A stretch of 64,000 bases of DNA from positions 1 through 64,000 of the forward strand of contig CAZDTP010000005.1 in the NCBI GenBank assembly GCA_964508365.1, read 5' to 3'. The notes beneath the pieces were generated by a model, which was given only the letters and a program-made list of their open reading frames with translations, was not told the DNA's origin and did not search any database. The stretch is from an uncultured archaeon (GTDB lineage: Archaea > Asgardarchaeota > Lokiarchaeia > Sigyniarchaeales > SOKP01). This document shows, one piece after another, positions 1-64,000 of this stretch (position 1 is the first letter of the stretch; every line of letters starts with the position of its first letter). The position numbers were made by a program, and so were the translations under genes.

Positions 1-2
1 TT

Positions 3-98
3 TCTGATGAGAGATTTGTCATTGAATGGATCTCTGCAGCAGAAGGAAAAAAATTTGCTGATAAAGTCTCGCAAGTAAGTAAAATAGCGTTAAAATAG
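3..98 (+). CDS. mvhD: 3' end (partial) of hydrogenase/heterodisulfide-reductase-associated Fe-S subunit, MvhD-like
   Basis: Frame 3 reads SDERFVIEWISAAEGKKFADKVSQVSKIALK*, matching the MvhD C-terminal motif ER...EW(I/V)S(A)xEGxxFA; the gene runs off the window edge. Confidence 0.7.
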   Translation, partial: SDERFVIEWISAAEGKKFADKVSQVSKIALK

Positions 99-162
99 AT
101 GTTCCTTTTTTGCCTTTTCTTAAATAATTTGAACTTTTAGATAATAAGGGGATTAATTCTAG

Positions 163-288
163 AAAAAATCTTCTGAAAATATAATTCCCATTATGATTGA
201 GGTGGTAAAATTTTATACAACAATAGAAGAGATAGGTACAGTCCTAAGAGAAGTCTTTGGTGAATATGAAAGGCCTCAAAGAGTTTAA
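163..288 (+). pseudogene. Orphan C-terminal fragment of methylmalonyl-CoA mutase large (substrate-binding) subunit
   Basis: Translates KKSSENIIPIMIEVVKFYTTIEEIGTVLREVFGEYERPQRV*, similar to the mutase C-terminal consensus ENLMPxIIEAVKAYATLGEIxxVLREVFGEY; in-frame TAG at 160-162 immediately upstream. Confidence 0.75.
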
Positions 289-289
289 G

Positions 290-1720
290 TTATAATTTCG
301 ATTTATTCCTATATTTAGTAATTTTAGGCAATAATGGCAGAAATTCTTGTGGATCTCCGAAAATGGTTATTTTATTTTCTTTAATTTTAGTAAGAAAATC
401 ACTAATTTCATTCGGTCGAGTAAGATGCTGTGTAATTAAAATTAGAGGTTTATTATGTTTGTGTCCTAAGGTTAGGCTCTCTAAAACAACATTGAAAAAA
501 GCATTAGTATCTTTTATTCTAGGTGGCAAAGTAAGATAAAAACCAGGCAAATCCATAATAAGGCCATCAATATTTTTATCTGATAATACAATATCTATAA
601 CTTCCTTAACGATATTTATATCAAAAAATTGGGCTGCGAAATCAAGTGGGTTATTGGGGCTTGTTCCAGCCATAAAAAACTTCTTTGAAATCTCAATTTG
701 TATGTTGGGGGAAAATGGAGGAACTTTTAATCCTGACTTTTCAATTAAATCGGCTAAAACTACCCCATAACCTCCAGATATACTTATTACTGCTAAATTT
801 CGTAGTTTAAAACCTCCGTAACAATCAATTAAACGAGCTGTATGAAGTAACTGCTCTAAAGAATCAACTTCGATGATGTTATATTGACGAAAGAAATTTT
901 TCCAGATTTTATTATTCCCCGATATTGAAGCTGTGTGAGTTTTGGCTGCAATAGCTCCTATTTCGCTTTGTCCCCCTTTTAGAACTATTATAGGCTTGGT
1001 GTTATTCTTAAGAATTGCTCTAAGAGTATCTATCCGACCTTCTTTAATTCCTTCTAGATAACATAGGATAATTTCTGTTTCTGGATCGTTTATTAAAAAG
1101 GAGAGAAGGTCTACAAAATCTAAATCAGCGCCATTTCCAAACGAAAAGACTTTAGAGAAATTAATACCCAATTCAATAGAGGAATAGATAGCAATGTTGC
1201 ATATTCCTCCAGATTGAGCAATAAATCCAATGTTTCCAGCGACTGATGGGAATCCTGTACGCCAAGCGATCCCAAACTTAGGATAGAATAACCCTAATCC
1301 ATTCGGCCCTAAAATTCTTACTTTATTCTTTGCTCTTCTTACTAATTCTTTTTCCAACTCAGCACCTTCCTCTGTTCCGGCATCTGAAAATTCTGAGGTA
1401 AAAACGGTAACCAATTTTACTCCTTTTTCTACGCATTCATCCATTACTTCCAACACTTTTTTTGCTGGAATTGCGATAAAAGCGAAATCTATTGCTTCTG
1501 GGATCTCAAGGATTGAAGAATAAATTTTATCTTCAGGAAAATTAGGTATTTCCTCTGCATTAGGATGTACAGCGTATAGATTGCCTTTAAAAGCATATTG
1601 GTGGTTTCTCAAAAAGAAATAATCCCTCTTCTTTGATGCTCCAATAATAGCAATTGATCTTATGTCATTGATAAAAGATGTGTCTTTTACACCAATGTCT
1701 TTATTCTCTACATTCTCCAT
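290..1720 (-). CDS. Acyl-CoA synthetase (NDP-forming) alpha-subunit-like, CoA-binding protein
   Basis: SIAIIGAS CoA-binding start, RILGPNGLG, AQSGG, SFGNGADL, KGGQSE..AAKTHTAS (phospho-His region), NPLD; no ATP-grasp domain. Confidence 0.9.
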   Translation of the reverse strand: MENVENKDIGVKDTSFINDIRSIAIIGASKKRDYFFLRNHQYAFKGNLYAVHPNAEEIPNFPEDKIYSSILEIPEAIDFAFIAIPAKKVLEVMDECVEKGVKLVTVFTSEFSDAGTEEGAELEKELVRRAKNKVRILGPNGLGLFYPKFGIAWRTGFPSVAGNIGFIAQSGGICNIAIYSSIELGINFSKVFSFGNGADLDFVDLLSFLINDPETEIILCYLEGIKEGRIDTLRAILKNNTKPIIVLKGGQSEIGAIAAKTHTASISGNNKIWKNFFRQYNIIEVDSLEQLLHTARLIDCYGGFKLRNLAVISISGGYGVVLADLIEKSGLKVPPFSPNIQIEISKKFFMAGTSPNNPLDFAAQFFDINIVKEVIDIVLSDKNIDGLIMDLPGFYLTLPPRIKDTNAFFNVVLESLTLGHKHNKPLILITQHLTRPNEISDFLTKIKENKITIFGDPQEFLPLLPKITKYRNKSKL

Positions 1721-1869
1721 TATTATTTTAAAATTAAAGATGAGATTAATAGTTTTTATCTTTAATTTTGCGATGAAAATATATATTTAATAGTAAAAGG
1801 TTGATTATTCAATAACAGTACCTAAGAAAAACTTTTTAAAATTTTTTTAAAATAAGGAGCGGTAATAAT

Positions 1870-2841
1870 TTGGAAGGATGGAAAGAACAACTTAAGTATG
1901 ATCCATTGGCTCCTCTTATTTCGAGCAAAAACGAAGCGATATTATATTTCGCTAAACGAGATCTTCTGGAAGAAGGAGTCGAACCACTCGGAACATTATG
2001 GATTTTACCACAAGCTATCAAGATTATTAACCAACAACAGGAAGATGGGTATTGGAGGTATTCCGCTTGGAAAACTAAGTTAGATGAGCCAGAAAATTAT
2101 AATCTTCTTGAAACATACAGACAATTAGGATTTCTTGTCGAAAAATATGGTTTTACAAAAGAACAAGATGCGATTAAAAAAGCTGCGGAATATGTTTTTT
2201 CTTGTCAAACGGATGAAGGAGATATTAGGGGATTTTATGGTACTCAATACAGCCCTAATTATACAGCAGCAATAACTGAATTATTAATTAAAGCAGGATA
2301 TGGTAATGATCATCGAGTTAAAAGGATCCTTGACTGGTTATTATCCATGCGGCAAGAAGATGGGGGATGGGCTATTGCAATGAGAACAAATAACGCTAAA
2401 TACCTAGATGCCGTGAATAGCCCTATTGCATTTGAACCTAATAGGAAAAAATCTTTTTCTCATATGGTGACTGGAATAGTACTTAGAGCATTTGCTGCAC
2501 ATTCTAAATATAGAAATAATAAAGCGGTGAAAGTAGCGGGTGAACTTTTAACTTCACGGTTCTTTAAACCTGATAAATACGCCGATCGCAGAAGTGTGGA
2601 ATATTGGACAAAAGTATCGTTCCCATTTTGGTGGACTGACATTATATCTTCGCTTGATTCTCTCTCTTACCTTGGTTTCGCTACCTCTCATCCGCAAATA
2701 AAATTAGCACTTGGGATATTAAGAGATAAGCAATCAGAGAGCGGAATGTGGGACTTGAAATTATTAAAAACCAAAGATCAAAATCTCTCTTTATGGATCA
2801 ATTTGGCAATTTGTCGAATAATTAAGCGATTTTATGCTTGA
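1870..2841 (+). CDS. Prenyltransferase/squalene-oxidase (QW) repeat alpha-alpha toroid protein
   Basis: Repeated QxxDGxW-type motifs (QQEDGYW, CQTDEG, RQEDGGW, QSESGMW); TTG start. Confidence 0.75.
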   Translation: MEGWKEQLKYDPLAPLISSKNEAILYFAKRDLLEEGVEPLGTLWILPQAIKIINQQQEDGYWRYSAWKTKLDEPENYNLLETYRQLGFLVEKYGFTKEQDAIKKAAEYVFSCQTDEGDIRGFYGTQYSPNYTAAITELLIKAGYGNDHRVKRILDWLLSMRQEDGGWAIAMRTNNAKYLDAVNSPIAFEPNRKKSFSHMVTGIVLRAFAAHSKYRNNKAVKVAGELLTSRFFKPDKYADRRSVEYWTKVSFPFWWTDIISSLDSLSYLGFATSHPQIKLALGILRDKQSESGMWDLKLLKTKDQNLSLWINLAICRIIKRFYA

Positions 2842-2854
2842 TTATGCTAATTTA

Positions 2855-4306
2855 TTAATCTACTTTTTCAGTCATATAAGGCTTTAAGGCTTTAATCGCT
2901 ATCGCATAAAGAGGTATTACACTTAATTCGATAAATATTGAAATTGCGAAAGGAGCAATAGGGGCTATGTTATCATACGCAAATCCCCCTATTATAGGTC
3001 CCAAAACCGCACCGAATAAGCTTAACCATTGCGCTGCTCCAAAAACTTTTCCACGGTGAATTTTTGATATTCGACTAAGGATATTTTGTAAAATTAAGTT
3101 ACCCCCCCACGCAAAAGTTGCGTCGAAGAGTAATAGGAGACCAAACATATATCCCGATGTTGTGCTAATTATTAACCATGTTACGAACGCACCTAAGCCG
3201 CTCACAAAAGCTACCCCTAGTACAGGATTAATTTTATCTGCTATCTTACCTAATTTAGGTGCTAATAATAAAGAAATAATTTGACTTGGGAAATAGATTA
3301 TCATTACAAGCGTGGGATCTGCGATTTTCAATTCTTCTCTTAAATATACTTGAAAGAAAGGATAAGCTAACATTTGATTAAGATTACTAGTCATGAAAGC
3401 AATAACTAAAACACTGAAACCGAGAAAGAATCCAATACTTAAATTATTTCTGGACTTTAACGGAACTTCAAGTATAACTGGTTCCTTGGAAACAATACTC
3501 GGCTCGATAGAAGATGGAAAAAGATTAAAAACATGCTTTTCAAATGTTAATTTCTCATCTACTTTCAAATGGAATACAAATCCTCCAAAAATGTTTGATG
3601 TGGCAAAGAGTAATAGAGGACAATAAACCAAAAAGAGATTCTCCGGAACAAATGAATTTGCTAACCAAAATATTAAAAAACTAATTACTGATCCAACGAA
3701 GTTTCCTTTTCCTATCATTCCTGCACGCTTTCCAAAAGCAAATGAACGATTAAGTTTATTTGATTTCTCGGAAATTAATGTATCTAAAGGCGTCCAAAAA
3801 AAACCAACAAAAAATCCTAAAACAAACATACCAGCAATAAACAACAAAAAAGACGATAGAAGAATTCCTATATACATTAGAATATAACAAGCAGCACGCC
3901 CAAAACTTCCAATAAGGATTAAAATTTTCCTTGAAACGCGATCAGTCAAATAACCTACAATAGGAGCGCTAAGTAAACCCCCGATCGTTTGTATCGAAAA
4001 AGCAATGCCTAATTCCGTTTTTGAAACTCCTAATAATTGAACTGTGACATAAGGGATTAAAAATGAAAAGAAGAAGAATCCCATACTATTCCAAAAGATA
4101 ATTCTTATCATTGGTATAAAATCTGGAGTCATTTTAACATTATTTTCATCCTCTTCCCCATTATCCTTTGAGTCATCTGATTTTAGCTCTTTGGGGGTGC
4201 TAAACGGATCAGAACGATTTTTAATGTCAGAATTTTTTACCAAAAAAAAAAACCCCTTTGGTGTTATTATATTTAAAAAAGAACCATATCCTAAATAGTT
4301 CATCAT
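2855..4306 (-). CDS. MFS transporter
   Basis: About 12 hydrophobic segments; GYLTDRVSRK and GKIADK motif A. True start is probably downstream of the ORF-track ATG. Confidence 0.9.
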   Translation of the reverse strand: MMNYLGYGSFLNIITPKGFFFLVKNSDIKNRSDPFSTPKELKSDDSKDNGEEDENNVKMTPDFIPMIRIIFWNSMGFFFFSFLIPYVTVQLLGVSKTELGIAFSIQTIGGLLSAPIVGYLTDRVSRKILILIGSFGRAACYILMYIGILLSSFLLFIAGMFVLGFFVGFFWTPLDTLISEKSNKLNRSFAFGKRAGMIGKGNFVGSVISFLIFWLANSFVPENLFLVYCPLLLFATSNIFGGFVFHLKVDEKLTFEKHVFNLFPSSIEPSIVSKEPVILEVPLKSRNNLSIGFFLGFSVLVIAFMTSNLNQMLAYPFFQVYLREELKIADPTLVMIIYFPSQIISLLLAPKLGKIADKINPVLGVAFVSGLGAFVTWLIISTTSGYMFGLLLLFDATFAWGGNLILQNILSRISKIHRGKVFGAAQWLSLFGAVLGPIIGGFAYDNIAPIAPFAISIFIELSVIPLYAIAIKALKPYMTEKVD

Positions 4307-4412
4307 TTCAGCATAAATAGGTATCTTATCGATTATAGGAATAACCTTTTTTTTGTAGAAATACTAATCTTATTACAATTCGATTTTTTGAAAAAAAAAA
4401 GTGAAAAATTAA

Positions 4413-5411
4413 ATGTTAACTCCAGAACACATTAAAGAAATCTTAAATGAATATACGATTAATCTTAGATTCCATGCTCGTGGAGGACAAGGAGGTGTAA
4501 CTGCTTCAAATCTCTGCGTGGAAGCTTTCTATGGTTACGGTGTGTGCCAACCTAAGTTTGGTGCAGAACGAATGGGAAGTCCAACTGAAAGCTATGTTAG
4601 ACTTTCTGCGAACGCTGATCTAGTAAGGTCAAACGAACAGGTATATGGCCCTCATTTCGTATCTGTGTTAGATGAATCGTTACTCTCAGAAGTAGATGTA
4701 ACTGCTGGCGTACCGAAAGGTGGTTGGTTGATAGTAAATACCGTAATGGATCAACTAACCATTCAAGAAGCTGTAAAGAGAAAAGACATAAACATTGCTA
4801 CAATCGATGCTACCCGAATTGCTCTAGATGTTTTAGGTCGAAACATTACAAATACTATTATATTAGGTGCTTTAATAAGAATCTCTCACCTCTTTACTCT
4901 CGAAGAATTATCTAATGCTATCATGAAGCGATTCAAAGGAGCTATAGCAGGAAAAAATATCGAAGCAATAAAGCAAGCAATTGAAGAAACGTGCATATTT
5001 GACATCGGAGTCGACCCAGATTTTACGGTTGACACTAAAGTACCGTGGCAACAACTAGATTTAGGCTTACCTGGATATAAGGAATTAGATAAAGCGGGTG
5101 TTTGGTATTGCGACGAAGAAGTAATCCCTGTTGGAAGCGATCAAGTGAATACTGGTTCTTGGGGCGAATGGGATATGATTTGGGATGCGGAAACATGTAC
5201 AAATTGCGCTCAGTGTTGGTTCATTTGCCCTGATTTTGCTATTCTTAGAGAAAAAGGGGAAGACGGTAAATATCATATGATTGGAATTGATATATTTCAT
5301 TGTAAATCATGTTTAAATTGTCTAAATATCTGCCCTGTTCAAGCAATAAGTAAAAAATTAAAACAAGGACCGGCTGCTTGTGCAGTACCGGAAGAAAGTG
5401 GAGGTATTTAA
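4413..5411 (+). CDS. porC: 2-oxoacid:ferredoxin oxidoreductase gamma subunit fused to delta (2x[4Fe-4S]) subunit
   Basis: RFHARGGQGGVTA, FGAERMGSP, NTIILGA (gamma), followed by TGSW...CTNCAQCWFICPD...CKSCLNCLNICP (delta ferredoxin). Confidence 0.92.
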   Translation: MLTPEHIKEILNEYTINLRFHARGGQGGVTASNLCVEAFYGYGVCQPKFGAERMGSPTESYVRLSANADLVRSNEQVYGPHFVSVLDESLLSEVDVTAGVPKGGWLIVNTVMDQLTIQEAVKRKDINIATIDATRIALDVLGRNITNTIILGALIRISHLFTLEELSNAIMKRFKGAIAGKNIEAIKQAIEETCIFDIGVDPDFTVDTKVPWQQLDLGLPGYKELDKAGVWYCDEEVIPVGSDQVNTGSWGEWDMIWDAETCTNCAQCWFICPDFAILREKGEDGKYHMIGIDIFHCKSCLNCLNICPVQAISKKLKQGPAACAVPEESGGI

Positions 5412-5412
5412 A

Positions 5413-6636
5413 ATGTCAGTAGAACCAATGAAATTATTTTTCAAAGAGATTAAAGAGCCCATCGAGACGGCAATGATTGGGAATTATGCTGTGGCTGGAG
5501 GAGTTACCCAAACGGACCCTGATGTAATTTGTGCTTTTCCAATTACCCCTCAAACTCAATCCGTTGAGGGATTATCTGATGTCGTTCATCAAGGAAGATT
5601 AAAAGCAGCCTTCGTTAATGTCGAATCTGAATTAGCAGCTATAAGTTATTCAACAGCAGCTTGCGCTGCAGGTGCCAGAACCTTTACAGCTACAGCATCA
5701 CAAGGTTATTTATTAATGTCAGAAGCCTTGCCTATGGCAGTTGGTTGGCGTGTCCCGCTAACGATGATGATTTCAGCGAGAGCTTTTAACGCTCCTAATC
5801 TCTCTATATGGAACAGTTGGGAATATGTGTTAACTGATTACGGTTGGAATTGTATGGTATCGGAGAATGTTCAAGAAACCTACGATGCAGCAATTTTGTC
5901 AGTTATGATATCTGACAATTCTTTGTTTCCAACTATGTTTGTACACGATGGTTTTATTATTTCTCATTCCGTTCAGAAATTATGGTTAATTCCAGACGAG
6001 GTGGTACGGAGATTAACGCCAAAAAAACATCGCCACACAATTACAACTAAACATCCTGGTGTATGGGGCGGAATTGTAACTCCCAGTTTTTTTATGGAAG
6101 GAAGAAAAAATCTTGATGAAGCGAAGAAACCCGTGTTAAATATAATGAAAAAGGCATTCGAAGAATTCGGAAAAGCAACTGGTCGCCATTATAACTTAAT
6201 TGAAACCTACAACTTAGATAATTCTTCGAGAATGGCATTTATTACTATGGGATCGATGTGTGGAAACATCATTAGTTGGATGACTAAAAACAAGGACATA
6301 GGGCTAATTAAAATAAGAGCTTATAGACCCTTCCCTTACGAGGAATTACAAAAGATTGTCCAAGAGCATAACATCGAAAAACTAATTATTCTAGAAAAAT
6401 CAGATTCGTTAAATAATCTTTTACCACCATTTTCCACTTCAATAGCAACAGCGTTGTATCCGCTTAAAACTCTATTTAGATGCTTTATTGTAGGACTAGG
6501 TGGACGGGACGTTACTCGAGATGAATTTGCAGTCGCAAAGAAGAAAATGGAATCTGTTAACGATATGAAAGGACAGCTCTATACTTACCTTGGCGTACGT
6601 GAGACTAAGAATAAAATCTATGAGGTGAACAGATAA
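5413..6636 (+). CDS. porA: 2-oxoacid:ferredoxin oxidoreductase alpha subunit
   Basis: GNYAVA, FPITPQT, ESELAA, TATASQG, IKIRAYRPFP, GLGGRDVT. Start placed at ATG 5413 after GAGGT; the ORF-track start at 5380 overlaps the gamma-delta gene. Confidence 0.92.
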   Translation: MSVEPMKLFFKEIKEPIETAMIGNYAVAGGVTQTDPDVICAFPITPQTQSVEGLSDVVHQGRLKAAFVNVESELAAISYSTAACAAGARTFTATASQGYLLMSEALPMAVGWRVPLTMMISARAFNAPNLSIWNSWEYVLTDYGWNCMVSENVQETYDAAILSVMISDNSLFPTMFVHDGFIISHSVQKLWLIPDEVVRRLTPKKHRHTITTKHPGVWGGIVTPSFFMEGRKNLDEAKKPVLNIMKKAFEEFGKATGRHYNLIETYNLDNSSRMAFITMGSMCGNIISWMTKNKDIGLIKIRAYRPFPYEELQKIVQEHNIEKLIILEKSDSLNNLLPPFSTSIATALYPLKTLFRCFIVGLGGRDVTRDEFAVAKKKMESVNDMKGQLYTYLGVRETKNKIYEVNR

Positions 6637-6637
6637 G

Positions 6638-7723
6638 ATGTCAAAACCAGAAAGAAATGTAATTAAATTCGAAGATATCTTAGCAAGAGATGGAAAATCT
6701 AATGTATTATTTTTAAACTACGATAACGAAGCTTTTATGAACACAGGGATTCAAGAATCAGGTGCTACGCCACCGCACGCTTCGACAACCACTGGACCCG
6801 GTGGAGAAAAAATTCCCGGTAAAGTTGGTGTAAAACAAGATTTAGTTACTCCTTTTGCTTTTTACGGGACAAAATCGTTATTTTTAGCAACGGCAAACCC
6901 CGCTTATCCAGCAGATTTTATGGGAAAAGTTGCTGATGCGTTAAAGTCAAATGGGTCTGCTTTTATTCAAATTTATTCAGATTGCATGCGAGGATGGCGA
7001 CATAGTGCAGAAGACGCGGTGAAAATTTCAAAATTAGCTACGGATTGCGGTTATTGGCCTCTTTACACTATTAGAGTAAAAGATGGAATTCCAACATTTT
7101 CTTATTATCGTGGATTAGAAATTAATAAGGAGAAATTTATAGAATTCCTAAAATCAATGGGCAGGTTTAGACATCTCTTTAAACCACAATTTTTGGAAAA
7201 AGAAATTGATGAAATAATTTACTATACTGAACAACGTAACCTTAAACTAAAAGGACTTATTGAACAGTTTGGAGCCGAAAAACCAATAGACTTTTATCAA
7301 GTGAATCGAAGAACTTTAGAACCTCAAACTCACTTACATCCTGGACACGGATTATGCCCTGGTTGTGGCGCTGGAATGGTCTTGAATCAGATGGCTACAG
7401 CAGCTACAGCAGTTGCGGGTAATAATATTATTTACGTGAATAATACGAGTTGCAGTGAAGTATCGACAGCGAAAGATTTTGTTACCTCGTGGAAGGTTCC
7501 TTGGGTTCACCACTTATTTGAATCAGGTGCAACTATTGCAGAAGGAATAAGCACAACCTATAAAATTCTTAAATCTAAAGGTTTATTCAATGGAGAGGTG
7601 CCGTATGTTATACACATTGCCGGTGACGGTTCTACATATGACATTGGGTTTCAATTTCTCAAAGCTGCCCTTATTCGAACAAGTTCTTTCGTCGAAATGA
7701 ATGAATACTTACAACAAAAATAG
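6638..7723 (+). CDS. porB: 2-oxoacid:ferredoxin oxidoreductase beta subunit, circularly permuted
   Basis: All PorB motifs are present but the order is rotated: YDNEAFMNTG(29-36), SDCMRGW(Cys116), GRFRHL, then PGHGLCPGCG(Cys240/243), NTSCSEV(Cys272), WKVPWVH, GDGSTYDIGFQ(329). Confidence 0.9.
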   Translation: MSKPERNVIKFEDILARDGKSNVLFLNYDNEAFMNTGIQESGATPPHASTTTGPGGEKIPGKVGVKQDLVTPFAFYGTKSLFLATANPAYPADFMGKVADALKSNGSAFIQIYSDCMRGWRHSAEDAVKISKLATDCGYWPLYTIRVKDGIPTFSYYRGLEINKEKFIEFLKSMGRFRHLFKPQFLEKEIDEIIYYTEQRNLKLKGLIEQFGAEKPIDFYQVNRRTLEPQTHLHPGHGLCPGCGAGMVLNQMATAATAVAGNNIIYVNNTSCSEVSTAKDFVTSWKVPWVHHLFESGATIAEGISTTYKILKSKGLFNGEVPYVIHIAGDGSTYDIGFQFLKAALIRTSSFVEMNEYLQQK

Positions 7724-7755
7724 TCTACTTTTATTTACTTTTTTTTCTTAACAAA

Positions 7756-8601
7756 ATGATCATGACTTATTCAAAAAAAAATATATTGATAACAGGTGCT
7801 AGTTCTGGAATTGGGAGGGCTTGTACTGAATATTTAGCACTCAGTGGGTTTAAAATTTACGCTGGTGCTAGAAAAAAAGAAGATATTGAAGCTCTTAATG
7901 GGATCAAGAATGTGATAGGCTTAAAAATTGATGTCACCAATGATCAGACTATTAAAGATGCATTTAATTACATAAAAAATGAAAATTCGGGGTTATTTGC
8001 AATTATTAATAATGCTGGAATTGTTTCAGCTGGGCCATTAATGGATATAAGTACCAATGATTTAATCAATCAATTTAATGTAAATCTAATTGGTGTCCAT
8101 AGAATCACCTCAGTTTTTTTTCCTCTTATACTAGAATCTAAAGGGCGAATAATAATGATAAGCAGCAACTCTGGTTTTTTTGCTGCCCCTTTTTTTGGTC
8201 CATATAGTTCAAGTAAATTTGCTTTAGAGGGGTATGCAGATTCTCTTCGAAGAGAACTTTTATTGTATGATGTGAAAGTAATTATCATCCAACCGGGGAG
8301 GATTAATACTCCAATTTGGAGTAAAGGGGAGGAATTACTGCTAAAATTTAAAGGATCCATATTTGAGAAGGAAGCTGTTGTTATTGGTAAACATGAAATT
8401 GACAAAGGTAAAACTGACTCATTAGACCCGACAGAAGTTGCAAAAATAATTTTAAAAGGATTAATAACAAAAAAACCAAAGAATAGGTACATGATTGTCC
8501 CCAATGTGTTTAGGAACAAGATGTTAAAAATCCTATCATCTAAAAGAATCGATAATATTTTGAGAAAGGAATTATTGAAAATTAAAAATAGAAAAGAATG
8601 A
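7756..8601 (+). CDS. Short-chain dehydrogenase/reductase (SDR)
   Basis: TGASSGIG, NNAG, SS, YSSSK catalytic motif. Confidence 0.95.
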   Translation: MIMTYSKKNILITGASSGIGRACTEYLALSGFKIYAGARKKEDIEALNGIKNVIGLKIDVTNDQTIKDAFNYIKNENSGLFAIINNAGIVSAGPLMDISTNDLINQFNVNLIGVHRITSVFFPLILESKGRIIMISSNSGFFAAPFFGPYSSSKFALEGYADSLRRELLLYDVKVIIIQPGRINTPIWSKGEELLLKFKGSIFEKEAVVIGKHEIDKGKTDSLDPTEVAKIILKGLITKKPKNRYMIVPNVFRNKMLKILSSKRIDNILRKELLKIKNRKE

Positions 8602-8720
8602 ATGGTAAAAAACAACAAGTGTTTATCTCACCAAAACAATTATTTCCACGAGATTATAGCTACATTGCACTAGATCTTCTATATCTTTAGAAAAGGATCA
8701 AATGAAATATCATTCTGGGA

Positions 8721-9563
8721 TTAAGTAACATCAACATGAGATTCGATACGGGAAATTAATTCATCAACACGGTTGTAATCATCTATCCTTATGGAGATTG
8801 CTTCATTTGGGCACTCTCTTTCACATCGTCCGCATCCTTTACATTCATTTTGATCAATAAACGCTTTTCCATCAACCATTTTCATCGCATCAAATATACA
8901 TACTTTAAAACATTTCCCGCAACCAACGCAAATATCACTATTAACTTCCACTTCAACGCCTTCCATCCTTGTTATAATTTTTTTAAGGTCTGAAGAACCA
9001 TATTTCATAGCACTTAATATGCAGCAACAGGAACAGCAATGACAAAGCGACATGAATTGACCCTCATCAGGTAAGGTTCCATATCTTATTGAGTCTCCTT
9101 TTAATCTACCCAAATGTGGGACCAACCCATTTTCATAAGCTAAGCGTTCCCGTTCTAATGCTTCTTCTACGGTTGCCACATGAGCGTTATGTGTCTTCCA
9201 TTTTTCAAGATCTATTCTCTTTGTAGCCTCACCTAACCATGTACAACCTTGATGAATGTCATGATTCTGACAATCATTAGCTAAGCGGCATCCACAATCC
9301 ATTAACACTATATGACTTGCTTTTTTAATAAAATACTCTGTAACAATCAAAGGTAATACTTTATCCTCATAAGTACCCAAAGATATATTTATTGGAATAG
9401 CAGAACCATTTGAATTTTTTATATCCATCCATCGATTGAGAATGAATTTAAAACCAGGAATTTTAGATAGTCTTATTAATTTTTTATATCGATTTGCGCG
9501 AGGGGTGTCTATTTCAATTGGTTTTAAATCTATCTCTTGAGTTTTTTTCATACTTGATTTCAA
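8721..9563 (-). CDS. Cys-rich 4Fe-4S ferredoxin-domain protein
   Basis: C-terminal CVGCGKCFKVC and CKGCGRCERECP; extra CGCR..DC..C and CHCCSCCC motifs. Confidence 0.85.
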   Translation of the reverse strand: MKSSMKKTQEIDLKPIEIDTPRANRYKKLIRLSKIPGFKFILNRWMDIKNSNGSAIPINISLGTYEDKVLPLIVTEYFIKKASHIVLMDCGCRLANDCQNHDIHQGCTWLGEATKRIDLEKWKTHNAHVATVEEALERERLAYENGLVPHLGRLKGDSIRYGTLPDEGQFMSLCHCCSCCCILSAMKYGSSDLKKIITRMEGVEVEVNSDICVGCGKCFKVCIFDAMKMVDGKAFIDQNECKGCGRCERECPNEAISIRIDDYNRVDELISRIESHVDVT

Positions 9564-9699
9564 TACAATTTTTTTTAGTATTGTTATATTTATTTTAGAT
9601 GTATTTATAGTTTTAATGAGATTTTGTTAGCACCAAAAAATTTGTCATAATTACTACTATTATATAAGTGATAAAGAATAAATTCAGAATTAAGAGGTA

Positions 9700-10275
9700 T
9701 TGAAAATGGAAAAAAATAGAGCTTTGATTGTGTATGGAACACGGTATGGAGCAACGAAGACTACTGTTGAGGAAATAGCGAAAATTCTTCAAGAAGAGAA
9801 TTTTAAGGTCAAAATCGTCAATGCAAAAGAAGAAAAGGTTCGAAGTATTGAAGAATTTGATCTCATCATTATTGGGAGCGGAATGAAAATTGAGAGATGG
9901 GTGAGTAAAGCTGAAGGATTTTTAAAGAAATTTAGTGCCGAACTTAAAAATAAAAAGGTAGCTATATTTGTTTCGTCAGGTGGGCGAGCACTCATGGAAC
10001 ATAAAGGTGAATTCACAGAAATTGAAAGAATAACAAAAAAATATCTTGAAGACAAAGCATCTAAGTATAACTTGCATCCTATTTCGATGACCATGTTTGG
10101 AGGTGTTTGGGATTATAACCAAATATCTAAAATCTTCAAAAAATTCTTGGATGCTGAGAAAGAAAACATGGTTGCTGCGGGGATTAAAGAGACAGAACCT
10201 GGAGTATATGATACAAGAAACTGGGATGAAATTCGAAACTGGGCAAGAGATTTAGCCAGAAAAGCACACAATTAG
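9700..10275 (+). CDS. Flavodoxin-domain protein (HemG/Flavodoxin_5-like)
   Basis: IVYGTRYGATK FMN loop, IIIGSG, DTRNWDEIRNWA; likely start is ATG 9706. Confidence 0.85.
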   Translation: MKMEKNRALIVYGTRYGATKTTVEEIAKILQEENFKVKIVNAKEEKVRSIEEFDLIIIGSGMKIERWVSKAEGFLKKFSAELKNKKVAIFVSSGGRALMEHKGEFTEIERITKKYLEDKASKYNLHPISMTMFGGVWDYNQISKIFKKFLDAEKENMVAAGIKETEPGVYDTRNWDEIRNWARDLARKAHN

Positions 10276-10613
10276 GTAATTAAGATTCAATTGAGTCAAA
10301 TATAACTGTCTAGTAACCCAAAAAATAATTTCTTGAATTTTTTTTCAATTATTTTAGACCAAAATGTCCATGTTATATAGTCTATTATTGGTCAATAAAA
10401 GTAAATTAATCTAAACAAGCTAAATAAAAAAATTCAATTTTTTAAAATATCATCTTTTATTTTTCTCCAATTTCGTTGAATATAATCCTATTATTAGCAT
10501 TCTTTACTGATAAGTTAAAATTCCCGAAATTTGAGTAATATTTTTTAACATTCCACTATTCTACTCCCCAAATTTAACTCTAATTCTTAAAATAACCAGA
10601 TTTCAAATGGATT

Positions 10614-11774
10614 ATGGGTTTATCAAAACGAGAACGAGTTTTTAAAGCTCTTGAGCTTAATGGCGAACCGGATGTTGTTCCAATAAATTATTTCGGATTT
10701 GAACAAACAGGGAGTTCCTTCCAAGCTTATAAAAAATCAGGAGAAATGGATAAATTTCGTCTTCATGTAGAAGATAAAATCTCTAAGATTAAGTATTATA
10801 TCACAGAGCAACGCTTTTGGAACGTTGATATCTTCGGTATGGATCCATTTGGAGAAACTAAAATAAAGAGAAGATATGAAGACGCACCACCAGAATATCC
10901 TAACTGCCGTTTAAATAAAATGGATGGTAGATTGTACAGAACTGAAAAACAGGTAAACACTGGTTTAGAATATGCATGGTATGTAGGAGGCTATTTTAAA
11001 ACCCCAGAAATCGTACACTCTTATTGGGATCGATATGGAAAGCCAACGGAGTTGATTAACAAAAGAGTAAAATATTCTTCTCAAACATGGGAACGATTTG
11101 TTGAAGCACTTGCGCCTTACTTCTACCCAATGGCCAATTTACCCATTAATCCTTCTGAAGTATTAATAGGGGGCATCACTTTTTCACGTTTTGCTTATTA
11201 TATCCGGAAAAATCCTAGTTTTATTCATGAAATGATGGATGAATATACGAAAGTAAACATCGAAATAATTAAACGATTAGCTGAAGTAGGAGTTGATATT
11301 GTATTTTTTGGTGATGATCTCGGATACAAAGAAAATGGTTTTTTCTCATTGGATGTGTTCCGTAAATTTATCCTTCCATATCATAAGCAAATATATCAGG
11401 CATGTAAAAAACGGGGAGTCCTAGTTGTTCTACATTCTTGTGGAAAAGCAGATCAATATCTACCTGATTTAGTTGATGCGGGGCTCAATTGTATACAATC
11501 ATTAGAAGCAACAGCTGGTGTTGATTTACCATGGTTAAAGGAATCATTAGGGGATCGTTTATGTTTCATGGGAGGATTAGATTCTTCAGGTATCTTAACT
11601 TATGGCAATCCTAAGGATGTCGAAGATAATGTAAGAAATACTATAAAAAGTGCGGGAAAAGGTGGAGGTTATATTGTAGGCCCTAGTCACGATATAATAA
11701 ATATGCCTTGGGAGAATATTTTGGCAATGAGGGCAGCAATTGAAAAATATCGAAAATATCCACTTAAAGCATGA
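10614..11774 (+). CDS. URO-D / MtaA-CmuA methyltransferase family protein (paralogue 1)
   Basis: FGDDLGY, LHSCG, LGDRLCFMGGLD, GGGYIVGPSH; TIM-barrel family signature. Confidence 0.88.
   Translation: MGLSKRERVFKALELNGEPDVVPINYFGFEQTGSSFQAYKKSGEMDKFRLHVEDKISKIKYYITEQRFWNVDIFGMDPFGETKIKRRYEDAPPEYPNCRLNKMDGRLYRTEKQVNTGLEYAWYVGGYFKTPEIVHSYWDRYGKPTELINKRVKYSSQTWERFVEALAPYFYPMANLPINPSEVLIGGITFSRFAYYIRKNPSFIHEMMDEYTKVNIEIIKRLAEVGVDIVFFGDDLGYKENGFFSLDVFRKFILPYHKQIYQACKKRGVLVVLHSCGKADQYLPDLVDAGLNCIQSLEATAGVDLPWLKESLGDRLCFMGGLDSSGILTYGNPKDVEDNVRNTIKSAGKGGGYIVGPSHDIINMPWENILAMRAAIEKYRKYPLKA
11736..11761 (+). repeat. Direct repeat copy A (3' end of URO-D paralogue 1); partner at 13892-13917
   Basis: GCAATTGAAAAATATCGAAAATATCC vs GCAATTGAAAAATATCGTAAATATCC, 25/26 identical. 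Confidence 0.85.
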
Positions 11775-11936
11775 TCTTATTCAAAATTTTCGAATTCTTG
11801 AAATTATTCTAAAAGAATTTATATATCTTTTACATCTTACTCCAAAAATAAATTTCAATCTTATTCTTTTATCAATTTTGTATTTAGTTATATTTTTACT
11901 CTTTATTTGAATGGTAAGAATTATTCTTCTTTTTCT

Positions 11937-11956
11937 ACAAACAAACGTTTGTTGGT
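11937..11956. promoter_or_regulatory. Palindrome, candidate TetR operator
   Basis: ACAAACAAACGTTTGTTGGT: perfect 14-bp core AACAAACGTTTGTT, 20 bp with one mismatched pair, about 120 bp upstream of the TetR gene. Confidence 0.5.
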
Positions 11957-12073
11957 AAGATTTAAATATCAAAATTTATTTTAGTACATTAAATATAAAA
12001 TTATTTTCTTTCATCAATCATAGAAATTATAGCATAAAGAACATGAAAAATTCAACCAAGGATAAAAAAACTA

Positions 12074-12706
12074 ATGAAAAAAAAGAAGAAAGGAACTAAG
12101 GAACGGATTAGGGATGTGGCTATCGATCTATTCTCACAAAAAGGATACAATGCCGTCTCCATACGAGATATAGCCCGTTTAGTAAATATACACGAGAGTT
12201 CTATCTATAGTCACTTCAAAGGTAAAGAGGATATTATGGATCACATTATCGAATTCCTCATTGATGAGTTTAGATATGATCCAAATCAAATATCGTTGGA
12301 TGATTTACTTGACAAATATGATCCCGAAATGCTCATGAATAATGCAATTAGCCCAATAATAGAACAATTGAAGGTTCCACACATCCGAAAGATAATAAGA
12401 CTCATGTGTATTGAGCTCTACCAGAATGTAAAATTCTTAGATTTTTTTAAAAACCAATTTATGAAACCTTCTTATATTTTCTGGAGTCAAATTTTCCAGA
12501 AAATGATGAATAAAGGATACATTATGGAATATGATGCCAAAATACTAGCCGATGAATTCTTCAACTATTGTATTTACCTGTTCTTTGAATGCTTTATTCT
12601 TGATTACAACGAGACTTCCTATGAATTGTTAATCGACAATCTGATAATTAAACTATCTAGACATATTAAGTACATTTTCGATATGGTTAGAATAAAGGAG
12701 TCTTGA
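12074..12706 (+). CDS. TetR/AcrR family transcriptional regulator
   Basis: KERIRDVAIDLFSQKGYNAVSIRDIARLVNIHESSIYSHFKGKEDI HTH. Confidence 0.95.
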   Translation: MKKKKKGTKERIRDVAIDLFSQKGYNAVSIRDIARLVNIHESSIYSHFKGKEDIMDHIIEFLIDEFRYDPNQISLDDLLDKYDPEMLMNNAISPIIEQLKVPHIRKIIRLMCIELYQNVKFLDFFKNQFMKPSYIFWSQIFQKMMNKGYIMEYDAKILADEFFNYCIYLFFECFILDYNETSYELLIDNLIIKLSRHIKYIFDMVRIKES

Positions 12707-12724
12707 AATTAAGGAGGTGATAAT

Positions 12725-13624
12725 ATGAGTACAGAAATTTATTATTTTACAGGAACGGGAAATTCTTTGGTTGTTGCAAGAGATATCGCAAGAAAAACGA
12801 ATGGAATATTGATATCAATACCTTCCATGATGGAAAAAGAAAGTATAACAACCGATGTGGATATGATCGGGATTGTATTCCCTGTCTATTATGCAACGAA
12901 TGGTTGTAGCGGTATTCCGCTAATTGTTGAAAAATTCCTTAATAAATTAAAAAATATTGGTTCAAAGTACATTTTTGCGGTTTGCACACACAGTGGTATG
13001 CCTGGTGTGACTATTGAAAATCTAAGTAAGATTATTAAGTCACGTGGTGGTAAACTAGCGGCTGGTTTTACTGTGAAGTTAAATAATCCACCATCTGTCT
13101 TTGAGAAATTAAAGAAGTCCATATTTCATAAGAAATTAAAAGATACGGCAATTTTTGGAGCTCAAGAAAGACAGCAAAGAGTCTTTGATCTTTGGAAAAA
13201 GAAGCTTCAAATCATTTATGATTACATCAGCACTAAAAAAGAAGGTATGTTTGAAACCCGTAATAAATTAACTAAATTATTTTTTACACCACTTCTTTTT
13301 TTACTGATAAAGCCCGTGTTCTCATCCAGATATAAAAAACTTTCAAATTCGTTTAATTTACCTTTTAAAGAAATGATACCCCTAGCGGACAGGAGCTATC
13401 AATACGATGAAAAGTGCAATGGTTGCGGTATTTGTGCCAAAATTTGTCCTGTAAATAATATTAAAATGATTAATAACAGACCCGTATGGCAGCACTATTG
13501 CGAAAATTGTTTCGCATGTTATGTGTGGTGCCCGAACGAGGCAATATATGGTGATATCGTTTCTTATGCTGAGCGGTATCACCATCCTGATGTAAAAGTT
13601 TCTGATATGATAAAGAATAAATAA
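12725..13624 (+). CDS. EFR1-type flavodoxin-ferredoxin fusion protein
   Basis: YYFTGTGNSL flavodoxin loop, FPVY, C-terminal CNGCGICAKICP and CENCFACYVWCP; strong AGGAGGTGA ribosome-binding site. Confidence 0.9.
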   Translation: MSTEIYYFTGTGNSLVVARDIARKTNGILISIPSMMEKESITTDVDMIGIVFPVYYATNGCSGIPLIVEKFLNKLKNIGSKYIFAVCTHSGMPGVTIENLSKIIKSRGGKLAAGFTVKLNNPPSVFEKLKKSIFHKKLKDTAIFGAQERQQRVFDLWKKKLQIIYDYISTKKEGMFETRNKLTKLFFTPLLFLLIKPVFSSRYKKLSNSFNLPFKEMIPLADRSYQYDEKCNGCGICAKICPVNNIKMINNRPVWQHYCENCFACYVWCPNEAIYGDIVSYAERYHHPDVKVSDMIKNK

Positions 13625-13647
13625 TTATACTATATGGAGGTGATAAA

Positions 13648-13839
13648 ATGGTGAGAAAAGAAAAAAAATGGGCTATAGTTACTGGAGTTCTTCTCCTAAT
13701 TTCACTTGTTTCTGGCGGTGCGGCAGCCATCATAGCCGGAGGAGTGCTTTACGATATAATCTATGCAATCCATAAGATATCATCGGTTCTAACTGCTATT
13801 TTCTTTATAGTGTCAATTCGTCTTAGCGGTAAGAATTAG
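13648..13839 (+). CDS. Small membrane protein (63 aa)
   Basis: GGAGGTGA ribosome-binding site, two hydrophobic helices with H-K (IHKISS), co-oriented in the operon. Confidence 0.7.
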   Translation: MVRKEKKWAIVTGVLLLISLVSGGAAAIIAGGVLYDIIYAIHKISSVLTAIFFIVSIRLSGKN

Positions 13840-13841
13840 TA

Positions 13842-13864
13842 TTTTTCTTTTTTTTTTTATTTTT
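13842..13864 (+). terminator. T-rich archaeal-type terminator after the TetR operon
   Basis: Long T tract immediately after the stop at 13839. Confidence 0.5.
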
Positions 13865-13891
13865 AAGAGTTATATTTCTAAGAAATATACT

Positions 13892-13930
13892 GCAATTGAA
13901 AAATATCGTAAATATCCTCAAAATTTTTAA
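13892..13930 (+). pseudogene. Displaced 3' tip of URO-D paralogue 1 (direct repeat copy B)
   Basis: Encodes AIEKYRKYPQNF*; the first 26 nt are 25/26 identical to 11736-11761. Confidence 0.8.
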
Positions 13931-13944
13931 AATTCAGGTTTAAA

Positions 13945-15225
13945 TCAATCATACCAATTATCTATGAACGAGTTTCCTATCTCTTTAAGTAAATCCTTTC
14001 GATATCTGTTTTCTATATCTAAATTTTGAAGAATTAGAAATTCGTCAAATAATTCCTTGGTAATTCTATTCTTTCCGCGTTCTATTAACCAGTTTTTTGC
14101 GTCCTGTATTAATTCTCCCTCCTGCCCACCCAAAAATTTCGGTAAATATTGGTTGGCAATATATTCTGATCTATAAAAAGTACGAACAAATAATCCTCTG
14201 GGATCTAGACTTTTATAAAGGTGCGAAACGTTATCAGGAGCAGAATCTATAACTAAATTTTTACCTGCCTTTTGAATTTTAGTATATAATGGAATCCACT
14301 TTTTTGAGCCCATTCGTGCATTTCCCACCCCTGGAACCCATTGAATACCTGTTATGCTTGGTTTATCCAGTAAGAAATCTAAATGAGGAAGCGCATTAGG
14401 ACCATCTAAATGGTATATTGCGTAATCCATATGCTCTGCTTGTTCAATGATATCGGGTAAAGCGAATCTATTGAACCATTTAGGATTCAACATAGCACTG
14501 AAATCGCATTGAATAGCATTCCATCTCTGTTTACCCCACACGCCTAACCAGCAGCTACATCCATGGCAGTACTTATCGACTAAATTCTGTAAAGCATCAT
14601 ATACTTTTAGTAATTTTTCTAATATTATACTACGGCATGTATCTATTATCTCAGGATTTCGTTTCATGGTAAGTATTATATTAGTTGGTCCTAAAAACGA
14701 TGATAGTATGTCCAAAACGCCTCCAATGTCTGTAATTGATACCACATAATTCTTCCCAGCTCTTTTTGCGGCATACTCAGTAATTCTGAGCAATCTTGAA
14801 TACCACTCGTTATTTCGATTTATTTTAACGCTTTCAAGATATTCTACTATATCTTCTGGTTTTGTTGGACGACTAAACCATACTGTACCGGTGCTAAATT
14901 GGGGTTTTATACCAAAGACAGCAGATACAATCCCGGGGCCATAGTTAGGAAAATAGAAAGGAATATTTTCTCCTCCAAAATAAGTATTTTTAGCTCTTTT
15001 TTCGAATTCATTAAGAGGTTCCTCAATTTCATCATGATTTTGTGCTAAAGACCAGTCTTCACCAACAACATCTAAAAAGGCTCCTAATGTTCCCCTTTTT
15101 TTTGGATAATAATAGCTAAAAACAGGGCGATCGGCTATTTCGTGATCCCACCACGCATTCATTCGCTCTTTAGCTTCTATAATATCCTCCTTATATTCCA
15201 TAAAAAAAATATTTACGCAAAACAA
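13945..15225 (-). CDS. URO-D-like / 'trimethylamine corrinoid protein 2'-like family protein (paralogue 2)
   Basis: FPNYGPG, TDIGGVLD, QCDFSAMLNP, YHLDGP, IQWVPG; ~55-aa C-terminal extension; likely start is ATG 15201. Confidence 0.8.
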   Translation of the reverse strand: MFCVNIFFMEYKEDIIEAKERMNAWWDHEIADRPVFSYYYPKKRGTLGAFLDVVGEDWSLAQNHDEIEEPLNEFEKRAKNTYFGGENIPFYFPNYGPGIVSAVFGIKPQFSTGTVWFSRPTKPEDIVEYLESVKINRNNEWYSRLLRITEYAAKRAGKNYVVSITDIGGVLDILSSFLGPTNIILTMKRNPEIIDTCRSIILEKLLKVYDALQNLVDKYCHGCSCWLGVWGKQRWNAIQCDFSAMLNPKWFNRFALPDIIEQAEHMDYAIYHLDGPNALPHLDFLLDKPSITGIQWVPGVGNARMGSKKWIPLYTKIQKAGKNLVIDSAPDNVSHLYKSLDPRGLFVRTFYRSEYIANQYLPKFLGGQEGELIQDAKNWLIERGKNRITKELFDEFLILQNLDIENRYRKDLLKEIGNSFIDNWYD

Positions 15226-15360
15226 ATTAATCTTTACATTTTCTATTTTTTGTAATTAACCATGATTAACTAATTTCAAGTTGGAGTTTTAACCTTGTTA
15301 AATTGATCCGAAATTTTTAAGATATTACTGGTATTATATAAGATAATTCGAGGAATTATA

Positions 15361-18111
15361 ATGACAAGCGATTTAGCTAAAATTTACGATCACCGCACAA
15401 TTGAAAAGGAATTATATGAGTGGTGGGAAAGAGAAGGTTTCTTTGCGCCTGAAAAGTCAAGAGAGTTGGGAATTACAGATGAAAAATCTGAACGATTTTG
15501 TATCACAATTCCCCTACCTAATGTAACAGGCCAACTCCATTCAGGTCATGCTCTTGTGATTTCCCTTGAGGATTTAATGACGCGTTATGAACGCATGCGA
15601 CAGAAAGAAACTCTTTATATCCCAGGTACTGATCACGCCGGAATTGCAACTCAAAGTGTTGTGGTTAGAGAACTATTAAAACAAGGTATAAATCATAAGG
15701 AGTTAGGGCGCGAAAAATTCGTGGAAAAAGTTTGGGAATGGAAGCATAAATACCACGCACGAATTACAGCGCAATCGAAAAGTATGGGTATCAGCTGCGA
15801 TTGGAGCCGTGAATATTTCACGCTAGATCCAAGCTTATCACGGGCAGTTCGTGAAGCTTTCTACAGATTATATCATAAAGGATTTATATATCGAGGAGAA
15901 TATATGGTTAATTGGTGCCCAGGAAGGTGCGTTACCGCAATATCGGACTTAGAGACGGAGGCTATTGATGAACAAGGTCACTTATGGTATATCAAGTATC
16001 CAATTATTAATAAAGCCTGGAAAGGTCCCCAATTTCCTTGGGCGAGTGGTAAATGGGCAGAGGGTGCTACAGATTTTATTATTTTAGCTACCACTAGACC
16101 TGAAACGCTATTAGGTGACACCGCTGTGGCTACAATTAAATCTCATTCTAATTATGCTAAGTATATTGGCAAGCAAGCAGTTGTTCCTGCTGTCGGTCGT
16201 TCTGTTCCAATAATTGCTGATCAATATGTGGATCCCGAATTTGGTACTGGAGCTTTAAAAATAACGCCTGCTCACGATCCTAATGATTTTGAGATAGGTA
16301 AAAAACACAATTTAGAATTCATAAATATCTTTAACGAGAATGCTCAGATTCTCCCTGGTTTTGTTGAAGCTTATACAGATCTAGATCGATTAGAGTGTCG
16401 GAAAATAATCCTACAAGATCTTGAAAAAGAAGGATTAATAACTAATATCGAACCTTATGTTCATGCTGAACCACACTGTCAACGTTGTCATGCCACTATA
16501 GAACCTCGAGTTTCTATTCAGTGGTTTGTGAAAACGAAACCACTTGCTGGACCTGCAATGGAGAAAGTTCGGAATGGCGAGACAATTATAATCCCTGAAA
16601 GAGAGGAACATCGCTTTTTCCAATGGATGGAAAATATACATGATTGGTGCATATCTCGTCAGCTTTGGTGGGGTCACAGGATTCCAGTTTGGTACTGTGA
16701 TGAATGTGGTGAAGAAATTTGTCCCGAACCTGATGTGGAAACGGTTACAACCTGTCCTAGATGTAATAGTTCAAATGTTCATCAAGATGAGGACGTGTTA
16801 GATACTTGGTTCTCAAGTGGTTTATGGCCTTTTTCAACTTTGGGGTGGCCTAATACCGATCATCCTGATTATAAACGCTTCTATCCAACCGATACTAGAG
16901 AAACGGGTTATGATATTCTCTTTTTCTGGGTTGCAAGAGAACTTATGATGGGGATCGAGCTAACAGGAAAAACGCCATACCATCTTGTTTATTTGCATGG
17001 TATGATTCGAGACGAAAAAGGACGAAAAATAAGTAAATCTATGGAAAATATAGATCAATATGATCCTCTAGTAATTATAAAGGATTTTGGAGCAGACTCC
17101 CTCCGCTATGTAATGATATCAAATAGTGTTCCGGGATTAGATACTAATTTAGATCCCAAAAATATTGATGTTGCTCACAAATATTGTAATAAAATTTGGC
17201 AAGCGTCTCGCTATGTTTTAAATAACATTACTTCAGATGAGATAATTCCGAAAATCGATGAAATCGAGTTGGATAAGCTAAAATTCCCCGATAAATGGAT
17301 TCTTTCTCGATTAAACTCATTGGTTAGAGATGTACAATCCTACATGGATAATTATGATTACTTACGGATGACAAGAGAAATAAAATCGTTTTTTTGGAGT
17401 GAATTTTGTGATTGGTACATTGAGATGAGCAAAATTTTTCTGTATGATGAGAGTTATTCAGATACACACGTTCAAAAAGCGATACTCCTCCATGTATTAG
17501 AGACTTTCTTTAAATTGCTACATCCTGTTATGCCGTTCATCACTGAAAAATTATGGCAAAATCTTCCAGCCAACCTTAAAACTACTCCCACAATAATGTA
17601 CGCTCCTTGGCCAATAGCGCAAGAATCATTCATCGATCAAACCATAGAAGATAGTTTTCTTCTTATGGCTGATTTTGTTAGGGAGGTAAGACGGGTAAAA
17701 CATGATTTTGGAATTCCTTTAAAAACCCTTGTCCCATTACAAATAGAAACTGAAACTCATCGAGAGTTATTTGAATTGTGTAAGAACGAGTTAGTTAAAA
17801 TGGCATTTATAGACGAAGATAAATTCGTATTAGATAAAAATATCGTTCCACCTCCTCAATCCGCCAGAATCGTGCTTAGCGGAATTCCTGCATTTGTTCC
17901 GTTGTCTGGAATGATCGATATCGAAAAGGAAAAAGCAAGAATCAGTACTTCATTGGAAAAAACAAAAACAGAAGCTCGTAAAATCGAAATCAAACTTCAG
18001 AGTCAATTTTCTGAGCGAGCACCAAAAGAATTAGTAGACAAGGAACTACAAAATCTTGAAGAATTAAGAATTAAAATTGAACAACTTGAAGATCAATTAA
18101 GGATACTGTAA
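15361..18111 (+). CDS. valS: Valine--tRNA ligase, bacterial type
   Basis: PNVTGQLHSGH (HIGH), PGTDHAGIATQ, ATTRPET, WCISRQLWWGHRIP, DVLDTWFSSGLWP, KISKS (KMSKS), C-terminal coiled coil. Confidence 0.97.
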   Translation: MTSDLAKIYDHRTIEKELYEWWEREGFFAPEKSRELGITDEKSERFCITIPLPNVTGQLHSGHALVISLEDLMTRYERMRQKETLYIPGTDHAGIATQSVVVRELLKQGINHKELGREKFVEKVWEWKHKYHARITAQSKSMGISCDWSREYFTLDPSLSRAVREAFYRLYHKGFIYRGEYMVNWCPGRCVTAISDLETEAIDEQGHLWYIKYPIINKAWKGPQFPWASGKWAEGATDFIILATTRPETLLGDTAVATIKSHSNYAKYIGKQAVVPAVGRSVPIIADQYVDPEFGTGALKITPAHDPNDFEIGKKHNLEFINIFNENAQILPGFVEAYTDLDRLECRKIILQDLEKEGLITNIEPYVHAEPHCQRCHATIEPRVSIQWFVKTKPLAGPAMEKVRNGETIIIPEREEHRFFQWMENIHDWCISRQLWWGHRIPVWYCDECGEEICPEPDVETVTTCPRCNSSNVHQDEDVLDTWFSSGLWPFSTLGWPNTDHPDYKRFYPTDTRETGYDILFFWVARELMMGIELTGKTPYHLVYLHGMIRDEKGRKISKSMENIDQYDPLVIIKDFGADSLRYVMISNSVPGLDTNLDPKNIDVAHKYCNKIWQASRYVLNNITSDEIIPKIDEIELDKLKFPDKWILSRLNSLVRDVQSYMDNYDYLRMTREIKSFFWSEFCDWYIEMSKIFLYDESYSDTHVQKAILLHVLETFFKLLHPVMPFITEKLWQNLPANLKTTPTIMYAPWPIAQESFIDQTIEDSFLLMADFVREVRRVKHDFGIPLKTLVPLQIETETHRELFELCKNELVKMAFIDEDKFVLDKNIVPPPQSARIVLSGIPAFVPLSGMIDIEKEKARISTSLEKTKTEARKIEIKLQSQFSERAPKELVDKELQNLEELRIKIEQLEDQLRIL

Positions 18112-18116
18112 ATTCT

Positions 18117-19022
18117 CTAATAAAAGGGTTGATCCTTGATATCTGGAATTTTTACTTGAGGAGCGTTTTTCCTTATATATTTGAGCGATTTTATCGTTTC
18201 ATCCTTAGTTAATTCAAAGACAACAGGACCATCGAAATTCTTTTGATGGATCATATTTAAAAATTCGGGGGGAAAATTCTTTCCAGTTCCTAAAGCGCTA
18301 TGATCAGAGAAAAGATTATCGTCGTTGAAGTCTTGGAGATGAATTTCGGCAGTTATATCTAAATATTTTTCTGTGATTTTGAGCAAATCGTGATTTCCTG
18401 AAAACCCACCAAGAACATGTGCGGTATCTATACACAGCTTTGTCTTCAATTTTTTAATGATTTTAATTGTAGCTTCAAAAGGAAATACAATATTTTCTAT
18501 AGCGATTTTACTTCTTTTTATATCGGTTTCTTCTATGAACCTCTCAATGCTTTGTATGGCATTAACAGAGAATAACTCCGATGTAATTTCTTTGATTTGA
18601 GGATTCTCGATAAATTCTATAACGCTTGCAACGGTTTCACCAGTGGGATGCAAAACAAAGACATCAACATCGTCTACTAATTCTTTAATAGAATTGTAGG
18701 CATGTATTAAAGAATTAACACTTCCTTCGCGTATGAATTCATTTGGACCTCCAAGATCTAGGCTTAAAAAAGGAAGATGAGCAGAGTAGGTGATATCGTA
18801 TTCACTTTTGATGTCTTGTAATATTTTTATTTGATTAATATCCATTGTAATTGGAAAAACTTGAAACAAATCCAACGCAATCTCAAAATGCTGATAACCA
18901 GACACAGCAGCTCTTTTAATCAAGTCAGAAAATCTGAATTCTGATATTCCATCCAAACCTTTTTTGGCAAGGATTCCATCAATTAAAAGATCATAAGTCA
19001 TAGGTGAAATTCCGAATCTCAT
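18117..19022 (-). CDS. Xylose-isomerase-like TIM barrel (AP endonuclease 2 / sugar phosphate isomerase-epimerase family)
   Basis: SAHLP, VLHP, IAIENI, CIDTAH, EIHLQD, DHSALG, VVFEL metal-ligand pattern. Confidence 0.8.
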   Translation of the reverse strand: MRFGISPMTYDLLIDGILAKKGLDGISEFRFSDLIKRAAVSGYQHFEIALDLFQVFPITMDINQIKILQDIKSEYDITYSAHLPFLSLDLGGPNEFIREGSVNSLIHAYNSIKELVDDVDVFVLHPTGETVASVIEFIENPQIKEITSELFSVNAIQSIERFIEETDIKRSKIAIENIVFPFEATIKIIKKLKTKLCIDTAHVLGGFSGNHDLLKITEKYLDITAEIHLQDFNDDNLFSDHSALGTGKNFPPEFLNMIHQKNFDGPVVFELTKDETIKSLKYIRKNAPQVKIPDIKDQPFY

Positions 19023-19130
19023 ACCATAAAGTCAACAATATTCTGCAATTATATATAAATTGTTAAAAGGGGCTTAGTTTTTAAATTTTAATTTCTTTTT
19101 TACATTACTATATAAACATCAAGCTTTATC

Positions 19131-20306
19131 ATGAGATTATCAAAAAGAGAAAGAGTTATTAGGACATTAGAACTCGATGACAACATTGACAAGTTACCCG
19201 TTCATTATCTCGGTTTTGAAAAATCAGCCAGTTCTTATCAGAGATTTCTAAAAACTGACGAATATAATAAACATAAAACATTCATAGAAAATGAATACTC
19301 TAGGGTAAAATATTGTTGGGCAGGTGATATTACAGAACTACGATTCTGGAATGTTGATTGCCATTCCATGGATCCCTGGGGCCCAAAAAAATTCAAAGAA
19401 CCTGTAAAGCGTGCTCCTCCGGAATATCCAGATTGTAACATCAGTGCGATTGATGGAAGATTATGGAAACTGGTTAAACAAGTTGATACGGGTATAGCTT
19501 ATTTGTGGTACGTAGATGGATATTTCCGAACTCCAGAAATAGTAAATCATTACTGGGATAAATATGGAAAACCTTCAGAACAGGTCAATGATAAGCTTAA
19601 TTATATACCCCGAATTTGGGATGGATTTGTAGATTCTCTAAAAAAGTATTTATATCCAATGGCGTTCGTACCTGTTGCTATTCATGAATCTTTATTTGAA
19701 GGGATGACAATGAGCCGTGTAGCCTACTATATGCGAAAAAATCCCCAATTTATCCATGAAGTTCTTAACGAATACACCAAATTAAATATTGAAGTCATTA
19801 AACGCGTTCACGAAGCTGGGGTAGATATAATCTTCTATTCAGACGATTTAGGTTATAAAGGGCGCTCAATTTTATCAATTGAGCAGTTTAAGAAGTTTAT
19901 TCTGCCATATTATAAAAAAATATATGAAGCGTGTAAGCAAAGAGGAATGTTTATCGTCCAACACTCTTGTGGATATATTGATGACAATTTACCTTCTATG
20001 GCAGATGCGGGACTTAATTGCATTCAAGCACTTGAACCAGCAGCAGGTGTCGATTTAGTTCACCTAAAGCAAACTCTTGGTGACAAAATAAGCTTTATGG
20101 GGGGAATAGATTCAAGTCGGATTCTTAATTTTGGAACACTTGATGACATTGTTCAGGAAGTAAAACGGTGTGTGAAAGCAGCAGGGCATAACGGGGGTTA
20201 TTTTGTTGGTCCTAGCCATAATATTTTAACTACTCCTTGGGAAAATATCAAGGTATTGCGAAATGCAATCGAAAAATACCGCAAATACCCAATAAATTTA
20301 AATTAA
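19131..20306 (+). CDS. URO-D / MtaA-CmuA family protein (paralogue 3; close to paralogue 1)
   Basis: MRLSKRERV start like MGLSKRERV; YSDDLGY, QHSCG, GPSHN, AIEKYRKYP. Confidence 0.88.
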   Translation: MRLSKRERVIRTLELDDNIDKLPVHYLGFEKSASSYQRFLKTDEYNKHKTFIENEYSRVKYCWAGDITELRFWNVDCHSMDPWGPKKFKEPVKRAPPEYPDCNISAIDGRLWKLVKQVDTGIAYLWYVDGYFRTPEIVNHYWDKYGKPSEQVNDKLNYIPRIWDGFVDSLKKYLYPMAFVPVAIHESLFEGMTMSRVAYYMRKNPQFIHEVLNEYTKLNIEVIKRVHEAGVDIIFYSDDLGYKGRSILSIEQFKKFILPYYKKIYEACKQRGMFIVQHSCGYIDDNLPSMADAGLNCIQALEPAAGVDLVHLKQTLGDKISFMGGIDSSRILNFGTLDDIVQEVKRCVKAAGHNGGYFVGPSHNILTTPWENIKVLRNAIEKYRKYPINLN

Positions 20307-20341
20307 AACGCATTCGAAAATAAGAAAAAAAATATATTAGA

Positions 20342-20578
20342 TTAAGGTAAAAATTGAGAGAGAATTATAATTGCTGGATTTAAAATCGCGCTATCACCCT
20401 CCCAGATTCTCCCTTTAGAAGCTTCAATTCTAAAACCACTCAGAGAAGCAATAGGAAATTCTATTCGTTCTTTTTTGCTTGCGATAAAAAATGTTTTCTG
20501 ATATATGCCACACTCTTTTAACACAAAAATTAACATGGAATGTTCAGTTCCATCCTTTAAGGTAACTATTATATTCAT
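20342..20578 (-). CDS. Small hypothetical protein (tandem paralogue A)
   Basis: Clear sequence similarity to the neighbouring 83-aa ORF (LKDGT.H.MLI..LK..GI....FFI....R.E.P..S..GF.IEA); GTG-like ribosome-binding site before the ATG. Confidence 0.75.
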   Translation of the reverse strand: MNIIVTLKDGTEHSMLIFVLKECGIYQKTFFIASKKERIEFPIASLSGFRIEASKGRIWEGDSAILNPAIIILSQFLP

Positions 20579-20650
20579 TTTAACACGCCTTCTTGATTTA
20601 CATTTCTATTTTAATTAATTTTTTTTTTAATACTAGTAGTACAGAGATTA

Positions 20651-20902
20651 TCATGTCGAGTGTTTAGAAAGAATACCAACTGCTGTAATTAAATATGTTT
20701 GAGTACTTTCATGAAGAAGATATGTACGTGCTGCTTCAATCTTAAAACCATCAATAGAATCAAAAGGAATTTCAAGGCGACCTTCTTTATGGTTTTCGAT
20801 AAAAAAGTTATTATCGTTAATACCAGATGCTTTTAATCTATCAATTAACATTTTGTGCTGAGTTCCATCTTTTAAGAAAATTATTAAATCCAATAGATTC
20901 AC
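20651..20902 (-). CDS. Small hypothetical protein (tandem paralogue B)
   Basis: Paralogue of 20342-20578; GTG start. Confidence 0.75.
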   Translation of the reverse strand: MNLLDLIIFLKDGTQHKMLIDRLKASGINDNNFFIENHKEGRLEIPFDSIDGFKIEAARTYLLHESTQTYLITAVGILSKHST

Positions 20903-20994
20903 CCTTTTTAGATTTTAATTGTGAATGTTAGATAATATAAACCCACTTATACTATAAAAATCTTCAACTTTTTTATAAAAAAATTAGGAATATA

Positions 20995-23136
20995 TTATTT
21001 TTTAAGAATTGCGATTACAGGGGACAACGGGGGAATCTCTATTTCAAAATTAGATTCTTTAAATATTAAACCATATAATAATTCATTTTTTCCATTGTAG
21101 AATTCTGCTTTGCTGACTTGAAGCCTATATTTTGAGAAGTCTGACTGAATATTCACTCTTTTTTTTCTGCTAGTTAGATTAAAAGCAGTAATAACACCCG
21201 ATGTGTTATCTTCAGCCACGTGAAGATGTACGTTGTAATCCAGACCAAAAAATGTCCCTCGAGTTATAATAGATTTAACTGTTTTATAAAGAAGCATCGC
21301 ATGTTGTAGAGCTTTGTATTTTGGACTATTTCTATCTTTCAGCCCGCCAATCCCTAAATGTCTAGCAAGAGAGGCATACCACCAAAATTGCAGCATGTTC
21401 TCGTTATCGCTATTTTCATTAATATGTAAGTATAGGGGGATAGAATAAGCTAAATTGTATTCAAAAAGCTGCGTTGCCCTACCAGATAATAAATCCTGCA
21501 TAGGATTCCACATACATTCAAATCCCCAATTCTCGTCAAAACTGTGTGGAAGGCTGTGTTGATAATATAACGGATGTCGTGGTTTTACCCCTCTATCATG
21601 CGCCTCTATAAGAATGTGGGGAAAATTCTTCTTTACATTCTGAATCACCTTAAAGATATTTTCAGCATGGGTTTGTCTTCTCATAGGGACTTCATGACCG
21701 TGTTCTTTGCTAAAACACCCAAGATCGTCTGCCATAAACATTGAAAGGTCTGTGAAATCAAACATGAAGAAATCTACTCCTTCTTTCGCTATTTCTAATA
21801 ATCTCCGCGTTTTTTCTTCTATCCAATGATCATTAGCGCATAAGCAAAAGAGGTTAATATATGGATCTGAAACAACCTTGACTCCTTTTCTTGATCTAAG
21901 GTACCATTCCTCAGGAGCATCCTTACCTTCAAAATTCATCATTAGATGCAGAGCTAATTTCAATCCATATTTGTTGTGAATTGTCTCAGAAAACTCTTTT
22001 AGAGGACCAAAGCGTTCTTCGTTCCAGATTTCAGAACCTAGTGCTGTGTTCCAACCTGGATCGAGATATAAACATTCTGCACCAATATCCTTAGCTAGAG
22101 ATGCCTCTTCATATAATTGCTCTAATGTATAAACTTCAAATTCTATACCTTCAACAAAAAAACCAGTTTTTTCTGAAATCCATCCTAAGTTGTATAATTC
22201 ATTCCAATGAACAGGTGGATCATAATCATCTTTAAATTTATGCCCTTTTTCTTCAAGATGACTTCTGTAAAGATAATAACCATTCTTATAATCACCCTCA
22301 TAAGCAGCATATCTCGATACTCCAAATGAATAACTTTCGTATGGATCCAACCTTGTAACTGCTTCAGGATTACCCTCGTAAAGCTTAACACCTCCAAAAA
22401 TAATGTATACATCTTCAACGCCTCTTCCAGGTAGCTCATTTCCAAAGCGGAAAAATCTAGAATATTCCATCTTTGAGGGATTATAATTACATGTTAATAA
22501 TCCTCCTTTGGAATTACCCCAAAGCCAACCTTCATCGCAAAATCCTGGCATTTCAACGGAAACATCAACCCACGCTTTAAAAACGAGGTCATTTGCAGTA
22601 TAAAAATCTTTTTTACGATCATCTCCATATCGATAATATCTACGTGTAGGTATTGATGTTAATGTATACTCATCTAAATGATCATTCCAGCCAGAATATT
22701 GCTTAAATAATGCCTTCTTAAAACCCATATTTATTAATCCTAATTTAGCTTTCTTTCCACTATTATTAATAATTGTTATATATTCGTCCAACCATTTACT
22801 TTCGTTTCTAAGAATGAATTTTTGCGATATATTTATGTCTATTCCTTCAAATTTCCCTTCAATAATTAAGGTATCAGTTCCATCATATCGAATTTGTCTC
22901 GATACTAGTTCTTTTGCGTTGTATTCTGAATTTGCACCGAACAAATAAGCATATCGAGACCCTTTTTTACTTGATTTCAAAAGACGATAATGGTAATCTT
23001 CATCAGCATATGTTTCATTAGTTATTTTACTCTTAAGTTTATATTTATACTTATGATCATCTTCTTGAATTTGTAAAATCCAATATAGGTTTTCAAGTTT
23101 ATATACTGTCATATCCACGATTTCCAATATATACAA
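20995..23136 (-). CDS. Putative glycoside hydrolase, GH36/clan-D-like TIM barrel
   Basis: N-terminal beta-supersandwich-like region, PVHWNEL, CLYLDPGWN (cf. LDDGW), GLKLALHL, VDFFMFDF (cf. DYIKWD nucleophile); likely start is MTVYKL. Confidence 0.65.
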   Translation of the reverse strand: MYILEIVDMTVYKLENLYWILQIQEDDHKYKYKLKSKITNETYADEDYHYRLLKSSKKGSRYAYLFGANSEYNAKELVSRQIRYDGTDTLIIEGKFEGIDINISQKFILRNESKWLDEYITIINNSGKKAKLGLINMGFKKALFKQYSGWNDHLDEYTLTSIPTRRYYRYGDDRKKDFYTANDLVFKAWVDVSVEMPGFCDEGWLWGNSKGGLLTCNYNPSKMEYSRFFRFGNELPGRGVEDVYIIFGGVKLYEGNPEAVTRLDPYESYSFGVSRYAAYEGDYKNGYYLYRSHLEEKGHKFKDDYDPPVHWNELYNLGWISEKTGFFVEGIEFEVYTLEQLYEEASLAKDIGAECLYLDPGWNTALGSEIWNEERFGPLKEFSETIHNKYGLKLALHLMMNFEGKDAPEEWYLRSRKGVKVVSDPYINLFCLCANDHWIEEKTRRLLEIAKEGVDFFMFDFTDLSMFMADDLGCFSKEHGHEVPMRRQTHAENIFKVIQNVKKNFPHILIEAHDRGVKPRHPLYYQHSLPHSFDENWGFECMWNPMQDLLSGRATQLFEYNLAYSIPLYLHINENSDNENMLQFWWYASLARHLGIGGLKDRNSPKYKALQHAMLLYKTVKSIITRGTFFGLDYNVHLHVAEDNTSGVITAFNLTSRKKRVNIQSDFSKYRLQVSKAEFYNGKNELLYGLIFKESNFEIEIPPLSPVIAILKK

Positions 23137-23180
23137 TATTTATAATTTAATTTTAAAAACAAATTAATTTAATTAAATTT

Positions 23181-23285
23181 TCAATTTTTAAGAATCGCAA
23201 TAATTGGTGACATAGGAGGAATATCTACCGTAAACTTATTATGAACTTGTTCTAATATAAAGATTTTCTCATTTAAACCAAAGGA
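23181..23285 (-). pseudogene. Orphan 3' tip of a paralogue of the adjacent GH36-like gene
   Basis: Minus strand reads PSFGLNEKIFILEQVHNKFTVDIPPMSPIIAILKN*, versus the neighbour's C-terminus ...GKNE...NFEIEIPPLSPVIAILKK*. Confidence 0.8.
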
Positions 23286-23440
23286 TGGTTAGTATCTCTA
23301 CAATTTTCCCCTTTATTGGTAAAACTTGTCAGTTAAAAAAGGGAAATATTTAAAATAGAAAAAGTTGATTAGTAATAATTAAAATTTTTTATAAGAATTT
23401 AGAAATTAAAAAAATCTATAAATCTAAAATTGGTGTTTTT

Positions 23441-24886
23441 ATGACAGAAAATGATGAAACAACTTCAAGACATTCTTTTTTTACTTATCTATCTTTTGGT
23501 ACGTACAATATCCTATGGACAATTCCAACAGCAACAATGAGTCTTTTCATGTTTTTTTTTTATCATACAGTTGTAGGACTTCAGGCAGGTTGGATCTTGA
23601 CTGTCGTTGCTATAAATACCGTGTGGGCTGGTCTTAACGACCCTTTAATAGGGTGGCTAACTGATCGAAATTTTAAGTGGACAAGAAAATGGGGTCGACG
23701 CTTTCCGTGGATAGCAATCGCATTTATTCCACAGTCTTTAGCTTTAATCATGATATTTTCTCCTCCAGATCTACCAAAGGATTCCCTTGGTGTACTGATA
23801 AATCCTTTGCCAGTGATGCTTTGGCTTTTGCTCTCCTTGTTTATGTTTGATTTATTTATTACGATGGTAGAAATCCATACATCTATACTTCGTGCTGATA
23901 AATTTCGAACAGAAACAGAAAGAAGGAAATACGCAGGATCTTGGGGTTTCTTTGACATGATTGCACAAGTCATGGGAATGATGCTTCCACCGCTTTTTCT
24001 GTTTTTTGGAGCCACAATATTATCATACACAGTTATGGCAGCAATTATAGCAGTAATAGGAATTATTTTTGGCATAATGTTCGTTATGAAGGGTGCTCGG
24101 GAGGATAAAATCATTATTGATCGATATTACTCAAGAGACTACGAACGAATCCATGTATTTAAAGGTGTATGGCTAGTTCTTAAACAAAAAAGCTTTATGG
24201 CTCTCTTTTTTCATTACGTTCTATGGCTCGCGGCTACTGCATCGATAATGACTGGAATGATAGCGTATTTAGTAACATTTATTTTCAAATCTAACGATCC
24301 GGATGCAATGATCCCATTTCTCGCACTTTTTCTCTTGGGATCATTAATTTCTATTCCAATTTGGCTCAAAATTCTTAAGAAAATGAATAACAATAAGAAA
24401 ACCTACGTTATCGGAAGCCTTATATTATGTGCACTTACTGTGCCACTCACCTTTTTCCAAGGAGATCTTTCTTTAATGATTATCATATTTTTGGTGGGTT
24501 TTGGAAATGGATGTGTGTGGTCTATTGGAATGCCAGTATTGTATTCGAACGCACAAGATGATTTTGTTGTGCGTACTGGGAAGAACCAGAAAGGTATCAT
24601 GGTTGGTACTTGGGCAGTAATAGGACTCGCTACAGCTTTTATTGACGAAGCATTAATAACATTGGTATTTACATTTACCGGATTTGATGCAGGACTAGTA
24701 GATTATGCCGCTTTAGTTGCTTCTGGAGCAGATGTAGAACTAGTCCAATTGGGAATTCGACTCCTTCTAGGAGTTATCCCTGCGTCGGTCATCTTAGTGG
24801 GTACTTTTATCTTTTGGAAATTCTATCCTCTAACTCAAGAAAAAGTTCTAGAAAACAAAGCTAAGCTAATTGAGCTTGGTTTTTAA
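23441..24886 (+). CDS. GPH family (melibiose/glucuronide:cation symporter-like) MFS transporter
   Basis: WAGLNDPLIGWLTDR, TRKWGRRFPW, about 12 TM segments, GKNQKG, FYPLT. Confidence 0.9.
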   Translation: MTENDETTSRHSFFTYLSFGTYNILWTIPTATMSLFMFFFYHTVVGLQAGWILTVVAINTVWAGLNDPLIGWLTDRNFKWTRKWGRRFPWIAIAFIPQSLALIMIFSPPDLPKDSLGVLINPLPVMLWLLLSLFMFDLFITMVEIHTSILRADKFRTETERRKYAGSWGFFDMIAQVMGMMLPPLFLFFGATILSYTVMAAIIAVIGIIFGIMFVMKGAREDKIIIDRYYSRDYERIHVFKGVWLVLKQKSFMALFFHYVLWLAATASIMTGMIAYLVTFIFKSNDPDAMIPFLALFLLGSLISIPIWLKILKKMNNNKKTYVIGSLILCALTVPLTFFQGDLSLMIIIFLVGFGNGCVWSIGMPVLYSNAQDDFVVRTGKNQKGIMVGTWAVIGLATAFIDEALITLVFTFTGFDAGLVDYAALVASGADVELVQLGIRLLLGVIPASVILVGTFIFWKFYPLTQEKVLENKAKLIELGF

Positions 24887-24927
24887 ATATATATATTTTT
24901 TTAACTTAAATTTTATGACCTTCTAGT

Positions 24928-26061
24928 TTACACATTTAATGGGTATTTACCATATTTCTTTGCGGTAGAGATCATCGTTAATACATTTTCCAATTTGCAT
25001 GAATTTGTAATATCCGTACAAGCGCTTAACATATATCCCCCACCTTCACCAGCATCGCGAATACAATCTTTGACGGCATTTGTCACATCATCCATAGTAC
25101 CATAAGGCAATAGCTGTGAAACATCAATATTTCCGATTAGGCATAACTTATCTCCATATACCTCCTTCAAATGCTTCAAATTTATGCCTGCCATGGGTTC
25201 TAAAGATTCTACACCGCTGAATCCTGCCTCGACCAGTCCGTCAAAATATGGTTCTGTGAAACCATCTGAGTGAAAGCACACATGTTTTCCCGCTTTTCTC
25301 AATATTTTAATTGCTTCTTTATATGCCGGGATAAATAATTCTCTGTGATATTTTGGATTTATCATTGTTGTACCTTTCAGAGCTGTATCATCGCAAATAA
25401 AGAAAACATCAAAATCTGTTTCAGAGTTTAATTTAGCAGCTTCAACCAATTTTTTTTTTCTTAGATCAATGTAACGTTTAATTTTAGCCTTGTCTTTTCT
25501 TATTAATTTTATTAATAATCCTAGTCCCATCCCCATCCACATTGATTCTAAAATTGGATCAAGATGACAACACGGTACGAATTCATCTGTTGGAAATTTT
25601 TTCAATCTTTTATTAATATTTCTGGCAAAATCTGGAGCTTCTTCCCAATCCATAGCAAAATATGTATCATAGAAATAATCTGCTTTTTCTTCAGAGTCGA
25701 TATAATTTCCAATATAAAAAGCATCTCCTAATTCTCTATTACCTTGATTTAGAAATATTTTGCCATTTAAATCGACATATTTATTCCCCTCGGGCATTTT
25801 TGGTAAAGGATGTTCCTGCATGTATTTAGGAGGAATAAAGTATGGAAATGAGTTAAATCCCCATGCCATATCGTAGCCAAGTTTATATTCTAAATTGTAA
25901 TCTCTATAGGATAACTTAAATTTTCTTTCCTTAATGAAGGAGTCTCCCCAATAATTCAGGAGTGTCTTCTGAAATTCTGGCATGAGAACTTGACAGAAAA
26001 TTGGAATGCGATCAGGCTCTTCATTATTTAAAGCCTTAATTACTCTATCATGAGCATTCAT
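24928..26061 (-). CDS. URO-D / MtaA-CmuA family protein (paralogue 4)
   Basis: ALNNEEPDRIP, ICDDTA, FHSDG, YGDKLCLIGNID, GGGYMLSAC. Confidence 0.88.
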   Translation of the reverse strand: MNAHDRVIKALNNEEPDRIPIFCQVLMPEFQKTLLNYWGDSFIKERKFKLSYRDYNLEYKLGYDMAWGFNSFPYFIPPKYMQEHPLPKMPEGNKYVDLNGKIFLNQGNRELGDAFYIGNYIDSEEKADYFYDTYFAMDWEEAPDFARNINKRLKKFPTDEFVPCCHLDPILESMWMGMGLGLLIKLIRKDKAKIKRYIDLRKKKLVEAAKLNSETDFDVFFICDDTALKGTTMINPKYHRELFIPAYKEAIKILRKAGKHVCFHSDGFTEPYFDGLVEAGFSGVESLEPMAGINLKHLKEVYGDKLCLIGNIDVSQLLPYGTMDDVTNAVKDCIRDAGEGGGYMLSACTDITNSCKLENVLTMISTAKKYGKYPLNV

Positions 26062-26151
26062 ATTAATCCCCTATTATGAATTATTCACGATTACTTATAA
26101 AATACTTTGAAAAGAGAAATTGTTTTATCTTGTATTTGACATATTTTTCCT

Positions 26152-26922
26152 ATGACAATTCGAATTGAGAAAGATTTCCCTATATATACAATTATCATTG
26201 ATAACCCCGAAGTCAAAAATGCGGTTGACGGAATAACTGCTAATGAATTAGCGAGTGCTTTCATGGAATTTGAAAATGAAGAAAAAGCTTTAGTTGCTGT
26301 ACTTTGGGGGGCTAATGGTACTTTTTGTTCGGGTGCAAATTTAAGTGAAATAGCTACAGAAAAAGCAAATAAAGTTGAGATCGATGGAGATGGTCCTATG
26401 GGACCTACAAGAATGAGACTTGCTAAACCAGTCATCGCTGCTGTAGCAGGATATGCTGTAGCAGGGGGTTTAGAGCTTGCTTTATGGTGTGACATGCGTG
26501 TAGTGGAGGAAGATGCAGTTTTTGGTGTTTTTTGTCGACGATTTGGGGTCCCCTTAATTGATGGTGGAACTGTTAGACTTCCTCGATTAATTGGTTTAAG
26601 TCGTGCAATGGATATGATTCTCACTGGACGCCCTGTATATGCTAAAGAGGCATTTGCTTGGGGGCTTGCTAATCGAGTTGTTGAAATAGGTCAATCTAGA
26701 ATAGAAGCAGAAAAATTAGCAAGAGAAATCGCTACTTTTCCACAAACTTGCATGAGAAATGATCGCCTTTCTGCGTATGAACAATTTGGATTTAGTATTA
26801 AAGATGCGATGGTAAAAGAATTTGAATATGGTTTATTAACATTAGAAAGCGGGGAATATTTAGAAGGAAGTCAAAGTTTTACTCAAGGCAAAGGCAAACA
26901 CGGAAATTTTAAAAATTTATAA
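26152..26922 (+). CDS. Enoyl-CoA hydratase/isomerase (crotonase) family protein
   Basis: FCSGANL, KPVIAAVAGYAVAGGLELALWCD, DGGTVRLPRLIG. Confidence 0.92.
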   Translation: MTIRIEKDFPIYTIIIDNPEVKNAVDGITANELASAFMEFENEEKALVAVLWGANGTFCSGANLSEIATEKANKVEIDGDGPMGPTRMRLAKPVIAAVAGYAVAGGLELALWCDMRVVEEDAVFGVFCRRFGVPLIDGGTVRLPRLIGLSRAMDMILTGRPVYAKEAFAWGLANRVVEIGQSRIEAEKLAREIATFPQTCMRNDRLSAYEQFGFSIKDAMVKEFEYGLLTLESGEYLEGSQSFTQGKGKHGNFKNL

Positions 26923-26946
26923 AAAAATAAATGATTTGAAAATAAT

Positions 26947-27366
26947 ATGATTATATTTGAGGAATTTAGGGTAAAAACCACGGAAAGAGAAGTTTTAGTT
27001 GAAATTACTAATGAAATTAAAAAAATAGTAAAAAATTCTAATATTAACGAAGGCGCCTGCTGCATATTCGTACCTCACACTACTGCGGGAATAACTATAA
27101 ACGAAAACGCAGATCGATCCGTAATGAAAGATGTTGCGAATTATCTAAATAAGTTAATTCCTAAAGGTGGAGGATTAGGTTACTATTTTAAGCATAGTGA
27201 AGGGAATTCTGATGCTCATATTAAATGTTCATTAACGGGAAATTCAATATATGTTTTAATTCACGAGGGTAAATTAATATTAGGAACATGGCAAGGCATA
27301 ATGTTCGCAGAATATGATGGACCAAGAAATAGAAAGGTATTTGTTCAAATTACGGGAGAACCATGA
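26947..27366 (+). CDS. yjbQ: YjbQ/UPF0047 family protein
   Basis: HTTAGITINEN, HSEGNSDAHIK, LGTWQGI, EYDGPR. Confidence 0.92.
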   Translation: MIIFEEFRVKTTEREVLVEITNEIKKIVKNSNINEGACCIFVPHTTAGITINENADRSVMKDVANYLNKLIPKGGGLGYYFKHSEGNSDAHIKCSLTGNSIYVLIHEGKLILGTWQGIMFAEYDGPRNRKVFVQITGEP

Positions 27367-27370
27367 ATTA

Positions 27371-28555
27371 TTAATATTTCTTATCGACTAAAAATTTAGA
27401 TATAATAAGAGATATAATCATCAAACCAAAAACAACATAGAAGGGAAAAAAGATATCTATTTCACCTATAGGGCTCATGATCATTGGAGCAATTGCCCCA
27501 CAGAAAAACCCAATCGCATTATTGAATCCGATCCCCGAACCCTTTAAGTCGGGTCGAATATCTTCAATTACTTCTAATAAAAGGGTATTCCCCGCGGGAT
27601 CAAACAACGCTATTCCTATTCCTAAAAATGAAACAATAATTAAAAAACCAGGTAGGTTCGAAACAAAATCTGGGAAAAAGAAAGAAATTCCGAAAACCAT
27701 AACTATAAATTGTCCTATCATCATCAATCTTCGAGGACCATATCGATTTAATAACTTGCTGGAAATAAAAATAAACACAACATAAAGTGCTATAATAGCC
27801 AGCATTATATAACTTGAAGTAATTTCACTTAAACCAAAACCTTGTATATTGTCTTGTAATACCCATATCAAATAGGCAGTAATAAATCCAAATAAAAACC
27901 ATCTCACACAATTAGTTAATAGTGAAAAGATATATTGACGCTCTTTAAGGAGAATCTTTATATTTTTTATTTTGAAATCCATATTTTTATTTTGATCCTC
28001 AATCGTCTTAGTATTGCCATTCTCTCTTAGTACGAAAAAAATAAGTATAATGCAAAAACAAATTAGAAATCCTGATATCAAGAAAATGCTCCGAAATCCT
28101 AAGAAACTCGCAATGTAACCTCCTAATATGAATCCAAGAAAGTATCCCACATTCATGCATAAAGAATAATAGCCCATTCCTTTACTGTGTTGATTTTTTT
28201 TGTATAAATCACCTATAATTGCTTGTAGAATTGAAGTGTAAGCACCCGCTCCTTGAATTGCTCTGTAGATGATCAATTGGATTACGCTTTGAGCTGTAAA
28301 GCATAAAAATGTTCCTAGTAAGTATATAAGCATTCCGAATAGGACCATTTTTCGACGTCCTAATTTATCTGAGATTGCTGCATAAGGATATTGAAAAATG
28401 CATTGAGTCACGGAAAAAGTGCCAATTATAATTCCATAAGATGTGAGAGATCCCCCTACACTTTCAACAAATGAAGGTAACCCGATTTCAACGATGCTCA
28501 TCCCCATGCTTCTGAACGCAACAGACATCAGAACGACAGTTAATAGTATCCTCAT
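27371..28555 (-). CDS. MFS transporter
   Basis: SDKLGRRK motif A, RAIQGAG, about 12 TM segments. Confidence 0.9.
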   Translation of the reverse strand: MRILLTVVLMSVAFRSMGMSIVEIGLPSFVESVGGSLTSYGIIIGTFSVTQCIFQYPYAAISDKLGRRKMVLFGMLIYLLGTFLCFTAQSVIQLIIYRAIQGAGAYTSILQAIIGDLYKKNQHSKGMGYYSLCMNVGYFLGFILGGYIASFLGFRSIFLISGFLICFCIILIFFVLRENGNTKTIEDQNKNMDFKIKNIKILLKERQYIFSLLTNCVRWFLFGFITAYLIWVLQDNIQGFGLSEITSSYIMLAIIALYVVFIFISSKLLNRYGPRRLMMIGQFIVMVFGISFFFPDFVSNLPGFLIIVSFLGIGIALFDPAGNTLLLEVIEDIRPDLKGSGIGFNNAIGFFCGAIAPMIMSPIGEIDIFFPFYVVFGLMIISLIISKFLVDKKY

Positions 28556-28706
28556 ATGCCTACCTAATCTTGTAACCGAAGAAATTTTAGTCTCCTCCCA
28601 TTTTATCCCAATTTAGTAAGGAAATTCAATAAGCAATATAAATTTATTTTTCCTAACATTTAGGAATATACACCTCACATTCAATTAAAAATTGTAAATT
28701 AAGGGA

Positions 28707-29786
28707 TTGTTTTTTATGAAAATTGGAATGAATTCTTTAACAAATTTGGCTCTAATAAGAAAGGATGTAAAAAGGAAACGAGTTTCTAGTTATGATAAGA
28801 CTGGGAGTAATATGGATAATGTTCAATTAAAACCTAATGAAAGTTATCAAATCTGCGATATAGCAGGGGCTGGTATTATCAAGCATATCTGGATGACAAT
28901 TGCTTCAGCTGACCCTAACTATCTACGAAAGTTGGTTCTGAGGATGTGGTGGGATAACGAGGACGAACCTTCTGTTGAGGTCCCGATAGGAGACTTTTTT
29001 GGAGTTGGTCATGGCAAGACCGTAAATTTTTGGAGTCTTCCATTTTCTAACGGGCCTGAAGATGGTAAAGGTTTTAACTGTTTTTTTCCAATGCCTTTTG
29101 CTTCTCGAGCTAAGATCGAAGTAGAAAATGAATCAGAAATTATGACCGTTTTATACTTTTATATAGATTACGAAGAATATAGCAATATTTCGAATGATCT
29201 GGGGAGATTTCATGCTTTTTGGAATCGACAAAATCCATGTGATGGAAAACCCTATGGTACGGGAGCAAAAATAGAGCGCTTTATTAAAAAAAATCCTACG
29301 CACGAGGGTGACTATTTAATTCTTAACGCAAAAGGAGAAGGACACTTTGTTGGGTGCCACTTAAACATCCATAATCTAATGACACCCGAAAATACGACAA
29401 AGAACGATCACTGGTGGCCTGGAGAAGGTGACGATTATATTTCTATTGATGACGAAGAGACAATTTTATATGGAACTGGAACAGAAGATTATTTCTGTGG
29501 TGCTTGGTGTCCTTCCCAATTCTATTGTTCCCCATATTTTGGAGTAACTATTCCTGGTGGAAGCAAATGGAGTGGGAAAATATCTTATTACAGGTATCAC
29601 ATTGAAGACCCAATATATTTCCATAAAAACATAAAGGTAAAAATTGAACACGGTCATGCAAACCAACGTTCCGACGATTTTTCTTCAACAGCATATTGGT
29701 ATCAAGCAGAACCGCATAAAAAGCAAAAGTTTTTCCTTATGGAAGAACGGTTACCGCGGGATGAACCTAAGGAGATCGAAACATAA
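28707..29786 (+). CDS. DUF2961 / glycoside hydrolase family 172 protein
   Basis: SSYDKTGSNMD, GIIKHIWMT, PIGDFFG, FNCFFPMPF, WPGEGDD, GTGTEDYF, IEHGHAN..SDDFSS.AYWYQ; likely start is ATG 28716. Confidence 0.9.
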   Translation: MFFMKIGMNSLTNLALIRKDVKRKRVSSYDKTGSNMDNVQLKPNESYQICDIAGAGIIKHIWMTIASADPNYLRKLVLRMWWDNEDEPSVEVPIGDFFGVGHGKTVNFWSLPFSNGPEDGKGFNCFFPMPFASRAKIEVENESEIMTVLYFYIDYEEYSNISNDLGRFHAFWNRQNPCDGKPYGTGAKIERFIKKNPTHEGDYLILNAKGEGHFVGCHLNIHNLMTPENTTKNDHWWPGEGDDYISIDDEETILYGTGTEDYFCGAWCPSQFYCSPYFGVTIPGGSKWSGKISYYRYHIEDPIYFHKNIKVKIEHGHANQRSDDFSSTAYWYQAEPHKKQKFFLMEERLPRDEPKEIET

Positions 29787-29817
29787 AAATAAAAATTAAA
29801 ATTTTTTTTTAAGCTTT

Positions 29818-31170
29818 TTATAAATTCTTTAATTTAGTCAAACGTTCTTCGTGAAGTTCGCTCAACTTTTTTTGTTGTTCCATGAATTTTTCATAGTTAA
29901 GTGGGAAAAACTTAAACACTAACAAAGCAAGTAAACCTCCTATAACTGGAACGAGCGAAACTAATGCTCTTAATCCTATCTCCGCCTGGGGGGGTTGTGT
30001 GGTGGCGTATTGATCAAATCCCGTTAAAGCTTGTACGATTATCAATGTTAAACCTGAAAAAACTATTGATAGTCTTGCTACAAAAGTTAAAATCCCCATA
30101 AATGTTGCTTCTCGTCTTTTACCCGTCTTTAACTCGTCTGAATCTATTGCGGCGCTCATAGCTGGTTCAGTCATTAACATTCCCCCTGCTCCAAATCCTG
30201 GAATTATTGTAATAATAACTAGAAGAGGAAAATTATCAACAAGGAATAAAGGCCAAATTCCAATCGTAAAAATTCCAATAGAGAGCAATAATCCATACTT
30301 TGGACCTTTTGTGGCATAAATCCATTTCCAGAATAAGACGCTTGAAAGAATTCCTAGAGCAATTCCTATTGCCGCAAATCCCACCAATCCTACATCCATG
30401 TTAAGAATAAATCGGGCATATAAAGGGAGAACGGTTAGTGTTAATCCAGTAAAGAAATCTATTAGTGTGTAGGTCAATGTAATGTTTAGAAATGGAATAT
30501 TCGATAAAGTTTCTTTAAATGCCGTGAAAACAGGGAGTGGTTCATCGATTTGATATTCTTTCCTTTCCTTTGTACCCATAAGAGACAATAACATAGTAAC
30601 CGGTATTAAAGTACCAAATAATATACCTACTATGGGCCATCCCATTGCATCTGCTAATAAAGGAGGTAATATTATCCCAATCATCGCGGACAGAAAAGCG
30701 AGCAAGTCTTTAAGGGCAACAACCGACGCACGCTCCTTCTCGTCTTCATACATTTCTGTATATAACGCCGACCATGCGGTCATTGCCAGTGTGAAACCGA
30801 AATCGAATAAAAACAACATAATCAAACCATGTAAAAAAATTCCCGTTTGGTCTGTCCACGGAACCCACCATAAAAACATAAAACCAATAGTAAATGGAAC
30901 TATTCCAATTACAATATATGGGATACGTCGACCCCATTTTTCGAATTTCCATTTATCCATGTAATATCCCATTAGTGGATCGTTAACGGCGTTCCAAATA
31001 CCATAAATTAGCAAAAGTAAACCACCTAATCCAAGCGATAACCCAGTTACGATAGTATAAAAAAATATTAAAAATGATTGGATCATATTGTAATGCAATG
31101 AGCTGGGAATCGCAGCTAACGAATAAAGAAAATGACCTGAAAAAGAATGAATTCTATCTTTTTCTCTCAA
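29818..31170 (-). CDS. GPH family MFS sugar transporter
   Basis: WNAVNDPLMGY, KWGRRIPY, TGKRREA, FPLN. Confidence 0.9.
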   Translation of the reverse strand: MREKDRIHSFSGHFLYSLAAIPSSLHYNMIQSFLIFFYTIVTGLSLGLGGLLLLIYGIWNAVNDPLMGYYMDKWKFEKWGRRIPYIVIGIVPFTIGFMFLWWVPWTDQTGIFLHGLIMLFLFDFGFTLAMTAWSALYTEMYEDEKERASVVALKDLLAFLSAMIGIILPPLLADAMGWPIVGILFGTLIPVTMLLSLMGTKERKEYQIDEPLPVFTAFKETLSNIPFLNITLTYTLIDFFTGLTLTVLPLYARFILNMDVGLVGFAAIGIALGILSSVLFWKWIYATKGPKYGLLLSIGIFTIGIWPLFLVDNFPLLVIITIIPGFGAGGMLMTEPAMSAAIDSDELKTGKRREATFMGILTFVARLSIVFSGLTLIIVQALTGFDQYATTQPPQAEIGLRALVSLVPVIGGLLALLVFKFFPLNYEKFMEQQKKLSELHEERLTKLKNL

Positions 31171-31250
31171 ATTTTAGCACTTTTCAGTTATTAATTATTA
31201 TTGATATACCATTTTGTTGAGAACCTATATAAACATTTTATTTTTGATAT

Positions 31251-32759
31251 TTATTTATCATCTTCGACAACTTTTAAACCTAAAATTTTTGCTCCGTTTA
31301 TGAAATCATCCTTCCAATCGCCTATGAAAGTCACCCTATGCCATCCAAATGCGTTCCAATCATAATTTTTCATAATCTTTTCAACATCGCATTCTACTAG
31401 CATTTTAGAAACGCAGCCATTTTCATCAACTATGTTATCTATTATTTTTCCCGTACGAATTGAGATTTTTTTTTCAAAAACGCTGATTTTGATAGTCGTT
31501 ACTGGTTTCCCTATTGGAAATTTAACGCGAGGTGAGGCACCTAAAAAATGAGTTTCACCATGGTATACGATATCATAAGGCGCTCGTGGACCTTCTGGAC
31601 CGTGCAAATTACATGGAGCTACACAATGCATGTATGTGATTTGATTTTTTTTAATATCAAAAGTGTGGTTGGACACATATCCGGGTCTACCAGTTAAATA
31701 CAATCCAAATAGAAAGCTTATGGTTGAATCCATATCTGACTCACATATGCCGTATTTTCCTTCGTTACTTAATTCGAAAAAAGCCATGCAAGGATAAGCG
31801 GGAAACGCGCCGCACAATAAGAATGTGCCACAATCGGGAGTAAAAATGTCAATGTCTTTATCTTTCAAGATATTTTTAAAAGCTAGGTATAGTTTTGCGG
31901 AATTTAAAATGGTTTTATCCGTGGGTTCTACTATCGTAGCATTTTCAATCCATTTTTGAGCGATCTCTTTTGCCTGGTCCGTGTTAACCTCATTATAATA
32001 CTTGAGAATCTCCTCTGGATCTCCTCTAATCATTTCTATATCAAATACATTTTTTAAAATTTCTTTGTAAAGCGCTTCATCCTTTCTCCACTGGTGTGCT
32101 TGATCTAAACCAACCGTATCGGTATAGAATTCAAATTCCTTATCGCTACTCATTTTACCTACTTGATCCAAGAACTCTGGATGATTTTTAGCTATTCGCA
32201 TTCGTTCGGGATTAAATAACCCTAATATGACATCCCAGTTCATTTTGATGACGTCTTTGGCGTAAACCAAGACCCTTTTTCCTCTTAAACGCAGGAGATT
32301 AAACATGTTTTCAAACATTTTGTTAAAATCTTCTAATTTTTTTGAAGATAAAATTGATATCTGAAAATTCTTGTCTTTAACACTTGAGAATATTTTTGTG
32401 AAAGTATGGTCTCCAGCATACATATAATTGGCTAATATTACCGGTTTTTTGCTCTCAATAAATTCAATGCCAGCTTGAACAATCCCTGGATCTCCATAAT
32501 GCCCTATAGTAAAAACTATAACCCCATCAGCCTCTTCGATATTTTTTTTAATCTGGTTAACTAATTCGCTATCGTATGTTGTAATAATCTTACTATAGTT
32601 AAATTCAATTTTATTAAATTTCAGGTTTAGATGATTTCTAATGGAATCTATCGTTTCGTTATTATCAAATCCCAAATAGGGCCACCCAGCTTCCCATTGT
32701 GGTTTTCCTATAAACACAACTTCTATTTTTACATCTTTATAATTCATAATAAAATTCAC
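31251..32759 (-). CDS. L-fucose/L-arabinose isomerase-like protein
   Basis: PCMAF...GICESD, MHC..PCNL, TTIK, GWHRVTFIGDW C-terminal FucI/AraA-like signature. Confidence 0.65.
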   Translation of the reverse strand: MNFIMNYKDVKIEVVFIGKPQWEAGWPYLGFDNNETIDSIRNHLNLKFNKIEFNYSKIITTYDSELVNQIKKNIEEADGVIVFTIGHYGDPGIVQAGIEFIESKKPVILANYMYAGDHTFTKIFSSVKDKNFQISILSSKKLEDFNKMFENMFNLLRLRGKRVLVYAKDVIKMNWDVILGLFNPERMRIAKNHPEFLDQVGKMSSDKEFEFYTDTVGLDQAHQWRKDEALYKEILKNVFDIEMIRGDPEEILKYYNEVNTDQAKEIAQKWIENATIVEPTDKTILNSAKLYLAFKNILKDKDIDIFTPDCGTFLLCGAFPAYPCMAFFELSNEGKYGICESDMDSTISFLFGLYLTGRPGYVSNHTFDIKKNQITYMHCVAPCNLHGPEGPRAPYDIVYHGETHFLGASPRVKFPIGKPVTTIKISVFEKKISIRTGKIIDNIVDENGCVSKMLVECDVEKIMKNYDWNAFGWHRVTFIGDWKDDFINGAKILGLKVVEDDK

Positions 32760-32861
32760 TACGAATTATTAAATTATTTCACTTATAAAATAGATTTTAA
32801 ACTTTAAAATCTTTAAACTTTAAAAATAAGATATTTGTAAAAACCTTATTGAACTAATTAG

Positions 32862-34304
32862 TTAAATGCTTCTTTCACGTTTCCAATCAGAATTATCGCT
32901 CGTTCTTAAGTACCACCGGAGCAATTGTTCTTTGAGATCTGCTTTTACCTTATCATAAGCATAAATATCGATAAGATTGTTCGCTTCGTTAGGATCGTAC
33001 ATAAGATCATACAGCTCTTCTTTACCCTGATCGCGAATAACGAGTTTCCATAATTTAGTTCTTATCATAGCAGAACGTGCAACAGTAGAACTATCTTCTT
33101 TAGGGATATTCGTTTTATCGTAGTAAATTCCTAATCCCGGTAGCTCTGGATTCGCGATAACAGGTTCAAAACATTGAGGTTCGCGAGGATTATATCCTCC
33201 TTCTGCAAAGACAGCATTCCTGAGTTTTGCTAAATCACCTTGGAGAAGGGGAATTAAACTTTTACCAAAATGAGTATATTGTGTTTCAATTTGAGCGATA
33301 TGCAATATAGTTGGAAAAATATCAATGGATTGGACGAGTTGGTCGTAAATTACATTTTTACCTTCAATGCCAGGAATTTTTAGAATTAAGGGGATGTTAA
33401 TTAAACAATCTTGAAATGCGTTCGGCCATTTCTCTGTTAACCCATAATCACCAGTAAAATCTCCATGGTCTGCAAAGAAGACTATTACACTATTTTCATA
33501 AGCCCCTATTTCTTTTAGTTGGTTTATTATCAAACCAAACTGGTGATCTATGCGAGAAACCATTCCGTAATAAGTAGCAATAATTTCCTTGAAGTCTTCT
33601 TTTGTTAAGTTTTTCAAACCGTATCTTTCATGAATTAATTGCATAAACTCTGGTTTGTCATCTAATTTTGGGGGTATTGGAGCGGGAACATTTTCTCGAT
33701 TGTACATTGAAAAAAATGGTTCTTCTACTGTGTAAGGGGGATGAGGGAAGTTTAATGCTATGAACAAGCAAAAAGGATTTTTATGGTTTGAATTTAAATA
33801 GTTAATCGCTTCTTGGGTGTTGTAGTAGTCAATATCCTTTGCTTCTTCTTCCGTTCTTTTTCCAAAATAGAAAGATTTTCTCAAGGGATGTTCTAATGGA
33901 TAAGGATTCGTCTTAATCATTCTAGTTTTGATTCTAATTTTTCTTGATATACTGCCTTCGATTGCATCTTTTCTAAAAACATCGTTCCGACCTACCCAAA
34001 TCACTTCATACCCTTTATCTTTTAAAAATTTAAACAGATTTTCTTCATGGGGTTGCAGTAATTGATAAAGACTTCTATGATTGTTGGAATGAACATATTG
34101 TCCTGTAAAAGTACAACATCTTGAGGGCCCACAGACAGGATTAACAGTAAAGCAATTTGTAAAAGCAATACCATCTTTTGCTAATTGGTCAATATTTGGT
34201 GTTTTAATTATTGGATTTCTCTTTCCTCCAAGAGAAACACAGTCTCCTCTTAGTTCATCAGGTACAAAAAATATAATATTTGGAAGAGATTTCTCTTGTT
34301 CCAT
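32862..34304 (-). CDS. Sulfatase-like hydrolase (Cys-type)
   Basis: PNIIFFVPDELR, CGPSR (CxPxR), NFPHPP, FADHGD, YGLTEK, EELYDL..DPNE. Confidence 0.92.
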   Translation of the reverse strand: MEQEKSLPNIIFFVPDELRGDCVSLGGKRNPIIKTPNIDQLAKDGIAFTNCFTVNPVCGPSRCCTFTGQYVHSNNHRSLYQLLQPHEENLFKFLKDKGYEVIWVGRNDVFRKDAIEGSISRKIRIKTRMIKTNPYPLEHPLRKSFYFGKRTEEEAKDIDYYNTQEAINYLNSNHKNPFCLFIALNFPHPPYTVEEPFFSMYNRENVPAPIPPKLDDKPEFMQLIHERYGLKNLTKEDFKEIIATYYGMVSRIDHQFGLIINQLKEIGAYENSVIVFFADHGDFTGDYGLTEKWPNAFQDCLINIPLILKIPGIEGKNVIYDQLVQSIDIFPTILHIAQIETQYTHFGKSLIPLLQGDLAKLRNAVFAEGGYNPREPQCFEPVIANPELPGLGIYYDKTNIPKEDSSTVARSAMIRTKLWKLVIRDQGKEELYDLMYDPNEANNLIDIYAYDKVKADLKEQLLRWYLRTSDNSDWKRERSI

Positions 34305-34437
34305 AATTAACTCATTATCATTAAGACTTTAAAAATTTAATAATTAAGAAATCAATAACTATGTAAATAGTATTAAATATCTTAAGATTTCATTAATTAC
34401 AAAGTAGATAAGATAACTATTAAATGGTGTTGAAATC

Positions 34438-35598
34438 ATGAATTCGAGGAATAGAGTAAAAACAACATTAAACCATAAAGAACCGGATAAAGTACCGATT
34501 GATTTAGGTGGCAATCAATCAAGTATCCATATCATAGCTTACAAAAAATTGCTTAAATATCTTGAAATTGAAGATGATAACATACAGTACGCAGATTTCG
34601 TTCAACAGATTGTACGACCTTGCGAAGAAGTTTTAAAAAGATTCCAAATTGACATAAGGTATATTCAACCTTTAGGAGGAATGATTAGGGTTCAAGATAT
34701 GAAACCACAAGTTGAACAGAAATATCTGGGTGTTTACGACCAATTTGGCGTGTTTTGGGGAAATGACGCTAAAAAAAATATCATCGACATTTTATACTAC
34801 GATCCTGTTATTCATCCCTTTGCAGATTTTAAATCTGTAAGTGATGTAAAGAATTACGATTGGCCAGATGGGCTAGATAAATCTCCTTTTATTGGTTTGA
34901 AAGATTTTGCAAGAAAATTGCATGAAAATACAGAATTTGCTTTATCAACACCTCCAATTGGTTGTGTTTACGAATACTGCACATTTTTATTCGGTTTTAC
35001 TAAGACATTAAGGTTTTTAAAGACTAAACCAGAAATCATAATTTCAACTATGGAAGAATTACTTAAATATTGGATCAATTATGCTACAACTTTCCTTGCT
35101 GAAGTTGGAGGTTATCTAGATGTTGTTAGCATTAACGGAGATATTGCAGAACAAGCTGGTCCTATAATGAGTTTACAACTATACGAGAACATGATAAAAC
35201 CTATAGAACGGAAGTTATCACAGAAAATTCACGAAATTGTAGACGCCAAAATAAACTACCATTCATGTGGTTCGATTTCTCAATTTATTCCTCACTTCGC
35301 TGACATCGGATATGATATCGTTAATCCAGTTCAAATAAGCGCCTATGATATGGAACCTTGTTCTCTAAAAGAAAGATATGGGAGTATTATGTCGTTCTGG
35401 GGAGGTTTATGCAACTCACAGAAAACTCTACCGTTTGGAACTCCTGAACAGATTAGAGAGGAAGTTAGAAGAAACTTCGAATGCTTGAAGCCAGGAGGGG
35501 GTTTTATAGCCTCAAATATTCATAACATCACAGCTGAGGTTCCGCCTCAAAATATAGTAGCAATGTTTGATGCAGCTAATGAATTTAGAAATTATTAA
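34438..35598 (+). CDS. URO-D / MtaA-CmuA family protein (paralogue 5)
   Basis: LNHKEPDKVPIDLGG, NGDIAEQ, YHSCG, FWGG, PGGGFI.SNIHN. Confidence 0.88.
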   Translation: MNSRNRVKTTLNHKEPDKVPIDLGGNQSSIHIIAYKKLLKYLEIEDDNIQYADFVQQIVRPCEEVLKRFQIDIRYIQPLGGMIRVQDMKPQVEQKYLGVYDQFGVFWGNDAKKNIIDILYYDPVIHPFADFKSVSDVKNYDWPDGLDKSPFIGLKDFARKLHENTEFALSTPPIGCVYEYCTFLFGFTKTLRFLKTKPEIIISTMEELLKYWINYATTFLAEVGGYLDVVSINGDIAEQAGPIMSLQLYENMIKPIERKLSQKIHEIVDAKINYHSCGSISQFIPHFADIGYDIVNPVQISAYDMEPCSLKERYGSIMSFWGGLCNSQKTLPFGTPEQIREEVRRNFECLKPGGGFIASNIHNITAEVPPQNIVAMFDAANEFRNY

Positions 35599-35660
35599 TG
35601 AAAGAATTTTAAGCTAATCATTAATTTTACTCCAATAGAAATAGGTGATTTATTTTAAGG

Positions 35661-36521
35661 ATGCAACAGTATAAAATTTTTGATGCTCACTTGCATACAT
35701 TTGGCACTTTTCTAGCAAAAGATGACGATCTCATCTCATATTTGGATAGATATAACGTTGAAAAAGCTATAATAACTACAGTCAATAGAGCAGCGAGTTC
35801 TAAAATTTACGCGAATGACAATAATGGAACTGAAGAAGAGGTGTTAAATGAAAACCTGGTTAAAAAAGCTTTTGAAAATTTGAGAAAATTGATGCCTAAG
35901 GATCAATTAGATCACCAGGATGTTATAAGTATCTCAAACTTAGATCCCGAAAGATTTTTCAAGTTCTTTTGGTTCAATCCTAAAATTGATCTGGAAGAAG
36001 TAGATAAAAACTATAGGATATTAGAAAACCATTTTAATATGGGATTTTGTGGGGTAAAAATCCATTCAGGAATTCATCTAATAAAAGTTCCGAGAGATAT
36101 TATCTCTTTGGCCTCTTTTATGCAAGAATACAACAAGAATTTTCCTTTATTTATTCACTTTACACCGAAATTTTCAGCTTTTGGAGGGATTTCCTCGAAT
36201 GATATTGCAAAATTAGCTCAAAGTTTTCCAAACTTAAATATCATTATTGGACATGCTGCGTTGGCAATGGAATTTGCAATTGACTTTGGATTGAGCTTAA
36301 AACAATATAAAAATGTATTTTTTGAAACTTCCTGTTCAATACCTTACGGGATATTAAATTTGATAAAAATGGTCGGCCATAAACGATTGTTATTTGGCTC
36401 AGATGCGCCAGTTACTAATCCTATAAAGCTTGAAATTGATAAGATATTGTGTTTACCCATTACGAATGATCAAAAGCAAGATATTTTCTATAACAATACT
36501 AACAATTTAGTTCAAAATTAA
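35661..36521 (+). CDS. Amidohydrolase_2 family metal-dependent hydrolase
   Basis: DAHLH, GVKIH, GHA, FGSDAP. Confidence 0.88.
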   Translation: MQQYKIFDAHLHTFGTFLAKDDDLISYLDRYNVEKAIITTVNRAASSKIYANDNNGTEEEVLNENLVKKAFENLRKLMPKDQLDHQDVISISNLDPERFFKFFWFNPKIDLEEVDKNYRILENHFNMGFCGVKIHSGIHLIKVPRDIISLASFMQEYNKNFPLFIHFTPKFSAFGGISSNDIAKLAQSFPNLNIIIGHAALAMEFAIDFGLSLKQYKNVFFETSCSIPYGILNLIKMVGHKRLLFGSDAPVTNPIKLEIDKILCLPITNDQKQDIFYNNTNNLVQN

Positions 36522-36733
36522 CGATACGAGTATTCACAAATTTTATTTATTTTAAGTAATCTTTCAGACATTTGTCGGATATTCCATCTATATTAATCAG
36601 TTAATTAGTACTTACTTGAAATTAATTGTCAAAAAATTACTAATGGATATAGTCAATTATTTTTGTTTTAATAATACATTATATAAGGGTAATTTTGTAA
36701 TTTAAAATTATACTTAAGATTTAATTATATCGA

Positions 36734-37294
36734 GTGTATATTGTGAAATATTTAGGGGATGATATCAACAACACGGATAATCCTAATTGGGATGTCATTG
36801 AAGTTTCAAAAGTTAACGACAAAATAATTATGAAGCTTTTAAATTATCTGAAATATGATATATCGGATAAATTCTTTATTTCTTTTGAAAGTCTTTTAAA
36901 GTTGGGGAATAGAGTCCCAGAAACAACGATTAAAAATATTGTTAAAGAATTGGACCAATCTCACGATTTCAAAAAAGAATTATTTCAGTTTATTCTCAAT
37001 TTTATAAACAATGACACTGTAGAATACCATTTGCTACCACAATTATATAGTCCCGATTTTATCGTTAGAGCTCGAGCTATAATGAAAATCAAAGAGAATG
37101 ATGATGTAAGATATCTGAAATTCCTACTTCCTTTATTAGACGACCCAGATGATTCGGTAAGATGGAGCGTCATTAAATTTTTATCAAAACACTTCAAAAA
37201 TCCTATAATTTATTCTGAATTGAAGAATCATTTAAATAAAGAGTTAAATCCAATTATATACGATAATCTAAAAGAAGTTTTTGAACAAGAATAA
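36734..37294 (+). CDS. HEAT-repeat protein
   Basis: PDFIVRARA and LLDDPDDSVRWSVIKFL HEAT motifs; GTG start. Confidence 0.75.
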   Translation: MYIVKYLGDDINNTDNPNWDVIEVSKVNDKIIMKLLNYLKYDISDKFFISFESLLKLGNRVPETTIKNIVKELDQSHDFKKELFQFILNFINNDTVEYHLLPQLYSPDFIVRARAIMKIKENDDVRYLKFLLPLLDDPDDSVRWSVIKFLSKHFKNPIIYSELKNHLNKELNPIIYDNLKEVFEQE

Positions 37295-37497
37295 AGTCCT
37301 TATAATTGTTTCTTATCTCTTCTCTTTAATTTGTTCTTTGATATCTCATTTTAAACAAAAAGTAAAGAATTAAAAACGACATTTTTAATTATATATATAA
37401 ATAGGATTTAAGACCCAACATATGAAATTTTTAATAAAATCTAAACATTACTTAATATTAATTAATAAGGTTAAAGGGATAAAAAAAATTTTCAAAG

Positions 37498-38037
37498 GTG
37501 TTAAAGATATCGTCGTATGACTATACATTTAAAATTTTACTGCTCGGTGACGCATCCGTTGGTAAAACTTCTTTCACTAAACGATATTGTTATAATGTTT
37601 TTAACCCTAGCGAGCGATTAACTATTGGGGTTGATTTTCATGTTAAAACGATTGAACTACAGGGAAAAAAGATAAAACTTCAAATCTGGGACGTTGGAGG
37701 AGAAGAAAGGTTTAGATTCCTACTCCCTACATATTGTTTGGGTGCAAACGCTGCTTTTCTACTTTACGATGTCACACGGACTCAAACTCTTGACAATATC
37801 AATGAATGGACTAATATTGTTCACCAGAAAGGAGGTCCTATACCAATTATGCTTGTTGGGTCTAAAATTGATCTTATAGATAATCAACGCGAAGTCTCTC
37901 GAGAATATGGTATACAAGTTGCTGAAAAGAATAATATGGCATCATTTGGCGAAATATCCAGTAAATCAGGACAAAATGTAAATAAAACATTTGAGGTTCT
38001 AACAGAGCTAACATTAGAAAGAATTGAAAATAGGTGA
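37498..38037 (+). CDS. Rab/Ras-like small GTPase (eukaryotic signature protein)
   Basis: YDYTFKILLLGDASVGKT, TIGVDF, WDVGGEERF, GSKID, EISSK; no C-terminal Cys motif. Start may be ATA 37507. Confidence 0.95.
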   Translation: MLKISSYDYTFKILLLGDASVGKTSFTKRYCYNVFNPSERLTIGVDFHVKTIELQGKKIKLQIWDVGGEERFRFLLPTYCLGANAAFLLYDVTRTQTLDNINEWTNIVHQKGGPIPIMLVGSKIDLIDNQREVSREYGIQVAEKNNMASFGEISSKSGQNVNKTFEVLTELTLERIENR

Positions 38038-38041
38038 TTTG

Positions 38042-39004
38042 ATGTCTGACCGTGAATATTTAGCTCTCAGTTCTCTATTTGATGCAATAGGAATTATTGA
38101 AAAAGGTATCGAGAAAATATACCACTATTTGCTTAAACATAAGAGAATTGACAATTTACAAGAAGTCAGTACGCAATTCAATTTGACCTTAAAAAGAGGA
38201 TATAAAATTTGTGCGGTTTTGAACGATCTAGGATTAGTTCAAATATACGATCGTCCAATGAAAATTCATTTAACAACTCCACCTATCTCGATATGGCAAA
38301 CTATTATTAACGAAAGAATTGAGGAATTGTCTCAATTGTTCCAAGAGAAAAAAGAGGAGGCAGAAAATGCTTTGTCAGATTTTAGTCAAAATTTTAATTT
38401 GAATGAACAAATAACTCAAGAGTTCGTAGAGTTCGTTAATTATAACCTAAAAAATTTTGGAGAGACCTATCACTCATTTTTAGCTGAAAAAGAATGCAAG
38501 ATCGCCTTAGGAATCCGGTATGAAAACGAATTTAGTTCAGTTATTAAAAAATACGGGATTTCTAGTATTCCTGAAGATTTAAGTGAATCTATGCGATCGG
38601 GTATAACAAAAATTAAAGAAAACCTAATCAATATTGATATCCAAGTAATCTTTAGTACAGAAGTAATTAAGGAATTATTAGTTAGTGAAGAATTTCAACT
38701 GGTTTCCAATTATCTCAAATCATTCGAATTGACTTTTAAAAAAATTTCTGTTCGCGTTACAAGTGAGGATTTCAGTAATTTTAATTTAACCGATAGTGAA
38801 TTGGTTCAACCAAGTTTCGATCCTACTAATAGATTGATAGGAGCTTATATATCGCGAAATACTAATATTTATCAAATTTTCTATGAGAAATTTAACGAAC
38901 TATATGAAAAAGGTATTCCATTAACACAATTTCTAAAAGAACAGAGCGATGTTAAAGAAGAATCTTATTCTAATACACAATTATTTGGTTTGTGCTTGTT
39001 ATAA
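38042..39004 (+). CDS. TrmB-like winged-helix transcription regulator
   Basis: N-terminal wHTH (IYHYLL...LQEVS...GYKICAVLNDLGLV...PP), coiled coil, C-terminal effector-like domain. The GGTGA ribosome-binding site overlaps the GTPase stop; ORF-track start is 38024. Confidence 0.7.
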   Translation: MSDREYLALSSLFDAIGIIEKGIEKIYHYLLKHKRIDNLQEVSTQFNLTLKRGYKICAVLNDLGLVQIYDRPMKIHLTTPPISIWQTIINERIEELSQLFQEKKEEAENALSDFSQNFNLNEQITQEFVEFVNYNLKNFGETYHSFLAEKECKIALGIRYENEFSSVIKKYGISSIPEDLSESMRSGITKIKENLINIDIQVIFSTEVIKELLVSEEFQLVSNYLKSFELTFKKISVRVTSEDFSNFNLTDSELVQPSFDPTNRLIGAYISRNTNIYQIFYEKFNELYEKGIPLTQFLKEQSDVKEESYSNTQLFGLCLL

Positions 39005-39068
39005 AAAAGAATTTTTAAATATCTTATATCAAAAATAAAAAATAAAATTAAAAAAAAAAATTAATTAA

Positions 39069-39527
39069 TTAGTCATATCTTTTATATGTGAAAAGTAACC
39101 ATACAAATCCAAGTACCCCAATTATAAAGGCACCCAGAATTATATAATTTGGCCAATAAGCTAAGTCAAATGATGCAGGATTAGTTATCCATCCTATAAC
39201 TGCGTTTACTCCAGTAAGTGCCATGATAGAAAGAACGACTAAACCTATTCCCATAGCGTATTCTTCCTCTTTGAACATACCAATTCCCGCTACAAGGCAC
39301 CAGAAGCCTAGTGCTATTGAGATTAAGCCTTGACTTCCGAACAATGTAAGAGCTGCAGCTAAATCAGGATCAGTGGCGAAATCACCTAACCAAGAAGGAA
39401 CTATGATTCCTGCCCATGCTAAGAAATCCATTATGCCTTTAAACAAGAAAAGTATACCCAGTATAATCATTAAAAAATTTAAAAGTTCGTTCGAATCTTT
39501 CTTCTTTATTTCTTTTTCTTCACTCAT
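39069..39527 (-). CDS. Hypothetical membrane protein (4 TM)
   Basis: Four hydrophobic helices; ATG start. Confidence 0.8.
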   Translation of the reverse strand: MSEEKEIKKKDSNELLNFLMIILGILFLFKGIMDFLAWAGIIVPSWLGDFATDPDLAAALTLFGSQGLISIALGFWCLVAGIGMFKEEEYAMGIGLVVLSIMALTGVNAVIGWITNPASFDLAYWPNYIILGAFIIGVLGFVWLLFTYKRYD

Positions 39528-39728
39528 TTTTTAATAACCCTTTTTATTTTTAATTAAGATTATGTGTTGATTATGAAAATATCTTCCCACATATATAAAT
39601 TTAATTTATTGAGATTATAAATCCGATAATAAGTTCCTTCAAATTTCATTAGTTTTAATTAAGCAAAATTAATTAAATTTTAAAGACAATTTAGTGTTAA
39701 CTATTGATTTTTTCAATTTCAAGTATAA

Positions 39729-40715
39729 ATGAAAAACTTCTTATCGCCGGATAAAATTTATTCTAGCGTAGCAAATGGGAAAGTAAGTAAGGCTATGGCC
39801 ACTGAGCAGTTGATCTCATTAATAGAAGGAAGCGATAACCCAATAACTCGTGCTGAATCAATTGAAATTTCTGAGAAATTGGAAATTCACGATCAAAAAA
39901 TCTTTAAAATCTTAGAAAATTCTCTATTATCCGACGAAAGCCCATTAGTTAGGAAATCAGCTGCGAATTTCATTGGACAAATTTTTTTAAAAAAAGGTTT
40001 GAACACGCTAATATGGGTTTTGCAGCACGATAAATCTCCAATAGTTCTAAAAGTAATTTCTGATTTGAATAGCAGTCTTAATAGCGCCCGATTTGAATTG
40101 TTAAGTAAAGAAATAAATGGGTTTTTGGCAGAAATAGCGTTATCCGTTGGTATTGTTCAAAATGAAGCAAAATTTATATTAGATTTGGAGGCTATATTTG
40201 CTCAAAACGAATCTGATTATGAGTCCGAGTTAAAAACTTATCAATTCTACAAAAAATTAAAAGATAATAAACTTGGAGAATCTTGGCTTACGATAAGGAA
40301 TAAACACATTGAATCCTTGAGTTTCAATTATTACAATTGGAAATACTTGAAAGAAATCCCTAGTATGTTCGACTCTATTTCTAAATTGCAAGATTCCATG
40401 GTTTATTTAAATTTCATAGGAGAACTTGGTCTTAAAAGCAACACGATTCTCAAATTACCCGACTCTCTAGCGCTACTCACAAATCTTAAAAAACTGAATT
40501 TAAGCAGAAATAATATTAAGGTATTTCCAAAATCAATTTTTTCACTTTCTTATCTTAAGTATTTAGACATAAGTCATAATAAAATTTCTAAAATACCTGT
40601 GGAAATTAAAAACTTAACCTCACTAGATATTTTGAGAATTAACCATAATCAAATTCGAAAAATTCCAAATTATTTAAGAGAATTCTTACTTACACTTCAA
40701 GATTTTAAAATATAA
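39729..40715 (+). CDS. HEAT-repeat + leucine-rich-repeat protein
   Basis: LLSDESPLVRKSA and DKSPIV HEAT motifs; LKKLNLSRNNI, LKYLDISHNKI, LDILRINHNQI LRRs. Confidence 0.9.
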   Translation: MKNFLSPDKIYSSVANGKVSKAMATEQLISLIEGSDNPITRAESIEISEKLEIHDQKIFKILENSLLSDESPLVRKSAANFIGQIFLKKGLNTLIWVLQHDKSPIVLKVISDLNSSLNSARFELLSKEINGFLAEIALSVGIVQNEAKFILDLEAIFAQNESDYESELKTYQFYKKLKDNKLGESWLTIRNKHIESLSFNYYNWKYLKEIPSMFDSISKLQDSMVYLNFIGELGLKSNTILKLPDSLALLTNLKKLNLSRNNIKVFPKSIFSLSYLKYLDISHNKISKIPVEIKNLTSLDILRINHNQIRKIPNYLREFLLTLQDFKI

Positions 40716-40807
40716 ATACTTCTACTCTTTTATCTAAGATAATTATTTAAACAATAAAAACCAAATTTAAAATCAATATAACAATTTAGGATGGAAGGTG
40801 CAAAAAT

Positions 40808-42520
40808 TTGGAAGAAAAAAAGAATATTATAAATGGTGGCGATGTTCTTATCAAATCCTTACTTGAAGAAGATATCAAATATTTGTTTGGGATCATTGGT
40901 GGCCAATTTTTAACTATGTTTGATGCTGTATACAAGTGGGGGCGTGAAAAAGGAATCAATACTGTTATGTTTAGACACGAGCAAGCTGCAGCGCATGCAG
41001 CTGATGCTTGGGCAAGAGTGACGAATAAACCCGGAATTTGTTTCGGTACTGTTGGTCCTGGTGCAACTCAACTAGTCCCCGGGGTAGGAGCAGCATGGAG
41101 CGATAACATCCCAATGATCGTCTTAGTACCTCAAGTAAATAGCAAATTTGCTGATTCTTTCACTCTGCAGGGAAATTTAGACCAAATTACAATGTTCAAA
41201 CCAATTACTAAATACCAGAAATCAATACGAACGATAGAAGAAATTCCTGATGCCGTTCAAAAAGTTTTCCGGGAAGCTACTAGCGGGCGTCCAAGACCAG
41301 TTTTATTGGAGATTTACGAGGACGCTTTTTTAAGCCAGAAAGAAGAAAGTGAAATTCCAATTACGTCTCCTGATCAGTATCGATGCTTTGAGAAACCAGC
41401 AGTTAGTAATGAAGTAATCCAAAAAGCCATGGAAATGTTATTAAAAGCCGAGAAACCCTTAATCGTCTCTGGAGGTGGAGTGTCAAGATCAGAAGGATGG
41501 AATGAACTTCAAGAATTTGCTGAATACTTAAAAATTCCCGTTATAACCACTATTATGGGTATTGGCACTATCTCAAGTAGATCAGAAAGTTTTGTTGGTA
41601 CAACTATAAATGGCGTGGGTTTAAAAGCAGCCCCAGAAGCAGATGTTGTTCTTGCTCTCGGATGCAAGTTCACTTATGTTATGGGTCATGGAGACGAGCC
41701 ATTTTGGAAAAATTCTCAAAAAATGATACAAGTAGATATAGATCCAGGAATAATAGGGCGAGCTAAACCTATTACTCTAGGTATTATAAGCGATTGCAAA
41801 CAATTTTTAGCGCAAATACTTGAAGCTGCTAAAAAAGTTCAAAAAGTTGAAAAAAGAGAGTGGTTAAACGAGTTAGTGAATTTAAGAAAAACACAAATGG
41901 CTGGTATGATGAAAAAAGCAACAAAGGATAAGATCCCAATATTACCTCAAAGATTGGTCAAGGATGTATTAGAATTTATGGATGAGGATGCGATATTCAT
42001 TAACGATGGTGGGGATATAGCTTGTTATTCTATAGAACAAATAGATTATTATAAACCAAGACCACCACTATCCTTCTTACAAGCTGTCGGTATGGGCCAT
42101 TTGGGGACTTCTGTTGGTTATGGAATCGGAGCTAAGTTAGCAAAACCGGATAAACAGGTTATTTCAATATCTGGTGATGGTAGTTTTATGATGAATATTC
42201 AAGATCTCGAAACCGCTGTTAGATTAGGTTTAAAGAATCTCATATTTGTTATAGCAAATAATAGTGCTTGGGGGATGCTTAAATCGGGTCAAAAATTATT
42301 TGTAGACAAGCATTATATCGATGTCGAGTTACCTGAATTTAACTTTGCCAGATGTGCTGAAGGGTTTGGGTGTTATGGAGAGGTTGTAGTTGATCCTAAT
42401 GAGATTAAACCCGCGCTTGAAAGAGCTAAAAACTCTGGAAAACCTGCTGTAATAGATATTAAGACTTCTTGGTCAATTCCGGACGTGACTAAGCTCCTAG
42501 GAAGCATGGGAATACTTTAA
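40808..42520 (+). CDS. ThDP-dependent enzyme, acetolactate synthase / 2-hydroxyacyl-CoA lyase superfamily
   Basis: RHEQAAAHAADAWAR, TVGPGATQ, GDGSF...NN ThDP motif; TTG start. Confidence 0.9.
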   Translation: MEEKKNIINGGDVLIKSLLEEDIKYLFGIIGGQFLTMFDAVYKWGREKGINTVMFRHEQAAAHAADAWARVTNKPGICFGTVGPGATQLVPGVGAAWSDNIPMIVLVPQVNSKFADSFTLQGNLDQITMFKPITKYQKSIRTIEEIPDAVQKVFREATSGRPRPVLLEIYEDAFLSQKEESEIPITSPDQYRCFEKPAVSNEVIQKAMEMLLKAEKPLIVSGGGVSRSEGWNELQEFAEYLKIPVITTIMGIGTISSRSESFVGTTINGVGLKAAPEADVVLALGCKFTYVMGHGDEPFWKNSQKMIQVDIDPGIIGRAKPITLGIISDCKQFLAQILEAAKKVQKVEKREWLNELVNLRKTQMAGMMKKATKDKIPILPQRLVKDVLEFMDEDAIFINDGGDIACYSIEQIDYYKPRPPLSFLQAVGMGHLGTSVGYGIGAKLAKPDKQVISISGDGSFMMNIQDLETAVRLGLKNLIFVIANNSAWGMLKSGQKLFVDKHYIDVELPEFNFARCAEGFGCYGEVVVDPNEIKPALERAKNSGKPAVIDIKTSWSIPDVTKLLGSMGIL

Positions 42521-42561
42521 ATCTATTTTTTATTTTTTTTTATAAATTGAGGTGTAAATAA

Positions 42562-43581
42562 GTGAAGGGCGTATCTTATGAAGGTGTTGGAAAAATTGTT
42601 GTAAGACACGATTTACCAATGCCTAGTGTTAAACCAGACGAGGCTCTAATCAAAGTTAAATATTGTGGTATTTGTGGTTCGGATGTTGAATCTTTTAAAA
42701 AGACAGGTATGTATGGTTCAGGGACAATTATAGGGCATGAAATATCTGGAGAAATAATAGAAATAGGCGATAATGTAAAAAAATTGAAAATTGGAGATCG
42801 TGTAACTATAAATCCGAATGTTCCATGCTACAATTGTTATTGGTGTAATCAAAATCAAGAGAACAAGTGCAAATTTGCCCCTAGAGCTTTAGGATCGCTT
42901 ACTGATGGTGCAATGGCCGAATTTATTAATATAAACGAGGAAAGGATTCACATTTTGCCTGAATCAATCTCATTAGAAGAAGGAGCCATGATCGAGCCAC
43001 TGGCGGTTGGTATTTATTCTGTTCAAGAGTCTGACATAAAAATAGGTGATAGCGTTGCGGTTTTTGGAACGGGAACTATTGGTTTAATCACAATTTTAGC
43101 GTTAAAAGTAGCAGGTGCCGGTAATATTTATGCTTTAGAACCAGTAGAATCAAAACACAGAATAGCGTTAGAGATGGGGGCCAATAAAGCATTCACCCCA
43201 CAAAACTGGAAAAAGATTAAAAAATTATGTGATAAAATAGGACCAGCTCACATATTTGATTGCGTAGGAATAAATGAAACAATTACATCAGCAATAGATC
43301 TTGTAAGAAGAGGAGGGTATATCACAATGATTGGTATGGATCCTGAAATCACAGACCTAAAAAATTTCTATGGTATTGCAATTAAAAATATCACTTTGAG
43401 AGGTATTTTTGCCTATAACCAAGATACATTTAAAACTGCTATAAATTTATTAGATCAGAAAAGGGTGAATATAAAACCACTAATATCTAAAATAATAAAA
43501 CTAGATGAAGTTCCTGCCGCAATTGAAGATTTATCAAAAGGATTACATGATGATATAAAGATCATGGTTGAGATAGAATAA
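42562..43581 (+). CDS. Zinc-dependent alcohol/polyol dehydrogenase (MDR)
   Basis: CGICGSD, GHE, CxxCxxC...C structural Zn site, GTGTIG; GTG start after GAGGTG. Confidence 0.93.
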   Translation: MKGVSYEGVGKIVVRHDLPMPSVKPDEALIKVKYCGICGSDVESFKKTGMYGSGTIIGHEISGEIIEIGDNVKKLKIGDRVTINPNVPCYNCYWCNQNQENKCKFAPRALGSLTDGAMAEFININEERIHILPESISLEEGAMIEPLAVGIYSVQESDIKIGDSVAVFGTGTIGLITILALKVAGAGNIYALEPVESKHRIALEMGANKAFTPQNWKKIKKLCDKIGPAHIFDCVGINETITSAIDLVRRGGYITMIGMDPEITDLKNFYGIAIKNITLRGIFAYNQDTFKTAINLLDQKRVNIKPLISKIIKLDEVPAAIEDLSKGLHDDIKIMVEIE

Positions 43582-43758
43582 TTCTTTAATTTTTCACTAT
43601 TTTTTTTACTTTTTTTAACATTATAGCATTCTTGGATTATGATCAATTTACTATTTTTACAGATTTAATTTGTTGATTTTGGTAAATATTTATAAATTCA
43701 TGTAACAATAAATAAGATATTCATCAATTTTGTGAATAAAAATTAAGAGGTTAATCTA

Positions 43759-45492
43759 ATGGGAGTTAAAATGAGTCCATATGATGCGAAAATATGGACG
43801 AAATCTTATGATAAACATGTTAAACCGAATTTAGAATATCCCAAAGAAAGTCTTGGCGATTTATTTGATAAAGCTATGGCTAAATACCCAGAACGCATCG
43901 CTTGCTATTTTATGAAGCGAGAAATGCCTTTCAGTGAACTTAGAGAATTTACTCACAGATTTGCGACATTTTTACAGAAAAATGGTTTAAAAAAAGGAGA
44001 TCGCGTAGCTATAAATTTAGCTAACTGCCCTCAGTATTTAGCTGCACACTTTGGAACAATTTTAGCGGGTGGAGTAGCATCCGGGTGTTCACCGCTTCTA
44101 AGTCCGACTGAAATTGCTTACCAAATAAACGATAGTGGAGCTAAATTTTTTGTTACCTTGGATGCTGTATATGAGAAAGTATTAATGAAAGTAATAGAGA
44201 AGCTGCCAAATCTTAAATGCGTGATTACAACTAATATTTCTGATTACATGGGGCTTTCTAAACCTATAGTATTTCTTGGTAAGCTACTAGGTAAAATACC
44301 AAAAGGAAAAGTTGAACCGTATTCCGGAAAATTAATTATTGATTTCAAGGATGTGATGGAAACATCCATTGACTTACAGGCCGTAATTATTGATGTGAAG
44401 AACGATCTTGCCCTACTTCAATATACTGGCGGAACCACTGGATTACCTAAAGGCACAGAACTTACTCATCTTAACTTAATTACTAACATAGTTCAAGTAG
44501 CTACATGGCTTAATAGAAGTGAAGCAAAGGAAGGAGAAAATAACTTATCTGCTTTTCCGCTCTTTCATTTAGCTGGTTTAGCTATGAGCATGATAACTTT
44601 ATATACTTCAGCTGGACAAATCTTAATTGCAGATCCCCGAGATACCAACCATATTATAGAGGAAATGATAGAAAAAAACCCAAAAATAATAGTGAATGTA
44701 CCAACATTATTTTTATCAATTAAAAACAATCCAAAAATAAAGGATGTACCCAAGGCTACCCTAAATAATATAGATATCTATGTTTCTGGGGCTGCGCCTT
44801 TTCCAGCAGAAGCAATTAAAGATTTCGAAGAATCTATGCTTGGTACTAATAAACTATTAGAAGTTTACGGGATGACTGAAACAAGTCCAATTCTTACCAT
44901 GAATCCTTATAGCGGTAAAAAGAAAGTCGGTACTGTCGGCTTACCCGTACCCGACACTGAATTAAGGCTTGTAGATATTGAAACCGGAGAACAAGTAGAA
45001 CTCGGGAAACCTGGAGAAATAATTTGTAAAGGACCTCAAGTTACAAGAGGATATCTCAACAAACCAGACGCAAACGCAAAGACTATTATTGATGGATGGT
45101 TTCATACTGGTGATGTAGGTGTAATGGATGAGGATGGATTCATAACGATTGTGGATCGTACTAAAGATATGTTAATCGTAAGTGGGTATAAGGTGTACAG
45201 CGTTCATGTTGAAGATATCTTAACAAAACATCCCAATATTGAAATGGTAGCGATTATTGGCTTAAAAGATCCCGATCGGCCTGGAAGTGAAATCGTAAAA
45301 GCGATAGTTCAGCTTAAAGAAGGAATCGAACCATCCGATAAGATTAAAGTAGAATTAAAAAATTACGCTGCTGAAAATCTCTCGAAATATGAAAATCCAA
45401 GAATATGGGAATTTAGAGAAACTTTGCCCTTAACTACTGTAGGAAAAGTCTTAAAACGGGCATTAAGAGAAGAATCAAAAGAATTAAATTAA
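43759..45492 (+). CDS. Long-chain acyl-CoA ligase (AMP-forming, FadD-like)
   Basis: YTGGTTGLPKG, YGMTE, GWFHTGD, DRTKD, TTVGK. Confidence 0.93.
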   Translation: MGVKMSPYDAKIWTKSYDKHVKPNLEYPKESLGDLFDKAMAKYPERIACYFMKREMPFSELREFTHRFATFLQKNGLKKGDRVAINLANCPQYLAAHFGTILAGGVASGCSPLLSPTEIAYQINDSGAKFFVTLDAVYEKVLMKVIEKLPNLKCVITTNISDYMGLSKPIVFLGKLLGKIPKGKVEPYSGKLIIDFKDVMETSIDLQAVIIDVKNDLALLQYTGGTTGLPKGTELTHLNLITNIVQVATWLNRSEAKEGENNLSAFPLFHLAGLAMSMITLYTSAGQILIADPRDTNHIIEEMIEKNPKIIVNVPTLFLSIKNNPKIKDVPKATLNNIDIYVSGAAPFPAEAIKDFEESMLGTNKLLEVYGMTETSPILTMNPYSGKKKVGTVGLPVPDTELRLVDIETGEQVELGKPGEIICKGPQVTRGYLNKPDANAKTIIDGWFHTGDVGVMDEDGFITIVDRTKDMLIVSGYKVYSVHVEDILTKHPNIEMVAIIGLKDPDRPGSEIVKAIVQLKEGIEPSDKIKVELKNYAAENLSKYENPRIWEFRETLPLTTVGKVLKRALREESKELN

Positions 45493-45683
45493 TTTTTTTT
45501 ATAAATATATTATTTTTTTTTAATTTATCTTATTCTCTCAAGTTAGTAGTTAAAATTTCAGACTTCCTATTTTTAAGATGCATCATTGACCATCAATTAC
45601 TGCCTCTATTTTGGAGATTGTATATATTATAGATTTAAAGATATATGATTAGAATAAAATAAGAAAAAAAAAATGATTTTGTA

Positions 45684-46172
45684 TTAAATAGGATATGATT
45701 GCACAGTAAGCAAACACTCTCTGATAATATTTCCAGTAGTCTCGGACCAAAAGGCGATAGATATATTGTGGCGTCCCGCAGGGAATGACGCATTAAAATA
45801 TTGTAAGGTAACTGAATGATAATCATAGATCGATGTTCCTTTGTATGGTCCTACACGAGTATAAGGATTCAACAATCTCGTACCATCTATCATAATATAA
45901 AAAATGATGTCTGCAAAAGTGATGGGATCTGGAAGAATTTTAGTACTCGCTGAAAACGTGACATAGAGTTGGACTGGAGACCTTAAATCTACGATGACGT
46001 AAAGATCTGGAATTGTTTCGTACGATAAATCAGGGGCTGTGAAATAATCTGGCTCATAATCATTCCAAATGTTTACTTGTGACTGATTTATCCCGGTTAT
46101 TACCCCAAAACCTAATCCTATAGAACCTATCAAGATACCAATTATCCCTAATATAATACCAGCTTTTCCCAT
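45684..46172 (-). CDS. Hypothetical membrane-anchored or secreted beta-rich protein
   Basis: Gly-rich N-terminal hydrophobic helix followed by alternating beta-strand patterns. Confidence 0.75.
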   Translation of the reverse strand: MGKAGIILGIIGILIGSIGLGFGVITGINQSQVNIWNDYEPDYFTAPDLSYETIPDLYVIVDLRSPVQLYVTFSASTKILPDPITFADIIFYIMIDGTRLLNPYTRVGPYKGTSIYDYHSVTLQYFNASFPAGRHNISIAFWSETTGNIIRECLLTVQSYPI

Positions 46173-46688
46173 GAGGAATTACCTTCTTATTCTTTGTTTT
46201 ACATTAAATGTTATTTTTAATAGATTATAAGAACTAATTACTTGATCAGAATAATAAATATTTGTATTAAAATGATTTTTTCACATAATCAAAATTCAGA
46301 TTAAGAATGAATATGATAACCAATTCGAAGGAAATTTACCATATTAAAATTATTCATTTAGGAACAAAATTCTTTTTATCCTCATTAATAAATCCATGCT
46401 GTTCAAGTATAGAAAAGTTATATACCATAAAAGAAACAATCAAAATAATTAACCGGATTTAATAAATCTTAATTCTCATTTTTTTTAAAGCTTTTATCTT
46501 TTTGTTTGAATATCTTAAAATATATAAAATATTATGGAATACTTTTAAAGACTTTCTGTAAATTATAGAGAAGTCTATATGGGAACCTATTAAATTAAAT
46601 TAATTTTTTTTACTCATTATTATAAACTTATTTTAAGGAATTAATCAAATACATATCATAATTATTAAATTATTTCTAAATCAAAGAG

Positions 46689-47978
46689 TTGATAAAAGTG
46701 AATAATAAAAAAGGACAAGTTCAATGTATTAACGATGAAATTCTCGAAAAACTCTCGTTAAAGACCCGAAATAAGTTTTTAAATTACAATTTGATGAGTT
46801 TTTTAAAACCGAAACACTTCGATTTCCTTAAACAAGCCCAAAAGTTTTTCGTGAAATTTGAAAAAGACAATAATATAACCCATAACGAAGATTTCTATGA
46901 ATGGATACCAGAAATTGGCAGAAACGGATATATTACTCATATGTACAAATTTGATTCTCTTGGGTTAAACTTCGAACCTTATGGGATGACTGCTGAATTT
47001 ATGAGGGTTTTAGCAATGGATTTTTTTGATCCTCAGCTATCAATGGGTGCCGGAGCTACAGTTTTAGCAGTGAATCCCTTATTACTCCATCACGAAGATG
47101 TTGATGTTCGATTGAAAGCTTTAAAAGAATTAGTAACAGGTGAAAAAATAGGTTGTATATGTATCACAGAACCAGATAGAGGATCTGATGCAGTGCATAT
47201 GCTAACTACATGTGATGAACAAAATGATGGAAATTTTATTCTCAACGGAGAAAAAATATATCAAACTAACGGTAGTAAAGCAGATTGGGCGGTTGTATAT
47301 GCAGTTACCGAAAAAGATAACGGCAATACTATGGCTCAGTTTTTAGTTGATACATCATGGGAGGGGTGGAATGCTGAACGGGTTAATATTCCTTGGACTC
47401 CGAGGATTCATATAGGAAAGGAAACCATATCAAATTTGAGGGTCCCTTCAGAATATGTCTTAGGAAAACCGGGCGAAGGGAGGTCACATTTATTCGAAGG
47501 GCTCAATCTAGAACGATTAGGAATCGTATGTTTAAATCTAGCGGAAGCTTGGAATGCGATTACACACGCTGTAATATATTCTAACATGAGAAAGCAGTTC
47601 GATAAGGAAGTCTTGAAGTATCAAGGAGTAGGATTTCCGCTTTCTGATTTATGGGCTCAAACTATGAGCTTGACATTAGCAAATTTAAATATTTGTCAAA
47701 TAATTGATGATAAAATGGAAAAATCAGGCACGTTACCCAAGGAATTTAATTTAGCGCTGGTCGTTACTGCATCACAACTTAAACTTGTTAGCACAAAACT
47801 ATGCGAACGTGTTGTGTATGAATGTGCTAATCTTATGGGCGGAGCTGGAGTTTGTGATAATACAATAATGCATGATCTACTAGGAATTACTAGAATTCAG
47901 GAGATAGGCGGTGGAACAAGGCAAATACAACAATATATTCTAAGTTTATCTCTAAGACAGTTATTTAAAATGCTTTAA
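46689..47978 (+). CDS. Acyl-CoA dehydrogenase (IVD/LCAD-type catalytic arrangement)
   Basis: CITEPDRGSD, LNGEK..TNG, LNLERL, QFDK...YQGV, EIGGGT (no Glu at the MCAD position). Confidence 0.92.
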   Translation: MIKVNNKKGQVQCINDEILEKLSLKTRNKFLNYNLMSFLKPKHFDFLKQAQKFFVKFEKDNNITHNEDFYEWIPEIGRNGYITHMYKFDSLGLNFEPYGMTAEFMRVLAMDFFDPQLSMGAGATVLAVNPLLLHHEDVDVRLKALKELVTGEKIGCICITEPDRGSDAVHMLTTCDEQNDGNFILNGEKIYQTNGSKADWAVVYAVTEKDNGNTMAQFLVDTSWEGWNAERVNIPWTPRIHIGKETISNLRVPSEYVLGKPGEGRSHLFEGLNLERLGIVCLNLAEAWNAITHAVIYSNMRKQFDKEVLKYQGVGFPLSDLWAQTMSLTLANLNICQIIDDKMEKSGTLPKEFNLALVVTASQLKLVSTKLCERVVYECANLMGGAGVCDNTIMHDLLGITRIQEIGGGTRQIQQYILSLSLRQLFKML

Positions 47979-48094
47979 TGCTTAAACTTTTTAAATTAAG
48001 TATAGATTTTTTTTCTTTTTTTTAGTTGAAAACAATTATAAGGGAGTAAATCCAACTCTATATATATTCAAATTAAGGTTATTGAGAATTAATA

Positions 48095-48916
48095 ATGAAA
48101 ATTGAAGATATTCAAGATATCATTTATAGGAAGGAAGATAATGGAATCTGTACAATAACAATTAATCAACCTAAAAGGAAAAATGCTATGTCGTTCCTAA
48201 CCTTTTTGGAAATTGAGACTGTGTTAACTGATATGGAAGCAGATAAAAATGCAAAAATATTAATTATTACTGGTTGCGAGGAAGCGAATGCTTTCTCGTC
48301 AGGTGGTTATTTTAACATGAATATTTACCCTCAACTCCCTCCTGAAATATTGAAAGAGATTGATTTAACTGATATTGCTGTAAAAAGGTTATGCATGAAA
48401 TTCTGGTCCTTTTCTAAACCAGTTATAGCTGCTATAAATGGATTAGCGGTAGGTGCGGGATTTACCATGCCTTTAGCCGCAGCTGATTTAATTTACATGG
48501 CTGACGACGCATGGATAGGATTTTACTTTGTAAAACGTGCGGTTATGGCGGAGTTTAGCTCTCATTTTTTACTTCCTTTTTACATAGGTTTTCAGAAAGC
48601 GAAAGAACTGCTCTACTTTGGAAAGAAGATTACTGCTCAAGAGGCTTATGAACTTGGTTTTGTGAACCAAGTTTTACCGCGTGAAAAATTAATGCCTTTT
48701 GTTAGAGAACAAGCTTTAAAATTAATACCTCCTAAAGGACCATCTTTATCAATAAAATTAATGAAAAAAACATTACATGATTATTTTAAGGAAATTTTAT
48801 CAAAAACTCTAGACCTTGAAAACGAAGGCCTGAGAGAACTTTTAACTACACGAGATTTCAGAGAATCATTAAAATCCTTAAGTACTAAAAAAGCTCCAAC
48901 ATTTAAAGGAAAATGA
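48095..48916 (+). CDS. Crotonase-family isomerase (PaaG-like; lacks the two hydratase Glu residues)
   Basis: AFSSGG, KPVIAAINGLAVGAG, AKELLYFG. Confidence 0.88.
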   Translation: MKIEDIQDIIYRKEDNGICTITINQPKRKNAMSFLTFLEIETVLTDMEADKNAKILIITGCEEANAFSSGGYFNMNIYPQLPPEILKEIDLTDIAVKRLCMKFWSFSKPVIAAINGLAVGAGFTMPLAAADLIYMADDAWIGFYFVKRAVMAEFSSHFLLPFYIGFQKAKELLYFGKKITAQEAYELGFVNQVLPREKLMPFVREQALKLIPPKGPSLSIKLMKKTLHDYFKEILSKTLDLENEGLRELLTTRDFRESLKSLSTKKAPTFKGK

Positions 48917-48959
48917 ACTAAATTAGTATCACTACAATGTAAGGTTAATTCTAATTATA

Positions 48960-50480
48960 ATGATAGAACAAAAAATTGGATTTGATAATGAAAAATATCT
49001 AAAGGAACAATCTGAGAGCATCCTAGATCGAGCAGCTCAATTTGGGAATAAATTATACCTTGAATTTGGCGGAAAGCTTGTATACGATTATCACGCTTCA
49101 CGAGTTCTCCCTGGATTCGATCCAAATGTGAAAATGAAGCTTCTAAAGGTGCTTAAGGATAAAATAGAGGTTATTATTTGTATATACTCCGGAGATATAG
49201 AAAGAAGGAAGATCCGAGCAGATTTTGGTATAACTTATGACCTAAATGCAATGAAATTAATCGATGATCTTCGAGATGGAGAAATTAAAGTAAGCGGGGT
49301 GGTTGTTACACGTTACAATGGACAACAAGTAGTAAAACAATTTTTGAATAAACTAGAGCGCCGTAATATTAAGGTTTATACGCATAAGTTAATTAGAGGT
49401 TATCCAACTAATATTGATTTAATTATAAGTGAAGAGGGGTATGGTACTAATCCCTACATAGAAACTTCCAAACCAATAATAATAGTTACTGCACCCGGTC
49501 CTGGTAGTGGAAAATTAGCAACATGTCTTTCACAAATATATCACGAACACACAAGGGGGATAGATGCGGGTTATGCTAAATTTGAGGTGTTTCCAATTTG
49601 GAATTTACCATTAAAACACCCCGTAAATATGGCGTATGAATCTGCAACTGCTGACCTTGGTGATTTTAATCAAGTAGATCCTTTTCATCTTGAAGCTTAT
49701 AATATAATGGCAGTTAACTATAACAGAGATGTAGAGATTTTTCCAGTAGTTAAGAAAATAATGCAAAGAATTATGGATAGCAGATTAGTCTATAAATCAC
49801 CTACAGATATGGGCGTAAATAAAGCAGGTTTTGCGATAATTGATGATAATCTGGTGCAACAAGCCGCAAGACAGGAACTCATCAGAAGATATCTACGATA
49901 TAGTTGTGAATATGCGATTGGCGTTTCAGATAAGATGACTGTTCAAAGAGCGGAATTGTTGATGAAAGAACTAAATCTCACTGTACTTGATCGAAAAGTT
50001 GTAAATGAGGCTCGACAGGCTTCTATAGCTGCTAAAAAAAAAGGGAAAGGGAACGAAGGGGTATTTGCTGGAGCTGCATTACAATTGGCAAATGGAAAAA
50101 TTATGACTGGTAGCAATTCTCCTTTGATGCATGCGGCTTCAAGTTTAATCCTAAATACCTTAAAAGAATTGGCGGGTATTCCTAAAAATATACATCTTCT
50201 ATCTCCCAATATTTTGGAATCCATTAGTTATTTAAAATCGGAAATTTTCAATAACAAACGATTAAGTCTCAATCTTGAAGAAACTCTAATAGCTTTAAGC
50301 ATCAGTGCTGATTTCAACCATTCTGCTAAGGTAGCCATAGATAAACTTAAAGAATTAAGTGGATGTGAAATGCACTCGACTCATATACCCACTCCTGGAG
50401 ATGAAGCTGGTTTGAGACGATTAGGTCTAAATATAACATCTGATCCAAACTTTTCATCGAATAGCCTATTTATAACCTAA
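48960..50480 (+). CDS. DUF1846 family protein
   Basis: IGFDNEKYL, LYLEFGGKL.YDYHASRVLPGF, APGPGSGK, YKSPTDMGVN. Confidence 0.9.
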   Translation: MIEQKIGFDNEKYLKEQSESILDRAAQFGNKLYLEFGGKLVYDYHASRVLPGFDPNVKMKLLKVLKDKIEVIICIYSGDIERRKIRADFGITYDLNAMKLIDDLRDGEIKVSGVVVTRYNGQQVVKQFLNKLERRNIKVYTHKLIRGYPTNIDLIISEEGYGTNPYIETSKPIIIVTAPGPGSGKLATCLSQIYHEHTRGIDAGYAKFEVFPIWNLPLKHPVNMAYESATADLGDFNQVDPFHLEAYNIMAVNYNRDVEIFPVVKKIMQRIMDSRLVYKSPTDMGVNKAGFAIIDDNLVQQAARQELIRRYLRYSCEYAIGVSDKMTVQRAELLMKELNLTVLDRKVVNEARQASIAAKKKGKGNEGVFAGAALQLANGKIMTGSNSPLMHAASSLILNTLKELAGIPKNIHLLSPNILESISYLKSEIFNNKRLSLNLEETLIALSISADFNHSAKVAIDKLKELSGCEMHSTHIPTPGDEAGLRRLGLNITSDPNFSSNSLFIT

Positions 50481-50605
50481 TTCTTTTACATCAATATCTA
50501 GTTTTGAGATAATCTCGAAATTCTTATTAAATGTGTTTGATATTTAATATTTTTATAATAAAATTATTATTATTTTTGATCCCATCAGAGAAGTGTAATA
50601 TAAAA

Positions 50606-52297
50606 TTGACAGCTGCGATTAACAGTAATACTCGATTTATATTCGTTACGGGAGGTGTAATGTCAGCCGTAGGAAAAGGTGTAGCTACAGCAAGTTTAGG
50701 AAAAGTACTCCAATTCCGGGGATTCAACATCTCTGTAGTTAAAATTGATCCTTACCTAAATGTTGATCCAGGAACACTTAATCCAATAGAACATGGCGAA
50801 TGTTTTATAACCGAAGATGTATGGGACTTTACACCTGTCCATGGATCAGACGAAAGGTCCTATAGAATCTCTGAAATAGACCAAGATTTTGGAACATATT
50901 CAAGATTCCTTGGTATTGAGATGCATCCTTCCCATAATATCACTTCTGGTCAAATTTATCTCTCAACAATTTTAAGTGAGAGAAAAGGTAAATTTTTAGG
51001 TAAGACTGTTCAATTAATTCCTCATGTAACTAACATAATAAAAGAAAGATTAATGGAGATATCCAATAATGAAAATTTAGATGTGCTTTTAATCGAATGT
51101 GGAGGAACTGTAGGCGATTTAGAATCCAGCATTTTTCTAGAAGCTTTTCGTCAAATTAAATTAGAATATCCTAATCGTACAGCCTTAGTTCATGTTACAC
51201 TTGTTCCATATTCTCGCGCAGTTGGTCAACAAAAGTCTAAACCAACTCAACATTCTGTTAAAATGCTTCAAAGTATGGGATTACAGCCAGATATAATAAT
51301 AGGTAGGAGTGAAAAACCTCTCACAGATGATATAAGATCAAAAATATCCCTTTATTCGAATGTTCCAGAAGCCGCAGTAATTTCGAATCCTGATTTAAAT
51401 ATCGTATATGAGCTACCTATATTATTTGAAGAACAGGGATTAGGAGACTTTCTCTGCGAGCTAATAGATTTAAAAGCTAAGTTGGTGTCTTATAGCGAAG
51501 TTAATAATTATTCGGAATGGCTTAAAATGGTTGAGATGTATAAGAATGCCAATAAAAAAATAAAAATAGCCATGCCTGGAAAATATTTCAATATCTCCGA
51601 TTCATATATCTCGATAAATGACGCCTTAGAGCACGCTGCAGCTCATCAAGGCTATAAGATAGAATTGAAAATGATAAATATAACGGAAGAAACAAACATA
51701 GAAGAGGAGTTAAGGGATTGCGATGGAATACTATTAACCCCTGGATTTGGAGAGAGAGCTGTTGAAGGAATGATTCAGTCGGCAGAATATGCTATGGCTG
51801 AAAAGGTGCCATTTTTAGGCATCTGTTTTGGTGCTCAACTATTTTATGTAGCCTTTTGTCGAAAATATTTGGGGTTAAAAGGTGCAAACTCGACTGAAAT
51901 CAACCCAGACACACCCTACCCTGTTATCGATCTTCTTGAAAGTCAGAAAGTTGTTACTGAAAAAGGAGGTACAATGAGATTAGGCGCTCATAAAATTGTA
52001 CTTAACGAGGGTACGAAATTATTTGAAACATATAAACAAAATGAGATAAAAGAACGATTTAGGCATAGATATCACATACAAGAAAGATATTTAACTGAAG
52101 AAGCAAAACAAAAAGGCTTAATTGTATCGAGTAGAGATGAAACTGGAAAAATTATTAATAGTATTGAGTTAAATAGGGAAGATCATTGGATGGTTGGAGT
52201 ACAATTTCATCCCGAGTTTAAATCACGACCATATGCTGCGAGTCCTTGTTATACGGCATTCATCAAAGCTTGTATATCCTATAAGAATTGTAAATAA
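50606..52297 (+). CDS. pyrG: CTP synthase
   Basis: FVTGGVMSAVGKG, KIDPYLNVDPGT, GICFG (nucleophile Cys), QFHPEF. Start placed at TTG 50606; ORF-track start is 50531. Confidence 0.97.
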   Translation: MTAAINSNTRFIFVTGGVMSAVGKGVATASLGKVLQFRGFNISVVKIDPYLNVDPGTLNPIEHGECFITEDVWDFTPVHGSDERSYRISEIDQDFGTYSRFLGIEMHPSHNITSGQIYLSTILSERKGKFLGKTVQLIPHVTNIIKERLMEISNNENLDVLLIECGGTVGDLESSIFLEAFRQIKLEYPNRTALVHVTLVPYSRAVGQQKSKPTQHSVKMLQSMGLQPDIIIGRSEKPLTDDIRSKISLYSNVPEAAVISNPDLNIVYELPILFEEQGLGDFLCELIDLKAKLVSYSEVNNYSEWLKMVEMYKNANKKIKIAMPGKYFNISDSYISINDALEHAAAHQGYKIELKMINITEETNIEEELRDCDGILLTPGFGERAVEGMIQSAEYAMAEKVPFLGICFGAQLFYVAFCRKYLGLKGANSTEINPDTPYPVIDLLESQKVVTEKGGTMRLGAHKIVLNEGTKLFETYKQNEIKERFRHRYHIQERYLTEEAKQKGLIVSSRDETGKIINSIELNREDHWMVGVQFHPEFKSRPYAASPCYTAFIKACISYKNCK

Positions 52298-52371
52298 ACC
52301 AGATAGATAAGAGAATCAAATCATTTTTATAAATAATAATCGAATTAAATAAGAAAATTAAAAAAAGATTG

Positions 52372-53823
52372 TTATTCTGAGTTTATATCAAGGATTCTCT
52401 TAACTAAATTTTTCTTTTCCTCTAGATTTGCTTGGCGAGAAATCATGATTCTCTGAGCTTGAGGAGAACCTGCTCCATGCATAGATTCTGTTCGATAACT
52501 CACAGAAGCAACTCCCATTGTGAGATTTTCAATGAACCGAAGTACTTTATATCGATCTTCAGTGCACATTCCTTCACATGTCGTTAAATACTTCTCGATT
52601 AAAGGACCTATCTCCTTCGACTTGAGATCAGCCTCAGAGGGCATTGTACATATCATTCCTCCTGCAATATCTTCAGCTAATCTCCCGATCTCGTAGGGAA
52701 AGCGCGTGACATTTAGTTTACATACATTTGCTAATAACATGTCCATTTCATAATTACCTGACTCTCGTTGGAAACCTAGTGAACTACAAGCTATTCCACA
52801 ACTATACAAAGTTTCATTTAAATGGGTCATCTCAACTATTTTATCTTTTATGTGTGATGCATTTTGGGTTCCATTATATTCTGAAATTAATGCAGTTGCT
52901 CCTATTAACACATCTCCTACTCCAACCTTACATCCCCCATAAGATTGTCGATGAAATCCCGCAAAACGGTTAACTAGTTCTCCAGAAAATTCAACTTCAC
53001 CGTTCATAAAAATATTTTCTTTAGGTACAAACACATTATCAAATACTACGAAAATTTCTTGACCACCGTACTTAAAATTTCCAATATCTAACTCACCAGG
53101 TTCCATTTTTCGTGTATCACAAGATTGCCTTCCATAAATCATTGTAATTCCTTTTGCATTTGTGTCTATTCCAAAGCTTACTGCATAATCCTCCTCTCCT
53201 TGTCTTAGAGAAAGCGTGGGCATGATAATAGCTCGATGCGAGTTTAAGAATCCAGTTTGATGAACTTTAGCTCCTCGAACAATGATTCCATCCTCGTTAG
53301 AATCTATGACATGTAAGAATCCATCGGGATCTGGTTGATCTTTCGGTCTTTTACTCCTATCGCCTTTTGTATCTGTCATTGCTCCATCAACCATGAGGTC
53401 GTGATTTTGGACTTCAATCCAATAATTTTTAAATCTGGAATGGTAATTTGTACCATATTTTTTGTCAATTTCATGAGTCACGCTATATAATGCATTAGCA
53501 GTATCAAACCCTACACATCTTTGGAAGCAGCAGGCAGTTTGCTGTCCTAATAATCGTTGCATTTTGACTTTATTAACCAAATCTTCAATCGATTGATGTA
53601 TGTGAGTAAATCGATTGATTAATTCTCCGGTTAAATGAGATTTTGTAGTCATTAAATCTTTATACTCGTCCATCTGAGCTAATTCATAAATTTTCATAAC
53701 GGTGTTTATCGAAGGTTTAATGATTGGATGATTCCAAAATTCTTCTACTTTTTCACCGAACATATACAGATTAACAGGTCGCTGGATGCTTTTTAAATAC
53801 TCTTCGGGGGTTTTTAATGTCAT
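52372..53823 (-). CDS. abfD: 4-hydroxybutyryl-CoA dehydratase / vinylacetyl-CoA isomerase
   Basis: TACCFQRCVG, FHRQSYGGCK, ESMHGAGSPQAQR Fe-S and FAD motifs. Confidence 0.9.
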   Translation of the reverse strand: MTLKTPEEYLKSIQRPVNLYMFGEKVEEFWNHPIIKPSINTVMKIYELAQMDEYKDLMTTKSHLTGELINRFTHIHQSIEDLVNKVKMQRLLGQQTACCFQRCVGFDTANALYSVTHEIDKKYGTNYHSRFKNYWIEVQNHDLMVDGAMTDTKGDRSKRPKDQPDPDGFLHVIDSNEDGIIVRGAKVHQTGFLNSHRAIIMPTLSLRQGEEDYAVSFGIDTNAKGITMIYGRQSCDTRKMEPGELDIGNFKYGGQEIFVVFDNVFVPKENIFMNGEVEFSGELVNRFAGFHRQSYGGCKVGVGDVLIGATALISEYNGTQNASHIKDKIVEMTHLNETLYSCGIACSSLGFQRESGNYEMDMLLANVCKLNVTRFPYEIGRLAEDIAGGMICTMPSEADLKSKEIGPLIEKYLTTCEGMCTEDRYKVLRFIENLTMGVASVSYRTESMHGAGSPQAQRIMISRQANLEEKKNLVKRILDINSE

Positions 53824-53898
53824 TTTTATTAGTTTTCCTATCTTTTTGTTATAATTACATATATCTCAATTAGTTATTAAAAATGATTCTAATATTTG

Positions 53899-54552
53899 TT
53901 AACTTTTTCCTACTGGACAAGATTCAATGCATTTATTACACCAAATCACAGTATTTTCTGACAAATTTTTTAAATTCTTCAGGCAATAATTAAGGCATAA
54001 CTCTTTATTATACTTTCCTTCTTCTAGAGCGCCAGCAGGACAAGAATCAAGGCAAATGTCACAATTTCCACAATAAGCGCTCTCATGAATAGGTGTACCG
54101 TAGGATAATTCTGCTACAGTTACCAATGCCCTTAATCTTATTTGAGATCCAAAGGTTTTTGTAATAAGGAGATTGTTTTTTCCAATCGGACCAATTCCAG
54201 CTAGCGCAGCAGCATCTTTTAAGTATAATCCTGGTTTATAAGGAATAACTTCTGATTTGAAACCTTTTTTAGCTAAAAAACTCTTGATTTGATGGCATTG
54301 ATCCAGTAAAATTGAATCAGCAAAATGATAACTTTTTCCTTTCTTTTCGTCTTTACTCCAAGCATCTAGACTAAGATCGTATAAGTGAAATCCAATTACG
54401 ATTACAGTTTTAGAATTTTTCAGATATGATTCAGGAGTATGATCCTTATCAAATTTATTGAAATTAGTCGGATCACAAAATCCTACAATATCTATACCTA
54501 TTTTATCACAATAAGCAATAAGTTCATCTGTGAGTTCTTTAATCATTACCAT
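53899..54552 (-). CDS. QueG-like (epoxyqueuosine reductase-like) 4Fe-4S protein
   Basis: KDAAALAGIGPIGKNNL...FGSQIRL, CGNCDICLDSCPAGA, CNKCIESCP. Confidence 0.8.
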   Translation of the reverse strand: MVMIKELTDELIAYCDKIGIDIVGFCDPTNFNKFDKDHTPESYLKNSKTVIVIGFHLYDLSLDAWSKDEKKGKSYHFADSILLDQCHQIKSFLAKKGFKSEVIPYKPGLYLKDAAALAGIGPIGKNNLLITKTFGSQIRLRALVTVAELSYGTPIHESAYCGNCDICLDSCPAGALEEGKYNKELCLNYCLKNLKNLSENTVIWCNKCIESCPVGKS

Positions 54553-54845
54553 AATTTCGCTTTAACTATATAGTATATTATTTATTAAGAGAAAGTAAAA
54601 TTTCATTTAGAATTAAAAAATACGAGAGAACGAACTTTTTTTCGTTAAGTGCTTTTTAACCATTGTTCCTTAATATTATCTATATAAATTTTTAATTCAA
54701 TATAAAATGAAACCAAATAATTTATACCTATTTTTAATGAGAGATTAAGCTAATGCAAACAATAATTTATCCAGTTAATAAATAAGCTTAAAAAATGTAA
54801 CTTGTTATCTATATGTTAAGAATATAAAAGAAGATAAATACATTT

Positions 54846-55985
54846 TTGTCGATGCTATACAAGAAAGAAAGACCAGCAATTTTAATGTTTAAAGATGGTC
54901 GTTATTTCGAAGGGATTGGATTTGGAGCGACTAAAAAAGTATATGGGGAAATTGTATTCACGACAATTACGGGTGCTGGATATAATGAAACTCTAACTGA
55001 TCCTTCATATAAGGGACAAATAGTAGTTATGACTCATCCCCTGGTTGGAAATTACGGCGTTCCTGCTTGGGAAAAAGATTCACACGGGATTCATAAATAT
55101 TTTGAATCAGATTCGATAAAAGTAAGTGGATTTGTCGTTAACGAATGCTGCAAAAATCCTAGCCATTACGAAAGCGTGAAAACCCTAAACGAATTTCTAT
55201 TGGAAGAAAACATTCCTGGAATCGAATGGATAGACACCAGAGCAATTACAAAACTATTAAGGGAAGAAGGAGTGCAATTAGGAATGCTAGCAGTTTTCAA
55301 CCCAGGAGAATCTCCTAACTTAGATATTTTGAAAGAAGAAGTCAAAAAAGTGGAAGACCCAAACCTTAGACACTTAGTAAGCGAGGTATCCACTAAAGAA
55401 GTTAAAATATTTACTCCCTTAAATCCTAAAGGTAAAGTAGTGGTATTAGATTTAGGAGTAAAGAATAATATCTTAAGAAATTTCTTACAGAGAAAAATCG
55501 AAGTAATATTAGTACCGTATAATTATACATTTGAAATGATTTTGTCTTACAAACCAAATGGAGTATTTATTTCCAATGGTCCCGGAGATCCTGCAAAATA
55601 TAAAAATGCTATTGAAGTCGCTCAAGAATTAATCAATAATAGCATCCCTACAATGGGTATCTGTTTAGGAAACCAAATAATTGGTCTGGGTGCGGGGGGT
55701 TCATCTTACAAATTAAAATACGGTCATAGAGGAGGGAATAAGACCGTTATAAACGGTAAAACAAACAAATGTTATATCACCTCACAAAATCACGGTTATT
55801 GTGTAAAAGAATTCAATCAAGGAGGGTTTTCAGAATTTCTTTATAATATCGACGATAAATCTAATGAAGGAATAATTCATGAAAGTAAACCTATTTTTGC
55901 TGTTCAATTTCACCCTGAAGCCTCGCCTGGGCCTTTAGACTCGCTTTATCTTTTTGATAACTTTATTAACTTAATGGGGCTATGA
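54846..55985 (+). CDS. carA: Carbamoyl-phosphate synthase small subunit
   Basis: GEIVFTT, LTDPSYKGQ, SNGPGDP, GICLG, SQNHG, QFHPEASPGP. Confidence 0.97.
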   Translation: MSMLYKKERPAILMFKDGRYFEGIGFGATKKVYGEIVFTTITGAGYNETLTDPSYKGQIVVMTHPLVGNYGVPAWEKDSHGIHKYFESDSIKVSGFVVNECCKNPSHYESVKTLNEFLLEENIPGIEWIDTRAITKLLREEGVQLGMLAVFNPGESPNLDILKEEVKKVEDPNLRHLVSEVSTKEVKIFTPLNPKGKVVVLDLGVKNNILRNFLQRKIEVILVPYNYTFEMILSYKPNGVFISNGPGDPAKYKNAIEVAQELINNSIPTMGICLGNQIIGLGAGGSSYKLKYGHRGGNKTVINGKTNKCYITSQNHGYCVKEFNQGGFSEFLYNIDDKSNEGIIHESKPIFAVQFHPEASPGPLDSLYLFDNFINLMGL

Positions 55986-55989
55986 TTTC

Positions 55990-58900
55990 ATGCCGTTAGA
56001 TAAATCGATTAAAATAGCGCTAGTTCTAGGGTCTGGGGGAATTCGGATTGGACAAGCTGGAGAATTTGATTATTCTGGAAGTCAAGTTCTTAAGGCCCTG
56101 AAAGAAGAGGGTATTAAAACAATACTTATCAACCCAAATATTGCAACAATCCAAACTGACCCTGAGTTATCTGATCAAGTCTACTTGCTCCCAATAAATG
56201 TAAAATATGTCGAAGAAGTTATAAAGAAAGAAAAACCTGATGGGATTATATTAGCGTTTGGTGGGCAAACAGCTTTGAATGTTGGAGTCGAGCTAAAAGA
56301 GCAAGGAATATTAGAAAAATATAATATACGCGTTCTTGGTACGCCGATAGAAGCGATCGAGGTTACAGAAGATCGAGATTTATTCGTAAAAGCTATGAAT
56401 AAAGCAGATGCAAAAGTGTGCCAAAGTAAAGCGGTAACATCATATAAAGAGGCGATTAAAGTAGCTCAAGAATTTGGTTTTCCTTTAATGCTCCGAGTAG
56501 CTTATACTTTAGGAGGTAGAGGTTCAGGTATCATTGATGATATGAAAGATTTCGAAAGAATGGCAAAAAAAGGGTTAGCCCAATCAAGGATTAACCAAAT
56601 CTTAATCGAGGAATCCGTTTGGGGTTGGAAAGAAGTTGAATACGAAGTGGTACGAGATTCTGCGGATAATTGCTTTATAAACTGTAACATGGAAAATTTT
56701 GATCCTGTGGGAATTCATACAGGAGAGAGTATTGTAGTTGCACCGAGTCAAACTTTAACTAATGAAGAATATCATATGTTACGCTCTGCGTCAATCCGGG
56801 TTATCAGAAGTCTTGGGATCATTGGTGAATGCAACATTCAATATGCGTTAAATCCCTTTTCAAAAGAATTTCGTGTAATTGAAGTTAATGCCCGTCTTTC
56901 AAGATCGTCCGCATTAGCTTCAAAGGCAACAGGATACCCCTTAGCATACATTGCCGCTAAACTGGCCATAGGATATAATTTACCTGAGTTAAAAAATAAG
57001 ATTACTGGTATAACTACAGCTTGTTTTGAACCAGCCTTGGACTACTTAGTTCTTAAAATTCCCCGATGGGATTTAACTAAATTTCAGAAGGTGGATCGCC
57101 GTATTGGAAGTCAGATGAAATCCGTTGGAGAAGTGATGGCCATAGGGAGAACTTTTGAAGAAGTTCTCCAAAAAGCAGTAAGAATGTTAGATATCGGTAT
57201 GAAAGGATTAGTAGCGAATGATTTAGAAGAAATTGAAGATATAAACGAATTAAAATATGCGTTAAGAAACCCCACTGACTTAAGGCTTTTTAGAATTGCT
57301 GAAGCGATCAAGAGAGGCATATCAATAGATGAGATATATCGATTATCAAGAGTAGATAAGTGGTTTTTGTATAAATTAAAAAATATTGTAGATCTTAACC
57401 GTCAAATCCAAGACATTGAATTACTTGAATCAGATGATAATACGAAAAAATATTGGTTAGAAAGAGCTAAAAGATATGGTTTTTCAGATGGACAGATTGC
57501 TAAAATAATGGGTGTCGATTCAATTTTCATTCGACAAATGAGAAGAAGATTAAATATTCAGCCTTATGTTAAAAGAATTGACACATTAGCAGCTGAATGG
57601 CCTGCCGTGACTAATTATCTTTACCTTACTTACAGTGCTTCTGAACACGACATTGATTTTGAAAGCGAATATAAATCTAACCTTACAAAAGTTATAGTGT
57701 TAGGTTCAGGGACTTATCGTATTGGTGCTTCTGTGGAATTTGATTGGGGGTCGGTCAATTGTTTATGGGGATTAAAAAAGCTAGGAATAGATCAGGCAAT
57801 AATGATAAATTATAATCCAGAAACAGTATCGACTGATTACGATATATCCGATAAGCTTTATTTTGAAGAATTATCTGGAGAAAGAGTGCTGGACATTTGC
57901 GAGCTTGAAAAAGCTGATGGTTTAGTAGTTTCTGCAGGAGGGCAAATAGCTAATAACTTGGCCGCTAAATTTTCTAAGTATTCCGATTTTTTTAGAAAGA
58001 CAAGCATAAAAATTCTCGGTACTCACGGAACGCGTATAGATATGGCGGAAGATAGGAGCAAGTTCAGCACTTTATTAGATCAATTACATATTAAGCAACC
58101 CGAATGGAATGCTTTGACTACTAAAGAAGAAGCCATTGAATTTGCTCAGAAAGTTGGTTACCCTATACTAGTTAGGCCTTCATATGTATTAAGTGGCGCC
58201 GCTATGAGGGTCTCCTATGACGAAAAGACGCTTCAAGATACCTTAGACCTCGCGGCATCTATATCAAGCGAATATCCCGTTGTCATAACTAAATTTTTTA
58301 TTAATGCCCGAGAAATTGAGTGTGATGGCGTATGCGATGGTGAAAATGTGCTTATCGGTGCAATTGTAGAACATATTGAGAATGCTGGGATTCATAGTGG
58401 AGATGCAACTATGGTTATACCACCACAGACGGTATCCAAAGAAGTTATATCAAAAATTGAAGATTATACCAAAAAAATCGCCTTGGCATTAAAAATTCAC
58501 GGTCCTTTTAATGTTCAATATCTTGTTAAAAATAACGAGGTTTATGTTATTGAATGTAATCTGCGCTCAAGTCGAAGTATGCCTTATGTTTCCAAATCTC
58601 GGGGAATTAATTTAATGAGACTTGCAGCTGAAGTTATTATGGGCGGTAAAATTCCAAAAAGGTTAATGAATCTTCCTTTAGGAGACTATGTTTCAATTAA
58701 AGCCCCTATGTTTTCTTTTATGAGACTTGACAAAGCTGATCCCGTTCTGGGCGTAGAAATGAGCTCTACAGGAGAAGTAGCATGTATCGGAGAAGACTTT
58801 CCAGATGCATTGATGAAATCATTAGAAGCTGCTGATATGAATGTTCCAATAGAGGGAGGAAATATATTAATTTCGGTAGGTGGAGAAAAGTTGAAAAATG

Positions 58901-59301
58901 AAGTAATTCCCTTGGCGAAAGAGATTAGTAAACTAGGATTCACTATATTTGCTACAGAAGATACAAAAAATGCTTTAACAAGGAATAACATAAACGCTGT
59001 GAAACTTTATAAAGTTCACGAATATGGTTTGGAGCCTAATATTATGCAATGTTTGCAGGATGGGCGTATAGACATGGTAATAAACATCCCATTGCCAACT
59101 ACAGTAGAAGAGAAATTTAAAACCATAATGGAAGACGAATATCAAATTAGACGCATGGCAGTAGATTATAATATTCCTGTGATAATTAATCTACAATTAG
59201 CAAAAGCTATTATCGACGCTATAAGAAATATGCGTGAAAAGAAAATTGAAATAAAGTCGCTTAACGAGTATCATCAAACGCTAAAAGAAGTATACTGGTG
59301 A
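55990..59301 (+). CDS. carB: Carbamoyl-phosphate synthase large subunit
   Basis: IGQAGEFDYSG, two ATP-grasp halves, C-terminal MGS-like domain. Confidence 0.98.
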   Translation: MPLDKSIKIALVLGSGGIRIGQAGEFDYSGSQVLKALKEEGIKTILINPNIATIQTDPELSDQVYLLPINVKYVEEVIKKEKPDGIILAFGGQTALNVGVELKEQGILEKYNIRVLGTPIEAIEVTEDRDLFVKAMNKADAKVCQSKAVTSYKEAIKVAQEFGFPLMLRVAYTLGGRGSGIIDDMKDFERMAKKGLAQSRINQILIEESVWGWKEVEYEVVRDSADNCFINCNMENFDPVGIHTGESIVVAPSQTLTNEEYHMLRSASIRVIRSLGIIGECNIQYALNPFSKEFRVIEVNARLSRSSALASKATGYPLAYIAAKLAIGYNLPELKNKITGITTACFEPALDYLVLKIPRWDLTKFQKVDRRIGSQMKSVGEVMAIGRTFEEVLQKAVRMLDIGMKGLVANDLEEIEDINELKYALRNPTDLRLFRIAEAIKRGISIDEIYRLSRVDKWFLYKLKNIVDLNRQIQDIELLESDDNTKKYWLERAKRYGFSDGQIAKIMGVDSIFIRQMRRRLNIQPYVKRIDTLAAEWPAVTNYLYLTYSASEHDIDFESEYKSNLTKVIVLGSGTYRIGASVEFDWGSVNCLWGLKKLGIDQAIMINYNPETVSTDYDISDKLYFEELSGERVLDICELEKADGLVVSAGGQIANNLAAKFSKYSDFFRKTSIKILGTHGTRIDMAEDRSKFSTLLDQLHIKQPEWNALTTKEEAIEFAQKVGYPILVRPSYVLSGAAMRVSYDEKTLQDTLDLAASISSEYPVVITKFFINAREIECDGVCDGENVLIGAIVEHIENAGIHSGDATMVIPPQTVSKEVISKIEDYTKKIALALKIHGPFNVQYLVKNNEVYVIECNLRSSRSMPYVSKSRGINLMRLAAEVIMGGKIPKRLMNLPLGDYVSIKAPMFSFMRLDKADPVLGVEMSSTGEVACIGEDFPDALMKSLEAADMNVPIEGGNILISVGGEKLKNEVIPLAKEISKLGFTIFATEDTKNALTRNNINAVKLYKVHEYGLEPNIMQCLQDGRIDMVINIPLPTTVEEKFKTIMEDEYQIRRMAVDYNIPVIINLQLAKAIIDAIRNMREKKIEIKSLNEYHQTLKEVYW
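59247..59301 (+). repeat. Direct repeat copy A (last 55 nt of carB); partner at 60039-60093
   Basis: 47/55 identical by manual alignment, no gaps. Confidence 0.85.
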
Positions 59302-59382
59302 TTTTGCATATCTTGGTTATGATCTCTTCTTTCTTTTTAAAATTACTAGTCGTTCTAAAATCTCCAATTTAATGGCAATAAT

Positions 59383-59985
59383 TTATGCATAAATTTCCTG
59401 TCTCGAAATTGAAAGATTTTTGTAGTTTAAAACGAGTTTAATGCACTCCCTATAATTAGAGACCCAGCGAGAATTTATAACGTATGGTCTCCTATCTCCA
59501 AAATAAATCCGAAGTTGAATAGTCTTCCGCCTTCTAGGTTCTTTAGAAGAATAAAAAAGAACCCAAGATGATAGCAATCGACGGTGATCTTCTTTTATTT
59601 TTACGTAATCTATATCGGCAATATCTTCAAAAGGGATAAATCTGGTTTTTAGAGATAATAAAATCGTTGGTTTACGAAGCATTATACCGTTCTCGTAAAT
59701 TATGATGTAACTTAAAAAATATCTAACGACGGATAAGAATGTGATTATACCCATAATGCACCAACCGAGAAGCAGCACAATTGCTATGATTGGACCGCCT
59801 TCACGCATTAAAGATTCATTAAAAAAATAGAAAATAAAAAACACAATGAACATTAATGTAGAACTAAGCCCATAGCTGAGATCGCCCTTCCAACCACTTT
59901 TGTTCCATTGAGCAAGCTCGTTCCTCCATATTTCTTTTAATAGCGATTTTTCCATGTTGAACTGTTTATTTCCTTTTATATTCAA
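59383..59985 (-). CDS. Hypothetical membrane protein, 2 TM plus bacterial-PH-like domain
   Basis: Two hydrophobic helices, then IIIYENGIMLRK...IPFEDIADI, typical of bPH-like domains. Confidence 0.65.
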   Translation of the reverse strand: MNIKGNKQFNMEKSLLKEIWRNELAQWNKSGWKGDLSYGLSSTLMFIVFFIFYFFNESLMREGGPIIAIVLLLGWCIMGIITFLSVVRYFLSYIIIYENGIMLRKPTILLSLKTRFIPFEDIADIDYVKIKEDHRRLLSSWVLFYSSKEPRRRKTIQLRIYFGDRRPYVINSRWVSNYRECIKLVLNYKNLSISRQEIYA

Positions 59986-60038
59986 AATAATAGTATTATC
60001 TTTTCGTTTAAAATATTATCGGAGGCATTAAAAAAAAA

Positions 60039-60093
60039 TGAAATAAAATCGCTTAACAAGTATCATCAACCGCTAAAAAAAATGTATTGGTAA
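60039..60093 (+). pseudogene. Degenerate second copy of the carB 3' end
   Basis: Encodes EIKSLNKYHQPLKKMYW* versus carB EIKSLNEYHQTLKEVYW*. Confidence 0.85.
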
Positions 60094-60131
60094 GAGAAAT
60101 AAAAAAAAGATTTTAGATTTTTAAATTTATT

Positions 60132-61082
60132 TTAATCTCGTTTAATTTTTGTGAAGATCCAAGGGACTAATGTAATAACTAAAAACGCTAATACGAAATA
60201 TTTAGTAAATCTCCAAACAAAAAAATCAGAAGAATAAACGCTTAATGTAAAATAAAAAACCAGAGTTAAAACTATCCCTATTACAAGATTAACAAGTTTC
60301 TGTTTGTTATTGAGTGCTTTTGGGTCGTAATGAATTTTTTCGTTTTCGATTAAATAACCAAGCGCTATCCCCATTAGCCCGCCACAACACAAACCGTAGT
60401 CAAGCGTAGTAGCAGGAAATATAATAAGAGCTATAGTTAACATGACAATAGGAATTATTATTGCTAGAATTATCTTGGTTAGAAAATTCAGAGATTTGGC
60501 TTTTTCAGAGATTAGTGGCTCAAAGTAGATGAACAAAACCAAGAAAAGAGTGCCATAAAAGAATCCCCCCCATACATCTTCTAAATCGTGTACTCCGACT
60601 ACGATTCTCGATATTCCGATTAAATAGATGAATATTATAAATAACCATTGCAGAATTTTATTATCTTTTTTGTACGACTCATAAGACATTAGTCCCCAAA
60701 CTGCTACGGCATTTTGTGAATGCCCAGAAGGAAAACCAAAGCCTGTTTCATATGTGTTAGTCACAGGACGGGGATCTTGAAAGATGTCCTTTAAAATTCC
60801 GTTAATGTAATAAGAACCTAAAAGAGAGAACCCTACATTTCTTCCAAATTTTATATCGTATACGAATATTAAAGCCGCAAGTAATAGGATCTGTACAATA
60901 TCTTCTCCTATATAGGATATTGCCCGAAAAATTGTGAAAGTGACTGTATTACCATAAAATACTAGGTTGAAATATATGTTAAGTCCTAATAGTAACAAGA
61001 TTCCTCCAACTACGAAATTGACCGCTGCGAGTATTACTATAATGAGTAATATTTTTTTTGATAAAGTACTAATTTCGCTCAA
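60132..61082 (-). CDS. PAP2 family membrane phosphatase
   Basis: KDIFQDPRP, FPSGH, SRIVVGVHDLED motifs C1-C3. Confidence 0.92.
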   Translation of the reverse strand: MSEISTLSKKILLIIVILAAVNFVVGGILLLLGLNIYFNLVFYGNTVTFTIFRAISYIGEDIVQILLLAALIFVYDIKFGRNVGFSLLGSYYINGILKDIFQDPRPVTNTYETGFGFPSGHSQNAVAVWGLMSYESYKKDNKILQWLFIIFIYLIGISRIVVGVHDLEDVWGGFFYGTLFLVLFIYFEPLISEKAKSLNFLTKIILAIIIPIVMLTIALIIFPATTLDYGLCCGGLMGIALGYLIENEKIHYDPKALNNKQKLVNLVIGIVLTLVFYFTLSVYSSDFFVWRFTKYFVLAFLVITLVPWIFTKIKRD

Positions 61083-61294
61083 TATTTTTCACTTTTTATT
61101 TTAGATTTTCAAAAAAACAATTAATATGATAATATTTTTTCAAACTATTATAAAAGGTTTTCTTCAAAAATTACAGATAAATATATAATTTCACTATTAA
61201 TAAAAATCATGAAAAACAATAAATAGTAATTAAAGTTTGCTTTAGATAACTGTTTAAATGTGATGAATAACAAATTATATCGGGTGTTAAACGC

Positions 61295-61582
61295 ATTTAC
61301 TATCGAGGATACATTTTGGTTCGCTTGAAGATTATCGGAACTCAGTGGAAGATCGTAGAGAAATTAAAATACTTTCAACCTATTGAAGGTCACGATTGGA
61401 AAATTACTTACTCATCACCTACTTACGGTGGATGGGATTTAATTATAGAATGCGTATTTAATAATCTAGATGATTTGGATGAGATCGTATCTTTTTGTCG
61501 GATGGACAACGATTTGAAAGAGTGGATCGATGCAACAACCACCCTAATTAGCACAAAAAAAAACTTTGATATCAAATCATGA
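61295..61582 (+). CDS. Stand-alone Lrp/AsnC ligand-binding (RAM) domain protein
   Basis: GYILVRL first strand, YGGWDLIIEC, DLDEIV, IDATTTLI. Needs a start upstream of the ORF-track TTG 61316; candidate ATT 61295. Confidence 0.7.
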   Translation: MYYRGYILVRLKIIGTQWKIVEKLKYFQPIEGHDWKITYSSPTYGGWDLIIECVFNNLDDLDEIVSFCRMDNDLKEWIDATTTLISTKKNFDIKS

Positions 61583-61588
61583 ACAATT

Positions 61589-62587
61589 TCAAATCAAATT
61601 ATTGATAATTATTTCTGAAATATCTGACGAATATTCGCCAGTTCTCCTTATACTCTCAATAATAAAACCTATTTCTACAAGGTATTCTGAGTTAGGGCTA
61701 ATTTTAATGGCGTTACACGCTTTTATTAACTTTTTTATCGATTCAATATTTTCATTTGCTAACTTTAAATCTTTTTGGAGCCAAGCATCTAAACTCATAT
61801 TAAGTAATTCAAGAGAGATTTCGCTTGCTTTCATGATGTTATTGTATAATTCCTTATCGATTTCTTGATAGTCTATTAGAATTACATTTCTAGCGATTTT
61901 CACGGCATGATCTCCTATTCGTTCTAAAAATCTGCTAATAAATTTGTAATTACTAGCATCCTCTAAGGTGATATCTAATTTTTGACACAAAATTATATCT
62001 CGTAATACGATATGAGCCTGGCGCTCAACTAACCAATTCAATCTATCAATATCATCATCAATTTCAATTACTTTTTTTGCTAATGTTTTATCCCCTGTTT
62101 CCAAGGCTTTAAGTGCGTCTTCGTGCATACCGTTAGCTAAAATATACATTCTTTTTATGGTTTTTTCAAAGGGCATTTCTGTAGGGTCTACTAAATCTTT
62201 CATTTTAATACTATTTTCTGATTCTTCTTCGATTTCTATACCTATAGTAATTTTACTAAACTCTCTTACTGTGTGTTTAATATCGGAGTTAAACTTTCTA
62301 CTAGATATCACTTTTATAACATTGTAACCCATGATATAAGCACCTATTAAGAGTCTGAATAAAAAATCTGGATCCTTAATTTCCTCAACATCAAAGATTT
62401 TTTCTTTAATATTTTTCTCTGAACTCATGTATGGAATAATTAACAAATTCCCATCGGGTTGTGAAATAATACCAATTGTATCTTTAGCTTTAATTTCGTG
62501 CCTATTAATCCATTCCTTTGGTAAGCTAATAATAAAAGAAGAACCACCCGTTTTTTGTACTTTTCTTGCCTCAATGTTGAAAGACAT
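61589..62587 (-). CDS. phoU: Archaeal PhoU-type phosphate uptake regulator with N-terminal AbrB domain
   Basis: RKVQKTGGSSFIISLPKEW (AbrB), DDDIDRL, RFLERIGDHA, SIRRTGEY. Confidence 0.92.
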   Translation of the reverse strand: MSFNIEARKVQKTGGSSFIISLPKEWINRHEIKAKDTIGIISQPDGNLLIIPYMSSEKNIKEKIFDVEEIKDPDFLFRLLIGAYIMGYNVIKVISSRKFNSDIKHTVREFSKITIGIEIEEESENSIKMKDLVDPTEMPFEKTIKRMYILANGMHEDALKALETGDKTLAKKVIEIDDDIDRLNWLVERQAHIVLRDIILCQKLDITLEDASNYKFISRFLERIGDHAVKIARNVILIDYQEIDKELYNNIMKASEISLELLNMSLDAWLQKDLKLANENIESIKKLIKACNAIKISPNSEYLVEIGFIIESIRRTGEYSSDISEIIINNLI

Positions 62588-62802
62588 AACTTTTTCACCT
62601 TATTTAATATTTTATATATATATAATATAATTTTTATGATACTAAATATATACTATCTCTATATTCTATATATATTGATCTTAAAATGCATTAATCCCCG
62701 ATTGGAGAGTTTATAGTTTAAAATTTAAAGTTTAAGATACCTTTATATAACTGAAATGCATCTCTTTTTTTATATAAGAAGACATCAAAAAATCCTTTCA
62801 AA

Positions 62803-63000
62803 ATGGAAAGTAAGTTTAACCTCTGCCCTCGATGCAAAGGTACTAGAATAATTGATATAGGCGATACCATTGAATGCCCAGATTGCAGATTAGAATTTGA
62901 AAAAGCTGATATTGAAGCCCTTGAGTCTGACCAAATTTTCGCAATATCTGAAAAACTAGAGTTTATTAGGGGCATTAAGAACAATAATAATAATATTTGA
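62803..63000 (+). CDS. Small zinc-ribbon protein
   Basis: CPRC...CPDC two-knuckle motif. Confidence 0.7.
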   Translation: MESKFNLCPRCKGTRIIDIGDTIECPDCRLEFEKADIEALESDQIFAISEKLEFIRGIKNNNNNI

Positions 63001-63141
63001 TCTTTTTTTTAAGTAAATACCTTTTCTGTTAGTTTTTACTTATAGGTTATTATAAAAATTCTATTAACGAATCGTTATTTTTCTAATTTATAGTTGAGAA
63101 TTACAAAATAACTTTTTATTAATTATAATCATCGAAATGGA

Positions 63142-63273
63142 ATGACGCTGAATAAGAAAAAATTAGTTTCTGAACCGTTAGTGGAATTTTCTCCGGGTAA
63201 AGATCCTTATATTAAAGCGCGGAAAAAAGGGCCTAGCTGGTTTAATAATATTAAAATCTTTTTCTACCAATAA
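63142..63273 (+). CDS. Possible 43-aa small ORF or gene remnant
   Basis: MTLNKKKLVSEPLVEFSPGKDPYIKARKKGPSWFNNIKIFFYQ*; more GC-rich than flanking spacer, no recognised motif. Confidence 0.3.
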   Translation: MTLNKKKLVSEPLVEFSPGKDPYIKARKKGPSWFNNIKIFFYQ

Positions 63274-63303
63274 AAAGGATATTCTAATTAAAAACAAATA
63301 ATT

Positions 63304-63984
63304 ATGTCTATTATGAACATTAAAAATTGGAAAAATCGCGCAGTTTTTTCATTATTTCTGAGTTCTGTGATATTTCTAGTATTAGTTTTTCTTGCGATGG
63401 CGTTCTATGCAGGTGGAACACGCGATAATCCCGCTTTTCCAGGATATTCTTTTTGGGGGAATACGATAAGCGACTCTGGGCGTTCTATTGCATGGTCTGG
63501 GATAATCAACACCACATCGATGGTATTTTTATCTTTGTCCTTGATAATTTATGGGGTATTTTACATACCGTTTTATCTTTTGGTTTCGGATTCACTTACC
63601 GAAGGAAAGTTAGAAAAGATTTCAAGTAAAATTGGTGCAATTTTTGGCATTCTGTCCTCAATTTCTTTAATAGGAATTGCATTTACTCCCGCTGATATTC
63701 TCTATATCTACCACATGATTTTCGTCTTCATTGGATACATCTCCATTTTCTTAAACGGCGTATTCTTTTCAATCGCATTTTATAAAAATAAGGAATTTTC
63801 AAATACATATGCTCTAATCTTCGGAATTTATACGATATTTTATTTCATGTCCATTCTTCTAAGCTTGATTGGGTTATTGATTGATAGAAACCTTATGGTG
63901 CTTTTTCAAAAACTTGGAACTTTTGCCGGTCTCGTTGCTTTTCTCATTATAGGATATGGATTTTGGAAATTTAAGAAAGCATAA
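63304..63984 (+). CDS. Hypothetical membrane protein (DUF998-like)
   Basis: YSFWGNTISDSG motif, H..F, about 5-6 TM segments. Confidence 0.75.
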   Translation: MSIMNIKNWKNRAVFSLFLSSVIFLVLVFLAMAFYAGGTRDNPAFPGYSFWGNTISDSGRSIAWSGIINTTSMVFLSLSLIIYGVFYIPFYLLVSDSLTEGKLEKISSKIGAIFGILSSISLIGIAFTPADILYIYHMIFVFIGYISIFLNGVFFSIAFYKNKEFSNTYALIFGIYTIFYFMSILLSLIGLLIDRNLMVLFQKLGTFAGLVAFLIIGYGFWKFKKA

Positions 63985-64000
63985 AAAAATAAAATCCTTT

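Follow-up and report, generated by a model that had tools for sequence, protein, structure and literature searches.

A circularly permuted beta subunit in a Por/Vor-type oxidoreductase operon of Lokiarchaeia

The operon and the order of its beta subunit

Three genes on the forward strand of the window (the whole stretch of 64,000 nucleotides analysed here) concern us. The first, at 4413..5411, encodes a gamma-delta fusion subunit of 332 aa in which a POR gamma domain is joined to a 2x[4Fe-4S] ferredoxin domain (delta), with Pfam POR found at aa 24-191 and Fer4 families at aa 255-312, and the NCBIfam PFOR gamma and PorD families at 16-192 and 239-315. The second, at 5413..6636, is an alpha subunit of 407 aa if translation begins with the ATG at 5413 (mechanical ORF calling opens it at a GTG at 5380); it carries Pfam POR_N and PFOR_II, and its best NCBIfam family is PorA_Arch, with a score of 296 bits that lies below the cut-off. 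Residues T45, E73 and R123 of this alpha align to T31, E64 and R114 of the D. africanus PFOR, E73 being the equivalent of Glu64, the ThDP-activating residue there. Where the oxalate oxidoreductase (OOR) chain 5c4i_A has PIRPYT the alpha has PITPQT, and so the substrate-binding arginine of OOR, Arg31 alpha in PIRP, was not found.

One base after the alpha stop comes the ATG at 6638 of the third gene, an intact and uninterrupted ORF (6638..7723) of 361 codons plus stop, recognised as a circularly permuted beta subunit by the ORF itself and by NCBIfam, six-frame and PDB-chain comparisons. Direct reading of the sequence places a GAGGTGA ribosome-binding site at 6622..6628, within the last bases of alpha and 10 bases ahead of the ATG. 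A normal operon position behind GAGGTGA had been claimed in a preliminary description of this DNA, and it holds, with the gamma-delta fusion and alpha directly upstream. Among relatives alpha stands directly upstream of the permuted beta in 39 of 41 informative loci, and the gamma-delta fusion lies upstream of alpha in 9 of the 11 with enough flank, across four families; a few have an orphan beta or a beta beside other genes (the exceptions L015, L044, L134 and L137). An SDR gene found downstream is not conserved among relatives.

Against the NCBIfam PorB model (NF008819) the beta protein matches twice and in swapped order, aa 20-192 falling on profile positions 118-291 and aa 223-352 on positions 4-122, and the VorB-type, OOR beta and PadI models give the same swapped pattern. 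Solved chains behave likewise: in 9bt4_C, the beta chain of the M. acetivorans PFOR, residues 5-115 take aa 228-347 and residues 118-283 take aa 22-194, and an equivalent swapped alignment is obtained with the Moorella OOR beta chain 5c4i_C. The E-value of each half, from 1e-24 to 1e-39, is far beyond chance. A six-frame search of the genome recovers the permuted beta again as two swapped pieces, together with two ordinary collinear PorB-type genes on contigs C32 and C10. The whole-protein PorB score of 219 bits falls well short of the cut-off, which is 405. Of the models that define Por/Vor-type OFOR beta subunits (NCBIfam NF008819/NF008818 and Pfam PF02775), no collinear full-length match above the curated cut-off was found, and the Pfam TPP_enzyme_C model (PF02775) covers aa 20-112 only. 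The swapped order of the beta halves is real, and the rotation first proposed from the motifs is thereby borne out by the paired profile matches. Alignments to profiles and solved chains place the break in the loop between the post-GDG helix and the pre-DNE strand, that is inside GDG-x(24-27)-N.

The motifs themselves run from YDNEAFMNTG (aa 28-37), SDCMRGW with C116 and GRFRHL starting at G175 to PGHGLCPGCG with C240 and C243, C272, and GDGSTYDIGFQ at 329-339, all at the positions previously assigned except for the first, earlier given as 28-36. A contiguous GDG-x(24-27)-N motif is absent, G329-D330-G331 and D29-N30-E31 being at opposite chain ends. C240, C243, C272 and C116 line up with the cysteines that hold the cluster in 9bt4_C and 5c4i_C, and retention of all four proximal [4Fe-4S] cysteines and of both halves of the ThDP motif, already read from the single sequence, extends to an alignment of 106 sequences in which C116, C240, C243, C272, G329-D330-G331, Y28-D29-N30-E31 and N35-T36-G37-Q39 are invariant.

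Five segments can be told apart along the chain. An N-terminal tail (aa 1-19; 6638..6694) precedes the HMM match, which begins at aa 20, and is modelled by AlphaFold2 with a strand at 6-10 and a helix at 11-15 (pLDDT 77-96). The canonical second half (aa 20-194; 6695..7219) holds the pre-DNE strand, D29-N30-E31 as the Mg/diphosphate end of the ThDP motif, MNTGIQ, C116 as the fourth cluster cysteine, YWPLY and GRFRHL, the listed residues all being invariant in the 106 sequences. Between profile positions 291 and 4 comes a connector (aa 195-227; 7220..7318), consisting of the canonical C-terminal helix and about 16-18 extra residues, and then the canonical first half (aa 228-347; 7319..7678) with the cluster ligands C240, C243 and C272, HHLFE, G329-D330-G331 and the post-GDG helix. 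A C-terminal tail (aa 348-361; 7679..7720) extends the last of these, in a helix predicted to span 338-354, and is a predicted contact of alpha. The connector had been described as a seamless in-frame linker, but it is no mere spacer, since it is conserved, with L207 and Y220 invariant in the 106 sequences, and confidently folded, with a helix at 187-211 and a strand at 212-221 predicted at pLDDT 89-95.

Distribution, descent and the origin of the break

A genome that is a MAG of 149 contigs could owe such an order to an artefact of assembly or gene calling, and the sequencing runs that contain all the sampled words are probably the MAG's own source. However the same order recurs on hundreds of independent contigs and in 129 genomes, closed genomes of cultured organisms among them, and contigs from other studies span the junction, so that an artefact has practically nothing left to recommend it. 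In a survey of the class and phylum with one genome per species, the permuted gene has a strong collinear match in 129 of the 160 class genomes, in all 7 families, which answers the suggestion in the preliminary description that Asgard genomes be searched for the same order. A protein search gave more than 100 full-length collinear homologues of 359-368 aa and 55-96% identity from many independent contigs, labelled Lokiarchaeota, Promethearchaeota, Helarchaeota and Hermodarchaeota. Exact look-ups identified permuted orthologues in two cultured archaea, Promethearchaeum syntrophicum MK-D1 (QEE14985.1, DSAG12_00808) and Ca. Lokiarchaeum ossiferum (UYP46588.1, NEF87_002873), and the permuted protein also in Ca. 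Harpocratesius repetitus. The internal junction, for which confirmation by spanning reads had been proposed, is crossed by independent contigs: one from another study covers 7178-7351 (X5 record 29), and one of 868 nt from an RNA library, about 94% identical and stemming from a relative, covers 6526-7389 (X20 record 5), although RNA-library contigs may contain DNA. Two further read sets, X4 and X22, yielded short pieces only, X22 leaving parts of the gene uncovered, and no conclusion was drawn from them. Misassembly is refuted by the homologues, the 129 genomes, the cultured hosts and the junction-spanning contigs together.

Outside the class a match was seen in 1 of 239 genomes from other classes of the phylum (G234). 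It is partial, 86% identical and at a contig end, in a genome whose contamination is 8%; probably it marks a mis-binned contig and not a presence in another class. Among the best 150 matches of a HMMER pass over 1.84 billion representatives, 126 had the canonical order, and the permuted order was seen in one further full-length cluster (P0122, Helarchaeota) plus fragments. Inside the class about 30 genomes are missing the gene, six of which are at least 98% complete.

For a tree, 22 permuted rows were rotated back and aligned with 56 canonical representatives and the genome's own two canonical copies. The permuted rows make up one clade (SH-aLRT 100) with a long stem of 1.3 changes per site and short internal branches, and the two canonical copies of the same genome are placed elsewhere with support of 96-98; among the sequences of this tree no sister of the permuted clade is resolved. 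Pairwise Nei-Gojobori estimates over 51 pairs with dS of 0.2-1.5, which are not independent because the sequences are related, give a dN/dS of 0.13 for the whole gene, made up of 0.12 for the canonical second half (aa 20-194), 0.08 for the canonical first half (aa 228-347), 0.28 for the connector, 0.32 for the N-tail and 0.18 for the C-tail. The permuted beta is under purifying selection.

A terminal redundancy, with the helix at the break represented at both chain ends, had been proposed as a footprint of permutation by duplication, but it is not supported statistically: the confident overlap amounts to only some 4-6 canonical positions, where TSSF at the C-terminus stands opposite KSNV at the N-terminus. 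In profile-profile alignments the C-terminal part is confident through R347-T-S-S-F, opposite canonical ER-K-H-D-F, and the N-terminal part only from about K20; the N-tail residues 7-18 meet the canonical helix with an alignment confidence of 0-2 and, when taken alone, align elsewhere and insignificantly. Set alone against the canonical segments, both tails and likewise the additional residues of the connector gave hhalign probabilities below 1%.

Several routes to such a permutation were looked at among the candidate proteins, and neither split genes nor tandem PorB-PorB proteins were found among those examined. Short proteins that start at the break (P0182, P0236, P0239 and P0270) are truncated calls or fragments, P0182 clustering with a member of 301 aa. 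The long matches, where a tandem intermediate might have been seen, owe their length to fused ferredoxin, metallo-beta-lactamase or alpha domains and not to duplication. In P0126, a PorB from Altiarchaeales, a LAGLIDADG intein interrupts the chain between ...FTYVC and CYDNEAY; that point is downstream of the break by one strand, and so the two sites differ.

Predicted fold, alpha partner and activity

AlphaFold2, run with the 106-sequence alignment, folds the permuted beta with a mean pLDDT of 84.6 and a pTM of 0.89 into a model of six strands, three from each half, the sole region below pLDDT 50 in the monomer being the loop of aa 32-64 beside the ThDP site. Foldseek and VIA-align, which are sequential and therefore superpose a single half of the chain in any one alignment, roughly half the model (TMq 0.43), have clear matches only to OFOR beta subunits (9bt4_C and OOR beta) and PFOR domain VI, with an E-value of 1.6e-10 and Z of 11.6-13.8.

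A structure prediction for the assembled subunits, also proposed in the preliminary description, was made for alpha with the permuted beta and gave an ipSAE of 0.75 against 0.00 for the best control, a value that indicates likeness, not proof of binding, because related OFOR complexes have been solved and the model may remember them. Of 80 solved complexes 58 come up to that mark, as do 2 of 110 mismatched pairs. Contacts agreed between the complex runs to at least 94%, with a partner pLDDT of at least 83. The predicted interface brings alpha 64-88, including E73, against beta 262-316 and 339-358, the latter taking in the C-tail through residues 351, 355 and 357-358, and in it the alpha helix bearing the catalytic Glu packs against the beta post-GDG helix.

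We favour the reading, at a probability of about 85%, that this is a working Por/Vor-type OFOR beta subunit, permuted once on the stem of Lokiarchaeia and carried as a paralogue beside one or two canonical copies. It would supply the ThDP-binding PP domain and the proximal [4Fe-4S] cluster to a 2-oxoacid:ferredoxin oxidoreductase of the Por/Vor type with three subunits, namely the gamma-delta fusion, alpha and beta. Its chain would start at the strand ahead of DNE, which closes the GDG-x-N ThDP/Mg motif, continue through the canonical C-terminus, pass by way of the conserved connector with its 16-18 or so extra residues into the canonical N-terminus, and end just past the GDG helix. Folding should bring both parts of the motif, and likewise all four cysteines, together as they are in an ordinary PorB, and the 2-oxoacid would be decarboxylated on ThDP at the alpha/beta interface, with electrons leaving via three clusters to ferredoxin. 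A genuine and functional natural permutant was the central inference of the preliminary description, and it draws support from the conservation in 129 of 160 genomes, purifying selection, invariant ligands, an operon kept in most relatives, a confidently predicted fold, the predicted alpha interface and the published expression of the MK-D1 orthologue.

Splitting the motif may instead have ended cofactor binding, leaving a beta that is catalytically dead or repurposed as a scaffold, regulator or electron-transfer module. The discontinuous ThDP motif, the long stem of the clade, the PorB score so far under its cut-off and the low-confidence loop on the ThDP side of the model could all be read that way. 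Yet D330 and N30 of the Mg-diphosphate site, the MNTGxQ loop and the four cysteines are invariant, which is unexpected after a loss of catalysis, dN/dS is lowest in the very halves that carry the motifs, and the alpha partner retains its catalytic Glu, Thr and Arg; a dead subunit is accordingly very improbable.

Paralogues, substrate and relation to known enzymes

Canonical-order Por/Vor beta genes, one or two, occur in 157 of the 160 class genomes. The permuted gene is dispensable, and these canonical genes could fill the same role. For MK-D1, Supplementary Tables 3 and 4 of Imachi et al. 2020 (PMC7015854) enter DSAG12_00808/809/810 under PFOR beta/alpha/delta-gamma, at RPKM of 286/372/314, beside the Por/Vor operons DSAG12_00252-255 and 00456-458, all three operons having RPKM of about 285-384; the string "permut" is absent from the text and the supplements of that paper that were searched. 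Taken with the canonical copies in 157 of 160 genomes, three expressed operons in MK-D1 make the permuted enzyme an expressed third paralogue.

The PFOR assignment in the literature is one of homology alone. The best families of alpha, gamma and delta are those of pyruvate enzymes, all below their cut-offs, and family scores do not settle the substrate of the permuted enzyme, which probably would be pyruvate or else a different short 2-oxoacid that comes from amino acids. The permuted OFOR may instead be active on a substrate other than pyruvate, as a specialised third enzyme, while the canonical paralogues serve as the real PFOR and VOR; candidates could include 2-oxobutyrate, 2-oxoacids with a branched chain or an aromatic ring, and acids of the glyoxylate type. 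We consider such a specialisation a serious possibility, if the less probable one. It would accord with the one or two canonical Por/Vor beta genes in almost every genome that bears the permuted gene, with the number of Por/Vor operons expressed in MK-D1 and with loss of the gene from some complete genomes. The alpha of the permuted operon is also the most divergent from PorA_Arch, at 296 bits against 417 and 393 for the alphas of the genome's two canonical operons, the beta is equally close to PFOR beta and OOR beta in PDB comparisons (157.4 versus 157.3 bits), and with its gamma-delta fusion the operon has its subunits laid out as in OOR. On the other side, alpha agrees with PFOR in its PITP and in the counterpart of Arg114, lacking the PIRP arginine of OOR, the pyruvate enzymes are the best families of its operon, and both KEGG and Imachi et al. 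assign PFOR, although none of these points is decisive for the substrate.

Compared with PorB as in the four-subunit archaeal PFOR of M. acetivorans (9BT4 chain C, NF008819), the two halves are some 30-40% identical and share the ThDP-binding PP domain with its GDG and DNE Mg/diphosphate residues, the MNTGxQ loop, the four proximal-cluster cysteines, WPLY, GRFxHL and a PorA-like alpha partner. In contrast to PorB the permuted beta has canonical 118-end first and canonical 1-117 last and about 60 extra residues in its N-tail, connector and C-tail, and gamma and delta are fused in its operon. The Moorella thermoacetica OOR (5C4I/5EXD) resembles the present system in having three polypeptides with a fused gamma-delta-type subunit, OOR delta comprising domains III+V and being similar to the gamma-delta protein described here, but its beta has the canonical order and its alpha PIRP in place of PITP, and alpha and gamma-delta here score much better on pyruvate families. 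Domain VI of the single-chain PFORs (D. africanus 1B0P and Moorella 6CIN) accepts model aa 20-214 on 981-1173 with Z of 13.8 and an rmsd of 3.1 Å over 181 residues, although it is part of a fusion protein of 1,200 aa and has the canonical internal order.

ThDP enzyme families reportedly have their PYR and PP domains in differing orders or on different chains, as is said in reviews by Duggleby, by Costelloe, and by Vogel and Pleiss. The fold thus tolerates changes of connectivity, but in those rearrangements whole domains move, whereas the permuted beta is cut inside the PP domain and between the halves of its signature motif. A full-text literature search found neither a permuted OFOR nor a permutation within a ThDP PP domain, in agreement with the preliminary description, whose author knew of no described permuted OFOR beta.

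The PP domain then tolerates a cut within its signature motif, at a natural permutation site that protein engineers could use, and the permuted beta is a clean synapomorphy of Lokiarchaeia. OFORs are the proposed energy-conserving step of cultured Asgard archaea and the proposed source of the reduced ferredoxin behind the syntrophic transfer of H2 and formate, an idea central to current eukaryogenesis models (PMC7015854). It is rather unlikely that the permutation is non-neutral and gave a Lokiarchaeia-specific enzyme with a property foreign to canonical OFORs, one that would be the key point at which Asgard archaea reduce ferredoxin during the syntrophic catabolism of amino acids. Such a reading would build on the modelled placement of both chain ends and of the alpha-touching C-terminal helix extension beside the ThDP site, from where they may alter cofactor loading or exchange, provide oxygen or redox gating, or shift the substrate range. 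At NCBI the MK-D1, L. ossiferum and Harpocratesius proteins bear the label "hypothetical protein"; the placing of the two parts of the ThDP motif at opposite chain ends explains this label in MK-D1 and L. ossiferum and the failure of curated HMM cut-offs to pick up the permuted beta, and automated metabolic reconstructions of Asgard archaea may therefore undercount OFORs.

Short inserts in the permuted porB of relatives

In several relatives the permuted porB gene is broken by inserts of approximately 25-43 nt, the majority being of about 30 nt, which introduce stops or put the gene out of frame; the reading frame on either side still shows 80-88% identity. The insert lies after gene nt 112 in three loci (L130 in G040:C1, L131 in G151:C195 and L132 in G150:C59), after nt 102 in L136 and after nt 127 in L134, and the loci L137 and L138 carry one insert after nt 118 and another close to nt 332. 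The sites fall within the codons of the most conserved motifs of the permuted gene, namely AFM/NTG, NTG/IQ, SGxT/PP and IQxY/SDC (the slash marking the insert). A hairpin occupies the middle of every insert and shows compensatory changes from one genome to another, and the 5' exon pairs with the insert's 3' end. Judged by these sequence features the inserts look like mini-introns of the bulge-helix-bulge type residing in an mRNA. The window's own permuted porB (6638-7723) has no such insert.

An intein in PorB of canonical order

A LAGLIDADG intein is found in PorB proteins of the canonical order, in the representative P0126 and its cluster (Altiarchaeales, 849-861 aa) and also in P0214. It sits within the ThDP motif, between ...ERGHDFTYVC and CYDNEAYMNTG, which is one strand downstream of the break of the Lokiarchaeia permutation.

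Neighbourhoods of the permuted gene

In L137-L139 the final approximately 55 codons of the permuted porB (aa 307-361) occur again downstream of the gene, at 2656-2821, as a degenerate copy that is 45-86% identical and contains a stop; in these loci an 842-aa LAGLIDADG-containing gene replaces alpha as the upstream neighbour. In some relatives no alpha gene adjoins the permuted beta (L044 in G156:C1, L015 in G108:C94, L134 and L136), and in L136 a cluster of canonical-type gamma, delta and alpha genes lies directly downstream of it. In the window the operon is followed by a short-chain dehydrogenase gene (7756-8601, + strand) and, on the opposite strand, by a gene for a Cys-rich 4Fe-4S protein (8721-9563, -), neither of which was seen beside the operon in the relatives examined, most of these loci covering only about 1.5 kb downstream.

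A match outside the class and canonical pairs in the same genome

Outside the class the sole match comes from a genome of another class of the phylum (G234:C23:2002-2799), where an incomplete permuted porB, 86% identical to the window's protein, lies at the end of a contig. Probably this is a mis-binned Loki contig; alternatively the gene may have been transferred recently.

The window's own genome, G000, also has two alpha-beta gene pairs of the Por/Vor type in canonical order, at C32:30003-30878 (locus L001) and C10:60035-60919 (L002). The C32 beta barely meets the cut-off for the VorB-type subfamily (405.2 versus 405 bits), and an amidase gene comes after the C10 pair.
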